NCBI GenBank assembly: GCA_032123355.1
Contig: JAQBFM010000060.1
Coordinates: 1-51,189 of the forward strand
Source: Lentisphaerales bacterium
Lineage (GTDB): Bacteria > Verrucomicrobiota > Kiritimatiellia > SPBP01
Reading direction: 5' to 3'
Length of the DNA: 51,189 nucleotides
Part shown: positions 1 to 51,189 of the stretch, piece by piece
Numbering within the stretch: the stretch's first letter is position 1
Layout of the letters: the number at the start of each line of letters is the position of its first letter
The notes under the pieces: model-generated
The model's database searches: none
The model's input: the letters and a program-made list of their open reading frames with translations, nothing else
Told to the model about the DNA's origin: nothing
Made by a program: the position numbers and the translations under genes

Positions 1-1
1 T

Positions 2-181
2 GTAGCGCTGTACGTGAAGGATATCACTAACAAGTGCTACTGCCCGGGTGCAGCGGGTGCGGACAGGTCATTCAGCAATTCTTACACGATCAGCGCCGTG
101 GGAACTGATCCGCTCTGCAAGATTGGCACCAATGCTGGTGACAATCACATCCTGACGTATAAGATGGGCAGCACAAACTGA
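2..181 (+). CDS. 3' fragment of probable type IV pilin/pseudopilin (5' end outside window)
   Basis: Frame 2 reads VALYVKDITNKCYCPGAAGADRSFSNSYTISAVGTDPLCKIGTNAGDNHILTYKMGSTN* (TGA 179-181). The CP...Y.I..VGT.P.C...H.L pattern resembles C-termini of small prepilins; followed by a terminator and next to a pilus locus. Prepilin cleavage motif not visible. Confidence 0.55.
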   Translation, partial: VALYVKDITNKCYCPGAAGADRSFSNSYTISAVGTDPLCKIGTNAGDNHILTYKMGSTN

Positions 182-198
182 AGTATAAGATGGGCAGC
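157..198 (+). repeat. 16-bp perfect direct repeat GTATAAGATGGGCAGC (157-172 and 183-198)
   Basis: Read directly; copies separated by 10 bp that contain the stop codon. Confidence 0.9.
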
Positions 199-224
199 TA
201 ATTCGCTGTTGAAGTCTGAGTAGA

Positions 225-258
225 CGGGGCCGCACTGAAAAGTGCGGCCTCGTTGTTT
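225..258 (+). terminator. Rho-independent terminator
   Basis: Stem CGGGGCCGCACT / AGTGCGGCCTCG with GAAA loop followed by TTGTTT; lies between convergent genes. Confidence 0.8.
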
Positions 259-309
259 ATGGGTTTCAACCAGAGCGTTGAGTTAATGGGAAAAAAGCGG
301 AGGGGAAAA

Positions 310-1512
310 TCAGATGTCGAGAATTCGGCTTTCTTTGCCGGATGCGGTTCTGCCGTCAAGGTATGGAGTTGTGCGGTATTCATTCGTCGCATTGAGCTTG
401 TGGAGGGTGGCGGCGAGGGATTCGGCTGCCTCGAGGCAGGACCCAACCAGTTCCTGGACCTTCTCGTCGGTTTTGGTGGAGTGACGTTTCATTATCCCAA
501 GATTTGCGAGCAGAACTGTCGCAGGTTGCCCGAGATGATGACACGCTGCACCAAGACTCTCGAGCATTACGCGATGACGTTCCGCATCGCGCTCGGCTTC
601 GTCGGCGCGTTTTCGATCGCTGAAATCGACCAGGGAAAAGACCATGCCGGTAAGCTCGCCGTCGGCATCGGTGTTGCAGGCGGCGGTGACCTGCACGGAG
701 AACTGAGACCCGTCGGCCCTGGTGGCCACGAATTCGCGTATCCAGGTTCCATCTTCGTCGATAACCGATTGAAGCAGGTTGGCATCCTGAGCCTGCGGCT
801 CCCACAGGGAAGACACATGGCGGCCGACGAAGTCTGCGGGGTCTTCGTGACTCCACATCGCGGAAACGGCGGGGTTCGTATAGACAATCTTGGCGTCCAG
901 ATCGGTAATGAGAATGCCGCTTCGCGAGTTCTGAATGGCGTTGTGCTCGACACGTAGTTTCTCTTCGGCTTGCCTGCGCAGGGTCACGTCCCGGACGAAG
1001 AAACACAGGAAATCCTGGCCGGATAACGGCAACTGGTTTACCGCGATTTCGGCTGGGAAGAAAGTTCCGTTCTTGCGGGCACAGTAACAGGCTTCGATGA
1101 GTACGAAACGCTCTACAAGATTCTCCCTGATCTTTGTGACAAGGGACTCGTCGGAGCCGGAGACAATATCGAGAATGCTCAGCTTAAGAAGTTCGTCAGT
1201 TTCGTAGAGAAAGAACTGGATGGCGCGGACGTTGCCGTCGACAATCCTCCCGGTCATATCGGTTATAAGCGCGGCATCGTAGACGCTCTGGAGGAGTTCC
1301 TGGAAATCATCACTCCCAATCTGCGTTTGGATTTGCTCGTCGGTTGAGCTCAGTTTTTCGTCGATTCGGCTTCTTGCTCGCCTTGTGATGATGCGTTTGG
1401 ACTTGGCGGCAGGCGCTGTCGGAACGGCCTCGGTCAAGGCATCCGGTGCGATGTCGATGCGCATCGTACGAGATAACCGTTCTTGCTGTCCGCCTTGGCC
1501 TGGATCCTGCAC
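310..1512 (-). CDS. PAS-PAS protein with C-terminal HisKA-like helices and no HATPase domain
   Basis: Two PAS/PAC repeats (RKNGTFFPAEI...FVRDVTLRRQAEE; RADGSQFSVQV...DFSDRKRADE), then LGAACHHLGQPATVL H-box-like motif; protein ends about 60 aa later. Confidence 0.8.
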   Translation of the reverse strand: MQDPGQGGQQERLSRTMRIDIAPDALTEAVPTAPAAKSKRIITRRARSRIDEKLSSTDEQIQTQIGSDDFQELLQSVYDAALITDMTGRIVDGNVRAIQFFLYETDELLKLSILDIVSGSDESLVTKIRENLVERFVLIEACYCARKNGTFFPAEIAVNQLPLSGQDFLCFFVRDVTLRRQAEEKLRVEHNAIQNSRSGILITDLDAKIVYTNPAVSAMWSHEDPADFVGRHVSSLWEPQAQDANLLQSVIDEDGTWIREFVATRADGSQFSVQVTAACNTDADGELTGMVFSLVDFSDRKRADEAERDAERHRVMLESLGAACHHLGQPATVLLANLGIMKRHSTKTDEKVQELVGSCLEAAESLAATLHKLNATNEYRTTPYLDGRTASGKESRILDI

Positions 1513-1542
1513 TGTTCTGACTCCTTCAATGCCGCTCGCTTG

Positions 1543-3264
1543 CTATTCGCCGCCGCCTGTTACCCGTAGAGCTGTTTCTAAACTTGTGTCGCCGGACTTG
1601 ACTCTTTCCAGACCGGCGGTCTGGAGAGGAATCATCCCCTTCTCAATGGCCTTTTCCCTGATTTCGTCGGCCATAAGCTGCTGAACAATTGCTGCCCTGA
1701 TTTCGTCGTCGATCGGCAGCACCTCCATGATGGCCGCCCGCCCTTTGAAGCCAATGTTGTTGCATTTTGGGCAGCCCTTCGGACCGTATAAAGTGAAACC
1801 GCTGAGCGTTGCCGGATCCACAGCGTTGTCTTCCAGGAATCGCAGATCAGGTTCGACCGGAACTTTGCAGACGGGACAGAGCCTCCGATACAACCGCTGA
1901 GCTTGGGTCAAAATGATCGAAGAGGCAAGCAAGAATGGTTCCATACCCATATCAAGCAGACGGGTTATAGTTCCGGCCGCGTCGTTGGCGTGCAAAGTGG
2001 TAAGAACCAGATGGCCCGTAAGCGCCGCCTTGATAGCTATCTCGCAGCTCTCTGCGTCACGGATTTCACCAATAAGAACAATGTCGGGGTCCTGTCGGAG
2101 AATGGCTCGAAGCGCTGCGGCAAAGGTACAGCCAGTGCCTTCGCTTATCTTGACCTGGATGATGCCGGGAAGCTGGAACTCGACGGGATCCTCGCACGTT
2201 ACGAGGTTCACATCAGTCTTGTTGAGTTCCTGGATGCAGGAGTAGAGCGTCGTGGTTTTGCCGCTGCCGGTTGGTCCGGTTACCAGGATAATGCCGTGCG
2301 GCTGTTCAATCGCGTAGGCGAGAGCATTGTGGGCGCGTTCCTCCAGTTCGAGAGCGGCGAGGCTCGGGAAGAGAGAACTGCTGTCGAGCGTTCTCATGAC
2401 CACCTTGCCGCCGTGGATCGTGGGCAACACGCTGACTCGCACGTCGATGGCCTTGCCCAGCGTCTTGATTCGGAACCGGCCATCCTGGGGTATTCGATGC
2501 TCCCCAATGTCGAGGTCGGCCATGATCTTTACCCTCGAAATGAGCGCCGATTGAATACTCTTGGGCAGGTTGGGCCGCTCGATGAGGACCCCGTCCACAC
2601 GGTATCGGAGACGGACATAGTCCTCCTGGGGTTCGAGGTGAATGTCGTTTGCGGCAAGTCTCACGGATTCGATGAGAATCATGTTGACCATGCGGATGAC
2701 GGGTCCCTCCTGGGCACCGTCCCTCATATCCTCGAGGCTCTGCACGTCGCCTTCTTCTTGCGTTCCGACTTCGAGCTCGCTGTCTACGCCCTTCATTATG
2801 TCTTCCATATCAAGCTGGTCCGCATCCTGGGCCCTCGAACGTTGCAGGATTCTTGCGATGTCATCTTCGGAGGCGGCCACCGGCGCTATTTCCAGACCGG
2901 TAATGATATGCAACTCGTCAATGGCCGTGATGTCAAATGGGTCGCCCATCGCAACGGTCAGCATCTTGCCGAGCCGTGCCACCGGTATGGCTTTGAATCG
3001 GGCCAGAACATCAATCGGAACGAGTTCCGCGAGCTGCTCGTCGAACGCGAAATGGGCAAGAGACATGGGGGGGATGCCGAGGTACTCCGAAATGGCAAGA
3101 GTGACCTGATCATCAGGTATGAGGTCGTTGGCCAGGAGGTATCTCTCAAGAGTGACCCCCGTTGCCGTTGCCTGTTCATCGGCGGATTTCAACGTCTCTG
3201 TGTCGATGGAACCGCGTTTCAGCAGTATGCTCGACAGTTTGCCCAGTTGAGAACTATCAGCCAT
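1543..3264 (-). CDS. pilB: Type IV pilus assembly / GspE-family ATPase (copy 2)
   Basis: DIHLEP, RIPQDGRF, Walker A GPTGSGKTTT, EDPVE, LRQDPDIVLIGEIRD, TGHLVLTTLH, Zn motif CPVC..CPKC. Confidence 0.9.
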   Translation of the reverse strand: MADSSQLGKLSSILLKRGSIDTETLKSADEQATATGVTLERYLLANDLIPDDQVTLAISEYLGIPPMSLAHFAFDEQLAELVPIDVLARFKAIPVARLGKMLTVAMGDPFDITAIDELHIITGLEIAPVAASEDDIARILQRSRAQDADQLDMEDIMKGVDSELEVGTQEEGDVQSLEDMRDGAQEGPVIRMVNMILIESVRLAANDIHLEPQEDYVRLRYRVDGVLIERPNLPKSIQSALISRVKIMADLDIGEHRIPQDGRFRIKTLGKAIDVRVSVLPTIHGGKVVMRTLDSSSLFPSLAALELEERAHNALAYAIEQPHGIILVTGPTGSGKTTTLYSCIQELNKTDVNLVTCEDPVEFQLPGIIQVKISEGTGCTFAAALRAILRQDPDIVLIGEIRDAESCEIAIKAALTGHLVLTTLHANDAAGTITRLLDMGMEPFLLASSIILTQAQRLYRRLCPVCKVPVEPDLRFLEDNAVDPATLSGFTLYGPKGCPKCNNIGFKGRAAIMEVLPIDDEIRAAIVQQLMADEIREKAIEKGMIPLQTAGLERVKSGDTSLETALRVTGGGE

Positions 3265-3276
3265 ATGACCGTAACC

Positions 3277-5013
3277 TCACTCGCTCCCGCCGGTGACTTC
3301 CAGGGCGGCGTCAATGCTTGTGATGCCTTCTCTCGCCTTGAGCAGGCCAATATCCCTCAGCATGATCATCCCTTTCTTCGCGGCCATTCCAGCTATTTCC
3401 CTGGAGCTGATGCCCTTCAGGATGCCCCTTCTGATCTCCTTGTCGATTCGTAGCACTTCCATGATGGCCAGTCGGCCCTTGAAGCCGCCACCATGGCATT
3501 TGGGACAACCTTTGGCTTCATACACGGTGCAACCGTCAAAGATCTTGGGATCTATTCCGTACAACTTCAGTTTCTTGAGAGGGAGGGATTTAATCTTAGT
3601 CTTGCATGCGGCGCAAAGCTTCCTGACCAACCGCTGTGCCTGGGCGAGAATCAGAGACGAGGCGAGCAGCGACGGTTCGACACCCATGTCGATCATGCGG
3701 GTAATTGCTCCAGGAGCGTCATTGGTGTGGAGAGTGCTCAGAACCAGGTGCCCCGTCAGTGCCGCCTTGACACCGATTTCGGCCGTTTCGCTGTCGCGTG
3801 TTTCACCCACCAGAATGATGTCGGGGCTCTGCCTCAGCACGGATCGAAGGGCGGAGGCAAAAGTCAGGCCCACGAACGAATTGATCTGCACCTGGTTGAT
3901 TCCCTCAAGCTGATACTCGACCGGGTCTTCACAGGTGACGATATTGACTTCCGGTTTGTTGAGCTCCTGCAAGCAGGAATAAAGTGTTGTTGTCTTTCCA
4001 CTGCCCGTGGGACCGGTAACGAGAAGTATGCCGTGCGGCTGGGAGATAGCGTGTTTCATGGTGCGATATGCGGTTTCATCCAACCCGAGCGCTGCAAGAT
4101 TCGGCATAAGAGATGATCTGTCGAGAATACGCATCACCACTTTTTCCCCGAAGATCGTAGGTAACGTATTGACGCGAAGATCCACTTCCTTGCCCAATGC
4201 CCTTATCTTGATGCGACCGTCTTGGGGAATCCTGCGTTCCGCGATGTCCATTCCGGACATGAGCTTCATGCGGGAAAGCACGGCTCCCTGAAGGTTCTTG
4301 GGCGGGCTCGGACTCTCCAGGAGAGAACCGTCAATGCGGTAACGTAGTCGGATCGCCTTCTCCTGCGGCTCCAGGTGAATGTCGCTGGCGCCCGTTCTGA
4401 GGGCTTCCAGGAGAATCACATTGACCATGCGTACGACCGGTGCGCCCTCGGCGCTTTCGATCATCATCTCAATGTTCTGGTTGTCATCGTCGTCTTGCGC
4501 CGGTTCATGCCCGATTTCCAGGTCTGAGTCGGCATCCTTGAGAATATCCTCTATTCCGGTTCCAGTCGACTCGTCGGGGAAGAACCTCTCAAGCGCTTCG
4601 GCTATTTCCTGCTCTGAGGCCACCAACGGAGTCACCTCGAGGCCCGTAAGCGTGTGCAGTTCGTCGAGTGCAAACATATCGAACGCATCTCCGAGAGCTA
4701 TTGTCAGGCTGCCTCCGCAACGGGATACCGGGAAGGCCAGGTGCCTGAGAAGAATATCGCGGGGTATGAGCTTGACCAGTTGATCGTCGGGAGTGAAATG
4801 GGCCAGCCGGATTGGAGTCATTCTGAGATACTCAGAGATGGCCAGGGTCATCTCTGCCGGAGGCACAATTCTCTTCGTAACCAGATGCTTTTCGAGAAGA
4901 ATGCCCGCACCTTTTGCGTCTTCGCCCGCCGCATCAAGCTGTTCACGGTTAATTATCCCCTTCTTCATGAGGATATTGCCGATTGCTTCGCTATAGCCCT
5001 TCTTGGCGGCCAT
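3277..5013 (-). CDS. pilB: Type IV pilus assembly / GspE-family ATPase (copy 1)
   Basis: ASDIHLEP, RRIPQDGRI, GPTGSGKTTT, EDPVE, LRQSPDIILVGETRD, TGHLVLSTLHTND, CAAC..CPKC. Confidence 0.9.
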   Translation of the reverse strand: MAAKKGYSEAIGNILMKKGIINREQLDAAGEDAKGAGILLEKHLVTKRIVPPAEMTLAISEYLRMTPIRLAHFTPDDQLVKLIPRDILLRHLAFPVSRCGGSLTIALGDAFDMFALDELHTLTGLEVTPLVASEQEIAEALERFFPDESTGTGIEDILKDADSDLEIGHEPAQDDDDNQNIEMMIESAEGAPVVRMVNVILLEALRTGASDIHLEPQEKAIRLRYRIDGSLLESPSPPKNLQGAVLSRMKLMSGMDIAERRIPQDGRIKIRALGKEVDLRVNTLPTIFGEKVVMRILDRSSLMPNLAALGLDETAYRTMKHAISQPHGILLVTGPTGSGKTTTLYSCLQELNKPEVNIVTCEDPVEYQLEGINQVQINSFVGLTFASALRSVLRQSPDIILVGETRDSETAEIGVKAALTGHLVLSTLHTNDAPGAITRMIDMGVEPSLLASSLILAQAQRLVRKLCAACKTKIKSLPLKKLKLYGIDPKIFDGCTVYEAKGCPKCHGGGFKGRLAIMEVLRIDKEIRRGILKGISSREIAGMAAKKGMIMLRDIGLLKAREGITSIDAALEVTGGSE

Positions 5014-5241
5014 GGAAATAACCCCCGCGAAGAAGAATACACGTCGTCTGCCCCGAATATTCTAATTCTCCGCTATTATGCATGTGCTCACTGCGTGTTG
5101 CCAGCAAAATCATCGCGACTCAGTCATTCCTGGTCGCGATGATTTTGCCTGCGGGCAGGAGCCATGGAAGTTGGGAACGACGCAATTGTGATCGAGAAGT
5201 GCTTTACAGGACAGCAAAGAGCGGATAATAATTGAAGCACT

Positions 5242-6300
5242 ATGGCTGCGGTGGACTTATCTCAGATCAAGGCGATGGTCGGGCGACTCAAACGCAGGCC
5301 CGTCGATGTGCTGGGCCTTGATCTTGCCAGTTCCGGGGTCAAAGCGGTCAGGCTCAAGAAGATCGGGGAGCAAATTTCCGTCGTGGCAGCGGACATATTG
5401 CCTGCCGTCCGCCTCCCGGAGTTGGGGCAGGACGCGGCCGGAGAGATACCGGCACTTGAATTGCCGAAAGAGTTTCAGAGCAAACATGCGTCTCTGGCTC
5501 TGTCAGGCGAGAACTCCGTTGTGAAATTGCTGAATTTTCCGGCCCACGGAGGCAATCTCGCAGAGGAGGTAGAGTCACGAATCGTCGAGAGCATGGGGCT
5601 TGAGGATGCCGAACAGTACAGGATCGGATACAAGATAGTCACCGAAGGTCACGGGAAGGCTGAGTCGCGCGTTCTTGCTGTAGCCGTTCCCGATATTACC
5701 GCTGCCGCGGCTTGCAGCCTTATTCCAATCGGATTGCCGGCTCCGTTTTCTATCGAAGTGTCGGGCCTTGCTACGATGACAGCGTTTCTGGCCGGTCCCG
5801 GCGCAGAGCCTTCCGACGAAGCCTGCGGATTGCTGGAGTTTGGTGCCAAGGTGAGCTATTTCGCGATATTTCGCGGTGGCGTACCGTTGCTGATCCGCAA
5901 GTTTGATTTCGGGTCGAACGCCATTCTGGAGAGCGTACAGAAGTCGCTTGGAATTGACCGCGCTACGGCCGAAGGGATTCTCTGCGACGGATCTTTCGAC
6001 GTTTCTCAACAGGTGGGCGAAACTCTGAATAGCGTGACAAAACAAGTCATTATCTCACGCGATTTTGTTGAACGGCGAGAGAATTGCCACGTGAGCAAGG
6101 TGTTTGCGTGCGGTGGGGTTACAAGGTCGCGCGACTTGCTGCTGGAAATGAAGTCCGCGCTTGGCTTTGATGTGAACTCGTGGAATCCGTTCGACGCCGT
6201 CGCCGCGGATGCCGGAAGCATTCCAGAGCAGTATCAGGGGAGTGAGGATCGTTTTGCAGCAGCTTTGGGTGCGGCCATCGCGACGCTTCAGGAGACATAG
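5242..6300 (+). CDS. pilM: Type IV pilus assembly protein PilM (actin-like)
   Basis: LGLDLASSGVKAV N-terminal motif, ACGG motif, NPF...FAAALGAA C-terminus; first gene of an M-N-O-P-Q-like run. Confidence 0.85.
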   Translation: MAAVDLSQIKAMVGRLKRRPVDVLGLDLASSGVKAVRLKKIGEQISVVAADILPAVRLPELGQDAAGEIPALELPKEFQSKHASLALSGENSVVKLLNFPAHGGNLAEEVESRIVESMGLEDAEQYRIGYKIVTEGHGKAESRVLAVAVPDITAAAACSLIPIGLPAPFSIEVSGLATMTAFLAGPGAEPSDEACGLLEFGAKVSYFAIFRGGVPLLIRKFDFGSNAILESVQKSLGIDRATAEGILCDGSFDVSQQVGETLNSVTKQVIISRDFVERRENCHVSKVFACGGVTRSRDLLLEMKSALGFDVNSWNPFDAVAADAGSIPEQYQGSEDRFAAALGAAIATLQET

Positions 6301-6309
6301 GGATCGGAC

Positions 6310-6951
6310 ATGAATAATCTTCGCGTAGACGTATTGCTTGAAACCGAGCGCAGGAGTACCAGCCCGGTCAGCCTCAAGTTTCTTGCACGTATTGTCGGCG
6401 GGGCAGCCGCGTCGATTGTTGCGGTTGTCATTGTGGTTCTGTTCATAAGGGCCCAGCAGGCAAAGAAAGAATTGGGCGCGCTGCAGACGGAGTGGGCTAA
6501 GACCGAAAAGCAGCACCAGAAAGTGCAGAAATACCAGACGGCGTTCAGAAACGATAAGGCCATATTTGACGAGATCGAGGGTTGGCGCGCATGCCGGATG
6601 AGTTGGCGGGAACAGCTTGATGCATTTCAACAAATCGTCCCGGACACTATTCAGCTTACTGCTCTGAGAATCGGCGAATCACTCCAATTGGTGGATGATA
6701 CGGCGGCCCTGCTCTTTTCCATGGATATCGCAGGCAGGGCGAGGGGGACGGCGCCCAGACAGGATGTGAGCAATCTGGAGCGGCGACTCCTCCGCTCACC
6801 AGGTTTTGTGGAGGTGGTCGAGTCCGCGGAGGTGAGACCGGGCTCATTTACGAAGGATCCGGCGCCTGATGCGGAGCCCCATCACCGCGTTTTTGCAATT
6901 GGCGTGAAGTTCAAACCGAGGGAATTTGTCAGTGAAACTGCCGGCAGGTAA
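6310..6951 (+). CDS. pilN: PilN-like alignment protein
   Basis: RVDVLL (INLL-like) motif, one TM helix, coiled coil, W..L..F..IVPDTIQLT; follows pilM. Confidence 0.7.
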   Translation: MNNLRVDVLLETERRSTSPVSLKFLARIVGGAAASIVAVVIVVLFIRAQQAKKELGALQTEWAKTEKQHQKVQKYQTAFRNDKAIFDEIEGWRACRMSWREQLDAFQQIVPDTIQLTALRIGESLQLVDDTAALLFSMDIAGRARGTAPRQDVSNLERRLLRSPGFVEVVESAEVRPGSFTKDPAPDAEPHHRVFAIGVKFKPREFVSETAGR

Positions 6952-7624
6952 AAGAGAACGACTCCAGATTCTTATTCTGGGCGCCATTGTCGCTGTGGGC
7001 GTCATATTCGGCCTGTTCCAGATTATATTGAAGCTTTCGAAGTCCCAGAAGGACACCAGAGGCCAGATCTCCGCGCTGGAAGAAAAATTCACGAAGGCTA
7101 ACGACGAGATTGAAAAGGCCAGGGGCATTCAGCGGAAGAGTGCGGACGTAAAGGCGGCCATCAGGAAATTCAGCGAGTCGTACGTCCTTAAGGCTCAGTT
7201 CGGCAACTATTTCCTCAACGTTCAGGACTTCCTTCGCAGGCTTGCCGTCGAAGAGGGCATAGACGATCCCCAGATAAGCGAGATAGGCCAATTGACCCTG
7301 CCTGCCAGGGATACGAAAACCAGAAGAGTATTCAGAATATACAGTGTCCAGCTGTCAGGATTCGGCGGTTACGAGGATGTGGTTGATCTCATCGGCGCTA
7401 TCGAAACGAACAACCCATATGTATTTGTGTCCGGCATAGCAATATCGGAACAGGGGGGAGACTCCGAAAGGCATTCTATCGGCTTCAGGGTGCAGTGGCC
7501 GATTTGGGAGAATCCTGACATTGTCACAAATTTCGTGGAAGACACGTCCATGGATGAAGACTTTGAAATGGAAGACGAAGACATGGAACAAGATGCGGAC
7601 ACAGCAGCAGACGACGGCGATTAG
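6926..7624 (+). CDS. pilO: PilO/GspM-like protein with acidic tail (start may be GTG 6932)
   Basis: RER + TM helix + coiled coil, GGYEDVVDLIGAIE motif; position after pilN. Confidence 0.65.
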   Translation: MSVKLPAGKRERLQILILGAIVAVGVIFGLFQIILKLSKSQKDTRGQISALEEKFTKANDEIEKARGIQRKSADVKAAIRKFSESYVLKAQFGNYFLNVQDFLRRLAVEEGIDDPQISEIGQLTLPARDTKTRRVFRIYSVQLSGFGGYEDVVDLIGAIETNNPYVFVSGIAISEQGGDSERHSIGFRVQWPIWENPDIVTNFVEDTSMDEDFEMEDEDMEQDADTAADDGD

Positions 7625-7633
7625 GAGATTCTC

Positions 7634-8227
7634 GTGAGAGGCATTTCGGCGGTGGTGGGTGCGGTGGTCGCTCTATCGGCGTGCTGTGCAATGGGGCAGG
7701 CGCCAGACATCATGTTTCCCCCGGAAGAAGCTGGTCACGGAGCCCCCCCGGGCTTTGAGCACATGGAGGAGCCCGGCATGGTGGCACCTGGGATGCAGCC
7801 GATCCCTGGCGATCAGCCGAACGTGGAAGAAGAGAGCCTGGCGGTGACCGAGGTAGCCACGCAGCCACCGCCCCAGAGGCGGTACAAGGCCAGACGACGA
7901 CGGGATCCGTTCTGGCCGATTAATCATGTTCAGGAAGTCTTGAAAGATGGCGGAGACAGCGGCCAAGCCGTATCGCCTGAGGTAAAGCGTCCCGAGAATC
8001 TCGGCAAGCCGGACTGGCAGGGGGCCGAGAAACAGATTGTGATCCAGGGGATAGTGGAGGGCCCTGGCGGCACCTTCGTGGCGCTGATCAACGAGCAAAT
8101 CGTCCAAGCAGGGGAGACCATTTCCGTGACTTTTGGTCAAAAACTGTACAGGTGGAGAATTGCATCGATAACCAGCAAGGATTCCATAAAATTCGATAGA
8201 CTTTCGGTTCGCCGTACAGGAAAGTAG
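7634..8227 (+). CDS. PilP-like exported protein
   Basis: Signal peptide, Pro-rich linker, RRRDPFWP motif, beta domain GIV..ALINEQIVQAGE; lies between pilO and the secretin. Confidence 0.6.
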   Translation: MRGISAVVGAVVALSACCAMGQAPDIMFPPEEAGHGAPPGFEHMEEPGMVAPGMQPIPGDQPNVEEESLAVTEVATQPPPQRRYKARRRRDPFWPINHVQEVLKDGGDSGQAVSPEVKRPENLGKPDWQGAEKQIVIQGIVEGPGGTFVALINEQIVQAGETISVTFGQKLYRWRIASITSKDSIKFDRLSVRRTGK

Positions 8228-8291
8228 TTGTAAGAAGAAGCCAAGCGGTTATTGTAGTCAATACGTTAGAGCTAGGCGGAGGAATGGTACA

Positions 8292-8711
8292 ATGAGACTC
8301 TTATGGAACCGGGCTTGTGCGGCTGTCGTCGTTCTTGCCCTGCTGTCGGTTCTTGTTCTTGGTGCGTGCGAGCGGAGCCTGGATACGAGTGAGCTTCAGG
8401 GCTACTTCGATGAGAATGAGTACGAATCTCTCTCTAGACCCGACCTAGACCGAGTATCCCTCACCGTATCGCCGTCGGGTAAGACCATGACCTACGACGG
8501 GCAGCAGGCAAAGCTTAGCGCAGGCGGCGGAATCGCCCCATACTCGTGGGATGTCCATGATGTCTCGCTGGGATCTATTATCGAGGACAGCGGAGCGGTC
8601 GTCATATATCGGCGGGAAACATTGGGTGACAACGTCGTGATTCTGACCGACTCTACCGGCGATCAGTCGTTCTGCGTTATCGCGCAGCCCGCGGAGGAGA
8701 CCACGGAATAA
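8292..8711 (+). CDS. Lipoprotein with Ig-like beta domain
   Basis: Lipobox-like VLGAC after hydrophobic stretch; AGGGIAPYSW motif; SD GGAGG upstream. Confidence 0.7.
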   Translation: MRLLWNRACAAVVVLALLSVLVLGACERSLDTSELQGYFDENEYESLSRPDLDRVSLTVSPSGKTMTYDGQQAKLSAGGGIAPYSWDVHDVSLGSIIEDSGAVVIYRRETLGDNVVILTDSTGDQSFCVIAQPAEETTE

Positions 8712-8753
8712 TGAGACGGAGCCTAGAACGAATAACGGATATGAACTATCCTG

Positions 8754-10697
8754 ATGCTGCTTACGGGGAGGCGAGATAGCGAAATGAGAGACAAGATGGT
8801 TGTGCCAAGCGTATTCCTCGCCGGTGTTGTCCTGATAGTGGGCATAAGCCTTATTGCGGCCATGGGCGCTCCCGAGGATGTAGTTGATGTGTCGGAGCCG
8901 CCCGCTGTTGTTGAAGAGCAGGGCGGCACAGCCCCCCCGCGGATCGTAACGGCGACAGAACCTGTTTCTAGTGAAGCACTCGAACCGGCACTGATTCCGG
9001 CGTCCAACGGGAATGGCAAGAATGGTAACGGTGCTGACTTTGGTTCGGTGACGTTGCCGCTTGCCACAGAGGCACTCCCCGATGTAGGGGCGGATGACAC
9101 ACTAGTTCCGGAGTTGCAGAGCGACCTGATCTATCTCAGCCTGGAAGACGTGGAACTCGAGAAAGTCGTGAAGATCTTCACGAGAATTGCGGATGTGAAT
9201 ATCATCACTTCGGGCACCAACCTTCAAGGCACGGTGAGTGTTCATCTTCAGGGCGTGCCGTGGCAGCCGGCGCTGGAGGCAATTTTGGCGGAAAAGGGGC
9301 TGATGCTCCATGACGTGGGCGCTTCGGGCGTCTATACAATCAGGGCAAAGGCTGCCGGCGCTCCGGACCCGCTCTTTATCGAAACGTTCTTCCTCCAATA
9401 TGCTTCGGTGCCAGATGTTATCGAGGCGGTGAAGGCTACGCTGGATGGCCGGGGTCGAATGTCCAGCTACCCGTCGCGGAATGCAATGATTGTCCACAGC
9501 ACGAAAGCCAATCTTTTGCAGATGAAGGACCTGATCACCATAATCGACATTCCTCGCAGACAGGTCTACATAGAGTCCAAGTTCATGGAATTGAACGATG
9601 TCGCAATAAAGAACATGGGCATCAACTGGACCATGCTTCAAGGTTATAGTATTGCTGGCAGTTTCGGTCTCCTGCGGCAGCAGGAAAGCTACGCGGAGAG
9701 CCAAAATAGGGCCGGGACTTTTGGGCAGACGGACGGACGGACATCCGCAGATACGGTGAGCGAGCTGTACGACATAGAAGGAGAGCGGATTTCCCAAACG
9801 CCGGCCAGTACAACAACGTCCGAGGGCGGGGATGCTACTACCACAAGTCCAACGGATATTCCGGTGCGGACAATAAGTGACGATATTGCCAGGGGGCGTG
9901 ACGTTTCGTTCACGATGGGCGAGACGGTCAGTAAGTCGCTTTCGGATGTTCGGACCGCCGTGCTCAGCCCGTTCGACTTCAGCTTGATTCTGAGCGCTTT
10001 AAAGGGCAAGGATGGGATCAGTATCATTTCGAACCCGAAGATCATTGTCGCCAACGGTGAGGAGGCGCTGATTCATATTGGTGAAGTTAGAAGGCCGTTT
10101 GTTGCATCGGTCACTCCCGGCACTGAAGGCTCCGCCCCGACAATTATCTATAACGCGGGCGACGAAGTGAAATTCGGCGTCGAACTGAACGTTACTCCCA
10201 CGGTCAATACGGCAAGCAATATCACGGTGATGATAGAGCCTGTACTTACGCGTTCCGCCGGTTTTGAAACCGCGCCGAGTGGGCAGACGTACCCGATTGT
10301 GTCGCAGAAGAAGATAAAGACACTGTTCCATCTCGAAAGCGGCAGAACTGCTGCCATCGGCGGCCTGACCGAAACGGAGGATGTTGAGGATGTGAAGAAG
10401 GTCCCACTGCTGGGAGACATCCCGCTTATTGGGAAGTATCTGTTCTCACACAAATCTGAGCGGCAGGCACAGCGTGAAACAATCATATTTGTGACGGTTG
10501 GTCTGGCGTCGCCCGAGAACATTACCGACAACACTGGTCTACCCGGGGACTCGGAACTTGTTCACCGGCAGCTTATTCGCAGTATGCAGAGGAAGGAAGA
10601 ATTTCAGCAGGAACTCGCCGCCATGCGGGCGGCGGCCAAGCAGCGCAAGGAAGAAGTCGAGAGGCGGAGAAAGTACCTGCTCAAGCGTGCCCGATAG
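8754..10697 (+). CDS. pilQ: Secretin PilQ/GspD family (start may be ATG 8783)
   Basis: N0 domain (VNIIT..GTVSVHLQGVPWQPALEAIL), RRQVYIESKFME, GVELNVTP, KVPLLGDIPLIG..LF secretin signature. Confidence 0.9.
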   Translation: MLLTGRRDSEMRDKMVVPSVFLAGVVLIVGISLIAAMGAPEDVVDVSEPPAVVEEQGGTAPPRIVTATEPVSSEALEPALIPASNGNGKNGNGADFGSVTLPLATEALPDVGADDTLVPELQSDLIYLSLEDVELEKVVKIFTRIADVNIITSGTNLQGTVSVHLQGVPWQPALEAILAEKGLMLHDVGASGVYTIRAKAAGAPDPLFIETFFLQYASVPDVIEAVKATLDGRGRMSSYPSRNAMIVHSTKANLLQMKDLITIIDIPRRQVYIESKFMELNDVAIKNMGINWTMLQGYSIAGSFGLLRQQESYAESQNRAGTFGQTDGRTSADTVSELYDIEGERISQTPASTTTSEGGDATTTSPTDIPVRTISDDIARGRDVSFTMGETVSKSLSDVRTAVLSPFDFSLILSALKGKDGISIISNPKIIVANGEEALIHIGEVRRPFVASVTPGTEGSAPTIIYNAGDEVKFGVELNVTPTVNTASNITVMIEPVLTRSAGFETAPSGQTYPIVSQKKIKTLFHLESGRTAAIGGLTETEDVEDVKKVPLLGDIPLIGKYLFSHKSERQAQRETIIFVTVGLASPENITDNTGLPGDSELVHRQLIRSMQRKEEFQQELAAMRAAAKQRKEEVERRRKYLLKRAR

Positions 10698-10958
10698 CCC
10701 CTTTGTCACGGGCGCAATGCTGTCGTCGGGCTAGTAGCTTGCCCGCATAGAGCGTCAGCAGGGGCAAGCAAAGAGTGAAAGCTGTTGTGTGCGTATCACG
10801 CCGCGTCTTTCCCGGAACTGATCGAGTCGTCGACGCATTCTTGTGGTGCTTCTCGGGTATCATTTGGACGAAGCCCTGAGCCGGCGGTTGACGAAGAGTC
10901 GGCAGACGAGGCTGGCCGAACGAAAATGCGGCCCCGGAACTGAGTCAGAGGCAGAACA

Positions 10959-12653
10959 ATGAGACCGTTGCCAAGAGCCGTATGGCACTATGTTTTCCTT
11001 CTGATATTCCTCTTCACGATTGCCTCACTGGCCGCATGGACCACGATCGATTACCTGTACCACAACATCACGGATGAAGCCTACAAAGAGGTCCTCGACG
11101 TTGCGAGCTTTAAGGTTTGGGCGTTGACCATGGGCTTCATGTTCATCTCCGGGGCTTTCGGGCTCTGGGCAATTCAATTCTCGGCAGAAGCAGAAAGCCG
11201 ATTCCGTGTTGGTCAGATCGTGGAACAGATGGACTACCTGAATGACGGGCTGATTGTTGTGGACAAGAAGGGCAAAGTGACCGGGGCGAATCCGGCTTCG
11301 AGGCGAATGGCAGAAGTAGATGCTGTCCGTCAAGTGTCGCTTCGCGAAATGTTTCCTATGTTGTCCGAAGGGGACGTGAGTCTCCTTCTGGACCTTGGTG
11401 GGCCAAATGAGTTACAGAAGGAGATGTTCGACGTCGGTGGCAAACGGACGCTGAGATTCAGGTCCCAGACCGAAGGAGGCATCGTGTTGGTGCTCATCAG
11501 CGATGTCACCAAAATGACATTGCGTGAGATGCGAGAGCAGCAGATGGCAAGACTGGAACTGATTGGCAGGATTGCCCGCGGCGTAGCCCACGATTTCACC
11601 ACTATTCTGAGTGGCATATCCGGGCACTCGGCGTTGCTGTCTCGATTGAAGCCCGGGTCTCCTGAAATGAGACGATCTGTTGCAGAAATCGCAAGCGAGG
11701 CCGGGAAAGGGGCGGTACTTGCCAGACATCTTCTGGAATTCAGCCGTTTGAAGTCGGCCGGCAAGTCGACCGCGGCACTTGCGGATCATGTCAGAAGGGC
11801 CAGCAATCTGGCACGCGTGGGCCTCTCGCCGGCCTGGACCATCGAAGTAGTCGCCGATGAAGATTGTCCGCCGATCGCGTTTACAGGCGTCGAAGTGGAA
11901 CAGATGGTACTCAATACCGCATTGGTTGCTACGGACGCTCTGTCGTCGCCCGGCGTGTTGCGGATCGTTTCCGGCAGACCAAGGAAGGACTTCCTTATGG
12001 ATGTTGGGGATGAGTATGCGGCTGTAATTCTCGTGTCCGCCTCAACCGGGACGGGGAGAGATGTAACCATGGATTACAGCAACGAAACAGATTCTGAGGA
12101 CGCCGGAGTGATCCAGTCTGTGGTCAGATCCCTGTTGGAGCAGGCCGGAGGATCGCTGGATGTGTTCTTCGGCTCCGACAGATCACATATTTACAGGATG
12201 GTGCTGCCATACGGTACTGTTGAGTTGGAGGATTCTTCTGGGGAAGCGCTGCCTGACGAATTGCGCTCGTACGTCTCACATTGGCAGGTGCTTCTGGCCA
12301 GGGATACTCGGGAGCACGACTATGTCGAAGAGGAACTCAGGGGAATGAATGTCAGCGTCGAGCGCGTTGATAACGTGATGTCGGCCTTGGCTAGAATTGA
12401 AAAGGGACATGGCCTCCAGTCCATAGTCATAGACAAGAACCTGCTTGGCGATGAATCAGACGGATTGCTCAGAGCGATCATGAAGCTCTGCCCAAAGACC
12501 GGGTTGGTCGTATTGTGCGAAGATCCGGAAATCGAGCCACAGGACATCATGACTGACGTGGTATTCCTGTCGAGAAGAGCAAATCCAGCGAAGATCATCA
12601 AGGGGATGGTGGAAGCCAGGGGGTTGGCGGTTCAACATCAGGGCCGCCAATAA
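10959..12653 (+). CDS. Membrane sensor, histidine-kinase-like with degenerate HATPase and receiver-like domain
   Basis: Two TM helices, PAS-like region, H-box ARGVAHDFTTIL; N-box eroded, no DxGxG or GxGLGL; C-terminal receiver-like fold. Confidence 0.75.
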   Translation: MRPLPRAVWHYVFLLIFLFTIASLAAWTTIDYLYHNITDEAYKEVLDVASFKVWALTMGFMFISGAFGLWAIQFSAEAESRFRVGQIVEQMDYLNDGLIVVDKKGKVTGANPASRRMAEVDAVRQVSLREMFPMLSEGDVSLLLDLGGPNELQKEMFDVGGKRTLRFRSQTEGGIVLVLISDVTKMTLREMREQQMARLELIGRIARGVAHDFTTILSGISGHSALLSRLKPGSPEMRRSVAEIASEAGKGAVLARHLLEFSRLKSAGKSTAALADHVRRASNLARVGLSPAWTIEVVADEDCPPIAFTGVEVEQMVLNTALVATDALSSPGVLRIVSGRPRKDFLMDVGDEYAAVILVSASTGTGRDVTMDYSNETDSEDAGVIQSVVRSLLEQAGGSLDVFFGSDRSHIYRMVLPYGTVELEDSSGEALPDELRSYVSHWQVLLARDTREHDYVEEELRGMNVSVERVDNVMSALARIEKGHGLQSIVIDKNLLGDESDGLLRAIMKLCPKTGLVVLCEDPEIEPQDIMTDVVFLSRRANPAKIIKGMVEARGLAVQHQGRQ

Positions 12654-13485
12654 GCCTGTTGTCTATCAGGCGTGTGCGCCCTATCCTCACTGCGACGGCA
12701 ACGAGTGCCGGACCGCTTATGGCCACGATCGGTTCCAGCGTTGACGGATCGACGACCTCAACGTAGTCCACCTTGACTCCCGGAGTGCGTTTCAGGGCTT
12801 CTTGCATTGCGCTGCTGATCATGCGTGCGTCGGAAGTGCCGCTGCGAATCGCCTGTTCCGCAACTTCGAGTGCCCCGGGAACACAGAGCGCAGCATTCCG
12901 TTCCTCGGTGGACATATACTTGTTTCGTGAACTGAGGGCAAGTCCGTCGGTGTCTCGCACTGTCGGGCACGTTACAATTTCAACAGGGAAACTCAGGTCC
13001 GAAACAAGCTTCCTCACGACAAGAGCCTGTTGGGCGTCCTTCTGACCAAAGAAGGCCCTGTGGGGTAACACAATGTTCAGTAGTTTGGCCACGATTGTCG
13101 TCACTCCGCGGAAATGTCCGGGACGTAGCCGTCCGCACAATTCCCGGGATAGTACTGTTTCCTCGACGAAAGAGCTGTGCCCAATTGGATACATGGCGTC
13201 GTTGGACGGAAAGAAGAAAATGTCAACGCCCGCGTCTTCACAGAGCTGCTTGTCCTTGTCGGAATCGCGTGGATACGCATCCAGGTCTTCGCCGGGCCCG
13301 AATTGCATGGGATTGACGAAGACGCTCACCACCAGAATATCGGCTGTGGCACGAGCTGTATGCACGAGGGAGAGATGGCCGGCGTGGAGACATCCCATTG
13401 TTGGGACCAGGGCGATGGTTTTTGCTTCTTCGCGGAACTTCAGCGATAGCTGCTGCATTGCCGCTGGAGACGTGACGGTCTTCAT
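12598..13485 (-). CDS. panC: Pantoate-beta-alanine ligase
   Basis: PTMGCLHAGHLSL, SVFVNPMQF, RPGHFRGV, FGQKDAQQ, ALSSRNKY, RLIDN. Confidence 0.97.
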   Translation of the reverse strand: MKTVTSPAAMQQLSLKFREEAKTIALVPTMGCLHAGHLSLVHTARATADILVVSVFVNPMQFGPGEDLDAYPRDSDKDKQLCEDAGVDIFFFPSNDAMYPIGHSSFVEETVLSRELCGRLRPGHFRGVTTIVAKLLNIVLPHRAFFGQKDAQQALVVRKLVSDLSFPVEIVTCPTVRDTDGLALSSRNKYMSTEERNAALCVPGALEVAEQAIRSGTSDARMISSAMQEALKRTPGVKVDYVEVVDPSTLEPIVAISGPALVAVAVRIGRTRLIDNRLIGGPDVEPPTPWLPPSP

Positions 13486-15617
13486 CTGCGGGCCAGAATA
13501 CGTTCGCGGACCGCGGCAACAAGATCATCGCCGCCGACAGGTTTTGTCAGCAGGCAGTGCATCCCGTCACCGCTGACAATGGCTTTTACGTCCGAAGATG
13601 GTGCAAACCCCGTGCAGAAGACAACGGCGGGCATCGACCAGCTGCTCTTCTTGCAGTGCTCGCAAATCTCTACGAAAGCAGCCATGCCGTTCATGACCGG
13701 CATACGGAGGTCCATCAGAATAACCGCATGATGTCCCGTCTTGAATGCTTCCACTGCCTCAAGACCATTAGCTGCAAGATCGACTTTTGCGTTCATGAAC
13801 GCAGTTGAGAGTATCATGCTGAATAACCGTCGAATCCCTTCTTCATCGTCAACTATGAGAATGCCGCCGGCGGCACATGGGGTCAGACCGGTTTGTGCGG
13901 CTATCGGCTTCCTCTCCCCTTCAAGTTGGCTCAACGCATACTCGATCTTCTCGAGAGTAAGGGGTTTGGCCAGGTATGTTATCGCGCCCACCGCTTGTGA
14001 TCCGCGTTCTGCCTCACGCGGAGGATAGCCCGATACCATGATGACCTTCTGTTCCGGATGCAACTCAAGAATTCTCTTGCACGCCTCGTTTCCGTCCATG
14101 CCAGGATCCATTATGACATCCATGACCACTATGTCGGGAAGGCGCGCCTCGCGTTGCTTGCTTTGTTCGTTGGTTCCCATTGTGGCACATTCGGCGATGA
14201 ACTGCACTGCCCGCTCTCCCGAAGGTACCGACCAGACCTGAGATCCAAGACGTCCGAAAAGACCGGCGACTATCTCGCGCTGCTGGGCATCATCGTCAAC
14301 CACGAGCACGGACTGAATCCTCTCAGGAGGTATCTTGGCTGGCCCAGCATCAGGTGTCTCTTCCTCATCTCGGCAGATCGGAAAATACAAATGAAACGAT
14401 GTGCCCTTGCCTGGCGCCGTCTCAATGTCTATCAGGCCATCGTGGTCCCTCACAATGCCGTGTACGACGCTCAATCCGAGGCCGGACCCTCTTCTCTTTG
14501 ATGCCCTTCTCGTCGTGAAGAAAGGATCGAATATGTTGTCCCTTATGTTGTCCGGTATGCCGGGACCATTGTCGGATACAGTCAGCCTCACATATTCTCC
14601 GATAGGAATCTTGTTGTAGTAACCCGCCTGCCTGTCAACGTATACATTGCCGGTTCTGACTTCCACGCGCCCCGACTGTTCCACCGCGTCTATCGCATTC
14701 TGGCAGAGGTTCTGAACAACACGTAACATCTGCTCAGCCGCTCCCTTGATTGGCAGCAGGTCCGGCGCCAGATCGGCGGCAAGATCGACATCCGTAAAAG
14801 TGCCGCTTTCGCGAAGCAGCGACACAACCCTGTCGGCAACATCGTTAACGTTGAAGATGTTCTGCGAATGCTGGCCTCGTCTCGACAGATCAAGGAGCTG
14901 TTGGGTGATTCGCAGCATGTCCTCGGAAGTCTTCTCTATCACATCAAGGAGATTCTTGCTGCGACATCCTTCGGGAAGGTCCCTCTTGATTAACTCCGGG
15001 TATGCAAGAAGAGGAGTGAGCAGGTTATTGAAGTCATGAGCGATTTGCCCGGCGATGGTGCCTGCGGTCTCTACGCGCTTTGCCCGCATGATGCTTCTGG
15101 TCACTGAACTGAGAGACTCTTCTGCCTTCTTTCGGCGGCTCACGTCGCGAACAAAGAAGCAGTAGAGCAATTCCTCTCCGTACTTCACGGTCGTTGCTAC
15201 TATCTCCGCCGGAAACATCGTGTCGTCTTTCCTCGGCATGTAGCCTTCGATGCAGACGTGACGCTCGTCGGCCAGCCGCTTGACAATCTTCCCCATGAGT
15301 GATGCGTCCGCGCCCGATATGAGTTGAGGAACCGTAAGCTTCTCCATCTCCGGCTCTGAAAACTGGAGGAGGGAACATGCGCTCTCGTTGGTGTTCGTGA
15401 TGACCCCATCTTCTTGAGCTATCAGGACTCCGTCCAGTATGCAATCTATCAATGGCCTGTACGTTAGGTCCGTCCTGGAGTTGGAAGCAGTCGTCTCGAC
15501 AAGCATCCTGTTGATTTCCTCGCGGCGCACCACGGACGCATCGCGAGTGTCCGGCGTTATGGTGATCACCGCTACACTCGGGGCAGCAGTAATCGAACGT
15601 TCGTGCTTCTTTGCCAT
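13482..15617 (-). CDS. Cytoplasmic hybrid histidine kinase (PAS-HisKA-HATPase-REC-REC)
   Basis: AHDFNNLL, NLCQNAIDA, DNGPG, FDPFFTT, GSGLGL; two receivers (VVDDD..MDVIM..KP; IVDDE..MDLRMP..KP). Confidence 0.92.
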   Translation of the reverse strand: MAKKHERSITAAPSVAVITITPDTRDASVVRREEINRMLVETTASNSRTDLTYRPLIDCILDGVLIAQEDGVITNTNESACSLLQFSEPEMEKLTVPQLISGADASLMGKIVKRLADERHVCIEGYMPRKDDTMFPAEIVATTVKYGEELLYCFFVRDVSRRKKAEESLSSVTRSIMRAKRVETAGTIAGQIAHDFNNLLTPLLAYPELIKRDLPEGCRSKNLLDVIEKTSEDMLRITQQLLDLSRRGQHSQNIFNVNDVADRVVSLLRESGTFTDVDLAADLAPDLLPIKGAAEQMLRVVQNLCQNAIDAVEQSGRVEVRTGNVYVDRQAGYYNKIPIGEYVRLTVSDNGPGIPDNIRDNIFDPFFTTRRASKRRGSGLGLSVVHGIVRDHDGLIDIETAPGKGTSFHLYFPICRDEEETPDAGPAKIPPERIQSVLVVDDDAQQREIVAGLFGRLGSQVWSVPSGERAVQFIAECATMGTNEQSKQREARLPDIVVMDVIMDPGMDGNEACKRILELHPEQKVIMVSGYPPREAERGSQAVGAITYLAKPLTLEKIEYALSQLEGERKPIAAQTGLTPCAAGGILIVDDEEGIRRLFSMILSTAFMNAKVDLAANGLEAVEAFKTGHHAVILMDLRMPVMNGMAAFVEICEHCKKSSWSMPAVVFCTGFAPSSDVKAIVSGDGMHCLLTKPVGGDDLVAAVRERILARR

Positions 15618-15623
15618 GCTCAG

Positions 15624-16688
15624 TTACTCCAGTGACACCAGCATTATCTTCTCTCCGGTCTCGCGCAGAACCGACGTCAGTAGATGTGCTTCATGGCTGA
15701 TGCCGTTGATGTCGATGACCTGTCTTTCAACCTGGGAACCGATGAACGACTCCAGCGAGGTGCCCGTTTCGAGCCTGGTGGCATTGCCAAGGATTTCCCT
15801 GCCGGTCTGGTTGCAGGCCAGCACATTGAGATGTGAATCGATAATAAGTGCCGCAAGATGCATCACCTCAAGTTCATGCAAAACAAGGTCGCGCATACTT
15901 GTTACGAGGCGCACCTTCCGTTCGTGCTCTCGTTGTACCACTTCGAGCTTCTCGTTGATTCTGTGCTGAAACTCCGTCGATATGATGTCGGCGACCTCCC
16001 GGAAGTCGGCCTCTTTCCTGGACAGCGCTCCAATGGCCCCGCTTACGAAATCTCGAAACGTTTTTGTTGTGTAGGACGCGTCATAATTCTCGAGGGTGAA
16101 GACCCTGTTGGCTTCCGAAGCACCCACGTCCCACGTGCTCGGGATTGCATGCTCGGCCCGAACATCTCCCTGTGTGCCTTGCTGGTTCGATGTCGACTTG
16201 CGTCTGCTCGAAACAGGGCGCACATCCTGCGTTTTTGCCCTGTGCTCAACTATCGTTTGTATGCCGGCCTTTGCGAGTAGTTGCTGCAAACCGTGCTTTG
16301 CTATCTCATTGGCATGTGACACCACGAGTTCCACGAGTCTAATGAGATCTTTGGCTGACACTCCGGGATGGATCGAGATGCCGGATATTCCTGCGAGCAG
16401 AAATCGTTCGGACAGCTTTTGAAACAGCGATGACCCCGGTTCCAGAGATAAAGACCCCAGTTGCACATGTCCGTCAATAAAGTAGAGCGGAATCCCCGAG
16501 GTCCCCTCTAAAGCTGCTCCAAAAAGGGGCATGCGCTCCTCCACGGCGTTTCTGAACACCTGGTGGTGGGTATCATATGTCAAGCTGGTGTTGAAGATCA
16601 CACACAAAGCACGAACAGCGCTTACGACTTCTGCTGTCTTCTCCGGCGTGAGCCGGGGAGTCTCGGGCATCTTCTTGGATCTAGGCAT
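15624..16688 (-). CDS. Hypothetical protein with C-terminal degenerate PAS-like region (start uncertain; ORF open to 16742)
   Basis: Long ORF tightly upstream of the hybrid kinase; coiled coil then ALIIDSHLNVLACNQTGREILG PAS-like start. Confidence 0.65.
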   Translation of the reverse strand: MPRSKKMPETPRLTPEKTAEVVSAVRALCVIFNTSLTYDTHHQVFRNAVEERMPLFGAALEGTSGIPLYFIDGHVQLGSLSLEPGSSLFQKLSERFLLAGISGISIHPGVSAKDLIRLVELVVSHANEIAKHGLQQLLAKAGIQTIVEHRAKTQDVRPVSSRRKSTSNQQGTQGDVRAEHAIPSTWDVGASEANRVFTLENYDASYTTKTFRDFVSGAIGALSRKEADFREVADIISTEFQHRINEKLEVVQREHERKVRLVTSMRDLVLHELEVMHLAALIIDSHLNVLACNQTGREILGNATRLETGTSLESFIGSQVERQVIDINGISHEAHLLTSVLRETGEKIMLVSLE

Positions 16689-16879
16689 ACCAATCTCCCG
16701 AGCGGCAGACCTGAAGTAAATCGGGCCCCGTATGCGACACAACCTGATTTAAGTTATCCTATGAAAGGGCAATAAGACAAGTATGTTGTTGCTTTTTCGG
16801 CTCCGGAATCCTATCAACACCACAGCGGAGATACAGCTGCGGCTGTAAGCGCGGAACGCGATGGACAGTACCCGACGAA

Positions 16880-19258
16880 ATGGCTTGTCGAGGCCGACTC
16901 TTGGAAAAGCGGTTGTCACTAATCAGTCGAATATCATATTTGCACATCTTCCTCTTTGCGCTGGTATTGAGGGCAGCCTATTTTCTGCAGGCGTCACACT
17001 GCAATGAACTCTTCGACTACCCTATAGCCGACGCTCACGTTTATGTCAGTTGGGCGCAGCAGATTGCGGCCGGCAACATGGTGTGGTGGGAACCGAGCAA
17101 CTATACGCCGATGTATCCTCTCTACCTCGCGGCGTGGTTCTTTCTCTTCGGACCCAGACCGGAAATCATATTCCTCGCGTTCCACGTCTTGGGCGCCCTG
17201 CAGGCTGTTGCCATTGGGAAGATGGCCGAGATAGTGTGGAGCAGAAGAATCGGCCTTGTGAGCGCTTTCCTGGCGGCATCTTATTGGCCATTCATTCTCT
17301 TCGAAGCGACATTCTACGCCGAGAATTTTGCGGTGCTGACGCTAAGTCTCTGCTTTCTCTGCTTTGCCATCTACACAGATCGCGGTCGCCTGCCGTGGTT
17401 GCTCGGGGCGGGGCTGTTTGTGGGTTTGTCCAGCCTTGTCAGGGCAAACATGCTGGTTTGTCTGCCAGCGATGGCACTGTGGATCATCTGGGATCTGGCG
17501 AGTAAGAGGACCGACTCCGCCGCCATTTCAACAGGCGGTGCTCTCAAAACCGTGGTATACCGTCTGCTCCTGTTTCTTTTGCCGGCGTTGTTGTTGTCTG
17601 TGCCGATAGCAGCTTGGAATTGGCGCATTGCCGGAACGCCCATTCTTCGAACACAAGCCGGCAGCTGTCTTTACATGGGGAACAACCCCGACTACGGGGG
17701 GCTGATTGTGCCGCTTGGGACGGAGTGGAAGAATCTCATTCGTGAACCTTTGTTGGCAGGCAAGACTCTCGTTGCCGAGAAAGAAAAATACTGGATTCAT
17801 AGAACCGTACAGACCATCCGGACAAGACCTGGCGAATGGCTGGTTCTGCAGGCAAAGAAGCTTCTTATGAGCATTGGGGCCTTCGAAATAAGCCAGGAAA
17901 TAGACATCTATCGCTTCAAGAAGATGTCGGGCCTCCTCCGTCTTCCCATCTGGCCCGGCTTTGCCTTCCTTGGGAGCACCGCCGCGGTCGGCCTGCTCTT
18001 GTCATTACTGCAGCGCCAGAGGAAACCGGGATTCCTCACAATATTCGCTGTAGCCTATTTTGTGGCTTTGTTTCCGTTCCAGGTGGCGTCGCGATTCAGA
18101 CTCCCCCTGGTAGTTGCGCTCTTGCCGTTTTCAGGATACTACGTTCTGAGCTTCGTGGAATACCTGCGGGAACGAAATTGCCGGAAGCTGTTCTTGCTCG
18201 TTGCGGCCGGCTTGTTCGCCGCCCTAGTGATAACACCAGACCATACGGAACTTCGTTCCCGGAACGTGGTAAAACATTGGTTCTTTATCGGCATGAAACG
18301 ACATGCTCAGCACGATATGAAGGGCGCAATGAATGCCTTCATTCAGGCCATGGTGGAGGACCCCGACGATCCCGACCCTCTGCTTCCGATGGGCACTATT
18401 AACCTGCGAAGCGGATCCGTCGAAAAGGCCAAGGCGTGTTTTGTGGAGTCGTATTGCCGTGAACCCAGGAACCCGGAGGCGCTGCTGGGGTTGGCGCAAT
18501 GTGCCATCGCGGAGAAGAGACTTGACGATGCATTAGGGCTTGTTAGCGAGGCTTTGCTGCATTGGCCCAATTCCCTGAAAGCCCTTCACATTCTCTATGG
18601 GCTGCATGTTGCTCGGAATGATTGGGAGATGGCTAGGCTTGCACTTGAGCAGATGCATTCTTATGTCAACTGCCCCACCAGCGTCATCTTCCTCCAGGCC
18701 GCTGTGGCAGAAAGGATCGGAGATTACGACGAAGTCATTCGTCTCTACGACGAAATCGTCGAGAAGCCGAGCTCCAGCTCATTCGACCGTGACAAAGCCG
18801 CGTTTTTCGCCGGCGCCACCTGCTGGCGATATCGCCGTGACCGCGGGGCCGCACAGGACAGGTGGAACAGGATTGGACAGCACGGGCGGACATTCTGGGG
18901 TCCAATTGGCGACTACCTGACTCGCAAGTTGCCCGAGAAGCAGATGATCGCCGCGTATTCCGAATCGGACCGGGAGACTGGCGGAGACTACATGACCTAC
19001 GCGCTCGGAATAGTGGCGTGGATGAGAGGGGAAAGTCTCACAGCAGAATCCTGTTTCGATCAGCTCTGTTCTAAGATGTCCGTGGGGCACGGCGAAGACG
19101 CCGAGGAAAACGTTCTAGCTCGGTGGGCCACTTTAGACTTGGCCGTTCTCGGCAGGGAAGAGACAATGAAACAACATCCGTCAAGAGCTCTACTGCCCGA
19201 CGAGTCAGGTAGCGTGGTGGGCCCGGTAGGACTCGAACCTACGACCAACGGATTATGA
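16880..19258 (+). CDS. GT-C fold (ArnT/PMT-like) glycosyltransferase with C-terminal TPR repeats (start uncertain)
   Basis: DA..Y..WA, PMYPLYLA, multiple TM helices, LVRAN, YMGNNP, SRFRLP, then TPR-like helical repeats. Confidence 0.8.
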   Translation: MACRGRLLEKRLSLISRISYLHIFLFALVLRAAYFLQASHCNELFDYPIADAHVYVSWAQQIAAGNMVWWEPSNYTPMYPLYLAAWFFLFGPRPEIIFLAFHVLGALQAVAIGKMAEIVWSRRIGLVSAFLAASYWPFILFEATFYAENFAVLTLSLCFLCFAIYTDRGRLPWLLGAGLFVGLSSLVRANMLVCLPAMALWIIWDLASKRTDSAAISTGGALKTVVYRLLLFLLPALLLSVPIAAWNWRIAGTPILRTQAGSCLYMGNNPDYGGLIVPLGTEWKNLIREPLLAGKTLVAEKEKYWIHRTVQTIRTRPGEWLVLQAKKLLMSIGAFEISQEIDIYRFKKMSGLLRLPIWPGFAFLGSTAAVGLLLSLLQRQRKPGFLTIFAVAYFVALFPFQVASRFRLPLVVALLPFSGYYVLSFVEYLRERNCRKLFLLVAAGLFAALVITPDHTELRSRNVVKHWFFIGMKRHAQHDMKGAMNAFIQAMVEDPDDPDPLLPMGTINLRSGSVEKAKACFVESYCREPRNPEALLGLAQCAIAEKRLDDALGLVSEALLHWPNSLKALHILYGLHVARNDWEMARLALEQMHSYVNCPTSVIFLQAAVAERIGDYDEVIRLYDEIVEKPSSSSFDRDKAAFFAGATCWRYRRDRGAAQDRWNRIGQHGRTFWGPIGDYLTRKLPEKQMIAAYSESDRETGGDYMTYALGIVAWMRGESLTAESCFDQLCSKMSVGHGEDAEENVLARWATLDLAVLGREETMKQHPSRALLPDESGSVVGPVGLEPTTNGL

Positions 19259-19291
19259 GTCCGTCGCTCTGACCAACTGAGCTACGGGCCC
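19215..19291 (-). tRNA. tRNA with CAT anticodon, probably tRNA-Ile2 (lysidine type); elongator Met not excluded
   Basis: Minus strand GGGCCCGTAGCTCAGTTGGTCAGAGCGACGGACTCATAATCCGTTGGTCGTAGGTTCGAGTCCTACCGGGCCCACCA, 77 nt, full cloverleaf, encoded CCA; paired G1-C72 excludes initiator. Confidence 0.93.
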
Positions 19292-19373
19292 GGACTGCAT
19301 CTGATTGCGTACAGGCTAGCAAAGCATCTGGGCGGGCGCAACAGTTTGAGAGTTCAATGTTCGGAGATTCGGA

Positions 19374-20507
19374 ATGAAGACCAGGGTTGCTCTTGTTGCG
19401 GCTGATGACTACAGCCGAAAGACCATCGGAGTCGCTCTGCCAAGGCTGCTTCAACATCTGGGTGGACTCAAGTCGTTCGTCAAGAGTGGCCAGACGGTGC
19501 TTCTGAAGCCGAATCTCTTGACCGCCCGTGAACCCGAGAAGGCAGTTACAACTCATCCAGAGCTTGTGCGCGGCCTGATAAGAATGGTCAAGGAACTTGG
19601 CGGCAAACCGGTTGTCGCGGATAGCCCGGCCAACGTCATGAAGATAGAAAGTGTGTGGGAGAAGACTGGCTTTCTTGCCATGTGCCGGGAGGAAGACGTC
19701 CCCCTGTTATGTCTGGAGAAGGAAGGGTCGATTCCTTTTACTGTGGACGGGTTCTCATTTTCGGTAGCCAGTCCTGTGTTGAATGCCGATCTCGTAATAA
19801 ACCTGCCGAAGGTCAAGACTCATCTCCTGACGATTCTCACGGGTGCGGTGAAGAACACCTATGGCACCATACCAGGTTTTCAGAAGACGGGGCTTCACAA
19901 GAGTTATCCAACGCCACGAGAATTTGGACGCCTTCTTGCAGCGCTTTATTCCAAGGTCAGACCGGGCCTCGCGATAGCCGACGGAATAGTCGGCATGGAA
20001 GGAGAGGGGCCATCCGGTGGCAGACCGGTAAAGTTGGGCATTCTCGCCGCGTCGGTCGACGGTGTTGCGCTTGATACGGTGTTATGTCGCATCTTGGGAA
20101 TAAATGCGAAGAATGTTCACTACCTCGCAGAATCGGCAAAACTGGGAGCGGGTGAAGCACGTGTTGATGAGATAGAAGTGATCGGAGCACGTGTTGAGGA
20201 TGTCGCGCCGCCGAGATTCAAGGCGCCCAGCACCTTGATAGGTGCTGTGATTCCAGGCGGGCTCGTGAGAGTGTTGAGGCATTATCTCTGGATTCGACCG
20301 TCGTTTTCAGACAAATGCATTGCATGTGGCATGTGCGTACGAGCGTGTCCAGTTCAGGTGCTGCGAATAGTGGGGCACACTGCAGCCTTGATACAAGCGA
20401 ACAAGTGCATAGGGTGTTGCTGCTGCCACGAAACCTGTCCGGAGCAGGCGGTGGAGATGCAGCAGAGCCCGGTCCTCCGAGCAATCAGAGGGGGCCGGTT
20501 CCCCTGA
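19374..20507 (+). CDS. DUF362-like protein with C-terminal 2x[4Fe-4S] ferredoxin domain
   Basis: VLLKPN, TTHP, PKVKTH, GAVKN, GMEGEGP; CIACGMCVRACP and CIGCCCCHETCP. Confidence 0.88.
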   Translation: MKTRVALVAADDYSRKTIGVALPRLLQHLGGLKSFVKSGQTVLLKPNLLTAREPEKAVTTHPELVRGLIRMVKELGGKPVVADSPANVMKIESVWEKTGFLAMCREEDVPLLCLEKEGSIPFTVDGFSFSVASPVLNADLVINLPKVKTHLLTILTGAVKNTYGTIPGFQKTGLHKSYPTPREFGRLLAALYSKVRPGLAIADGIVGMEGEGPSGGRPVKLGILAASVDGVALDTVLCRILGINAKNVHYLAESAKLGAGEARVDEIEVIGARVEDVAPPRFKAPSTLIGAVIPGGLVRVLRHYLWIRPSFSDKCIACGMCVRACPVQVLRIVGHTAALIQANKCIGCCCCHETCPEQAVEMQQSPVLRAIRGGRFP

Positions 20508-20550
20508 AGCGTTGTGATCCGACCGAGGTGTGAGGAACAACAGGCTTGCC

Positions 20551-21513
20551 ATGAAACACAGAGCCAGGCATGTGGTCGAATACCTGTTTCTCCGGGCATG
20601 CGTTGGTCTGTTCCGAATTCTGCCCTACCGACTGGCGTTGGGAGTCGGCTGGATCATGGCAGTAATCGCCTTCCACGTGTTCCGATTCAGGCTCCGGCAG
20701 GCGATCACCCGACTAACCGAAGTCTTCGGAGATCAATATACACATCGGGAGATGCGCCGCATTGCGTGGATGTCGTTAAGGAACTTCGTCTTCTGCGCCG
20801 TCGACATGATCCGTATTCCGTCGGTCACTGTGAATTGGATGCGGAGGCATGTTCTGGATTATGAGCAGAGCTCCGAGATGCTTGCGAAGCATGTTGCGAC
20901 CGGGACTGGAGCGATCCTGGCGTGCCCGCACATGGGGTCGTGGGAGATTGCAGGCATTGTTGCCCAACTCTCCGGGCTGCCTATATTCTTCGTTACGGGC
21001 AAGCAGAAGAACCCCATTGTCGATCGCTACCTTAACAGACTGCGTGGGAGTACCGGCATTCCGACTGTGCAGAGGGGCTCGGCATTGCTCAAGAGTGTAA
21101 TTCGCAGGCTGAAGAACGGCGAAATCCTGGGTTTTATGCCCGATGTCCGTATGCGAACAGAAGGCGTTAGTGTCAGGTTCTTTGGCAAGGAGGCGAACGT
21201 TGTCGGGGGCATGGGTCTTTTTGCCAGGCAGACGCGGTCTCCGATCTTTCCAGCAGTCTGCACGAGGCTGAGCTGGACACATCACCGCATGCGTTGTCTC
21301 GATCCCGTATGGCCTGATTTGACCATGGACAAGCAACAGGATTGGCAAAGGATGACGCAGCTCGTATTCAATCAGATCGAGGCAGCCATAAGAGAACAGC
21401 CGGAGCAGTGGTTCTGGTTCAACAAGCGCTGGATTCTAGATCCGTATGTCCCGCCGTCACCAGAAAGTGATCGAGAGGGGGAGCTAACCGAACCAATTGC
21501 GCCCAATCCTTGA
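20551..21513 (+). CDS. Lipid A biosynthesis acyltransferase (LpxL/HtrB family)
   Basis: HMGSWE catalytic motif, V.FFG, IREQPEQWFWFNKRW; ATG 20551 chosen (ORF open from 20530). Confidence 0.88.
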   Translation: MKHRARHVVEYLFLRACVGLFRILPYRLALGVGWIMAVIAFHVFRFRLRQAITRLTEVFGDQYTHREMRRIAWMSLRNFVFCAVDMIRIPSVTVNWMRRHVLDYEQSSEMLAKHVATGTGAILACPHMGSWEIAGIVAQLSGLPIFFVTGKQKNPIVDRYLNRLRGSTGIPTVQRGSALLKSVIRRLKNGEILGFMPDVRMRTEGVSVRFFGKEANVVGGMGLFARQTRSPIFPAVCTRLSWTHHRMRCLDPVWPDLTMDKQQDWQRMTQLVFNQIEAAIREQPEQWFWFNKRWILDPYVPPSPESDREGELTEPIAPNP

Positions 21514-21603
21514 GAAGCGAGGCCTTGTCAGGAGAAAAGGTTCATCCGGAAATACTCTCAAACACGAGAATCAGACAGCCAATAGATCGCAGGGGGAGAA
21601 GCT

Positions 21604-22827
21604 ATGGACTTTCAGAAAGTGTTCGCCGACCGCATAGGCGGCAGATTGTTCGGGACATCAACGGAGATATACAAGTTCGAACGGATCAAGCGCGCAAAAG
21701 CGGCGGCAAGAAAAGCGCGTCCGAATGTGGAGTTGCTGGATTTCGGAGTGGGCGAACCCGATCAAGTTGCCCCGTTGCCTATCCGCGAAGCTTTGAAGGA
21801 AGCGGTCGATAATCCTGACAATCGTGGATATTCTGACAATGGGATCGGGGAATTCAAGGAGGCAGCCGCGCGATATATGTCCGCCTTCTTCGGGGTTGCC
21901 GATCTTGATCCAGCCACTGAAATAGTCCACAGCATTGGCTCCAAGCCAGCGCTGGCGATGTTGCCGCTATGTTTCGTTAATCCGGGTGACACGGTTCTTG
22001 TGACGGTTCCAGGCTATCCAGTGCTCGGGACGCATGCGCGCTATCTGGGTGGAAAAGTCCAGAATGTGCCGCTTCGTGTGCAAAATGGGTTTCTACCGGA
22101 TCTGGATGCGATCGATGGCGATGCGGCACGAAGCGCAAAGCTGTTCTACGTGAATTACCCCAACAATCCGACCGGTGCCGTAGCGACAGCTGCGTTTTTT
22201 GACCGGTTAATTGCCTTTGCCGAGGCCAACGAGATTCTTGTGATACAAGATGCTGCTTATGCGACGCTCACCTATAACACTCAGCCACTCTCGATTCTAA
22301 GTCGTCCCGGCGGCATGGAAGTGGCCCTCGAGCTGCATTCGATGAGCAAGAGCTACAACATGACAGGTTGGCGTCTCGGGTTCGTCGCGGGCTCCGCCCG
22401 CCTCGTTGATGCCTATGCCCAAGTCAAGGACAATATCGATTCGGGGCAGTTCAAGGCCATTCAAATTGCGGCTTGCACCGGAATTGCGGATAGGTCCCTG
22501 GCCGACGATATTCGCGCGCACTACGAAGGTCGGCTTATCAAACTTGTCAAAGTGCTCAGGGCCGCCGGTTTCGATGCCCGGATGCCCGGTGGCACATTCT
22601 ACCTATATGTTGCGGCGCCTGTTGCGGCCGGTTCGCAGAAGTTCGCCAACGCGGCGGAAGCGTCTCAGCACCTTATACTCGAGCACTCAGTATCGACAGT
22701 GCCCTGGGATGACGCGGGAGCATATCTTCGTTTCTCGGCAACGTTTGAATCCGATGGACCGGATGACGACATTAGAGTCATGAGCGAGCTCGGCAATCGG
22801 CTTGCCTCTGCCGATTTCAGATTCTAG
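21604..22827 (+). CDS. dapL: LL-diaminopimelate aminotransferase
   Basis: DFGVGEPD, IGSKPALA, NYPNNPTG, QDAAY, SMSKSYNMTGWRLG (PLP lysine), KDNIDSGQF. Confidence 0.82.
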   Translation: MDFQKVFADRIGGRLFGTSTEIYKFERIKRAKAAARKARPNVELLDFGVGEPDQVAPLPIREALKEAVDNPDNRGYSDNGIGEFKEAAARYMSAFFGVADLDPATEIVHSIGSKPALAMLPLCFVNPGDTVLVTVPGYPVLGTHARYLGGKVQNVPLRVQNGFLPDLDAIDGDAARSAKLFYVNYPNNPTGAVATAAFFDRLIAFAEANEILVIQDAAYATLTYNTQPLSILSRPGGMEVALELHSMSKSYNMTGWRLGFVAGSARLVDAYAQVKDNIDSGQFKAIQIAACTGIADRSLADDIRAHYEGRLIKLVKVLRAAGFDARMPGGTFYLYVAAPVAAGSQKFANAAEASQHLILEHSVSTVPWDDAGAYLRFSATFESDGPDDDIRVMSELGNRLASADFRF

Positions 22828-22834
22828 AGAGACT

Positions 22835-23731
22835 CTACGCCAAGGGCAGAACGTGGGAATCGATTTCCGCTTCGGTACCGCACACCGGAATGTGTCTGTG
22901 GAGTGACCATCGCTCTTCATGGCGAACGGACTGCCCGTGCTTGAGTGTCGTAAGCGGGCCGATAGACTCCAGTTCAAGGATCTCCTCGTTTGAGAACGTC
23001 TCAAAACTCACGCCACCGTCAGGATACTGTGCCCGCTCAACGTGGACATACCGCTTGATGAACGCAAACTCATCAAGGAGGTAGGCCACCCATCCTTCTC
23101 TATGTGCTATGCCCAGCTTGTTCGGCCCCTTCGTCGGGTCCTGACGGAACATGATATACTTTGGACCAAGCTTCCACCGCGGGTCGCTCAGGTCTGTATA
23201 TCCCCACAGGCTCCATTCCTGGTTGTGTGTAAGGCGGTCTGTATGAGGGACATGCTTGGGCATTGGAATGATAGCCGTGCCCCGTAGCGCCATGACTGTC
23301 AGCGCCCATGGGGCAAGCGTAATCGACGTCTTTCCTCGATTTGTCAGGACATGCTTCAGCGTGACATCGTTGGTGTCGGAAGCGAGATTGATTTCCATGC
23401 TCTTTTCCACATGTGTCAGGTTCCCGGGCTCCTGGGTTGTTCGGATTCCACATGGGATCTCTTCAATCGATATGGCAGTGTTGTCCAGCTCGTAGCTTTT
23501 GGGCTTCTCCTCGGGCGCAATCCACAGTCTGTGTCCGCCGCGAATCATCCACTCGGTTTCGCCTGTGCCGCCCGCCTGATCTGCGATTTCACCGAGAACG
23601 TTTCTCTCCCCGACGAAGGCAAATCGGATTATGCGCGGGCCGACGTCCGCGGTCACAATCAGTTCTACTTCCTTATTGCTCAAACGCATGCAGTTTTGCC
23701 AGCCGTTATACTTGATCCGTTCAGTTTCCAT
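22835..23731 (-). CDS. Conserved hypothetical protein, galactose-mutarotase-like (DUF4380-like)
   Basis: ATG 23731 with purine-rich SD; DVGPRII, GGHRLWIAPE, YPDGG..FE, ELES..P motifs. Confidence 0.7.
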   Translation of the reverse strand: METERIKYNGWQNCMRLSNKEVELIVTADVGPRIIRFAFVGERNVLGEIADQAGGTGETEWMIRGGHRLWIAPEEKPKSYELDNTAISIEEIPCGIRTTQEPGNLTHVEKSMEINLASDTNDVTLKHVLTNRGKTSITLAPWALTVMALRGTAIIPMPKHVPHTDRLTHNQEWSLWGYTDLSDPRWKLGPKYIMFRQDPTKGPNKLGIAHREGWVAYLLDEFAFIKRYVHVERAQYPDGGVSFETFSNEEILELESIGPLTTLKHGQSVRHEERWSLHRHIPVCGTEAEIDSHVLPLA

Positions 23732-23751
23732 TTGGTTTCCTCTTTCCTGTG

Positions 23752-25344
23752 TCAGACGAGCGATCCTTCTAGTGCACGATAGTGGTCCAGCATGGCCGAA
23801 TACGCCGCATGTGCGGCCGCATTCGGGGTGGCAACCTGCTGGATTTTGGGAGCTCCCTTGACGGTGTCCGCAAACGGAACGAATGCCTGCGCCGCATTGC
23901 ATTGCCAGCCGTGCAGTGCCCGGTAACACGCACCAAGAGCTGCAGAATCAGGCTGCTCTCCGGCATAGACCGGGACCCCGAAAACATTGGACATTATTGT
24001 CGTGATCGACTTGTTTGTTGAGGCCCCGCCGGTGGCAAGAATCCCCGCTGGTTTCAGACCTATGTTTGAGCCGTGGACGAGCAGAGATAGAAATTGGCTT
24101 TCGACAACTGCGCGCGCGTCAAGGTCGGGTGCAAAGCTATCGAGTCTTGTTCCGCTGGCGTCAAAACGAAAAACACCGGTTTGCAGGAGAGGGGGCGTGA
24201 TTTCCGGTTCGTCAATGTAGAAGCCCACGTTCCCGTTGTTGCCGGCCGGGGTTCTGGCCAGAGCCTTGTCGAACGCATCCCACGTTCCACCGGCAAACTC
24301 ATCGCGGACGCGTTCCCTTGTCAACGACCCATTCTTCTGGCACACCATCGCCATGTAGCCGTTCGGGTCCACCGGATTTGCGAAGATATGGCCCTCGGAC
24401 GCGGAAGGGGTAGGTGATGCCAAGGATCCGAACATCGTATCACTAGTGCCGAGACTGATGGCAATATCACCGGCACGTTGCAGTCGCAGACCTGCGAGGC
24501 TGTTGGGATTGTCACCCGAAAAGCAGATGACAAGGCAGTCTCGCGTGAAGCCGCACAGATCCCTGTAGTAGCTGTGAATGGGGCCAGCGACGGAATGTGA
24601 AGGAACTATCTGGCCGAGTTTCTGTTCGAGTCCCGGAGCGGTTGCATCAATAGCCTGCCGATTCCATGTTTTCGAACGCAGGTCCATCAAGTTCATGCCG
24701 GATCCGTCGCTGGCATCGATCGGCACATAGTCGCCGACAAGCAACGAAGCCATGAAAGAACTCACAAGCAGGATTCTCTCCGAGTCTTCGTAGCCTTGCC
24801 TTTTTGTCTGGAACATCTTCGCAATCTGGTTGCCTGTGAAACGCTCGTAAGCTCGGGAACCCGTTAAGTCTGCCACAGCCTGCGCGCCGCCAAGCGCAGA
24901 CTCAAGCATCTTGCACTGCTGTCCCGTACTTGAATCCATCCATATCGGCGAATCGGGTATCGAGAAGCACTCTTCGAGTTGGCTGCGCAGTGAGTTGCCG
25001 GCAGTCAAGCCGTTCAGTGCTTTGATTCCACCCTTCTTCAGATAGACACTGCCGTGTTGCTGTCCCGACCCCGAAACGGCCGCCACCTTCGCGAAATCAA
25101 AACGGTCCTCAGCCATCTTCTTCAGGAGCAGATCAAGTGCGGCAACCCACATGATTGTGGGCGAGGTCACGGTCAGTCCGTCCGGTCCGTGGTGGACGCC
25201 TCCCTCAGTTCCGAATTCAGGCAGGTCTGTGTCAAAGTTAACGGAAGCCGTGTAAACAACCTTGAGGCCCTGGTCCATGACGATCGCCTTCAGGCTCTGA
25301 GTGCTGGAGTCCAGCCCAAGAAACAACATATCGTTCTCTTGCAT
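23752..25344 (-). CDS. xylB: Xylulokinase (FGGY family), eukaryote-like subtype
   Basis: LGLDSSTQ, SGSGQQHGSVY, WMDSST, TGSRAYERFTG, DGSGMNL, SGDNPNSLAG, SLGTSDT, TGGAS; ATG 25344 with GGAGG. Confidence 0.85.
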   Translation of the reverse strand: MQENDMLFLGLDSSTQSLKAIVMDQGLKVVYTASVNFDTDLPEFGTEGGVHHGPDGLTVTSPTIMWVAALDLLLKKMAEDRFDFAKVAAVSGSGQQHGSVYLKKGGIKALNGLTAGNSLRSQLEECFSIPDSPIWMDSSTGQQCKMLESALGGAQAVADLTGSRAYERFTGNQIAKMFQTKRQGYEDSERILLVSSFMASLLVGDYVPIDASDGSGMNLMDLRSKTWNRQAIDATAPGLEQKLGQIVPSHSVAGPIHSYYRDLCGFTRDCLVICFSGDNPNSLAGLRLQRAGDIAISLGTSDTMFGSLASPTPSASEGHIFANPVDPNGYMAMVCQKNGSLTRERVRDEFAGGTWDAFDKALARTPAGNNGNVGFYIDEPEITPPLLQTGVFRFDASGTRLDSFAPDLDARAVVESQFLSLLVHGSNIGLKPAGILATGGASTNKSITTIMSNVFGVPVYAGEQPDSAALGACYRALHGWQCNAAQAFVPFADTVKGAPKIQQVATPNAAAHAAYSAMLDHYRALEGSLV

Positions 25345-25418
25345 GACACCTCCCGATTGTTGGCGACACGTTCTTTTGCCGACGTGCATGCCGGGCAATA
25401 ATGCTGCATCTGTGCGCG

Positions 25419-26195
25419 TCAGGCAAGCCCAGAGCCGCCAGGCTTCCGCCGTTCACTCACGGCAATAATGCCGATGGACACCTCATAAAGCAGGATCAGG
25501 GGCAGGGCCATCATCAGTTGAGTGAAGATGTCCGGCGGCGTAAGGAGCATTGCCAGGACGAGCAGACCCACCATCACATGGGGACGCACAGCTCTGAGTT
25601 GGGCCGCATGCAGCACGCCCGTTCGAGCAAGTGCTATAAGAAGCACCGGAAGTTCGAACGCCAGTCCGAAGCCAAGCATCAGGTGCAGGCAGAAAGTCAC
25701 ATAGTTTCTCACATACACCGGACCGGCACTGAAACCGATCCATTCGCTGACTCCGAACATGACGTTCAGGGCCAGGGGCAGTGTTCCAAAATAGCCCAGA
25801 GCAGCACCCACGACAAACAGAGCCACCGCGAAGGCCGAGGCCCGCACCACGATTCGGCGCTCCTTAGGGGTCAGGCCCGGAAACACGAACGTTGCTGAGA
25901 AGACTGCGATGAACGGCAGGCTGAAAAGAAGACCGCTCCAGAACACTATCCGCATTGCCACGCTGAAACCGCCCGTGACCTCAAACGGGATCAGAAACAC
26001 ATCAGGGTTCCTGCCGGCTCGGATCAACGGCAACTTCAGGATGTTGAAGATCGAGCGGCAAAGCGGGATTGCTGCCAACATTCCCACTGCAAGCGCTGCA
26101 AAACACCGGATCAGGACGGTCCGAAGGTCCTCCAGATGTGACAGCAACGGCTTTTCCGCGCCTACATCAGCCTTCAATCGTATGTTCCCCTTCAT
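25419..26195 (-). CDS. tatC: Twin-arginine translocase TatC (start uncertain)
   Basis: PLLSHLEDLR, PGLTPKE, FGLAFELP, LTPPD..TQ, LYE. Confidence 0.93.
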   Translation of the reverse strand: MKGNIRLKADVGAEKPLLSHLEDLRTVLIRCFAALAVGMLAAIPLCRSIFNILKLPLIRAGRNPDVFLIPFEVTGGFSVAMRIVFWSGLLFSLPFIAVFSATFVFPGLTPKERRIVVRASAFAVALFVVGAALGYFGTLPLALNVMFGVSEWIGFSAGPVYVRNYVTFCLHLMLGFGLAFELPVLLIALARTGVLHAAQLRAVRPHVMVGLLVLAMLLTPPDIFTQLMMALPLILLYEVSIGIIAVSERRKPGGSGLA

Positions 26196-26499
26196 GATCG
26201 TGCTCGGCTTCGCGTGTTCCGCCAGGTTGGGAGTCTTTCCCATCCGCACCCTCAGCACTGGGAACCGTGGCAGACAGCCTACCTGCTTCAGAACTGCTCT
26301 CGGCATCGATGTCCATTATCTGGTCACGAAAGTCCTGAGACGCGGATCGGAGATCCTCGCACAACTTGCCTAGTCTTCGTGCAAGTTTGGGCAGTTGCCT
26401 GGGGCCGAACAGAACCAATACGGCAATGAAGACGATCAAAATCTCTGAAAATCCCGGTGAGGCGCCCAGAAGACCCATTGGAGGAAACAGAGTAATCAT
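26167..26499 (-). CDS. Twin-arginine translocase TatA/TatB subunit
   Basis: GFSEILIV..VLVLFGPRQLPKLARRLG. Confidence 0.88.
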   Translation of the reverse strand: MITLFPPMGLLGASPGFSEILIVFIAVLVLFGPRQLPKLARRLGKLCEDLRSASQDFRDQIMDIDAESSSEAGRLSATVPSAEGADGKDSQPGGTREAEHDHEGEHTIEG

Positions 26500-26563
26500 T
26501 GTGGTCTACAATTGATGAAACCTGTGCAGAATCACCACGGCCGACGCAGGGCCCGTTTCACTG

Positions 26564-27076
26564 CTAGCGGCGATAAACGGCGAATTCAACCCTGCGGTTT
26601 GCGCGCCAGCTTGATTCCGTGTGTCCCGGATCCAGAGGCTGTTCTTCTCCATAACTCTTCGTTGTTGTCCGGGAGCTGTCGATGCTGAGTCCGATCAGGT
26701 ACGCTCGTGTAGCCAGAGCTCTCCTCTCGCCAAGAGCCAGGTTGTATTCCCGGCTGCCCCGTTCATCGCAGTGACCCTCAAGAACCGTCCTTGTCCCTGG
26801 GTTCCGTCTCATGTAATCGGCCACCTGCTCGATCTTCGATCGTTCGCCAGGCGCGATCTGTGAACTGTCAAAATCGAAGTTAACGCTTTGGAACATGGCC
26901 TTCTCGTCGAGGGTGCCCGGATTGTCCCATGCACTCTCCAGTTCAAAGTTTCCCTCAAGCACATCAACCGGCGGCAGGTCATCGCCGGGCATACTACCCT
27001 TCGTTCTGCAGCCCGCCGCCAACACGGCACAACTACACACGATTACGACAACCGCACACCATCTACCAGTAGACAT
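26564..27076 (-). CDS. pal: Peptidoglycan-associated lipoprotein (OmpA domain)
   Basis: Lipobox AAGC; FDFDS, EGHCDERGSREYNLALGERRA, SYGEE, NRRVEF. Confidence 0.95.
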   Translation of the reverse strand: MSTGRWCAVVVIVCSCAVLAAGCRTKGSMPGDDLPPVDVLEGNFELESAWDNPGTLDEKAMFQSVNFDFDSSQIAPGERSKIEQVADYMRRNPGTRTVLEGHCDERGSREYNLALGERRALATRAYLIGLSIDSSRTTTKSYGEEQPLDPGHTESSWRANRRVEFAVYRR

Positions 27077-27100
27077 GTTACCTCCCAGCACGGAACACGG

Positions 27101-28336
27101 TTATCGCGCCGACCACGACGGCGAATACCAGTCCCCCTTGTCAGGCGTCAAACGTATTTCAGCATCTCCCATTGTGTCAAGAATATACACATCAGAGCGG
27201 TAGTTCTGCGTTCTCACGTATGCGATGTGCCTGCCGTCAGGCGCCCACGTCGGATCTTCGTGGTCCGCATTGTCGCGCGTTAGACAGATTTCCTCTCCCG
27301 AGTCGGGATCAATAAGACAGATCTGGTAACGCCCCTCGCGTCGACTTGCATAGGCAATCGTTCCTCCGGCGCTCCATGCGGGAGCCACATTCTCGCTGCC
27401 CTCAAAAGTTATCCGTCGTAGGCTGTCCCCGTTTCTGTCGCAGATATACAAGTGTGGCCGGCCGGGCGTGTCCGAGACAAACACGAGGTATTTCCCGTCG
27501 GGGGACCAGGAGGGGCTTGCTTCGGCTGCGTTCGGGGTTCGGGTCAGTCGGGTCAAGTCGGTTGACCCGAGCCGCATCCTGTACAGGTCAGGGTTGCCGT
27601 CCTTTGAGAGAGACAGAGCCATTTCCCTGCTGTCCGGCGAAATAGCTGCTGACATGTTAAGACCGGGGAATTTCGTCAACTGAGTACGCTTAGGCGGATC
27701 GGTTCGCACATCAATTGCGTAGATGTAGGGAAAAGACGTTCTGAACGACGTGTAGACAATTTCATGTCCATTCGGGTTCCATCGTGGCGACACGCTGATC
27801 GACCGATCGTGAGTAACCCGGGTCATATTGTGTCCGTCAGAGTCACACACATAGATTTCCTTTGCTTCCGAAAGCGTTCCGATCATCGCGATTCTTGATG
27901 ATGCTATGCCCGGCACTCCACGCGCCGCAAAGACTATTGCATCCGCAAGTTCGTGAGCCAGTTTACGGAACTCATTCACTGGTCTGCGGAACGACTCTTT
28001 CAGCACAACCTTGTCTTTCGTCCGATCCGTAACGACACACCGCCCGAAAACATTACCGTCCATTTCGCCGAAATTACCGACCACCGCAAAAGCCGCGGTG
28101 TCAGGAGGGGAAACAGTAAACCATCCGGAGCGTTCAAGATCCGCCGTGAGCACCGCCCGGCACGCTGCTGAGAAGCGGCTCTCATCCACTGTCAGGCCCG
28201 CAATATTGATCAGCGACTTCTGTGCTCCCCGTTTCCGAATGGCGATCGTCTCTGCCTGGCCGTCGCACGCGCTTCCAGCCATGAGCATAGCCGCAACCGC
28301 GCACATCAGAAGAAATCCGGATCTCTTATTCATCAT
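27101..28336 (-). CDS. tolB: Tol-Pal periplasmic protein TolB
   Basis: Signal peptide, PD40-like repeats (SPSWSPDG, PTWAPDG); ATG 28336. Confidence 0.9.
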   Translation of the reverse strand: MMNKRSGFLLMCAVAAMLMAGSACDGQAETIAIRKRGAQKSLINIAGLTVDESRFSAACRAVLTADLERSGWFTVSPPDTAAFAVVGNFGEMDGNVFGRCVVTDRTKDKVVLKESFRRPVNEFRKLAHELADAIVFAARGVPGIASSRIAMIGTLSEAKEIYVCDSDGHNMTRVTHDRSISVSPRWNPNGHEIVYTSFRTSFPYIYAIDVRTDPPKRTQLTKFPGLNMSAAISPDSREMALSLSKDGNPDLYRMRLGSTDLTRLTRTPNAAEASPSWSPDGKYLVFVSDTPGRPHLYICDRNGDSLRRITFEGSENVAPAWSAGGTIAYASRREGRYQICLIDPDSGEEICLTRDNADHEDPTWAPDGRHIAYVRTQNYRSDVYILDTMGDAEIRLTPDKGDWYSPSWSAR

Positions 28337-28343
28337 TCTTTTC

Positions 28344-29009
28344 TTACTCCTTTTCGACGCTGAATACCAGTTCCACCGTCGGATGCTGCTCAATATAAGA
28401 ACGCGATAGTCCGGGGATGCGTGCAACCGAATCCAGCGCCTTCAGCACGGACGCATCCAGCACCGCATTGCCCGACGGTCGGGAGAGCTTTCGCCCTGTG
28501 ACCAACCCACTGGAGCCAAGCTGTATTGAGGCTGACGCCGTCGCATTTCCTGCATCTGCATAGCTCGGCTGGCGCCACGACCGATAGAAGACTTCCTCGA
28601 TAATACGCCTGTATGTCGTATCAAGCTCATCAACAGGTCCTGCTCGACCCGGCGTGGCCGGCGGCAGCTCGAGCGCTTGCCTGATATCATTTGCGTTCAA
28701 CCGCGGGGTAGACGCAGGCCTGGGCCTGTGCACCAGCGGCCCACGTTGCGGCGACGGTCTCACCTCAGTCGGGCGTGTTGGCATTGGCTCCTCGGCGGGG
28801 GGGTGTTGTGGTGGCGGGTTATCGGGTGGGGGAGTCGCCATAACAGGCCGAAGGGCAGAGGCTTCCATCACCAGGGAAACGGGGGTATAGACCGATACAG
28901 GCATGTCCTGCCGACAGCCACGGATTGACGCCGAAAGCATCGCCGCTCCAACAAGCGCAATGTGCGCCGCCGTCACAACCGCTACTGCTCGTGAAGATGC
29001 CGTTCCCAC
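28344..29009 (-). CDS. TolA/TonB-family protein
   Basis: TM helix with His (AAHIAL), Pro-rich linker, C-terminal W.QP...SGNAVLDAS domain. Confidence 0.8.
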   Translation of the reverse strand: MGTASSRAVAVVTAAHIALVGAAMLSASIRGCRQDMPVSVYTPVSLVMEASALRPVMATPPPDNPPPQHPPAEEPMPTRPTEVRPSPQRGPLVHRPRPASTPRLNANDIRQALELPPATPGRAGPVDELDTTYRRIIEEVFYRSWRQPSYADAGNATASASIQLGSSGLVTGRKLSRPSGNAVLDASVLKALDSVARIPGLSRSYIEQHPTVELVFSVEKE

Positions 29010-29012
29010 GTC

Positions 29013-29435
29013 CTATCTTTCCCTTTCTGCCTGCGTAACCAGTGCCACGCGTGCAATCCCGACCTCATGCAGAATCTTGAGAACCCCGGCCACCACCCCG
29101 TACTTCAACTCCTTGTCCGCTCGCACGTAGACCGCCATGTCCGGGTCCGCCGCCGCCAGCTCCCCGATCCTTGTCCGCAGCCGGTCACTCTCAATCGGCA
29201 CGTCGTTCAAGTATACCCGTCCGCCTTCGTCAAGGCTGATTGTTGCCGACTGTTCGCTTGCAAGTTCGGCCCCGTTGCCTTTCGGCAGATTAAGCGGTAT
29301 GCCTTGCTCAATCAAGGGGAAGGTTATTATGAACGTGATTAACAGGATGAAAGTCAGATCCATCAGCGGGGTCATGTTGATCTCGCTGATTTGCGGCAGT
29401 GAATCCAGTGGCGACTTATAATCGTACTGCTGCAA
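29013..29435 (-). CDS. tolR: TolR/ExbD
   Basis: EINMTPLMDLTFILLITF, VRADK..YG.V. Confidence 0.9.
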   Translation of the reverse strand: MQQYDYKSPLDSLPQISEINMTPLMDLTFILLITFIITFPLIEQGIPLNLPKGNGAELASEQSATISLDEGGRVYLNDVPIESDRLRTRIGELAAADPDMAVYVRADKELKYGVVAGVLKILHEVGIARVALVTQAERER

Positions 29436-29439
29436 CTTA

Positions 29440-30219
29440 TTAATTCTCCGCGTTGCCCAAGTCCCGCAAAAAATGTCTTTCGATATCCGAAATAAACTCC
29501 TGAGAGAAATTGTCCATCATCACTCTCAGTCTACGAATCCGTCCCGCGATCATGTTGTAGCCGATCGATGAAGGCAAGGCCACAAGCAACCCGACCACCG
29601 TTGTCAACAGCGCGCCCGAAATTCCCGGCGCCACTTCAGACAACATTGCCGACCCCGATCCCGCTATATTCCCGAACGCCACCATGACGCCCCAGACAGT
29701 TCCCAGCAATCCCAGGAACGGAGCAGCTGTCACCGCAGTTGCCAGGAAGCTCATATTATCTTCCAGGAGCATTGCCAGATCCGTCATCGTTCGTTGCGCA
29801 ACGTTTCTCAGGGCACTCACCTGTATCTCGCCCAATCGCCTCATCGTTGAGCCCACACCTCCCATGAAAAGCTCTGCCGGATCGGCCCCACGCGATTCGA
29901 GCATTCCACCCAGTGTCTTGCACGTATGATCATAGACCACATATAGCGGGGTAGCCGTGAAGCGTTGTCGCTTCAGATACAGGGAAACCGGGTGGGATTC
30001 CTTTCTATAGGCAGCAAGAAACTCCCGCGATTGCCGTGCTGCTCTGGCCAGATCCCTCAGTTTGGTGATCATTATTGACCAGGCCCAGATTGAGCCTGCA
30101 AACAGGACCAGGCAGATTATTCTGCCCGACAGGTGTGACTGTTCAAACGCGAACGTCAGGCTGCCCATTTGAAGGCAACCTCCCGCCAGTATTGAGGAAA
30201 AACCCGTTACAATATCCAT
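29440..30219 (-). CDS. tolQ: TolQ/ExbB
   Basis: APFLGLLGTVWGVM, VAPGISGALLTTVVGLLVALP. Confidence 0.92.
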   Translation of the reverse strand: MDIVTGFSSILAGGCLQMGSLTFAFEQSHLSGRIICLVLFAGSIWAWSIMITKLRDLARAARQSREFLAAYRKESHPVSLYLKRQRFTATPLYVVYDHTCKTLGGMLESRGADPAELFMGGVGSTMRRLGEIQVSALRNVAQRTMTDLAMLLEDNMSFLATAVTAAPFLGLLGTVWGVMVAFGNIAGSGSAMLSEVAPGISGALLTTVVGLLVALPSSIGYNMIAGRIRRLRVMMDNFSQEFISDIERHFLRDLGNAEN

Positions 30220-30238
30220 TTCTCAGATCCCGAATTGG

Positions 30239-30267
30239 AGTATATTAGTCGCGACCCCGCGAGTCAA
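30239..30267 (-). promoter_or_regulatory. Sigma70-type promoter of the tol-pal run
   Basis: Minus strand TTGACT-N17-TATACT just upstream of tolQ. Confidence 0.7.
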
Positions 30268-30281
30268 TTCGCAAGACAAGG

Positions 30282-30350
30282 AAATGGCGGCCCGGAATAC
30301 TCCCCATGGCCGCCATTTCAAAACCATCACGGCGTCACGAGGACGCCGCG
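30282..30350 (-). terminator. Tandem hairpins after the micro-ORF (probable terminator)
   Basis: Stems 30328-30336/30342-30350 and perfect 11-bp AAATGGCGGCC/GGCCGCCATTT (30282-30292/30308-30318), with pyrimidine-rich tail on the minus strand. Confidence 0.65.
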
Positions 30351-30362
30351 TGTTCTATTTAG

Positions 30363-30425
30363 TTATTTCTTTTTCTTCGCTGCTACCTTTTTCTTCGCTG
30401 CCTTCTTTGCTTTCTTCTTTGCCAT
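30363..30425 (-). CDS. 20-aa lysine/alanine-rich micro-protein MAKKKAKKAAKKKVAAKKKK
   Basis: Hand-translated; SD AGGAGGTGA (30432-30440) 6 nt before ATG; not in the ORF track. Confidence 0.8.
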   Translation of the reverse strand: MAKKKAKKAAKKKVAAKKKK

Positions 30426-30444
30426 TATAACTCACCTCCTTTGC

Positions 30445-30585
30445 CTCGGGGACTTGTACTGCCCCCCGAGCGGGTTGGCATGCCGTGATGGCCGCTGCCC
30501 CTTTCGGGGAAGGTAGCAAACCTGGAAACAACTTCTTATCAATTCCAGATCTCACAGCATCAGGGAGACCGTTGCTCCCCTTTGC
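30445..30585 (-). ncRNA. Candidate structured 5' leader RNA of the micro-ORF
   Basis: Five stems found by eye, including a closing helix (30552-30560 with 30480-30488) enclosing two hairpins, one CCCC-GAAA-GGGG; no known family recognised. Confidence 0.45.
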
Positions 30586-30591
30586 ACGTTG

Positions 30592-30620
30592 ACTCTACGC
30601 ACGAGCATGCCTTTGGTCAA
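30592..30620 (-). promoter_or_regulatory. Sigma70-type promoter for leader plus micro-ORF
   Basis: Minus strand TTGACC-N17-TAGAGT. Confidence 0.55.
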
Positions 30621-30812
30621 CTTGCGCATGGCAGTGTTGATGAAATAGTCATCCATGCCTACAATAGTAGGCAAAGGCCCGTTTGGGCGAATCGGGTGGA
30701 TGTGAAGTCTTCCGATGATGATGAGTGACAGCATGCGGGGGAGAGAAACGAAATCGGAAAAGTATTTGCAAGCGATGATGTGAAGGAACATGATCGCGAC
30801 CCGAATGGGAAA

Positions 30813-31610
30813 CTATTCATTCGTGCGGAAGTCGGCCCACTCGGGTTCGTTGTCGAATATCCATCGGTAATACTCCTGTTGCTGCAGCTCTGCCGCCGCG
30901 GCTTCATCAAGAATTGTCGCACACCGAGGATGAAGCTGCACCGCCGATGCAGAGAGCATGGCGGTGATCGGGCCCTCCATCGTTTTGGCGATAACACCGG
31001 CTTTGTTTTTGCCGGTGGCCAGAAGAAGAAGTCGTTTGCCTTCGAGAATTGTGCCGACCCCCATTGTCAGTGCGCGCGGCGGAACATTTGCCGGGCTTCC
31101 CCCGAAGAAAGGAGCATTCTGAAGGAGCGTCATTGGAGAAAGTGCCTTCTCACGGGTCCTGGAAAGAAGTGCGGAAAGGGGCTCGTTAAAGCCGATGTGC
31201 CCGGCCTCGCCGATACCCAGAATCTGCAGGTCGATCCCTCCCGCCTCATGGATCAGTTCCTCGTAGCGTTCGCATGCGGCCACCAGGTTGGTCGCCATCC
31301 CGTCCGGAAGATGCGTGTTTTCCGGGCGCATATTGACCTGGCTGAAGAAATGACGCCTCATATAGTAGCAATATGAGCCCTTATCGTCCGGCGGCAGCCC
31401 CACATATTCATCAAGGTTAAACGTGCGGCATCCCGAAAAATCGAGGCCCTGAGACTTGTGCATTTCGACAAGCCGACGATAGACCCCCTCCATAGTCCTG
31501 CCGGTGGCCAGGCCCAGCACGAGCGAAGGCTTCTCCTCGATGGCTCTGGCTATCAGCCTGGCCACAAGAGCGCACGCCATCTCTGCGTCTCTCTGTATGA
31601 TAATTTCCAT
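30813..31610 (-). CDS. nagB: Glucosamine-6-phosphate deaminase
   Basis: LGLATG, FNLDEYVGL, GGIDLQILGIG..GHIGFNEP, ALTMGVGTI. Confidence 0.95.
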   Translation of the reverse strand: MEIIIQRDAEMACALVARLIARAIEEKPSLVLGLATGRTMEGVYRRLVEMHKSQGLDFSGCRTFNLDEYVGLPPDDKGSYCYYMRRHFFSQVNMRPENTHLPDGMATNLVAACERYEELIHEAGGIDLQILGIGEAGHIGFNEPLSALLSRTREKALSPMTLLQNAPFFGGSPANVPPRALTMGVGTILEGKRLLLLATGKNKAGVIAKTMEGPITAMLSASAVQLHPRCATILDEAAAAELQQQEYYRWIFDNEPEWADFRTNE

Positions 31611-31647
31611 TACAGGATAGCTTCCCGGTCCCGGACATCGCCCGTTC

Positions 31648-32496
31648 TTATATGAACTTGCCGATACGTTCAGCTACATCTTTCCTGAACCCGGCCATAT
31701 GCCGGTCGACATATTCCCTGATATCCATCTTCGCCTCATGCATCAACGGCGTCAGGTCGACAGCGTAAATCAACTGAGTCGCCTCATCCACTCCGTGGGA
31801 TGCGTAGTACGTAGCATTTGCTCTGCGTCGTCCGGCCGCCGCCAGGTCATATCTCTTGCCTCCGCAGATCTGAGAGTCATGAACGCTGATCAACGCATTG
31901 GAAAGATTCTCGTGAGCAGAAACATCGAACACCACCTTATCCGCATCCGGCATCCAGTCAAGATCGCGCCACACCTCCACTCCATAAACTTTCTGTGGCT
32001 GGATATCCGCGGCCAAGTCCTGCAGCGCATGCACCACGCGGATCATTACCGCCACATGCGTATCATGCTTGTCGGCTGGATTGTGCGTGTAAACAACAGA
32101 TGGCCTGGCAGCCTTGCAGATTTCGCGGATATCCGATGCCAGCCCCGGGCTTGACGGATCCTTGACTATCGCACTCGGGTAATCCAGGAGCACCGCTGCC
32201 CCGTACTCACCCAGGACTGCAGCCTTCTTCTGCTCGGCCTTCCGGACCTTCCGCATGTCCGAGTCCGAATACGAAGCATAGATCCCATCCCGCGGGCTTC
32301 CCGCACCATCCGTCGCACATACCGACGTGAACCACTCAGTCTTCTGTCCGAAACACTTCAGAATCCCGTCCATCGCCATTATCTCAACGTCATCCGAGTG
32401 CGCGCCAATCCCCATATGAGTCGTCCTGGCCAGCGCCTTATCCGCACCGGTTCCGTCCGGCACATATATCTCCGCGGTACTATTTGTCAGGTTCAT
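31648..32496 (-). CDS. PIG-L/LmbE-family deacetylase
   Basis: AHSDDVE metal motif, TDG, R..EQ..AA, HNPADKHDTH; ATG 32496 with GAGGAG. Confidence 0.85.
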   Translation of the reverse strand: MNLTNSTAEIYVPDGTGADKALARTTHMGIGAHSDDVEIMAMDGILKCFGQKTEWFTSVCATDGAGSPRDGIYASYSDSDMRKVRKAEQKKAAVLGEYGAAVLLDYPSAIVKDPSSPGLASDIREICKAARPSVVYTHNPADKHDTHVAVMIRVVHALQDLAADIQPQKVYGVEVWRDLDWMPDADKVVFDVSAHENLSNALISVHDSQICGGKRYDLAAAGRRRANATYYASHGVDEATQLIYAVDLTPLMHEAKMDIREYVDRHMAGFRKDVAERIGKFI

Positions 32497-33895
32497 TTGA
32501 CTTCTCCTCTTCCAGAACGGGCAGACTTGCCGCTGCAGTAGCCTGGCCCACCCGTCGACTGCGTTCATCCGGCAGTTGAATCCGGGCCGCCTCCGCCAGT
32601 TCCGGGAATTCCGCGTGCAGCACCCCTGAGGCCTGTTTGAGGATCATTCTGCCGCCCTCACCAGAAGTGACCCGGCCCAGAATGAGCACGTGATCTATAT
32701 CGTAGAACTCAGCATATTGAGCCACCGCGTAGCCGAAATACGTTCCTATTGTCCGAAAGACCCTCTGCGCCCTCACATCTCCATCCTTCATCAGTTCCTG
32801 CACAACCAACAGCTTTTCAGCTGAGGTCGTGCCTTCGGGCAGTGTGATGCCCGCCAGTGGAGCCAGACGAACCACAGCTTCCTGCGACAGGTACTGCGCA
32901 CCGCAACCCCTCGCGCCCGACCATTCATCCGCGGCCGCATTCCCTTGGCAGTCTATCGGAACGAAAGCCAGTTCATTCAACCAGTCAGCTATTTTACCAT
33001 CCCGGTTTGCGTAGCCACCCGCTTCACTTGAGCCCATTGCGATACCCAGTATGCACGATGCGTTCAGGGACATCGCCCCGGCCAGCGCCGTAACCTCGCC
33101 GTCATTCACCACCGTAAAAGGCACTCTCCATTCCTCTTTCATCCGGAGAAACATATCGCGCACCTTGCGCGCGAACACGTCGCCGGCAATTCCCCGGAAG
33201 AGCGATGCCACCATTACGCGGTTATTCACATAGATGCCCGCCGCGCTCCCGCCTATCGCATCCACGCGCGGCAGATGCTCCGCTGCCCGCCTGAGGCCTG
33301 TCATGATCTCACCATAGTGATAGGATGGATCAGTCTGCGTCCGTGGGTTCCACACCGTTTCCTCGCTGAAGACCGGGTTCCCGTCGATGACCGCGCTTAC
33401 TTTCCGGTCACTCGCGCCCAGATCGAAGCCTATCCGGCATCCCTCCAGGTGTCCGCCCAGTGCAACAGAAGCGTCACAGGCCGCCGGAAGATCATCAGGT
33501 GCCGCACCCCTCAGCTCAAAAGGCTGCTCATAGACCGTCGTCATCGTGTCCACATCGAATGAGTGCGGCCCGCCCTTTGCGAAAACCGTGCGCAGATAAT
33601 CCCCAATCTTTGCCGCCCCCCCGACTACAACAACCTGTGCCCCCTTCTGCCAGAGCAGCGTCTTCACCAGGCTCTCTGCGAACCACAGGTTTTCGATAAA
33701 GTGTTCATGGCCGGCCGGAAACACAGTCGTCTCGTGTACAGAAACCGAGTTGGCCGTCCGCACTGCCGCGATCCGGAGCGGCACGCCCTTCCCGGATTCT
33801 CTCACAGCCTCAAGGAATATCCGGTGGGCCAGAACGGCCGGCACAAACGATTCGTCCAGTTCTGGGGCTATCTTCGGCCGCACCTTGCTCAGCAT
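32480..33895 (-). CDS. ROK-family sugar kinase with N-terminal extension (start uncertain; ORF open to 34018)
   Basis: IGFDLGASDRK, NDGEVTALAG, GIAMGSSEAGG, WLNELAF; clustered with PIG-L and nagB. Confidence 0.8.
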   Translation of the reverse strand: MLSKVRPKIAPELDESFVPAVLAHRIFLEAVRESGKGVPLRIAAVRTANSVSVHETTVFPAGHEHFIENLWFAESLVKTLLWQKGAQVVVVGGAAKIGDYLRTVFAKGGPHSFDVDTMTTVYEQPFELRGAAPDDLPAACDASVALGGHLEGCRIGFDLGASDRKVSAVIDGNPVFSEETVWNPRTQTDPSYHYGEIMTGLRRAAEHLPRVDAIGGSAAGIYVNNRVMVASLFRGIAGDVFARKVRDMFLRMKEEWRVPFTVVNDGEVTALAGAMSLNASCILGIAMGSSEAGGYANRDGKIADWLNELAFVPIDCQGNAAADEWSGARGCGAQYLSQEAVVRLAPLAGITLPEGTTSAEKLLVVQELMKDGDVRAQRVFRTIGTYFGYAVAQYAEFYDIDHVLILGRVTSGEGGRMILKQASGVLHAEFPELAEAARIQLPDERSRRVGQATAAASLPVLEEEKSNEPDK

Positions 33896-34143
33896 ACGTT
33901 GGCCTTCCGGCATCGTCATTGTCGCAGCGTCAACCTGGAACCGCCTTTTCTGCCTCATTAGCTCGATTCTTTCAAGCGCATAATCACACCGTACCGGCCG
34001 AGCTTCGGCCATATGCACCGTCGAAACGGGCTGGAACCCCGAAGTGGGATCTGGTATGTAGTGTCCGCATATGACCCCCGATCCCGGACAGACGGCCCTC
34101 CCGCTGTCACGGTTGCGTAAGGGCCTAAAGGAAAGGTAAGACC

Positions 34144-34719
34144 ATGAATCACGAGCGCGTGAAAGATCTTGTTACTCAGCTGCTGATAGAGATAGGGGAA
34201 GATCCGAACCGTGAAGGGCTCCGCGACACCCCGCGCCGTGTCGCCGAAGTGTTCGAATGTCTCACGTCGGGATACAAGAGCAACCCCGACGATATTGTCA
34301 AGAACGCTGCTTTTACCGCTGAAGCCAACAACATGATCATCCTGCGCGACATTGAAGTCTACAGCCTGTGCGAACACCATATGCTTCCCTTCTTCGGCAA
34401 ATGCCATGTCGGCTACATCCCGTCAAAGACAATTCTCGGCATAAGCAAGGTTGCTCGCGTTGTCGATTGCTACGCGCGCCGCCTCCAGATGCAGGAGCGG
34501 CTCACCGCCCAGATTGCCGACGCCATACGTTCATCTGTCGATGCCGAAGGAGTCGGTGTCGTCATGGAATGCCGACACCTCTGCATGATGATGCGCGGGG
34601 TTGAGAAGCAGAACTCCGTTATGACAACCTCGTCAGTGCTCGGCACTTTCCATTCGTCTGTTGCCACCAGGACAGAATTTCTCAGGTTAATAGACGGTCG
34701 GCAACCGCGCAGCGCATAG
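34144..34719 (+). CDS. folE: GTP cyclohydrolase I
   Basis: [44 protein letters not shown]. Confidence 0.97.
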
Positions 34720-34839
34720 CGTCCCGTTGTGCAACTTGCCGACATCAATCCAATGTTGCAGACACCCCGTTGTCTGTCGCAGAAGCAGGAAGAGCATGAA
34801 AGATGCGGGTAACGCGCCCGAATCCTTCATCATCACGAT

Positions 34840-36609
34840 ATGCATATTGACGACGATCTGCTACCTCGCATCAACCGGCGTGACCCGGGCGATCCCGGTT
34901 CCGGCCCACTCGATTCCGGGCTCCCCTGGTTTGCCATAGCTCTCTGCATTGCCGTTTGCCTTGTCGGGTTGCTCGACCGTGACCTTTGGACTCCCGACGA
35001 GCCGCAGGCCGCCTCAATTTCGCTCCAGATGAGCCGTACCGGCAACTTTGCCGTCACCAGCCCTTACGGGCGGCCTCATCCCGGCACGCCACCCCTCTAT
35101 TACGCCGTTGCCGCATCGGCCATTCGGCTGCTCGGCCCCCTTGTCGGCAACACCGGTGCAATTCGTCTCACTTCCGCCTTCTGGTCCATCGCCGCGCTCG
35201 TCGCCACCTTCTTCCTTGCCCGTCGGCTTTCCGGGCCTGCCGTTGCCATTGTTGCCGCCATACTCCTCGCCACCATGACAGGTTTTGTCCAAAACTCACA
35301 CTGGATCCGGGCCGACAGCGCATTACTCTTCTTTGTCACTGCTGCCATCTGGATGCTTGCCGAGGTGTACCTTGCCGGCCGGCGCTGGTACTGCGTTCCC
35401 GCCGGCGCACTTGCTGCCGGCGCGTTTCTCGCCAGTGGCCTTGTCGGGCTCACTTTCGTTTGCATTGGATGGCTTGGCCTCGCCGTCCCATGGTGTTCCC
35501 GCCGTCTTCGGGAAAGAGCCGGCAGCAGCTTCTTCATCACACCCCATCTTTCCGGCCTGCTCATGTTCATCTTCTTCGCCGGTGCCTGGCTTCTTACCCT
35601 TCGCCTGCAAACCGGTGCGTGGCACTCGCTCCAATGGTGCCGACCGACCGACCTCGGCCCGCTCGCCGCCGGCAGCGAACTCTCGCAATGGTTCAAGCCC
35701 GACCGACCGTGGTACTATCTTCGGACCATTGCCCTTTACACATTGCCATGGGCGCCCGGCCTGCTTCTGTGGTTTGGCTCGCTGCCCGATGCGTTTCTCG
35801 GGCGCCGCGAAATACCACCCGGCAGAATATTTCTGCTCGTCTGGATCGTCGGCTCGCTCATCGTCCTTTCCGTGCTTCCCTCAAAGCACAACGCCTATCT
35901 ATTGCCCATCCTCCCCGCGTTTGCCGTCGCCTGTGCTGAAGCCTTCGAAGGTGGCATCCGCGGATGGTGCAGACCCCTCTTCGCCCTGTGGCTCTTCCTC
36001 TGTTTTGCTGTTCTTCTTGCCCTCACCCTGTCTCCACTCTCTGTGCTTCTCGCGCCTTCCGGCCTGCTTCGGGCCGCCCTTCCTTTTCTGCAATCCATTT
36101 CTCTGCGTCACGTTGCCGCCGGGCTTTCCCTTGTTCTGGCGCTACGCATCACGTTCCGGCGAGACGAGGCAAGCGAGCTCATCCAGATAGCCGCCATAAC
36201 ATGTTTCCTATATATCGGGCTCGCCTCCGTAGCAGGCAAGGCCGTTGATCTCGAAATAGGCATGCGCCGTGGAATATCAGAACTTGCTGAGCGTATCCCC
36301 GTCAGCGAGCGCCCGGGCACCGCAGGCTGGGGAATCGGCAGCCCGCTACGCGCCTGCTTCCATTACTATTGCGGCTGGACACTCCCACTCATCGATGATA
36401 AACAGCGTCCGAAGGATATTGTTGCCGGAACAGACCCTGAATTCAGTAGCTTGCTCATCGTCCGTGAATCCGGCAGTACGGCCGCCATATCGGAAATCGC
36501 CGGACCGGAGGCGCTCGTTGTCTTCAGGGCCGTCGCCGGCAGGGCAGGGGAAATGTTCCTCGTTCGCGGCATGGGCGGAAACAAACCCGGAGATCCGGAC
36601 TCAACATGA
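34840..36609 (+). CDS. ArnT-family (GT83-like) integral membrane glycosyltransferase
   Basis: LWTPDEP, PPLYY, many TM helices, PWYY, SK..YLLP..P; overlaps arnB start (ATGA). Confidence 0.8.
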   Translation: MHIDDDLLPRINRRDPGDPGSGPLDSGLPWFAIALCIAVCLVGLLDRDLWTPDEPQAASISLQMSRTGNFAVTSPYGRPHPGTPPLYYAVAASAIRLLGPLVGNTGAIRLTSAFWSIAALVATFFLARRLSGPAVAIVAAILLATMTGFVQNSHWIRADSALLFFVTAAIWMLAEVYLAGRRWYCVPAGALAAGAFLASGLVGLTFVCIGWLGLAVPWCSRRLRERAGSSFFITPHLSGLLMFIFFAGAWLLTLRLQTGAWHSLQWCRPTDLGPLAAGSELSQWFKPDRPWYYLRTIALYTLPWAPGLLLWFGSLPDAFLGRREIPPGRIFLLVWIVGSLIVLSVLPSKHNAYLLPILPAFAVACAEAFEGGIRGWCRPLFALWLFLCFAVLLALTLSPLSVLLAPSGLLRAALPFLQSISLRHVAAGLSLVLALRITFRRDEASELIQIAAITCFLYIGLASVAGKAVDLEIGMRRGISELAERIPVSERPGTAGWGIGSPLRACFHYYCGWTLPLIDDKQRPKDIVAGTDPEFSSLLIVRESGSTAAISEIAGPEALVVFRAVAGRAGEMFLVRGMGGNKPGDPDST

Positions 36610-37757
36610 GAGAAGCCTTCCTTCCTTTTTCCAGGCCATCGATCACCGCCGACGACATCGCTGCCGTTTCCGACGTCCTTCGATCCGGCTGGATCACCAC
36701 CGGTCCCCGGACCGCCTCATTTGAAAGCGAGTTCTGCACCCGCGTCGGATGCCGCGGCGCAGTCTCTCTTGCCTCAGCCACCGCCGGGATGCACCTGTTG
36801 ATGAAAGCCCTCGATATTGGCGCACGCGACGAGGTCATCACCCCATCCATGACGTGGGTTTCCACCCCCAACCTTATTGTCCTCGCCGGTGCCACCCCCG
36901 TCTTTGTCGACATCGACAGGGACACCCTCATGGTCTCGCCCGCTCAGATCGAAGCCGCAATGACTGATCGCACCCGGCTCATCGTCCCCGTCCACTTTGC
37001 CGGTGCCGCCGTCGATATGCGACCCATCCGCCAACTCGCCGCCGACAAGAGCGTCTTCCTTGCCGAAGACGCCGCCCATGCCATGGGCACCAGTTACATG
37101 GACGAACCTGTCGGCCGCGAAGGCACCGCCATCTTTTCGTTTCATCCAATCAAGAATATCACAACTGGTGAGGGCGGTATGTTCACGTCCGATGACCGGT
37201 TCGTCCTCGACCGCATACGCAGGCTCAAGTTTCATGGAATCGGGGTAGATGCCTTCGACCGTCGCGGCCAGGGCAGATCGCCTCAGGCCGAGGTGCTGGA
37301 GCCCGGCTTCAAGTATAACATGCCCGACATGCTTGCCGCCCTCGGCTCCTCCCAGCTCGCGCGCTTACCACAGATGAACAAGAAACGCGCCACGCTTGCC
37401 GCCCTCTACCTTGAGCGGTTAGCCGAAATAGATGAAATCTTGCCGCTGAAGGTGCCAGCGTATAACATGGCGCACTCCTGGCATCTCTTCATTGTGCGCC
37501 TCGATATAGAAAAGGCGCGTCTCAGCCGGGATGAGTTCATGGAGGAGCTGAAGAACAGGAACATAGGAACAGGCCTGCATTTCCGTGCGGTGCATCTGCA
37601 GCAATACTACGTACAGGCAATGGGAATACCCCGTGGCACGCTGCCCAATACCGAATGGAACTCGGATCGCATCTGTTCACTGCCTCTCTTCCCTGATATG
37701 ACAGAAGACGATGTAGTCGATGTAGTCGATGCAATAAAGGATGTATTGAAAAGATGA
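36606..37757 (+). CDS. arnB: UDP-4-amino-4-deoxy-L-arabinose aminotransferase
   Basis: [39 protein letters not shown]. Confidence 0.92.
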
Positions 37758-38707
37758 GCAGTCACCCATTTCTCTCAATTGTCATTCCCGTGTTCAACGA
37801 GAAGGAAAATCTCGACGAACTCATGCGGCGCTGCCTCGAAACATGTTCCACCATAGGCAAGCCGTTCGAGATCATCCTCATTGACGACGGCAGCACCGAC
37901 GGATCTTACGATCAGATCGAGGACATGGCCAAGCGTCACCGCGGGAAACTCGTCGGCGTCATCCTCAACAGGAACTATGGTCAGCACGCCGCGGTAATGG
38001 CCGGTTTATCGGCTGCGCGTGGCGAGCTCATCGTAACGCTCGACGCCGATCTGCAGAATCCGCCCGAAGAAATACCCCGGATTGTCGAGCAACTTCTTCA
38101 AGGCAATGACGTCGTCGGAACCGTCCGGACCCCACGCTGCGATACCATCTTCCGCAGGCTCGCCTCCTATATCGTCAACAGGGCCGCACAACGCGCCACC
38201 GGCGTTAGGATGCGCGACTACGGCTGCATGCTCCGCGGTTACAGGCGCCCCGTTGTCGATGCCATGCTCAAGTGTCACGAGCGAAGCGCCTTCGTGCCCG
38301 TGCTTGCCAACTCATTCGCCCGGCAGACAACCGAAATCGAAGTTAAGCATCAGGAACGCGCCGTCGGCCAGTCCAAGTACGGGTTATGGAAACTCGTCAA
38401 CCTCCAGTTTGACATGTTGACCGGCATGACAACCTTTCCACTGCGTCTTCTCAGCATAGTCGGCACTATCATCTCCGCCCTTGGCGTAGGCTTTGGCATA
38501 TTCCTCTTCATCATGAGGTACATCTACGGTCCCGAGTGGGCCGCACAGGGCGTCTTCACCCTCTTCGCCATACTCTTCATCTTTGTTGGTGCCCAGTTCG
38601 TGGGGATGGGCCTGCTCGGTGAGTACATAGGCCGGATATACCACGATGTCCGCGCGCGCCCTCGCTACTTTGTCGAAAAAGTTGTCGGACGGGACGACAC
38701 CATTTGA
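37754..38707 (+). CDS. arnC: Undecaprenyl-phosphate Ara4FN transferase
   Basis: [51 protein letters not shown]. Confidence 0.93.
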
Positions 38708-38732
38708 ACAGGAACCACCGCCGGGGAACAAT

Positions 38733-40730
38733 ATGAAAACTGTCGTACTTGCCTATCATAACATCGGATGCGTCGGCATAAACGCGTTGCTCAGGAACGG
38801 ATTCGAAATCTCCGCCGTATTCACCCATACCGACGATCCCGGCGAAAACCTGTGGTTCGGGTCCGTCGCCGAACTTGCCGCCGCCAGGGACATCCCCGTA
38901 TTTGCGCCCGAGGACATCAACCACCCCATGTGGATCGCCAGGATCGCCGCCATGAAGCCCGATATCATCTTCTCTTTCTATTATAGGAACATGGTTCGCC
39001 GCGAACTCCTCGAGATTCCGCCCCTCGGCTGCATGAACCTGCACGGCTCTCTTCTGCCCGCGTACCGTGGCCGATGCCCCATAAACTGGGTCCTCGTCAA
39101 CGGCGAAAAGGAAACCGGTGTCACCCTCCATCACATGACCCAGCTCCCTGATGATGGCGACATAGTCGACCAGGAGAAGATAACCATCGACCACGACGAT
39201 ACCGCCCGCACTCTTCACGACAAAGCCGCCTCCGCTGCAGAGCGCGTGCTTGACCGTGTTCTTCCTGATATCAATGCCGGCAAAGCATCACGCAAGCCCC
39301 AGGACAGTTCCACGGCCAGCTACTTCCGTGGCCGCCGCCCTGCCGACGGGCACATCGACTGGTCGCTCAGTTCCACCCAGGTTCGAAACCTCGTGCGTGC
39401 CGTCACCCGGCCATATCCCGGCGCCTTCACCCATGTCGGCGACCGGAAATTCACCGTTTGGTCAGCCAGCCCTGCCAAGGCCACAGGCAAGAACAATAAG
39501 CCCGGAACCATTCTTTCCGTAGATCCGCTCGTCATCACCTGCGGCGATGGCGCCATAAAGGTCGATTATGGTCAGCCCGCCAATGGCGTCTACATGACCG
39601 GCAGCCAGCTTGCCGCCGAGCTCAGCATCGTCGAAGGCATGCAGCTTGGCCCATCCTCAAGTGCCGTCGCCAGGGCCCGGCGCAAGAAGAGCATCCTTCT
39701 GCTCGGTGTCAACGGGTTCATCGGCAGCGCGCTTGGCGAATGCCTTCTCGAAAGTGGAAAATACGACGTACACGGCATGGATCTCAGGTCCAACTACATC
39801 CAGCACCTCATTGATCGGCCCGGCTTCCACTTCGATGAAGGCGACATATCCATACACAGGGAATGGATCGAATACCACATAAGCAAGTGCGATATCGTCA
39901 TACCCCTCGTTGCCATCGCCACCCCCATCGAATACACCCGCAACCCACTCCGCGTGTTCGAGCTCGACTTCGAAGAGAATCTCCGGATCGTCCGCTACTG
40001 CGCCAAGTACGGCAAGCGCATCATCTTCCCCTCAACATCCGAAGTCTACGGCATGTGTGACGACAAAGAATTCGACGAAGACAACTCCAGGCTCATTCTA
40101 GGCCCCATCCGCATGCAGCGGTGGATCTACTCTGCCAGCAAGCAGCTGCTCGACAGGGTAATCTGGGCCTACGGTGACAAACGCGGTCTTCAGTTCACCC
40201 TCTTCCGACCATTCAACTGGATGGGCCCCAAGCTCGACACTCTCACCTCCGCCAGGATCGGTAGTTCGCGCGCCATAACGCAACTCATCCTGAACCTTGT
40301 CGAAGGCACACCAATCCAGCTCATCGACGGTGGCAACCAGAAACGTTGTTTCACCGACGTCTCCGACGGCACCGAATGCCTGTTCCGCATCATCGAGAAC
40401 AAGGACCGCGTTTGCGACGGGCGCATAATCAATATCGGCAACCCCGACAACGAAGCCAGCATACGTCAACTCGCAGAGATGCTTGTCCGCATATTCGAGA
40501 AACACCCACTGCGCTCCAAGTTCCCGCCATTCGCCGGCTTCAAGGAAATCGAAAGCGGCTCCTACTACGGGGCCGGATACCAGGACGTCCAGCACAGGCG
40601 CCCCAGCATCCGCAATGCCCGTCGCCTTCTCGACTGGGCGCCCAAGGTGCCAATCGAGCAATCCGTCGAACAAACCCTCGATTTCTTCCTGCAACAGGCC
40701 GTTAAGTCGGACGAATTCAAGGTATCATGA
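38733..40730 (+). CDS. arnA: Bifunctional UDP-Ara4N formyltransferase / UDP-glucuronate dehydrogenase-decarboxylase
   Basis: ATG 38733 (MKTVVLAYH); NLHGSLLP; [28 protein letters not shown]. Confidence 0.95.
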
Positions 40731-41611
40731 GACTGGGTCTGAGGATCGACGTCGATACACTGCGCGGCACCATCAAGGGTGTGCCCAGCCTCTGCAAGAC
40801 CCTCGCCGACTCTGCAACAGCCGCAACTTTCTTCTTCTCCGTCGGCCCCGACAACATGGGCCGTCACCTCTGGCGTCTTTTCCGCCCCGCTTTTTTCAGG
40901 AAGATGCTCAGGACAAAGGCCACCAGCCTTTACGGCTGGGACATTCTCCTGCGCGGCACCTTCTGGCCGGGTCCCATCATAGGCAACAGGGCAGGGGCCA
41001 TCATTCGTGCCGCCTCCCAAACCCGTCACGAAATCGGCTTGCACGCATGGGACCATCACCGCTGGCAAGCCCGGATAGACCGCATGTCCGCGGCCCACAT
41101 AAAGAGCCAGCTCCAGCGTGGCATCAATATGCTCAGCACCATCACCGGCCACGCCCCAACATGCTCAGCCGCGCCCGCCTGGAAGTGCAACAATCAGGTG
41201 CTTACCGCCCAAGCCCAGTTCCCCTTTCGTTACAACAGCGACTGCAGAGGCCGTGAAATCTTTATACCCGTCATTGAAGGCGTCCCATCATCTCAACCCC
41301 AGGTCCCTGTCACACTGCCGACATATGATGAGACCATAGGCACAGGTGGCATCACCCCCCGGAACTACAACGACCATCTCCTGTCCCTGCTTGTTCCCGA
41401 CAAGCTCAACGTCCTTACCATCCATGCCGAAGTTGAGGGCATCGCCTGTGCCGACATGTTTCGCCGTTTCATCCAGGCTGCTCTTGCCAGGGGAATCACC
41501 ATTGTTCCCCTCGGCCAGTTACTTGGCCATTCCGCGCCCACCCTCCAATCTTCCATCGAGCCCCAGACCTTCTCAGGCCGTGAAGGCTGGATGGCGGTCC
41601 AGTCCCCCTAG
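40727..41611 (+). CDS. arnD: Undecaprenyl-phosphate-Ara4FN deformylase
   Basis: [43 protein letters not shown]. Confidence 0.95.
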
Positions 41612-41620
41612 CCGCATCCG

Positions 41621-41708
41621 CTTGTCCTGAGCGTAGTGAAGGGCTGCATTTCTTGCAGTTTCCTTGATTATTGGATTTGAGTGTTGGATATTGGATATTC
41701 AATCAGTT
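41621..41708 (+). repeat. Repeat module cluster 1: REP-like 29-mer plus CAGTT-delimited TTGGATA heptamer module
   Basis: CTTGTCCTGAGCGTAGTGAAGGGCTGCAT (41621-41649; 26/29 identical to 43247-43275); CAGTT at 41656 and 41704 flanking TTGGATATTGGATATT. Confidence 0.8.
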
Positions 41709-41738
41709 CCTCACCTGACCGCGTTGTTGGCCTTCGGT

Positions 41739-41882
41739 ATGGTGGGTGTGGGTTTGCCAGCAGTGATGCGGTGCGGATTTTCCTCCAGAGGCGGACAGGT
41801 GTGCGAAAAGCGACGCGGCCATATCACCTCATCCGCCCCTGGAGGAAAACCCGCAATGCAGTGTTGGCAGGCCAACCACCAT
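41739..41882. repeat. Long imperfect inverted repeat (about 145-nt hairpin)
   Basis: 41772-41795 pairs with 41832-41855 (22/24); outer ATGGTGG/CCACCAT and intermediate stems extend it. Confidence 0.8.
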
Positions 41883-41915
41883 CAGGCTTGAACGACACAC
41901 ACGAGCTAAGCTGAG

Positions 41916-43220
41916 CTAAGCGGAAGCCTGCGGCGCGGGCCGCAAGTTCCTCGGCTCCTTGAAGCCGCGCAGAAGAACGAGCGACCACACCATCATCGCC
42001 GCCGACAGCAGCGCCGGAATCGTGAAGCTTACGAAATACGCGCGGACAATAGCGCTCGCCGCGACTGCCGTCAGCATCGCCGGCAGCATCACCGCCGATA
42101 CAATCGCGAGGTATGTCGGCCGCCTGCGTGGCGGACAGATCTCCAGCCGCACCGTTGCGTCCCCGATCAGATTCAGCTCAAACGCAAGGCCCAACAGGAA
42201 GAACAGCACCATGAACACTGCGTTACTCTTCGTCATTATCGCAAGCAAGCAGGAGCCAATGTAGATTGTCCGCGAAATCGCCATCAGGATCTTGCCGCCG
42301 CACCGGTTTCCCAGCCAGCCTGCAAAGAAATTGCCGGTCAGCCCGCCGGTCATCTGCGACGAGACGAGCAGGCCCAGAAACGCTTCAGGCTCCCCCGTGG
42401 CATCCAGTGCATGTATCCCCAGGAACGGCAGCATGATGAAGATACCCTTCGAGCAGGCGCTCGCGCCAATGAACGCACGGACCTGAGGCTCGCTACGTAT
42501 CAGGCCGGGCAACTCACGCATATAGGCAAGAAAAGGACGGCGTTGCGTGTCCGCATGTTCACGGCGAGGCGGCTCCCTGATAAGCGCAAAGATGCCGTAC
42601 GACATCATCATCAGCGCAACAACAATCGCGTGCAGAATCCCGTAACCCGTTGTCCCCGGGTAGCGGGCCAGCACCAGCTTTATCGTCATGCCCGCCACAA
42701 TCCCGACAACTGATCCAATAATTGACCTCAGCGCCCAGACCGAAGCCATGCGTTCCTTGGGTATTACGTTTGCCGTCAGCTCCTGCCATGCGCTGAAGCC
42801 AATCCCGCCCGTGACTCCCGAGAGGAACGGGGCCAGTGCCACCAGCGACAGCGTAAGCAGCGGACGAGACGTTCCGAACATGAACAGGCTCAGCATCGCC
42901 AGCAGAAATGGAATCCTCTGAAAGGCGCCCGTGATCAGGACCAGTGGTTTCACCCGGTGAAGCCGTTCCACCAGATGTGATGTAAAAAGAGACGGCCATG
43001 CGATGCCCAGCATCATCATCATAGGCATCAGCGCTATCAGCCAGGTGGGACCGTTCAACGAGCGGATCATTACCGGCATCACCGTTTGTGCCGAGAGGAA
43101 AGTCATCGCGCCGATGAACAGCCCGCCCTCGATGCCGTGTGCGAGATGGTTGTTCCTCGCAATGCGCCTCGCGTCCGCGCCCGGCTCCCTTTGTGCCTTC
43201 TTGTCACTATTGGCGTTCAT
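41916..43220 (-). CDS. MFS transporter
   Basis: About 12 hydrophobic helices, GWLGNRCGGK loop motif, PPRRRPTY, KEPR terminus. Confidence 0.85.
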   Translation of the reverse strand: MNANSDKKAQREPGADARRIARNNHLAHGIEGGLFIGAMTFLSAQTVMPVMIRSLNGPTWLIALMPMMMMLGIAWPSLFTSHLVERLHRVKPLVLITGAFQRIPFLLAMLSLFMFGTSRPLLTLSLVALAPFLSGVTGGIGFSAWQELTANVIPKERMASVWALRSIIGSVVGIVAGMTIKLVLARYPGTTGYGILHAIVVALMMMSYGIFALIREPPRREHADTQRRPFLAYMRELPGLIRSEPQVRAFIGASACSKGIFIMLPFLGIHALDATGEPEAFLGLLVSSQMTGGLTGNFFAGWLGNRCGGKILMAISRTIYIGSCLLAIMTKSNAVFMVLFFLLGLAFELNLIGDATVRLEICPPRRRPTYLAIVSAVMLPAMLTAVAASAIVRAYFVSFTIPALLSAAMMVWSLVLLRGFKEPRNLRPAPQASA

Positions 43221-43471
43221 CTGTGTCTATCCGTGTTCATACGTGGCTTGCCCTGAGCATAGTGAAGGGTTGCATGTTCTTGTATTGCGTTGTCCTGCAG
43301 TTCTTGGCGTTCTTCGCGATCTTGAGCGCGCCAGCGCGGGTGTAAGAATTCGCAGTTTCTATCCTCTATCCTCTATCAGTTCCCCCTCATCCCTCAGCCT
43401 TCCGCCTTCATCCATCATCTATCAGTTCCCCCCACACCCCCACACAGTCAGTTCTCTGCGTCTCTGCGCGA
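43216..43471 (+). repeat. Repeat module cluster 2: CAGTT-punctuated short-tandem-repeat array
   Basis: CAGTT at 43298, 43353, 43377, 43423, 43449; 43321-43381 is 60/61 identical to 46222-46282. Confidence 0.85.
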
Positions 43472-43578
43472 AAATGGCTTTTGTCCCGAAAAGCCGAAAC
43501 TCTACCACACACTGCTTGAATATCCAGCAGCATGTAGGGCCTTGCACTTTGCCTGTTGGCGCTGACGTGGTATGTTCA

Positions 43579-43917
43579 ATGCACGCCATGCCGACCAGGC
43601 CACCAACCCAATTCGAGCTGCGTGTCTATCGCGCAACCACGAAGATTCCCCGGGGCCGCGTAACAACCTACGGGCTCCTGGCCAGGCACATCCGATGCCG
43701 CTCCGCGCAGGCCATCGGCCAGGCATTAAGCAGGAACCCCTTCGCCCCCGAAGTGCCTTGCCATCGTGTAATAGCCTCCGACATGACACTCGGCGGGTTC
43801 GCCGGTCGAAGCGGCGGCAAAACGGTTGCCCGCAAGAATGAACTCCTTGCGGCCGAAGGTGTCGAGTTCAGGACCGGCCGACTGCTCGACCCAGAACGCC
43901 GACTCTATCGGTTCTGA
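43579..43917 (+). CDS. Single-domain MGMT (O6-alkylguanine DNA alkyltransferase) family protein
   Basis: IPRGRVTTYG, AIGQALSRNP, PCHRV active site, LGGF; start ATG 43579 or 43588. Confidence 0.88.
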   Translation: MHAMPTRPPTQFELRVYRATTKIPRGRVTTYGLLARHIRCRSAQAIGQALSRNPFAPEVPCHRVIASDMTLGGFAGRSGGKTVARKNELLAAEGVEFRTGRLLDPERRLYRF

Positions 43918-44040
43918 CCCGAACATCCGCGCCAGCGCTCAAGAAAAAGGATTGTCGACCTGTTCACTGCCGAATATCATATCAGGCATATCGTGAGCGG
44001 CGGACACAACCGTCTCGCCCGGCTTCATAAGGAGACAAGT

Positions 44041-44445
44041 ATGCGCCTGTGGTTCAGTCTGGCAATTCTCCCTTTACTTGCAGTATCCGTCATGTTGTGC
44101 GGATGTGACGGTGGTGGTTCCACGGATAGCGGCCCCGTGCCGCGAGTCATCTCAGGCACATGGCTGTCTTCATGTCTCTTCAATGGCACGCCGAATTCTG
44201 TAACGCTTCTCCTGCACGAAAACAACGGCCGGATTACGGGCATCTGGGATGGCTACCTCATCAGTGGCACATCCTCCGGAAACGAGGTTGCCATTGTCTA
44301 CAACACCGTTTCCGCCGATGGCTTGCCAATGGCCGTATATCTTGACGGCGCCATTGAAGGCAACGAGATGAGCGCCACGATAACCCTAAGCGTCAATGGT
44401 CAGGAGGCATCAGATATCTCCTGTGTCCTGGAACGCCAGCCGTAG
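44041..44445 (+). CDS. Putative lipoprotein
   Basis: AAGGAG SD, signal peptide ending LCGC, Gly/Ser linker, ISGTW beta-rich domain. Confidence 0.7.
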
Positions 44446-44531
44446 ACTTCGTCGTTTCAACGGGATGGGCCGGTAGGGGTTGCCGGAGTGGGTCGGGCGG
44501 TAATCACGCGAATAACGAACGGAACATAATC

Positions 44532-45833
44532 ATGTCAAACACAATTGATCCCAGCCGACAGTCGGAACTCGTGCAGGAATTCCTCTACGCATGTGCTTTC
44601 TGGATCGTCGCCGCCGACGAAGAACTCAAGCCTGGTGAACAGACCTGGCTCAACAGTCAGTTCGGCAAGCAGCGAAACGATGAGCTCCTTATTCAATTCT
44701 CCGCACTCGAAGGCGACCGGTTCTTCCAGGTCCTGGACGATCTTGCCCGGGCAGTGGACGACTCCGCAAAGCGCAGTATTTACCCGGGACTCATCTCGTG
44801 GCTTCAATCCTGCTGCGGTCAAGATGGGGACATGGGCAATGCCGAAACAGATGTCCTGGTCGAACTCAAGAAACGACTATCGCTTGACACTGAAATCCGC
44901 AGGCTCACCACCGTCGTCAGTTCCGAAGAGGACACACCCACCCAGGACGAAAGGGCCGAGACCCGAATTCTGCGCGGACACACCGGCGAAGTATACGACG
45001 TCTCCTTCAGTCCCGACGGCGCCACATTTGCATCCGCATCCGAAGATGCAACCCTCAAGCTGTGGAATGCCGTCAGCCTCGAAGAAATCAGGACACTCGC
45101 CGATCATTCGAACGGCGTAATGCGCCTGAAACACTCGCCCGACGGCAACCGACTCTATTCCGGCGACAGGAGCGGAAAGATCAACATGTGGAACGCCACG
45201 GACGGCTCGCTTCTCGCGAGCCACACGCTCAAACGACAGGGCGGCGTCACCAGCATGGCCATTGCGCCCGACGGCAAGATGCTCGTTGTCGGCACCGAGG
45301 TCGGTCGGGTCATATTACTCGATGCCGACAGCCTGACAGAATCCCGGACTCTCACGCTCCAGCATAGCGGGGTCATCCGGTCCCTATGTCTCAGCATGAA
45401 CGGCAAAACAATCGTCACCGGTGGTGACGACAAGATCGTGCGCACATGGAACGTGCAAACCGGCTCTGTTGAAAAGGAACTCGACGGGCACGAGGACGGA
45501 GTCCTTACCCTGTGCGCTACGGCCGACGGCAAGCGAGTCCTGTCCGGGGCCAGGGACAACACCGTCAAGTTATGGGACCTTGCCGAGGGCAAGGCAATTC
45601 GCACTTTCGTGGGACACTCCTTCAGCGTCTACGGTGTCGATCTCAGCAGGGACGGCAAACTCTGCGTATCCGGATCCTGGGATCACACCGTCAGGCTATG
45701 GAGCATAGAATCCGGTCAGCAACTTGTTGTCTACGAGGATTACTCAAGCCGATTCAACACCGTCGCATTCGACGCCGACGCCACCCTCATCATCGCAGCC
45801 TCCTCCGCCGGCACTATTCATTGCCTTCGCTAG
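44532..45833 (+). CDS. WD40-repeat protein with helical TerB-like N-terminal domain
   Basis: About seven GH...W[DNS] repeats (e.g. [27 protein letters not shown]); N-terminus has AD.E...E and DG....E pattern. Confidence 0.85.
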
Positions 45834-45868
45834 TCCGCTGCCTGCGAAACACCGAATATGCAAACAAA

Positions 45869-46213
45869 GAACTACTGTCCACGAATCTACACGAATAAAT
45901 GCAGAACCACGGATGGACACGGATAAATGCACACGCTATGAGGAACAGGATGGAGCTCGTTTACAGATATGGCGGAGCATGAACCTGACCCGTTGAGCCG
46001 CGGATCCCGCGAAGCGGGATCCAGCAATGGCATCAGGAGCTGAGCCGGGAAACAGGTTTCCCTGCGCAGTTCCTGACTGCCATGCGCCCCGATTCATAGG
46101 GGCGCGGCTCAACGTACCTTCAGATTCTTGCCCGGCATCGTGTTCGCCGAAGGCGGGCTCTGGTGCTGGGCCCCATTCGTGTCTATTCGTGTGATTCGTG
46201 GGCAAGGCAGTTC
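45869..46213. mobile_element. MITE-like element with imperfect inverted arms made of CACGAAT repeats
   Basis: Left GAACTACTGTCCACGAATCTACACGAATA (45869-45897) versus reverse complement of 46184-46213, GAACTGCCTTGCCCACGAATCACACGAATA. Confidence 0.55.
45991..46114. repeat. REP doublet (REPIN/BIME-like) cruciform
   Basis: CGTTGAGCCGCG / CGCGGCTCAACG ends, each with its own hairpin (GGATCCCGCGAAGCGGGATCC; GCGCCCCGATTCATAGGGGCGC), inner stem and GGGAAAC/GTTTCCC core. Confidence 0.75.
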
Positions 46214-46365
46214 TTAGCGCCCTTGAGCGCGCCAGCGCGGGTGTAAGAATTCGCAGTTTCTATCCTCTATCTTCTATCAGTTACTCCCACACTCCCACAC
46301 CCACATACTCCCACACAGGCAGTTCCCCATCCTCTATCCTCTATCAGTTACCCACACACGCAGTT
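46175..46365 (+). repeat. Repeat module cluster 3: CAGTT-punctuated short-tandem-repeat array
   Basis: CAGTT at 46208, 46254, 46278, 46320, 46345, 46361 separating TCCTCTA, CTCCCACA and other modules. Confidence 0.88.
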
Positions 46366-46366
46366 C

Positions 46367-47518
46367 CTAAACAGTCCCACTCTTCAGGAACTCATGGTTC
46401 ACTGGTGCGGTCACTGTCTTTCCATTTGTCGAAACGAATGTTGCGCTGCCGACCCCGAAACTCACCGATGCCACCTCGTCAAAACCGCGCGGCACCTTCA
46501 CCACGCCCTGGATATAGTTTACTGATGTCGGACGTTTTGCAGAAAGCACAGCAGCCGTCGGGATGCCCGCATCTGAAACCGGATTCGCGCCGACCGATGC
46601 CGCCAGCCCTTCGGCGAAATATGCACACACATCTTCAAGTCCCAGGCACCGGTTTCGCCCGTCCCATGGAGGCTCATGCCTGCCATGATTCGAAATCCAG
46701 AATACTGTTGCCGGCAAAACCGCCGGATCCTTCAGTGAAAACCAGGCATACCCAGCCTTCCGATTCACTGCCACCGTCCAAGCCGGATCCGTGCCGCGAC
46801 GATTGAAAACCGACAGCAGATCCGTGAAACCTTCTCGAACCGGAAACTCAGTGCAATCCCCGTATGCAGGCTTCTTCCAGAGCAGCGGCACCTTCTTCAG
46901 GCTGCCGAACTTTTCGTTTATCGCAAGCGACTGGTATTCACGTCCCGCCGGGTTGCTGAAAAGGGTGGGGGCCGTCATTCCGAACACGATCGGACTCGTC
47001 GACACCTTCACACAGCCCGGTGTCTCTGGAATCGCCAGCGTTGCGTGATGACCCAGCGGCATCCGGCCATTAATCCCTTCAACCACGTCTTTGCAGTAAA
47101 CAACATTATGCCCGTCCACCAGCGCCAGTTCCTTTGTCACCCAGCCACGCCTGACCTTTGCAGCAAGCGTCAGCCGGATCGATGTCACGCCGCCACTGGA
47201 CTGCACGCCCGCCAGCTTCCATTTCGAGCCCGCCGGTTCGCCATGGACATCGTGCTGTTCGCCCTTCCACTTCTCGACGTTCGCGCCGAAAGGAAGACAG
47301 AAGAAATCGCCCCGTAACGGACGCAACACCGGCACCGGCAGTTTCCGGTGTTCGTCCTGCCATGGGCTTATGTAATACGGCTGAACCGGCGTGCGGCCCG
47401 CGCGATAGAACTTCACCGGGGCCATGTGCCCGCCCAGTTCCGTGACCGCCAACTCCACATCTTTGCTCAGAATGATCCAGGAAGGCTGACCTGCAATGAT
47501 TTTCCGGACTGGTTTCAT
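46367..47518 (-). CDS. Conserved hypothetical protein, probable galactose-mutarotase-like fold
   Basis: ATG 47518 with AAGGAG; GGHMAPV, LRGDFFCLPFG, HGE, GHHATL, PWDGR..CLGLED. Confidence 0.7.
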   Translation of the reverse strand: MKPVRKIIAGQPSWIILSKDVELAVTELGGHMAPVKFYRAGRTPVQPYYISPWQDEHRKLPVPVLRPLRGDFFCLPFGANVEKWKGEQHDVHGEPAGSKWKLAGVQSSGGVTSIRLTLAAKVRRGWVTKELALVDGHNVVYCKDVVEGINGRMPLGHHATLAIPETPGCVKVSTSPIVFGMTAPTLFSNPAGREYQSLAINEKFGSLKKVPLLWKKPAYGDCTEFPVREGFTDLLSVFNRRGTDPAWTVAVNRKAGYAWFSLKDPAVLPATVFWISNHGRHEPPWDGRNRCLGLEDVCAYFAEGLAASVGANPVSDAGIPTAAVLSAKRPTSVNYIQGVVKVPRGFDEVASVSFGVGSATFVSTNGKTVTAPVNHEFLKSGTV

Positions 47519-48143
47519 TGTTACTCCTTCTCGTTTGCAGCGTTCTGTCAATGACTCTGTCCATCACAGGGCAATCAATTCTATGTCAACGACTGGCAGC
47601 AGAACCGCCGATCTCCCCCCTTTTTCAATATCCAATATCCAACGACGCGCCTGAGATTCCGGCGGGTTACCGACGGCAATCTCCAGTCGTCTGGTTCGCA
47701 CATTCCCCCGATCATGTCAATGGCCGTCGGCTTCGCCTCGGCCCTCACATCGACTAAGCAGGTCGATTAAGCGTATCCGACGAAGGGCGGGATTACGTGT
47801 GCGAGTGAGTGTCTGCACACTTCCCTCCTACACTTCATCGATCCACTTCGTCTCCACACTTACTCGGTTACGCTTAGACGACCCACTTGATCGATCCAAT
47901 CTTTCATGCCAACAAGGAATGTGCAAGTTTCAAGGTTGCGAAGCAGAATGCAGTATCCTTGGTCATTGGATATTCAGAGTATTCCCATTCTCCATGACCC
48001 GGGTGACGGTCCCCTTGTCCAATTGCGCAGATGCCAACTCTTCAACTTCTTGACTCTTCTGTCAAGCCCTCCGATACTGTCGCCAAGAAGTGACAGGGTA
48101 ATGGCAGTTCACTCAACGAGCATGAACACAGAGAGAATGGATG

Positions 48144-48211
48144 CAGGTGGGCCGTGCTGTCCCAGCACGGCCGTCTCTCCCCGCCCGCGCCGGGACGGCA
48201 CGGGCCACCTG
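48144..48211. repeat. REP-like inverted doublet
   Basis: CAGGTGGGCCGTGCTGTCCCAGCACGGCC ... GCCCGCGCCGGGACGGCACGGGCCACCTG. Confidence 0.75.
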
Positions 48212-48280
48212 TCTCAAGGACAGAAGCGAGGACGCGCACGGTGAGACTCCCGTTGTACCGACATCTTTCTGCCATCGCGT

Positions 48281-48308
48281 GTCAACCGGTTCGACGCTGC
48301 CGACGTAT
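48281..48308 (+). promoter_or_regulatory. ECF-type promoter, probably autoregulatory
   Basis: AAC (48284-48286)-N17-CGT (48304-48306), the general ECF pattern, about 30 bp upstream of the sigma gene. Confidence 0.55.
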
Positions 48309-48338
48309 TAACAGTTAAAGAGAAGGAACCATCCCGGG

Positions 48339-48908
48339 ATGGAAAAGAGCGACGAAGCATTGATCATTGCACATACCCAGGGCGATCAGCATGCATTTGG
48401 CGAGTTGGTAGGCCGCCATACCATGTCCTTGATGAGCTACTTGTGGCGTGTCACCGGTAACCGGCAGCAGGCCGAAGATGTGTTCCAGGAAACATTTCTT
48501 CGCGTGCACAGGGGGGCGGGTAGATTTCGACCGGGCTCCAGTTTCAAGCCGTGGCTTTTCACCATTGCTACACGCGTCGCAATTGACGGCATACGCCACG
48601 ACTCGCGCAGACCCATGAGCACACAGGTCAGTCATGACAGGGCAGACCGGATCGAACAGAGCGATCCCGCACCTGATCCGCGTCTCGCCGCATCAATTTC
48701 TGAGCAGAAACAGGCCGTGCAGCGGGCCATCAGCTCGCTCGCACCCCGGCAACGAGTTGCCTTGATCCTTTCCTATTATGATGGACTCAGCTATCCCAAC
48801 ATAGCCGACATCATGAAATGCTCCGTCGGTACCGTGAAGACTCATATGGCCCGGGCCCTTCGCACATTAGCCAGGCTCCTGCCTGAGCCACAGGACGGTA
48901 AAGCATGA
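48339..48908 (+). CDS. ECF RNA polymerase sigma factor
   Basis: AEDVFQETF, FKPWLFTIA, region 4 GLSY..IA..M.CSVGTVKTHM.RA. Confidence 0.95.
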   Translation: MEKSDEALIIAHTQGDQHAFGELVGRHTMSLMSYLWRVTGNRQQAEDVFQETFLRVHRGAGRFRPGSSFKPWLFTIATRVAIDGIRHDSRRPMSTQVSHDRADRIEQSDPAPDPRLAASISEQKQAVQRAISSLAPRQRVALILSYYDGLSYPNIADIMKCSVGTVKTHMARALRTLARLLPEPQDGKA

Positions 48909-50638
48909 AGCACCATCTAACAGAAGAAGAACTCATCGGACTCCAGTTCAAGCTTCTCAATGAGGCCGATGCCCTCGAATTGCGCGAACATCTCGACGAA
49001 TGCGCTCGGTGTAAACAGGAACTTTCCGTCTTGAAACGGAAGTTCTCCACCTTGGACGCACTGCGTGGAGATGTCGATGTCTCCGAGAATGCAGTCGCTG
49101 AACTCATGCTTCGGGTCAAAGCCGAGCCGACAAAGATACTCAGGTTCCCCACGTGGCTCGTAGCCCTCAGCGGAGCCGCCGCGTTAATCCTGTTCCTGCT
49201 GGTCCTCGGGCCGTGGCGGAACAGGCAGGGCGGGCTCGGGATTGGCGAAGGTGACGACTACGTCGAAGTCGCCGATGCCGATGAGGTCAAGGCCTTGCGT
49301 GCCGAAGACGCATTCCTGCCCGGCAGTAACATTGAACTGAACGTACTTCCCACCCGCGATGGCGTACAGGTAACCATATACAACTCCGCGGATCTCACGC
49401 TTGTACGCGAACGCCGCGATCTCACCCTCAAGAAGGGTTGGAACTGGCTTCAATTCATGTGGGCCAATACTCTTATTGATCCCACGTCTCTTTCCATGCA
49501 GCCCTTGAAGCACAGGGATAAGATAGAAGTCCAGGAACTCACATTCCCTCCGCGCGTCCGTGAACTCGGGCGCTGGCTCATATTCTCGCAGGTCAGCGGC
49601 AAGGTCCCCATGGAAATCACCTACCTCACCAGCGGCCTCTCATGGCGCGCATTCTACATGGGCACACTCGCGCGGGACGAGAAGACCATGCAGCTCCAGG
49701 GTTATGTCCGAGTCACGAACAACAGTGGCGAAGATTATGAAGATGCCCAGACCCGCCTCATAGTCGGCCAGGTACATCTCCTCGATCAAATCGCCGATCT
49801 CGCACGGCGCAAATATCCCTACAGCCGACCACTGCTTTCCGGTTGGGGCGAGGGCGGCGGCGACACCGGACTGGTTGGCGGTCTATACGATGATGCGAGC
49901 GAAGAACAATTCGGGTTCGATGCCGATGGTACTGGCTCCGGGATGGACGACTATGCTTTTAGGAAGCCCAAGGAAATCAAGAAGGAAGGGCTCAGCGAGT
50001 ATTTCCTCTATACCATAGAAGGGACTGAGACGATTCCGAACGGCTGGGGCAAGCGTCTGCCCTCATTCGACTTCTCCGATATTCCCGTCGTCAGCCTCTA
50101 TAAGTATGATGAAGAACAATACGGTTCCGAGCCCGTCCGGTTCGTAGCCTTTGCCAACGACGAAGACCATAAGCTTGGCCAGACCCCGATTCCCAACGGA
50201 CGAATCCGCATCTATCGGTATGCCGACGCAGAGCAGTATCTTTCGTACGTTGGTGGCTCGGAAGCCAAGTACATTCCCATCGACGAAGACATCGAGCTCA
50301 ACCTCGGCCCCGCCCGCCAGATCAAGGTTGAGCCGAACCTGATGGAATATCGCACCGAGAACTTCATGTATGACAACAACGGAAACATCAACGGCTGGGA
50401 CGAGATCAGGACCTGGAAACTGGAACTTGCCAACACCCGTGAACTACGCGTCAAGCTCGAGCTCACTCGTGGGTTCGGCACCGCCTATTGGGCCCTTGAA
50501 ACCGGCAGACAATCAGGCTACGAGAAACATGACGCAACTCACGCCCGTTTCACCGTCGAACTCAAGCCCCGCTCGAAACTGGATCTGGAATACACAGTAC
50601 GCACATATCACGGAACAAGAGAACAAGCCGCCAGGTAG
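48905..50638 (+). CDS. Zinc-finger anti-sigma factor fused via a TM helix to a DUF4139-like domain
   Basis: HLDECARC (HxxxCxxC), TM helix, then VTIYNSADLTLVRE, YLTSGLSWRAFY, VTNNSGEDY; ATGA overlap with the sigma gene. Confidence 0.8.
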   Translation: MKHHLTEEELIGLQFKLLNEADALELREHLDECARCKQELSVLKRKFSTLDALRGDVDVSENAVAELMLRVKAEPTKILRFPTWLVALSGAAALILFLLVLGPWRNRQGGLGIGEGDDYVEVADADEVKALRAEDAFLPGSNIELNVLPTRDGVQVTIYNSADLTLVRERRDLTLKKGWNWLQFMWANTLIDPTSLSMQPLKHRDKIEVQELTFPPRVRELGRWLIFSQVSGKVPMEITYLTSGLSWRAFYMGTLARDEKTMQLQGYVRVTNNSGEDYEDAQTRLIVGQVHLLDQIADLARRKYPYSRPLLSGWGEGGGDTGLVGGLYDDASEEQFGFDADGTGSGMDDYAFRKPKEIKKEGLSEYFLYTIEGTETIPNGWGKRLPSFDFSDIPVVSLYKYDEEQYGSEPVRFVAFANDEDHKLGQTPIPNGRIRIYRYADAEQYLSYVGGSEAKYIPIDEDIELNLGPARQIKVEPNLMEYRTENFMYDNNGNINGWDEIRTWKLELANTRELRVKLELTRGFGTAYWALETGRQSGYEKHDATHARFTVELKPRSKLDLEYTVRTYHGTREQAAR

Positions 50639-50639
50639 A

Positions 50640-50857
50640 ACTGAAATGCAACCGCTGATGAAGACTAGCCACGAAAAGGCACAAGCGGCACAGAGGTGGC
50701 TCGCGGTGTCCCATCGCGAGCCGGAAGAAGCACACGCCTTGCCCCTTCAGGCCACCGGAGTTGCTCGGCCAAATCCGCAATGCAAACTGCTTGCAAGCCC
50801 ACACCACCAGATCCGAAGGCGCCACCCATCGGCGTTCATCGGCGGTTGCTTTTCAGT
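50640..50857. mobile_element. MITE-like element with 23-bp terminal inverted repeats
   Basis: ACTGAAATGCAACCGCTGATGAA (50640-50662) versus TTCATCGGCGGTTGCTTTTCAGT (50835-50857), 21/23 complementary; begins in AACTG right after the TAG stop. Confidence 0.65.
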
Positions 50858-50896
50858 GCACCCGACATCTGACACTCGACACGAAAGGAAAACACA

Positions 50897-51189
50897 ATGA
50901 AACACAAGATTGCACTACTGCTGCTGACAGCCATGCTGGCCGTCCCGGCACATGCCAAGGTTGACCTCGTAACACTGCCCACACGGGAAGCAGTCCAGGT
51001 CACGATATACAACTCCGCTGACCTCACGCTCGTCCGCGAGAGCAGGGCACTCACGCTCAAGAACGGACTCAACAAGCTCCAGTTCTCCTGGGCCAACACC
51101 CTCATCGATCCCACCAGCCTCGAGATGCTCGCCAAGTCGAATGCCGACAAGATCGACATCCTCGAGCTCACCTATCCGCCACGTGTCAA
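50897..51189 (+). CDS. Secreted DUF4139-like protein, 5' part (runs off window)
   Basis: Hand-translated MKHKIALLLLTAMLAVPAHA-KVDLVTLPTREAVQVTIYNSADLTLVRE..LQFSWANTLIDPTSL; paralogous to the upstream gene; AAAGGA SD. Confidence 0.85.
   Translation, partial: MKHKIALLLLTAMLAVPAHAKVDLVTLPTREAVQVTIYNSADLTLVRESRALTLKNGLNKLQFSWANTLIDPTSLEMLAKSNADKIDILELTYPPRV

Follow-up and report, generated by a model that had tools for sequence, protein, structure and literature searches.

Repeats of short tandem units make up much of the intergenic DNA in a number of bacterial phyla, and how they arose is unexplained. Among them are the STRR sequences, which are heptanucleotide tandem repeats of heterocystous cyanobacteria. 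Polarised arrays of other kinds are the integron cassette array, in which gene cassettes each end in an attC site and which comes with an intI integrase gene, and the CRISPR array, in which direct repeats of about 23-50 nt alternate with unique spacers of similar size. The "long simple sequence repeats" (LSSR) of bacteria are summarised in MacGregor 2015 (PMC4679880), which describes TAACTGA as an intergenic direct repeat of marine Beggiatoaceae, some Cyanobacteria and Bacteroidetes; the heptamers occur there in head-to-tail copies, 2-6 in number and up to 43, are mostly directed towards a start codon and a few bases off it, and were proposed to be sites at which a post-transcriptional regulator acts in Beggiatoaceae. 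REP/BIME elements and REPINs, with their RAYT (Y1/HUH) transposases, are covered by PMC2817692, PMC3116915 and PMC3733652.

An array that shares traits with several of these systems was found in an uncultured sediment bacterium of the Lentisphaerales type, whose 3.35-Mb genome is a metagenome bin of 231 contigs and which is present in roughly 10 studies. The array lies in the window, which is the whole 51,189-nt stretch of DNA that was analysed (Table 1). It is non-coding and fills the gap between two convergent genes, and the genes in its neighbourhood encode a WD40 protein, an MFS protein, an Ogt-like protein and a sigma factor. The upstream ORF matched no family in Pfam and NCBIfam searches, and its relatives, at no more than 61% identity, are found in MAGs of Planctomycetota and Verrucomicrobiota. 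Its TAG stop (46369-46367, minus strand) is followed by a single G and then by the first of six AACTG, which are confined to 158 nt of the minus strand, letter for letter as transcribed in the original prediction. The copies are 11-41 nt apart and not in tandem, and two of the six read TAACTGA.

Table 1. Positions of the array, its modules and related features in the window
Feature	Position	Strand	Description
Upstream ORF	46367..47551	-	394 aa; TTG at 47551, ATG at 47518; from the ORF list
AACTG joints (six)	46365-61, 46349-45, 46324-20, 46282-78, 46258-54, 46212-08	-	span 46208..46365
Module 1	46350..46360	-	CGTGTGTGGGT; short, GTGGG-type; same family as module 3
Module 2	46325..46344	-	ATAGAGGATAGAGGATGGGG; heptamer units, GATAGAG-type; TRF period 7
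Module 3	46283..46319	-	CCTGTGTGGGAGTATGTGGGTGTGGGAGTGTGGGAGT; octamer units of GTGGGAGT-type; TRF period 8, 4.2 copies
Module 4	46259..46277	-	ATAGAAGATAGAGGATAGA; GATAGAG-type; TRF period 7
Module 5	46213..46253	-	CGAATTCTTACACCCGCGCTGGCGCGCTCAAGGGCGCTAAG (CGAATTC...GCTAAG, 41 nt); ends in GCGCTAAG-type units
Inverted-arm element, gene-less	45870..46212	-	343 nt; from inverted repeats and dispersed copies
TRF call	46329-46345		period 7, 2.4 copies
TRF call	46283-46316		period 8, 4.2 copies
TRF call	46259-46278		period 7, 2.9 copies
TRF call	46175-46200		period 10, 2.7 copies
Array 2	43298..43470	-	same orientation as main array; five AACTG
Array 3, small	41620..41708	-	same orientation; two AACTG

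Tandem Repeats Finder (TRF) resolved four of the six modules into internal tandem units, with periods of 7, 8, 7 and 10, in agreement with the expectation that most modules are built from a 7-10 nt unit of their own; it called no tandem array in the 11-nt CGTGTGTGGGT module or in the 41-nt CGAATTC...GCTAAG module. The array strand of module 3 is G-rich, with four GGG runs, and copies of this module are present at 88-98% identity on other contigs. Module 5 is conserved in at least eight dispersed copies, and the units at its end are like the arms of GxxExxY cassettes and resemble arms such as TCACGCAAAGGCGCTAAGGCGCTAAG in other phyla. A terminator scan returned a single weak terminator-like site; it lies inside module 5, on the opposite strand, and recurs in the copy of this module in array 2.

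The last module of the array is at the same time one arm of the 343-nt element, which is bounded by inverted CACGAAT arms. Its left arm, AACTGCCTTGCC-(CACGAATNNN)x3, occupies 46175-46207 (inverted-repeat arm 46175-46204) and its right arm 45876-45896, and the outer end at 45870-45875 reads AACTAC on the plus strand. The interior contains hairpins as well as a conserved core, about 85 nt long; the sole ORF between the arms (45936-46205, 89 aa) matched no family in a Pfam search. Within the array, inverted tandem-unit arms were found at this terminal element only, with no gene between them, and no partner arms of modules 1-5 were found within the intergenic region.

It is extremely improbable that the array reflects chance clustering or the misassembly of low-complexity DNA in a metagenome bin. 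The genome-wide background of AACTG is 1.05 per kb per strand, close to the value of about one per kb assumed in the original prediction. Eight same-strand runs of at least four copies with gaps of 60 nt or less were found, among them four of at least five copies and one of six, as compared to a mean of 0.85 runs of at least four copies per strand under random placement; the longest run in 400 such simulations had five copies. The pattern AACTGM-N10-40-AACTGM-N10-40-AACTGM occurs 24 times in the genome, as against twice for a control read backwards. As for misassembly, the genome is split into 231 contigs and two arrays stop at contig ends (C86, C174), so that such repeats do break assemblies. 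However, three DNA runs from three other studies yield contigs that tile the array and show no difference from it (for example 46172-46244, 46242-46328 and 46329-47000). Also, a contig from an RNA library, the only one of its kind and from a library that may hold DNA, covers the stop codon and four joints (46238-46387). Two runs contain a contig that is shorter by one 10-nt unit at 46184, a change expected from slippage, although the contig may derive from a paralogous repeat copy. A backward joint of 81 nt (46346 to 46266), likewise present in two runs, could equally be an allele or come from paralogous arrays such as that on contig C222; since Logan contigs break at repeats, they cannot show alleles. 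As far as contigs can show, chance and artefact are refuted.

The modules belong to a large repeat population. Tandem-repeat blocks number 1555 in this genome, of which 808 are intergenic with a modal period of 7 (249 blocks), the mode in coding DNA being 9. No 5-mer is more enriched at the edges of intergenic blocks than AACTG/CAGTT, which is present in 147 of 1610 edge windows versus 38.5 expected, and AACTG also ranks first at the junctions of adjacent blocks (17 of 62, and 15 of 55 distinct unit-pair types). The genome-wide intergenic enrichment that had been anticipated thus exists at block edges and junctions, whereas overall it is weak (2.41 vs 2.04 per kb). In 135 of 142 AACTG-bearing arrays the motif is found on one strand only. 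Its context across 208 joints is G-AACTG-(C/A), with G at -1 in 120 cases and T in 28, and C or A at +1 in 192, of which 81 have A. The orientation of AACTG is fixed relative to each module family: in the GATAGAG-type family, comprising 88 blocks, it is located 5' of 30 and 3' of 25, compared to 1 and 0 in reverse orientation. The start at a stop codon, in contrast, is accurate for the array under study and fails as a rule: by the crude gene calls made for this analysis, 75 AACTG-bearing arrays have a co-oriented gene upstream; their median distance from its stop is 66 nt, and 14 of them begin within 20 nt of it.

Links emerge between the array and gene cassettes elsewhere in the genome. All three intact GxxExxY genes (TIGR04256/PF13366) are bracketed by inverted tandem-unit arms, of the CGCAGAG, CACGGAT and CACAAAAG types, and so are four-helix-bundle genes (TIGR02436/PF05635); a look for small cassette genes enclosed by paired arms had been suggested in the original prediction. 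Homologues of one cassette gene reach 78% protein identity in other phyla. The CACGAAT and GCGCTAAG/GCGAAG modules of the array are tandem-unit arms of the kind that stands in inverted pairs around GxxExxY genes, both here and across phyla. The idea of stacked solo arms of a mobile family fits these data well, and the last module, being one arm of the 343-nt element, agrees with it.

We consider the chances about even that the array is a head-to-tail stack of "solo arm" modules in one orientation, which grows by whole-unit duplication and slippage. Similarly balanced is our confidence that the modules are part of lineage-specific, genome-wide mosaic repeats of 7-10 nt tandem units of the heptamer-repeat/STRR kind, and the scales are level, too, for G-AACTG-(C/A) as a shared joint at the outer (5') edge of a module. 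This reading draws on the enrichment and strand polarity of the joint, the shared vocabulary, the inverted-arm element and the reproducibility across samples. Changes in the length and variety of arrays would come about by the duplication or loss of whole AACTG-to-AACTG units, leading to higher-order tandem repeats, by slippage of units within a module, and by the copying of composite blocks to new sites. Array 2 consists, in this order, of a CGCAGAG arm, GTGGG, GAAGGC/GAGGG, ATAGA and ACACCC-GCGAAG modules and a CACGGAT-type arm, which adjoins the start of the MFS gene, and modules 4 and 5 of the main array reappear in it at 43306-43393 with 90% identity. Array 3 has a ATATCCAA-type module, followed by the module that also closes array 2. 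The 46-nt unit AACTG+ATAGATGATGGATGAAGGCGGAAGGCTGAGGGATGAGGGGG occurs once in array 2, at least twice on contig C86 and at least three times on contig C174, and on contig C222 GTGGG and ATAGA modules alternate 2.5 times. The order ATAGA, ACACCC-GCGAAG, CACGAAT-core recurs in at least eight copies at 84-93% identity, and AACTG decays in them by point changes (AACAG, AACTA, AAATA), as do its flanks. Such a recurring grammar with higher-order tandem units is explained by descent and duplication, and because AACTG would spread by descent with its modules, a recombinase specific for it would be unnecessary. The array is probably located in the 3' untranslated part of the transcript of the upstream gene and, as a stack of solo arms, is expected to have little function in itself, if any. 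Less easily explained by simple descent are the 56 left-right family combinations seen among 207 AACTG sites and the presence of AACTG where unique DNA borders on a first module; at five loci, for instance, it precedes CCGAGGACGAGG while the left flanks are unrelated.

In another reading, AACTG would be the target or recognition site for site-specific insertion or for the end-joining of arms, an enzyme-driven process that we regard as unlikely. One module would be added per event, in constant orientation, and this version is given similarly limited credence; candidate enzymes are a GxxExxY nuclease of the PD-(D/E)XK type, HUH/Y1 transposases or others, and the genome encodes five Y1_Tnp matches, with Y1 proteins of 336-341 aa among its products, three intact GxxExxY genes and 15 PF05635 matches. 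The first rank of AACTG at block edges and junctions, its presence at borders between unique DNA and modules and its strict polarity speak in favor of insertion, as does the tendency of neighbouring arrays to share an orientation (43 vs 23). Breaks in the homology between copies are most frequent exactly at the 5' edge of AACTG (0.14 vs a background of about 0.05), but over all homology breakpoints AACTG is only 20th of 512, at 1.7 times background. No direct support was obtained for the repeated insertion at AACTG proposed in the original prediction. None of 100 distinct indels between paralogous copies is bounded by AACTG, contrary to what had been anticipated; most are due to unit slippage, and the screen, since it requires at least 25 nt of flank on both sides, has low power for short modules. 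Gain or loss of whole modules between paralogues was seen by eye only. Paralogues compared over 687 sites mismatch at a rate of 0.136 inside AACTG and of 0.151 in its flanks, so that the motif is no better conserved than its surroundings. AACTG was also considered as the tip of a terminal inverted repeat and rejected, the pair AACTG...CAGTT being found once only (rank 469 among the 5-mers counted). A DNA search of 30 relatives for the orthologous locus gave no match outside the repeat modules, and an exact 24-mer from the end of the gene matched no stretch in metagenome_contigs; the 18-mer joint GGGAACTGCCTGTGTGGG gave 16 scattered matches in genome_contigs, about the estimated chance number for an 18-mer there.

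The arm ends of the intact GxxExxY cassettes of this genome are without AACTG and carry near-variants (AACTAC, AACAG) or nothing, and of the 130 outer flanks of 65 cassettes from other phyla, 4 contain AACTG or CAGTT, which is about chance. The Y1 transposases were rejected as cognate enzymes, as the flanks of their genes carry another repeat, GGGTCAGCCC...: inverted copies of it stand on either side of the two intact Y1 loci for which both flanks are present (C75, C40), and about 20 solo copies rarely adjoin AACTG. AACTG is found upstream of both of these loci, but among all 41 GGGTCAGCCC hits only 5 have it within 70 nt upstream, so that we treat this as a coincidence. IS200/IS605-type single-strand transposition is characterised by subterminal hairpins, by insertion 3' of a fixed target of 4-5 nt and by TnpA, with or without TnpB. 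Here the modules come after a constant 5-mer on one strand; most of them are without a hairpin, no TnpB-type gene was found in the genome, and a test of strand against GC skew gave a weak result (59 vs 41, p = 0.09), confounded by gene orientation. Another piece of evidence comes from G022, a genome of another family of the same class, in which GTGGGAGT, ATATCCAA and CACGAAT modules are present, with AACTG at 2 of 295 block edges versus 4.9 expected and at none of five CACGAAT arms. These modules stand without the joint, which therefore looks to have been added in the present lineage to several pre-existing module types, a point in favor of insertion. We think it unlikely that an undescribed DNA-processing activity of this lineage cuts and joins DNA at AACTG; plausible candidates for it would be either the GxxExxY protein of the PD-(D/E)XK type or some partner of the mini-cassettes with inverted arms. 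Single arms would then be excised or copied and ligated head-to-tail beside an existing AACTG. Were this true, the intergenic DNA would be a record of successive events in the form of a polarised stack, and would offer a first handle on the movement of heptamer-arm cassettes and of the 35-year-old STRR-type repeats.

A further possibility is that the AACTG copies are functional cis elements, either protein-binding sites or RNA-level signals of untranslated regions, with the modules as spacers or structure. We judge this improbable. The array is located between a stop codon and downstream hairpins, the 413-nt stretch gives a better fold than shuffled versions of it do (z = -5.6), and the RNA-library contig and the arrays that begin within 20 nt of a stop are compatible with such a role. 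However, an Rfam search gave no match in the array, its only matches being two weak ones to miRNA families at 41767-41860. The orientation of arrays relative to flanking genes is not significant (46 co-oriented vs 33 opposed in tandem gene pairs, p = 0.18). The motif has its core in common with the TAACTGA repeats (PMC4679880), and two of the six joints read TAACTGA, but the spaced, non-tandem copies are not directed towards a start codon as in Beggiatoaceae, and AACTG is not conserved above its flanks. Nor was the system found in two genomes of the same family, which have 3 and 1 matches of the triple-AACTG pattern; in one of them (G002), 400 kb of the largest contigs, which may be repeat-poor, revealed no mosaic and no period-7 peak.

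In comparison with the systems described, the array resembles the STRR and LSSR repeats, with which it shares an intergenic location, units of about 7 nt, several families per genome, many short dispersed arrays, lineage specificity and the lack of an explanation; the 808 intergenic blocks, with their several unit families, are of this kind. Unlike STRR and LSSR, arrays of different units are here chained one way, with a constant 5-mer between them. The TAACTGA repeats share the AACTG core, strand polarity, intergenic location and the lack of a known mechanism, but here the 5-mer is single, lies amid other tandem units and is not transcription-oriented; there are no head-to-tail heptamers, and the array follows a stop codon instead of preceding a start. 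REP/BIME elements are likewise mosaic intergenic composites with a small vocabulary, a preference for gene 3' ends and a short conserved tag at one end (GTAG or CGTC in REP, AACTG here), but they are palindromes of 20-40 nt in alternating orientation, whereas we found tandem-unit arrays in one orientation, no alternating palindromes, and Y1 genes flanked by a different repeat. The cassettes of the 23S-rRNA-intervening-sequence type have arms of tandem 7-10 nt units with the same vocabulary (CGCAGAG/GCGAAG, CACGRAT); unlike GxxExxY/PF05635 cassettes, the stack lacks a gene and partner arms, and the intact cassettes lack the AACTG joint. Integron and CRISPR arrays are similarly polarised with a constant punctuation mark, which here measures 5 nt, in place of an attC site or of a 23-50 nt repeat, and the modules are 11-41 nt without ORFs; no leader and no integrase were seen next to the array. 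With dispersed repeat modules in the place of spacers, the array is not a CRISPR array, nor is it a simple VNTR, as the original prediction maintained; the attC sites, gene cassettes and integrase of an integron were not seen in the array or among its neighbouring genes.

The repeat population itself is of a known kind and the AACTG joint is its new part; in the literature searched, supplements excluded, no description of such a 5-mer joint was found. This genome is an unusually legible case, in that different unit arrays are chained unidirectionally by a constant 5-nt joint. Should the joint mark an enzymatic step, it would point to the mechanism by which these repeats are spread. Otherwise, the arrays provide a clean illustration of how repeats evolve in a bacterium hierarchically, in the manner of satellites. 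They also account for the assembly of such bins into many contigs.

On the minus strand from position 46369 downward, the sequence reads TAG, G and six copies of AACTG, exactly as transcribed in the original prediction. The modules between these copies, together termed array 1, are 11, 20, 37, 19 and 41 nt long, a further module of 33 nt lies beyond the sixth AACTG, and four modules consist of internal tandem units with periods of 7, 8, 7 and 10 (Tandem Repeats Finder, TRF). On the AACTG strand, the module at 46283-46319 (GTGGGAGT) has four runs of GGG, separated by loops of 7, 3 and 5 nt, and could, judging from this arrangement, form a G-quadruplex. The TAG terminates a 394-aa ORF, for which no Pfam or NCBIfam family was matched and whose relatives, with identities of up to 61%, were found in Planctomycetota and Verrucomicrobiota MAGs. 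This ORF and a WD40-repeat gene converge (see table), and array 1 thus occupies the 533 nt that separate them. One RNA-library contig covers 46238-46387, namely, the stop codon and four joints, which is compatible with array 1 being in a 3' untranslated region, DNA carry-over in the library being possible; a cis-regulatory role of the array is considered improbable.

Coordinates of the features discussed (contig names C refer to other contigs of the same genome; all other positions are those of the window)
Feature	Position	Strand	Remarks
ORF with TAG stop at array 1	46367-47551	minus	394 aa
343-nt element	45870-46212		bounded by inverted CACGAAT-unit arms; hairpins inside
WD40-repeat gene	44532-45833	+	convergent on the 394-aa ORF
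Array 2	43298-43470	minus, as array 1	five AACTG; 2.9 kb from array 1
ORF with Ogt DNA-binding domain	43003-43917	+	domain at residues 203-287
MFS gene	41916-43220		direct module copies at 41620-41660 and 43245-43298
Third, small array	41620-41708
GxxExxY gene, intact	C88:1896-2279		arms CGCAGAG
GxxExxY gene, intact	C29:23732-24115		arms CACGGAT
GxxExxY gene, intact	C20:1419-1814		arms CACAAAAG
PF05635 match	C73:9931-10311		arms GTCAGAG
PF05635 match	C49:16021-16338
PF05635 match	C87:5060-5377
PF05635 match	C155:603-1313
Y1/HUH transposase-like gene, intact	C75:213-1220
Y1/HUH transposase-like gene, intact	C40:4721-5743

Contigs from three DNA runs, belonging to three other studies, tile array 1 without differences, and the array is thus not an assembly artefact; the observation as a whole is confirmed. 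In two runs, each belonging to a different study, contigs lack a 10-nt unit at 46184 (the ATTCGTGTCG array), which may represent slippage variation or an origin from a paralogous copy. The background of AACTG in the genome (G000; 3.35 Mb, 231 contigs) is 1.05 per kb per strand. With runs defined as same-strand copies separated by gaps of at most 60 nt, the genome has 8 runs of at least four copies and 4 of at least five, array 1 being the sole run of six, whereas random placement gave 0.85 runs of at least four per strand and, in 400 simulations, a longest run that never exceeded five. A triple-AACTGM pattern occurs 24 times, as compared to 2 for the backward-read control.

A genome-wide survey was based on our own crude gene caller (84% coding) and TRF blocks. 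More than half of the tandem-repeat blocks (808/1555) are intergenic, with a modal period of 7, versus 9 in coding DNA. They form 621 arrays, 142 of which contain AACTG or CAGTT, in 7 cases on both strands. Of all 5-mers, AACTG/CAGTT showed the strongest enrichment at the edges of blocks (147 of 1610 windows, 38.5 being expected) and was the most frequent one at junctions of adjacent blocks (17/62, or 15/55 once collapsed to distinct unit pairs), the wider context being G-AACTG-(C/A). Its orientation is constant per module family: AACTG lies 5' of 30 and 3' of 25 of the 88 GATAGAG blocks (1 and 0 in reverse orientation) and 5' of 19 and 3' of 2 of the 73 CACGAAT blocks. The predicted genome-wide enrichment hence holds for clustered and block-edge positions but not for raw intergenic density, which is barely raised (2.41 vs 2.04 per kb, approximately 160th of 512 5-mers). 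Array orientation does not adhere to transcription (46 against 33, p = 0.18) and shows a weak, confounded association with GC skew; neighbouring arrays have the same orientation in 43 cases and a different one in 23. The top-enriched 5-mers are CTAGC/GCTAG, ACTAG and CTAGA, both in intergenic DNA (up to 4.2-fold) and where homology between intergenic copies breaks off (up to 3.7-fold); a further repeat family, or avoidance of CTAG within genes, would account for this.

Dispersed repeats, copies of which start and stop at varied points elsewhere, make up the 533-nt gap as a patchwork. A composite order recurs in at least 8 copies of 84-93% identity, in which a GATAGAG module is followed by ACACCCGCGCTGGCGCGCTCAAG and GCGAAG-type units, then by CCTTTGCC and CACGAAT units, and finally by a core, also conserved, that is about 85 nt long. 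What had been taken as the last module of array 1 forms, at 46175-46204, an arm that is matched in inverted orientation at 45876-45896, the two arms bounding the 343-nt element. The 343-nt element has AACTAC at its far and AACTGC at its near end, hairpins at 46033-46076 and at 45991-46002 paired with 46103-46114, and no recognisable gene inside; its core of about 85 nt (GGGGCCCAGCACCAGAGCCCGCC...GTTGAGCCGC) is kept in at least 10 dispersed copies, and the element may be MITE-like or encode a structured RNA. Arrays 1 and 2 have two modules in common, in the same order. Two of the four largest AACTG arrays of the genome lie less than 3 kb apart, and three plus-strand genes (Ogt-like, a 150-aa ORF and WD40) are enclosed by 91-nt direct repeats that are 90% identical (43306-43393, 46206-46296) and common to arrays 1 and 2. 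The MFS gene is likewise flanked by direct copies of a module that reads AACTGCA.GAA.ATGCA.CCCTTCACTA.GCTCAGG.CAAGC. The Ogt-like gene, missed by our gene caller, overlaps array 2 when read from its first start; its true start is probably downstream of this array.

Related sequences were found around small genes. The genome has 15 matches to PF05635 (four-helix-bundle, '23S rRNA IVS protein'), 9 of them above cut-off, as well as three intact GxxExxY genes (TIGR04256) and one fragment. Inverted tandem-unit arms with the vocabulary of the array modules bracket the GxxExxY genes and those PF05635 genes that have visible flanks. Such arms accompany most of the PF05635 matches, several of which stand at the ends of contigs. 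GxxExxY homologues sharing as much as 78% protein identity are present in Desulfobacterales, Fermentibacteria, Verrucomicrobiota and Bipolaricaulota, where they have the same arm type, and in other phyla; our own aligner detected inverted arms scoring at least 30 at 49 of the 65 loci for which both flanks were available, and among these the CTC(G/A)CGCA(G/A)AG type predominates. This distribution suggests that the GxxExxY mini-cassette may have spread horizontally, and arm-bearing mini-cassettes are widespread and probably mobile. Given the shared vocabulary, array 1 and these arms are alike in the sequence that composes them, which favours the 'stacked solo arms' of the original prediction.

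The original interpretation as a whole is partly supported; for its other part, site-specific insertion at AACTG, several tests were neutral or unfavourable. An AACTG-specific enzymatic step that makes the stacks would agree with the many partners of the joint (56 family combinations at 207 sites, of which 39 resemble background), with its presence at borders of unique DNA and first modules, and with its restriction to this lineage. In a screen that is weak for short modules, 100 distinct indels were recorded among paralogous copies of intergenic DNA; most represent unit slippage, and none was bounded by AACTG. AACTG mismatches between paralogues about as often as its flanks (0.136 vs 0.151, 687 sites), indicating no extra conservation. 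AACTG is 1.7-fold enriched over all homology breakpoints (rank 20/512), and homology breaks peak right at its 5' edge (0.14 vs about 0.05). At the arm ends of the intact cassettes of this genome there are at best near-variants of AACTG; AACTG or CAGTT occurred in 4 of 130 outer flanks of cassettes from other phyla, which is about chance, and AACTG...CAGTT as a terminal inverted repeat was seen once. As for candidate enzymes, there were zero TnpB-type matches, two reverse transcriptase matches and five Y1/HUH transposase matches, including two intact genes of 336-341 aa. The latter are bounded by a different inverted repeat, GGGTCAGCCC..., i.e. GGGTCAGCCCT(T/C)NAAATA...AATAAGG, of which about 20 solo copies are scattered in the genome and rarely adjoin AACTG; these genes and repeats seem to form a REP/RAYT-like system of their own. 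An enzymatic step at AACTG is judged rather unlikely.

We give an even chance to array 1 being made of solo arms stacked head to tail, which would derive from a population of mosaic repeats specific to this lineage. Such arrays would grow and vary by gain or loss of whole AACTG-to-AACTG units, as seen from a 46-nt AACTG unit that is single in array 2 but has at least two copies on contig C86 and at least three on C174, and from the alternation of GTGGG with ATAGA modules on C222. Tandem units would slip inside modules, composite blocks would be copied into new sites, and AACTG would be the common outer edge of modules, travelling with them.

The AACTG joint is confined to this lineage. In a sample of 151 genomes of the class, the triple-pattern counts next to that of G000 were 12, 11, 9 and 9; in G044 and G028 the matches listed were for the most part uninterrupted tandem repeats with AACTG inside the unit, and in G036 they were mostly ordinary sequence, those behind the count of G148 not being itemised. 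Two same-family genomes had 3 and 1 patterns, and the mosaic repeats were absent from 400 kb sampled of one of these two. G022, from another family, has GTGGGAGT, ATATCCAA and CACGAAT modules but lacks the joint, with AACTG at 2 of 295 block edges (4.9 expected) and at 0 of 5 CACGAAT arms, a thin comparison given only 3 ATATCCAA copies. Pure tandem arrays of 7-8-nt ACTG-containing units (CCAACTG, GAACTGAA, TAACTGAC/TAACTGTC) were observed in five genomes of the class (G044, G015, G003, G018 and G143), and these units resemble those known from other phyla as TAACTGA and STRR repeats.

In the accessible literature, no description was found of modules with different tandem units being connected by a constant joint of 5 nt, nor a link of GxxExxY genes to tandem-unit arms. 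What is new is the AACTG joint, with its statistics and lineage specificity, whereas the array is a variant of a repeat kind already known yet unexplained. Its closest known kinds include bacterial heptamer repeat populations (STRR, LSSR), the inverted-arm GxxExxY and PF05635 cassettes, and REP/BIME mosaics, which have short end tags; the TAACTGA tandem repeats of Beggiatoaceae (PMC4679880) have a core in common with the AACTG joint but a different architecture.

Follow-up and report, generated by a model that had tools for sequence, protein, structure and literature searches.

The array and its flanking genes

The window (the whole 51,189-nt stretch of DNA that was analysed) includes two convergent genes whose stop codons are separated by a 533-nt gap (45834-46366) filled by a composite repeat. 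A WD40-repeat gene on the plus strand (44532..45833) was identified from the open reading frame (ORF) list and Pfam; on the minus strand, the ORF list gives a conserved hypothetical gene (46367..47518) whose 383-aa product belongs to no Pfam family. This protein has 2735 homologues at E<=0.001, the best of them mostly 381-386 aa long, with the source names Planctomycetes and Phycisphaerae. Two ORFs that reach into the gap were rejected as genes: one of 89 aa (45936-46205, minus strand) matches no Pfam family and its reading frame is not kept across paralogues, because the copies carry gaps of 1, 2, 3, 4 and 6 nt relative to one another; the other, of 202 aa (46198-46806, plus strand), matches no Pfam family and is antisense to the conserved gene. 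Rfam at its gathering score found one tRNA only in the whole window, and ARAGORN placed one tRNA-Met far from the array. At E<=10, Rfam returned only far-sub-threshold microRNA-like and other chance matches in 45800-46420, and a promoter and terminator scan of 45800-46450 returned no promoter-like and one terminator-like site, not above shuffled sequences.

The array lies on the minus strand, where the sequence reads AACTG six times within 158 nt (46361-46365, 46345-46349, 46320-46324, 46278-46282, 46254-46258 and 46208-46212). The first AACTG stands one base (G) past the TAG (46367-46369) of the 383-aa gene, in agreement with the original prediction of six copies in about 160 bp right after this stop codon; the background of roughly one per kb assumed there is close to the measured 1.05 per kb per strand. 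Blocks of 11, 20, 37, 19 and 41 nt separate the AACTG words, a final 33-nt block reaches 46175, and all AACTG-plus-block units share one orientation. Two of the six junctions read TAACTGA, and no ORFs lie within the blocks.

From the stop codon onward, unit 1 (46350..46365; all six units are on the minus strand) consists of AACTG and CGTGTGTGGGT, a short TGTGGG-type block; unit 2 (46325..46349) of AACTG and ATAGAGGATAGAGGATGGGG, an ATAGAGG-type block of period 7; unit 3 (46283..46324) of AACTG and a 37-nt TGTGGGAG-type block of period 8; unit 4 (46259..46282) of AACTG and ATAGAAGATAGAGGATAGA, another ATAGAGG-type block; unit 5 (46213..46258) of AACTG and a 41-nt conserved core (CGAATTCTTACACCCGCGCTGGCGCGCTCAAG...); and unit 6 (46175..46212) of AACTG and a CACGAAT-type block of period about 8-10, a type found too in other genera of the class. 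The claim that most modules are built of 7-10-nt tandem units stands for the four blocks in which Tandem Repeats Finder detected such units (46175-46200, 46259-46278, 46283-46316 and 46329-46345), but not for the fifth, which is not a microsatellite but a conserved core with about a dozen copies on other contigs. The array is not one simple VNTR, as had been noted. Four G3 runs in unit 3 (46286-46312), with loops of 7, 3 and 5 nt, form a predicted G-quadruplex-type pattern. The array folds slightly better than shuffled sequences (z -2.2; three of 200 shuffles were equally good), its blocks are non-palindromic, and hairpins are confined to the flanking composite.

The repeated DNA does not end at 46175, where the feature had first been delimited, but runs on in long paralogous copies to about 46104 and as a structured repeat to about 45975. 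All of the following parts are read on the minus strand. Comparison of paralogues revealed a conserved hairpin-like stretch (GCCCAGCACCAGAG...TGCCGGGC; 46127..46174) on the 3' side of the array in the long copies, and a similar element is present twice in another genus (L006). A multi-stem repeat (45975..46126), predicted to be strongly structured (fold z-score -8.57) with a closing stem between 46104-46113 and 45992-46001, has no Rfam family; among nine aligned paralogous copies, compensatory changes affect eight of 39 predicted pairs. The composite ends with inverted copies of the CACGAAT/CACGGAT type (45879..45929), which read ATCCGTG/ATTCGTG and contain a motif (...ATCCGTGGTTCTGCA) common to other genera. 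Under MITE criteria, the CACGAAT-type blocks at 46175-46207 and 45879-45929 are opposite in orientation, and copy ends are ragged and mosaic. A second AACTG-punctuated array with five AACTG (43298..43453, minus strand) lies 78 nt upstream of an MFS transporter gene (41916-43220, minus strand) and in sense with it, in a divergent region; its stretch 43321-43381 is 98% identical to units 4 and 5 across 61 nt.

A dispersed repeat family and its growth

When the locus was compared with its own genome by BLAST, dozens of partial matches were found on more than 40 contigs, and the matching blocks began at AACTG (query position 119, nine times) or stopped just before one (position 142, eight times). 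Arrays compared side by side use a small set of block types again and again, with blocks of 3-60 nt genome-wide, and the genome contains 1225 tandem-repeat rows of period 6-10. The original prediction is upheld to the extent that its blocks are members of a mosaic family dispersed over the genome. The favoured reading, put forward with moderate confidence, is that the array represents one copy, located at the 3' end of a gene, of a dispersed and mosaic family of long-unit simple repeats that is specific to the lineage of an uncultured planctomycete, whose nearest named matches are Phycisphaerae.

At the borders of modules, AACTG does mark junctions. Clusters of at least five AACTG occur at six loci on both strands (five with five copies, one with six), compared with about 0.2 expected from 200 uniform simulations with gaps of at most 80 nt (per strand, 0.09 for five copies and 0.01 for six). 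When the 5-mers at tandem-module borders were ranked without bias toward any word, AACTG/CAGTT came first genome-wide (176 of 2360 borders, about 44.6 expected), as its proposed role as a junction had implied. It stands on the 5' side of units, in a context that is purine-rich on the 5' side and followed by A or C in 87% of 200 cases. A proposed comparison of intergenic with coding DNA gave an overall intergenic enrichment of AACTG of only 1.16-fold (rank 176 of 512), so that bare AACTG is rejected as a genome-wide signal and the signal is specific to module borders.

Two processes enlarge the arrays: entire AACTG-plus-block units are duplicated in tandem, and slippage takes place inside blocks. 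Contig C174 contains three perfect 46-nt AACTG-plus-module units and C86 two; C222 has a higher-order repeat of the form B-A-B-A-B, and C196 differs from C62 by a 19-nt duplication with AACTG inside. Duplication accounts for the multiplication of AACTG inside the array, but not for one 5-mer bordering many unrelated block types. At this locus, a two-block unit (TGTGGG-type plus ATAGAGG-type) may have been duplicated to give six AACTG and then have diverged in length, the duplicated units adjoining the core and the CACGAAT block; spread and mixing between loci would have occurred by recombination among dispersed copies or by some form of mobilisation. This sequence of duplication, divergence and dispersal is a likely account of the origin. 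Contigs from four runs (three of DNA, one of RNA) showed neither gain nor loss of modules; none of them spans the array, and parts that they leave uncovered are uninformative. The joints listed in these contigs have short sides and probably derive from paralogous copies.

The AACTG grammar in its exact form did not turn up in the other genomes searched. None of 185,579 genomes of other species contained an exact copy of the 24-nt centre of the unit 5 core, a two-junction pattern matched genome contigs once (in an archaeon, outside any module context), and a 15-mer of AACTG plus block gave 19 viral matches, none of them with module context. Across 121 genomes of the class, a three-AACTG pattern was not discriminating because GAA-CTG codons dominate its matches. 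Five class genomes with an apparent excess of this pattern were rejected, their matches being coding DNA or plain AACTGCC heptamers.

Two genomes of the same family (G001 and G002) contain no match to the array DNA, and a protein query found no orthologue of the 383-aa gene in them. Among metagenome loci, the array followed the orthologous gene at none of the 76 scanned (78 were fetched, two of them unscanned; identity 62% or less). To judge from these comparisons, the array is an addition specific to its lineage. A relative (G022), sampled over 347 kb, has sparse modules and showed neither the AACTG border rule (two of 182) nor a clear polarity of modules after stop codons (three sense, two antisense), so that any function would not be general to the class. 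No description of these arrays or of the longer block strings was found in the literature searched, in line with the original prediction, which recognised no described system, but related repeats are described in three reports (PMC4692102, PMC4679880, PMC3733652).

Position, polarity and a possible function

All counts of position and orientation rest on a crude longest-ORF map, not that of a gene caller. Among 22 arrays of at least two units for which the flanks on both sides were assigned, 15 lie behind a co-directional gene and seven do not; 11 begin no more than 20 nt after the stop codon of such a gene, which bears out the suspected association with stops. In the 12 co-directional cases, the next start codon is 32-643 nt from the array. 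Of 156 loci (arrays plus single AACTG-module units), 43 inside ORFs and 21 at contig edges were dropped before orientations were counted. Within 30 nt of a 3' end on the crude gene map lie 87 of 508 intergenic modules (52.4 expected under random placement), and among these 87 the G-rich strand is the sense strand in 69 and the antisense strand in 16, with two neutral. The family may act at gene ends.

On the antisense strand, blocks 1-4 comprise 43% C and 7% G, and the C/G ratio of 8.75 over 78 nt exceeds the 99.9th percentile of the genome (4.11); this composition resembles that of a Rho loading site, and a gene for Rho is present in the genome (PF07497, 116.6 bits). In the sense direction, neither the core nor the CACGAAT block is rich in G. 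Composition and position together tentatively suggest that transcripts of the upstream gene include the array in their 3' untranslated region, where it would serve as a strand-polar element of the gene end at which antisense transcripts would be terminated by Rho. Since the sense strand is G-rich and C-poor, a sense transcript of the array would be a poor Rho substrate and could form a G-quadruplex; the antisense strand, in turn, is extremely rich in C and poor in G, so that Rho would load onto transcripts entering from the side of the convergent gene and end them before they run antisense into the gene. One RNA-library contig (X17) matches 46238-46387 with no differences and bridges the stop codon into the array, and its RNA run also covers gene parts, but not 45500-46126. 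Contaminating DNA is possible in this library, and contigs show neither strand nor 3' ends.

The grammar of the arrays is unusually clear: one 5-mer opens many kinds of block after stop codons, with a G-rich sense strand and an extremely C-rich antisense strand. This makes the idea of a one-way gene-end insulator, which sense transcripts would pass and on which antisense ones would load Rho, directly testable. Some bacteria are rich in long-unit simple repeats, which have no known role, and canonical terminators are poorly known in Planctomycetota. If true, the insulator idea would provide a function for a widespread class of so-called junk repeats and would aid in annotating transcript ends in Planctomycetota; if it fails, the locus is a tidy example of the growth of a mosaic repeat by duplication.

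Related repeats and competing explanations

The nearest described parallels to the favoured reading are the heptamer-type repeats GGGAATC of Xanthomonas and GGGGA(C/T)T of Nostoc, which occur near the 3' ends of ORFs. Their head-to-tail units of 6-9 nt are G-rich with G-quadruplex potential and about 90% intergenic, on average 28 nt from the upstream ORF and much farther from the next, at stable positions (Rehm et al. 2015, PMC4692102). Most of the array blocks, though not the core, are likewise head-to-tail repeats of units of 7-9 nt, and the modules of this genome, on the crude gene map, are mostly intergenic and nearer to the 3' end of the upstream ORF. Unlike these long-unit repeats, the array strings together several unit families in one polarity, each opened by AACTG, and adjoins both a structured repeat and a conserved core that is not repetitive. 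The G-rich strand in Xanthomonas has no clear sense preference (30-35% each way; PMC4692102), compared with 69 sense and 16 antisense modules after stops here.

It is rather unlikely that the arrays are a neutral or selfish by-product without function, in which slippage-prone long-unit repeats gather where they are least harmful, after stop codons, and AACTG is a leftover of a few copied ancestral composites. Growth by duplication is directly seen, and the family is patchy, with no match to the array DNA in G001 or G002, few modules in G022 and no array at the 76 orthologous loci scanned; forward-strand blocks such as AACTGATAGA contain stop codons and so cannot persist inside genes in sense. 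Mere tolerance, however, does not predict the bias of 69 to 16 toward a G-rich sense strand, because either orientation would be equally harmless downstream of a stop. The many unrelated block types bordered by AACTG also argue against a by-product, as do array pieces that are identical and free of length variants in the contigs of three studies, unlike hypermutable junk, even if contigs hide rare variants.

An improbable alternative is that the arrays are multivalent binding platforms, on which purine-rich words (GAGG, GGAG, AGGA, AAGG) and AACTG bind a repeat-binding protein or the anti-Shine-Dalgarno end of the ribosome and thereby regulate mRNA stability or translation. The arrays are strand-polar relative to genes, and GAGG or GGAG cores are present in most G-rich unit families after stops, but such words are expected in any G/A-rich repeat; no candidate binding protein was found adjoining arrays. 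The precedent is the TAACTGA repeats of Beggiatoaceae, cyanobacteria and some Bacteroidetes, for which S1, cold-shock or CsrA-like binders were proposed (MacGregor 2015, PMC4679880). These are head-to-tail heptamers just upstream of start codons, and they share with the arrays the AACTG word, an intergenic location, strand polarity relative to genes, forward stop codons and a patchy phylogeny (PMC4679880). In the arrays, by contrast, AACTG separates other blocks, and the arrays follow stop codons, 32-643 nt from the next start codon in the 12 co-directional cases, rather than lying just upstream of starts. Tandem TAACTGA (TAACTGATAACTGA) does not occur in the genome, compared with 119 single TAACTGA.

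In the original prediction, site-specific insertion at AACTG, occurring again and again, built the array. A conceivable agent would be a single-strand (HUH/Y1) transposase that places tiny elements 3' of a pentanucleotide, each insert bringing a new AACTG. IS200/IS605 elements do insert 3' of a specific 4-5-nt target, and Y1-type enzymes need subterminal hairpins. AACTG as the top border 5-mer on the 5' side of units, BLAST blocks that begin or end at it, and five Y1-transposase-like matches (PF01797) in the genome would suit such a mechanism. It is nevertheless highly doubtful: the blocks of 3-60 nt are of low complexity and devoid of subterminal hairpins, the array itself folds weakly (z -2.2), and the changes that are visible duplicate in tandem pieces that themselves include AACTG. 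No module insertion polymorphism appeared in three DNA runs, whose contigs are unable to span the array. The two complete Y1 genes inspected have different flanking inverted repeats of their own (GGGTCAGCCC...) and not AACTG arrays, and no link between these two and the arrays was found. A DnaA-C-like DNA-binding domain considered in the long Y1 proteins was rejected as a single sub-threshold match (17.3 bits, cut-off 31.5). None of the 11 tyrosine recombinase matches (PF00589) in the genome is on the contig of the array (C60). Y1 transposases, tyrosine recombinases and reverse transcriptases showed no consistent adjacency to arrays, and the paired-arm arrangement that had been envisaged was not observed, no recombinase, RAYT, reverse transcriptase or cassette gene being enclosed or consistently adjacent. 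A single integrase fragment was found 270 nt away from the array on C196.

The likeness to a cassette array did not hold up either, with no recombinase or cassette gene and no insertion at AACTG found. Like CRISPR and integron arrays, it has variable segments set between copies of a short constant element, all in one polarity. The blocks of 11-41 nt differ from integron cassettes in containing no ORFs and in being separated by 5 nt instead of attC sites, with no integrase on the contig. That the array is not CRISPR, as first stated, is confirmed by the 5-nt constant part, compared with 24-48 nt in CRISPR repeats (PMC3733652), and by blocks of 3-60 nt that are not regular spacers but low-complexity segments recurring at other loci; no cas genes were present among eight neighbouring ORFs scanned.

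REP clusters and BIMEs combine a few short motifs into tandemly amplified mosaics that are found at gene ends, in some cases directly adjoining the stop codon, and for which terminator or mRNA-stabilising roles have been proposed (Di Nocera et al. 2013, PMC3733652). The array is similarly a tandem-amplified mosaic of few motifs at gene ends, in a genome with Y1 (RAYT-type) genes. It differs in that its unit is a non-palindromic microsatellite block with an AACTG prefix, not a palindrome of 20-40 nt tagged with GTAG/CGTC. A further reading, in which AACTG is the recognition or cleavage word of a strand-specific DNA activity (for example a single-strand HUH-type nuclease, or a priming or template-switching polymerase) that seeds or pastes short blocks at gene 3' ends, so that arrays would record repeated micro-insertions by a new mechanism and not slippage alone, is very improbable.

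In DNA runs from three other studies, parts of the array recur in contigs with no differences (46242-46328 in X2 and X14; from 46317, 46329 or 46333 to 47200), in answer to the concern, raised at the outset, of an assembly artefact; none spans the whole array. A repeat mis-join in this metagenome-assembled genome is hardly credible: several arrays do lie at contig ends (C174, C86, C196) and public contigs break within this one, but the array lies in the interior of a 51-kb contig, the three independent studies provide overlapping contigs that tile it with identical sequence, and one RNA-library contig runs from the last 21 nt of the gene through blocks 1-4 into the beginning of the core.

Array behind the 383-aa gene

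The assembly around the window comprises 3.35 Mb in 231 contigs at 56% G+C, and the window is one of these contigs, C60. The gene at 46367-47518 on the minus strand encodes 383 aa and is judged real and conserved because it has 2735 homologues, typically of 381-386 aa, with source names that lead to Planctomycetes and Phycisphaerae. Direct reading of the minus strand after its TAG stop codon gave exactly the sequence of the original prediction, six AACTG copies punctuating blocks right after the stop, with one G between TAG and the first copy. The copies (46361-65, 46345-49, 46320-24, 46278-82, 46254-58 and 46208-12) are followed in turn by blocks of 11 nt (CGTGTGTGGGT), 20 nt (ATAGAGG-type), 37 nt (TGTGGGAG-type), 19 nt (ATAGAGG-type), 41 nt (a non-repetitive core) and 33 nt (CACGAAT-type). 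Tandem Repeats Finder (TRF) resolves four of the blocks into tandem units of 7-10 nt. Upstream of the gene are a short ATATCCA-type tandem block in inverted orientation (47626-47642) and a tandem block with a 13-nt GAAGTG-rich unit (47811-47861); therefore, repeat blocks bracket the gene on both sides.

AACTG as a border word

The genome-wide density of AACTG is approximately 1 per kb per strand, and uniform placement would yield 0.09 clusters of five copies and 0.01 of six per strand. Five clusters of five and one of six were observed on both strands, so that the predicted clustering beyond chance holds. This genome is rich overall in tandem modules with units of 6-10 nt; among their unit families, counted in TRF rows, are ACGAGG (87), AATATCC (31), ACACCTG (28) and ACCTCTG (27). 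In an unbiased ranking of 5-mers in 13-nt windows at the 2360 borders of 1186 merged tandem modules (period 6-10), AACTG and its complement came first (85 + 91 = 176, versus about 44.6 expected). Border copies have a purine-rich upstream context, and A or C is the next base in 87% of 200 cases. In intergenic DNA as a whole, by contrast, AACTG is scarcely enriched (1.16-fold, rank 176 of 512); the signal is confined to module borders. AACTG punctuation is thereby confirmed to extend from one array to a genome-wide rule.

BLAST against the same genome gave partial matches to the locus on more than 40 contigs. A second array in the window (43298-43453) shares with the first a 61-nt stretch at 98% identity, in which AACTG stands between an ATAGAGG block and the core. 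When cut at AACTG, all arrays resolve into a small vocabulary with one constant polarity: ATAGAGG-, TGTGGGAG-, CACGAAT-, CGCAGAG-, ATATCCA- and CGACAAAG-type blocks, a 41-nt block starting ATAGATGATGGATGAAGG, and the core. Because unique DNA precedes the first AACTG of an array and the last block ends without one, the 5-mer is placed on the 5' side of each unit.

The array is absent after the gene in the 76 orthologous metagenome loci scanned (78 fetched; at most 62% identity), a few of which carry other heptamer blocks directly after the stop. Elsewhere in the class, other genera have single block types (TGTGGGAG, CACGAAT, ATCCGTG...GGTTCTGCA), frequently directly behind stop codons or arranged in inverted pairs. 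The core has no exact match in 185,579 species genomes, and the two-junction pattern occurs six times in this genome and once elsewhere, a match attributed to chance. Five genomes with excess AACTG triplets were rejected, their matches being AACTGCC heptamers or coding DNA. G022, another genome of the class, was sampled over 347 kb and has AACTG at 2 of its 182 module borders. Outside its own genome, the AACTG grammar did not turn up among the genomes searched, which include none of the same genus. At two loci of another genus (L005, G018:C2; L009, G036:C85), CACGAAT-type inverted pairs form a predicted long intergenic hairpin followed by an A/T run, which looks like a terminator.

Among known systems, the G-rich heptameric repeats in Xanthomonas and Nostoc fall between genes in about 90% of cases, at a mean distance of 28 nt from the upstream ORF, according to PMC4692102, which also cites a 2007 report of heptamer over-representation and heptamers of Calothrix. 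The TAACTGA repeats, head-to-tail heptamers before start codons (PMC4679880), have the word in common with the array, but this genome is without tandem TAACTGA. REP/BIME clusters (PMC3733652) resemble the array in mosaic structure, tandem amplification and gene-end location, whereas their basic unit is a palindrome, unlike the blocks here. The array is filed with long-unit simple-repeat and mosaic intergenic elements as a variant of its own. The literature searched gave no description of AACTG-punctuated arrays and no occurrence of the longer block strings; some novelty remains in the fact that a single 5-mer heads so many unrelated block types.

Growth of the arrays

The original prediction read the array as the product of repeated insertion at AACTG; the special status of AACTG stands, but the data show duplication rather than insertion. 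At the end of contig C174 stand three identical units of 46 nt, each made of AACTG and the 41-nt block, and C86 carries two of them. C222 shows a higher-order B-A-B-A-B repeat, and a tandem duplication of 19 nt with AACTG inside it distinguishes C196 from its paralogue C62. The differences visible among arrays are tandem duplications. The order B-A-B-A-core-D (B, TGTGGG-type; A, ATAGAGG-type; D, CACGAAT-type) of the reported array would have arisen by duplication of a two-block unit followed by changes in block length.

Mobility genes, which the original prediction proposed to look for around arrays, are not consistent neighbours of them. The neighbouring genes examined (a WD40 gene, an MFS transporter, a methyltransferase-domain ORF and a DUF4139 protein) include no such machinery. 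Five Y1-transposase matches were found in the genome. The two complete, IS200-like genes inspected (C75:213-1220 and C40:4721-5743) encode proteins of about 335-340 aa whose C-terminal extension is long, and inverted repeats of their own rather than arrays flank them. These inverted repeats start GGGTCAGCCC, short tandem blocks of their own accompany both genes, and one of the proteins has a weak, sub-threshold DnaA-C-like helix-turn-helix match. Both reverse transcriptases are away from the array, and none of 11 tyrosine-recombinase matches is on C60. On C196 (3341-3500 and 3770-3928), at a contig end, 270 nt separate one of the six large AACTG arrays from a C-terminal tyrosine-recombinase fragment, the only such neighbourhood seen. 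The fold z-score of the reported array is -2.2, and its blocks are judged non-folding.

A private assembly artefact is ruled out by contigs from DNA runs of three other studies (X2, X14, X16) aligned to the locus: 46242-46328 is reproduced without differences in X2 and X14, and the sequence from 46317, 46329 or 46333 to 47200 in X2, X14 and X16. Compared for strain-level gain or loss of whole blocks, these contigs showed none in the pieces they cover; they break within repeats and none spans the whole array. The array lacks the defining features of CRISPR arrays, as originally stated, and of integron arrays.

Gene ends, transcripts and downstream structures

From 156 loci (arrays and single AACTG-module units) placed on a crude longest-ORF map, 43 inside ORFs and 21 at contig edges were dropped. 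Among the remainder are 22 arrays of at least two units; a co-directional gene precedes 15, and 11 start within 20 nt of its stop. Intergenic tandem modules also favour gene 3' ends (87 of 508 within 30 nt, versus 52.4 expected from random placement in the same gaps). The G-rich strand is sense in 69 of these 87, antisense in 16 and neutral in two, a bias absent farther from gene ends. The post-stop modules belong to a few unit families (GTGTGGGAG/GTGTGAG, GATGAAGG, GCGGAGT, GGTGTCAGG, ATAGAGG and GGACCACGG) and may be a lineage-wide gene-end signal.

A contig from an RNA-library run (X17; 46238-46387, without differences) runs from the last codons of the gene through blocks 1-4 into the beginning of the core, which hints that the array lies within a 3' untranslated region. 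X17 covers parts of the 383-aa gene and nothing of 45500-46126; the contig may instead stem from DNA carry-over.

Rho, which is encoded in the genome, loads onto untranslated RNA that is rich in C and poor in G, and it is one of the main factors suppressing antisense transcription. On the strand antisense to the gene, C makes up 43% of blocks 1-4 and G 7%, and the C/G ratio over 78 nt reaches 8.75 (genome 99.9th percentile, 4.11). Given this composition and the preference of Rho, the array would escape Rho when transcribed in sense and offer it a strong loading site when transcribed in antisense. Such a Rho-polar role would agree with the position of the array between convergent genes. Within the TGTGGGAG block, 46286-46312 reads as four G3 runs, a pattern characteristic of G-quadruplexes. 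Judged from sequence, a polar gene-end element is the likely candidate role of the array; a joint reading of antisense Rho loading, convergent setting and putative G-quadruplex block is advanced only tentatively.

Longer paralogous copies reach past 46175 to approximately 46104, where a structured repeat continues to approximately 45975, followed by inverted CACGAAT-type blocks (45879-45929). In long copies, a hairpin-like element, GCCCAGCACCAGAG...TGCCGGGC (46127-46174), follows the array; it occurs twice in another genus (L006, G020:C252) with a different inner stem. The minus-strand segment 45975-46126 is a strongly structured multi-stem repeat (fold z-score -8.57) with three hairpins inside a closing GTTGAGCCGC/GCGGCTCAA stem. 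Its paralogous copies number at least nine; among them, 8 of 39 predicted pairs show compensatory changes and the third hairpins plainly co-vary. It matches no Rfam family and may be either a structured non-coding RNA or a mobile repeat of palindromic type. At 46131-46102 on the minus strand, and in paralogous copies, lies a nine-codon ORF, ATGCCGGGCAAG...TGA; the long copies include two sequence variants of it that both retain the start and the stop, and it is more likely part of the hairpins than a gene.
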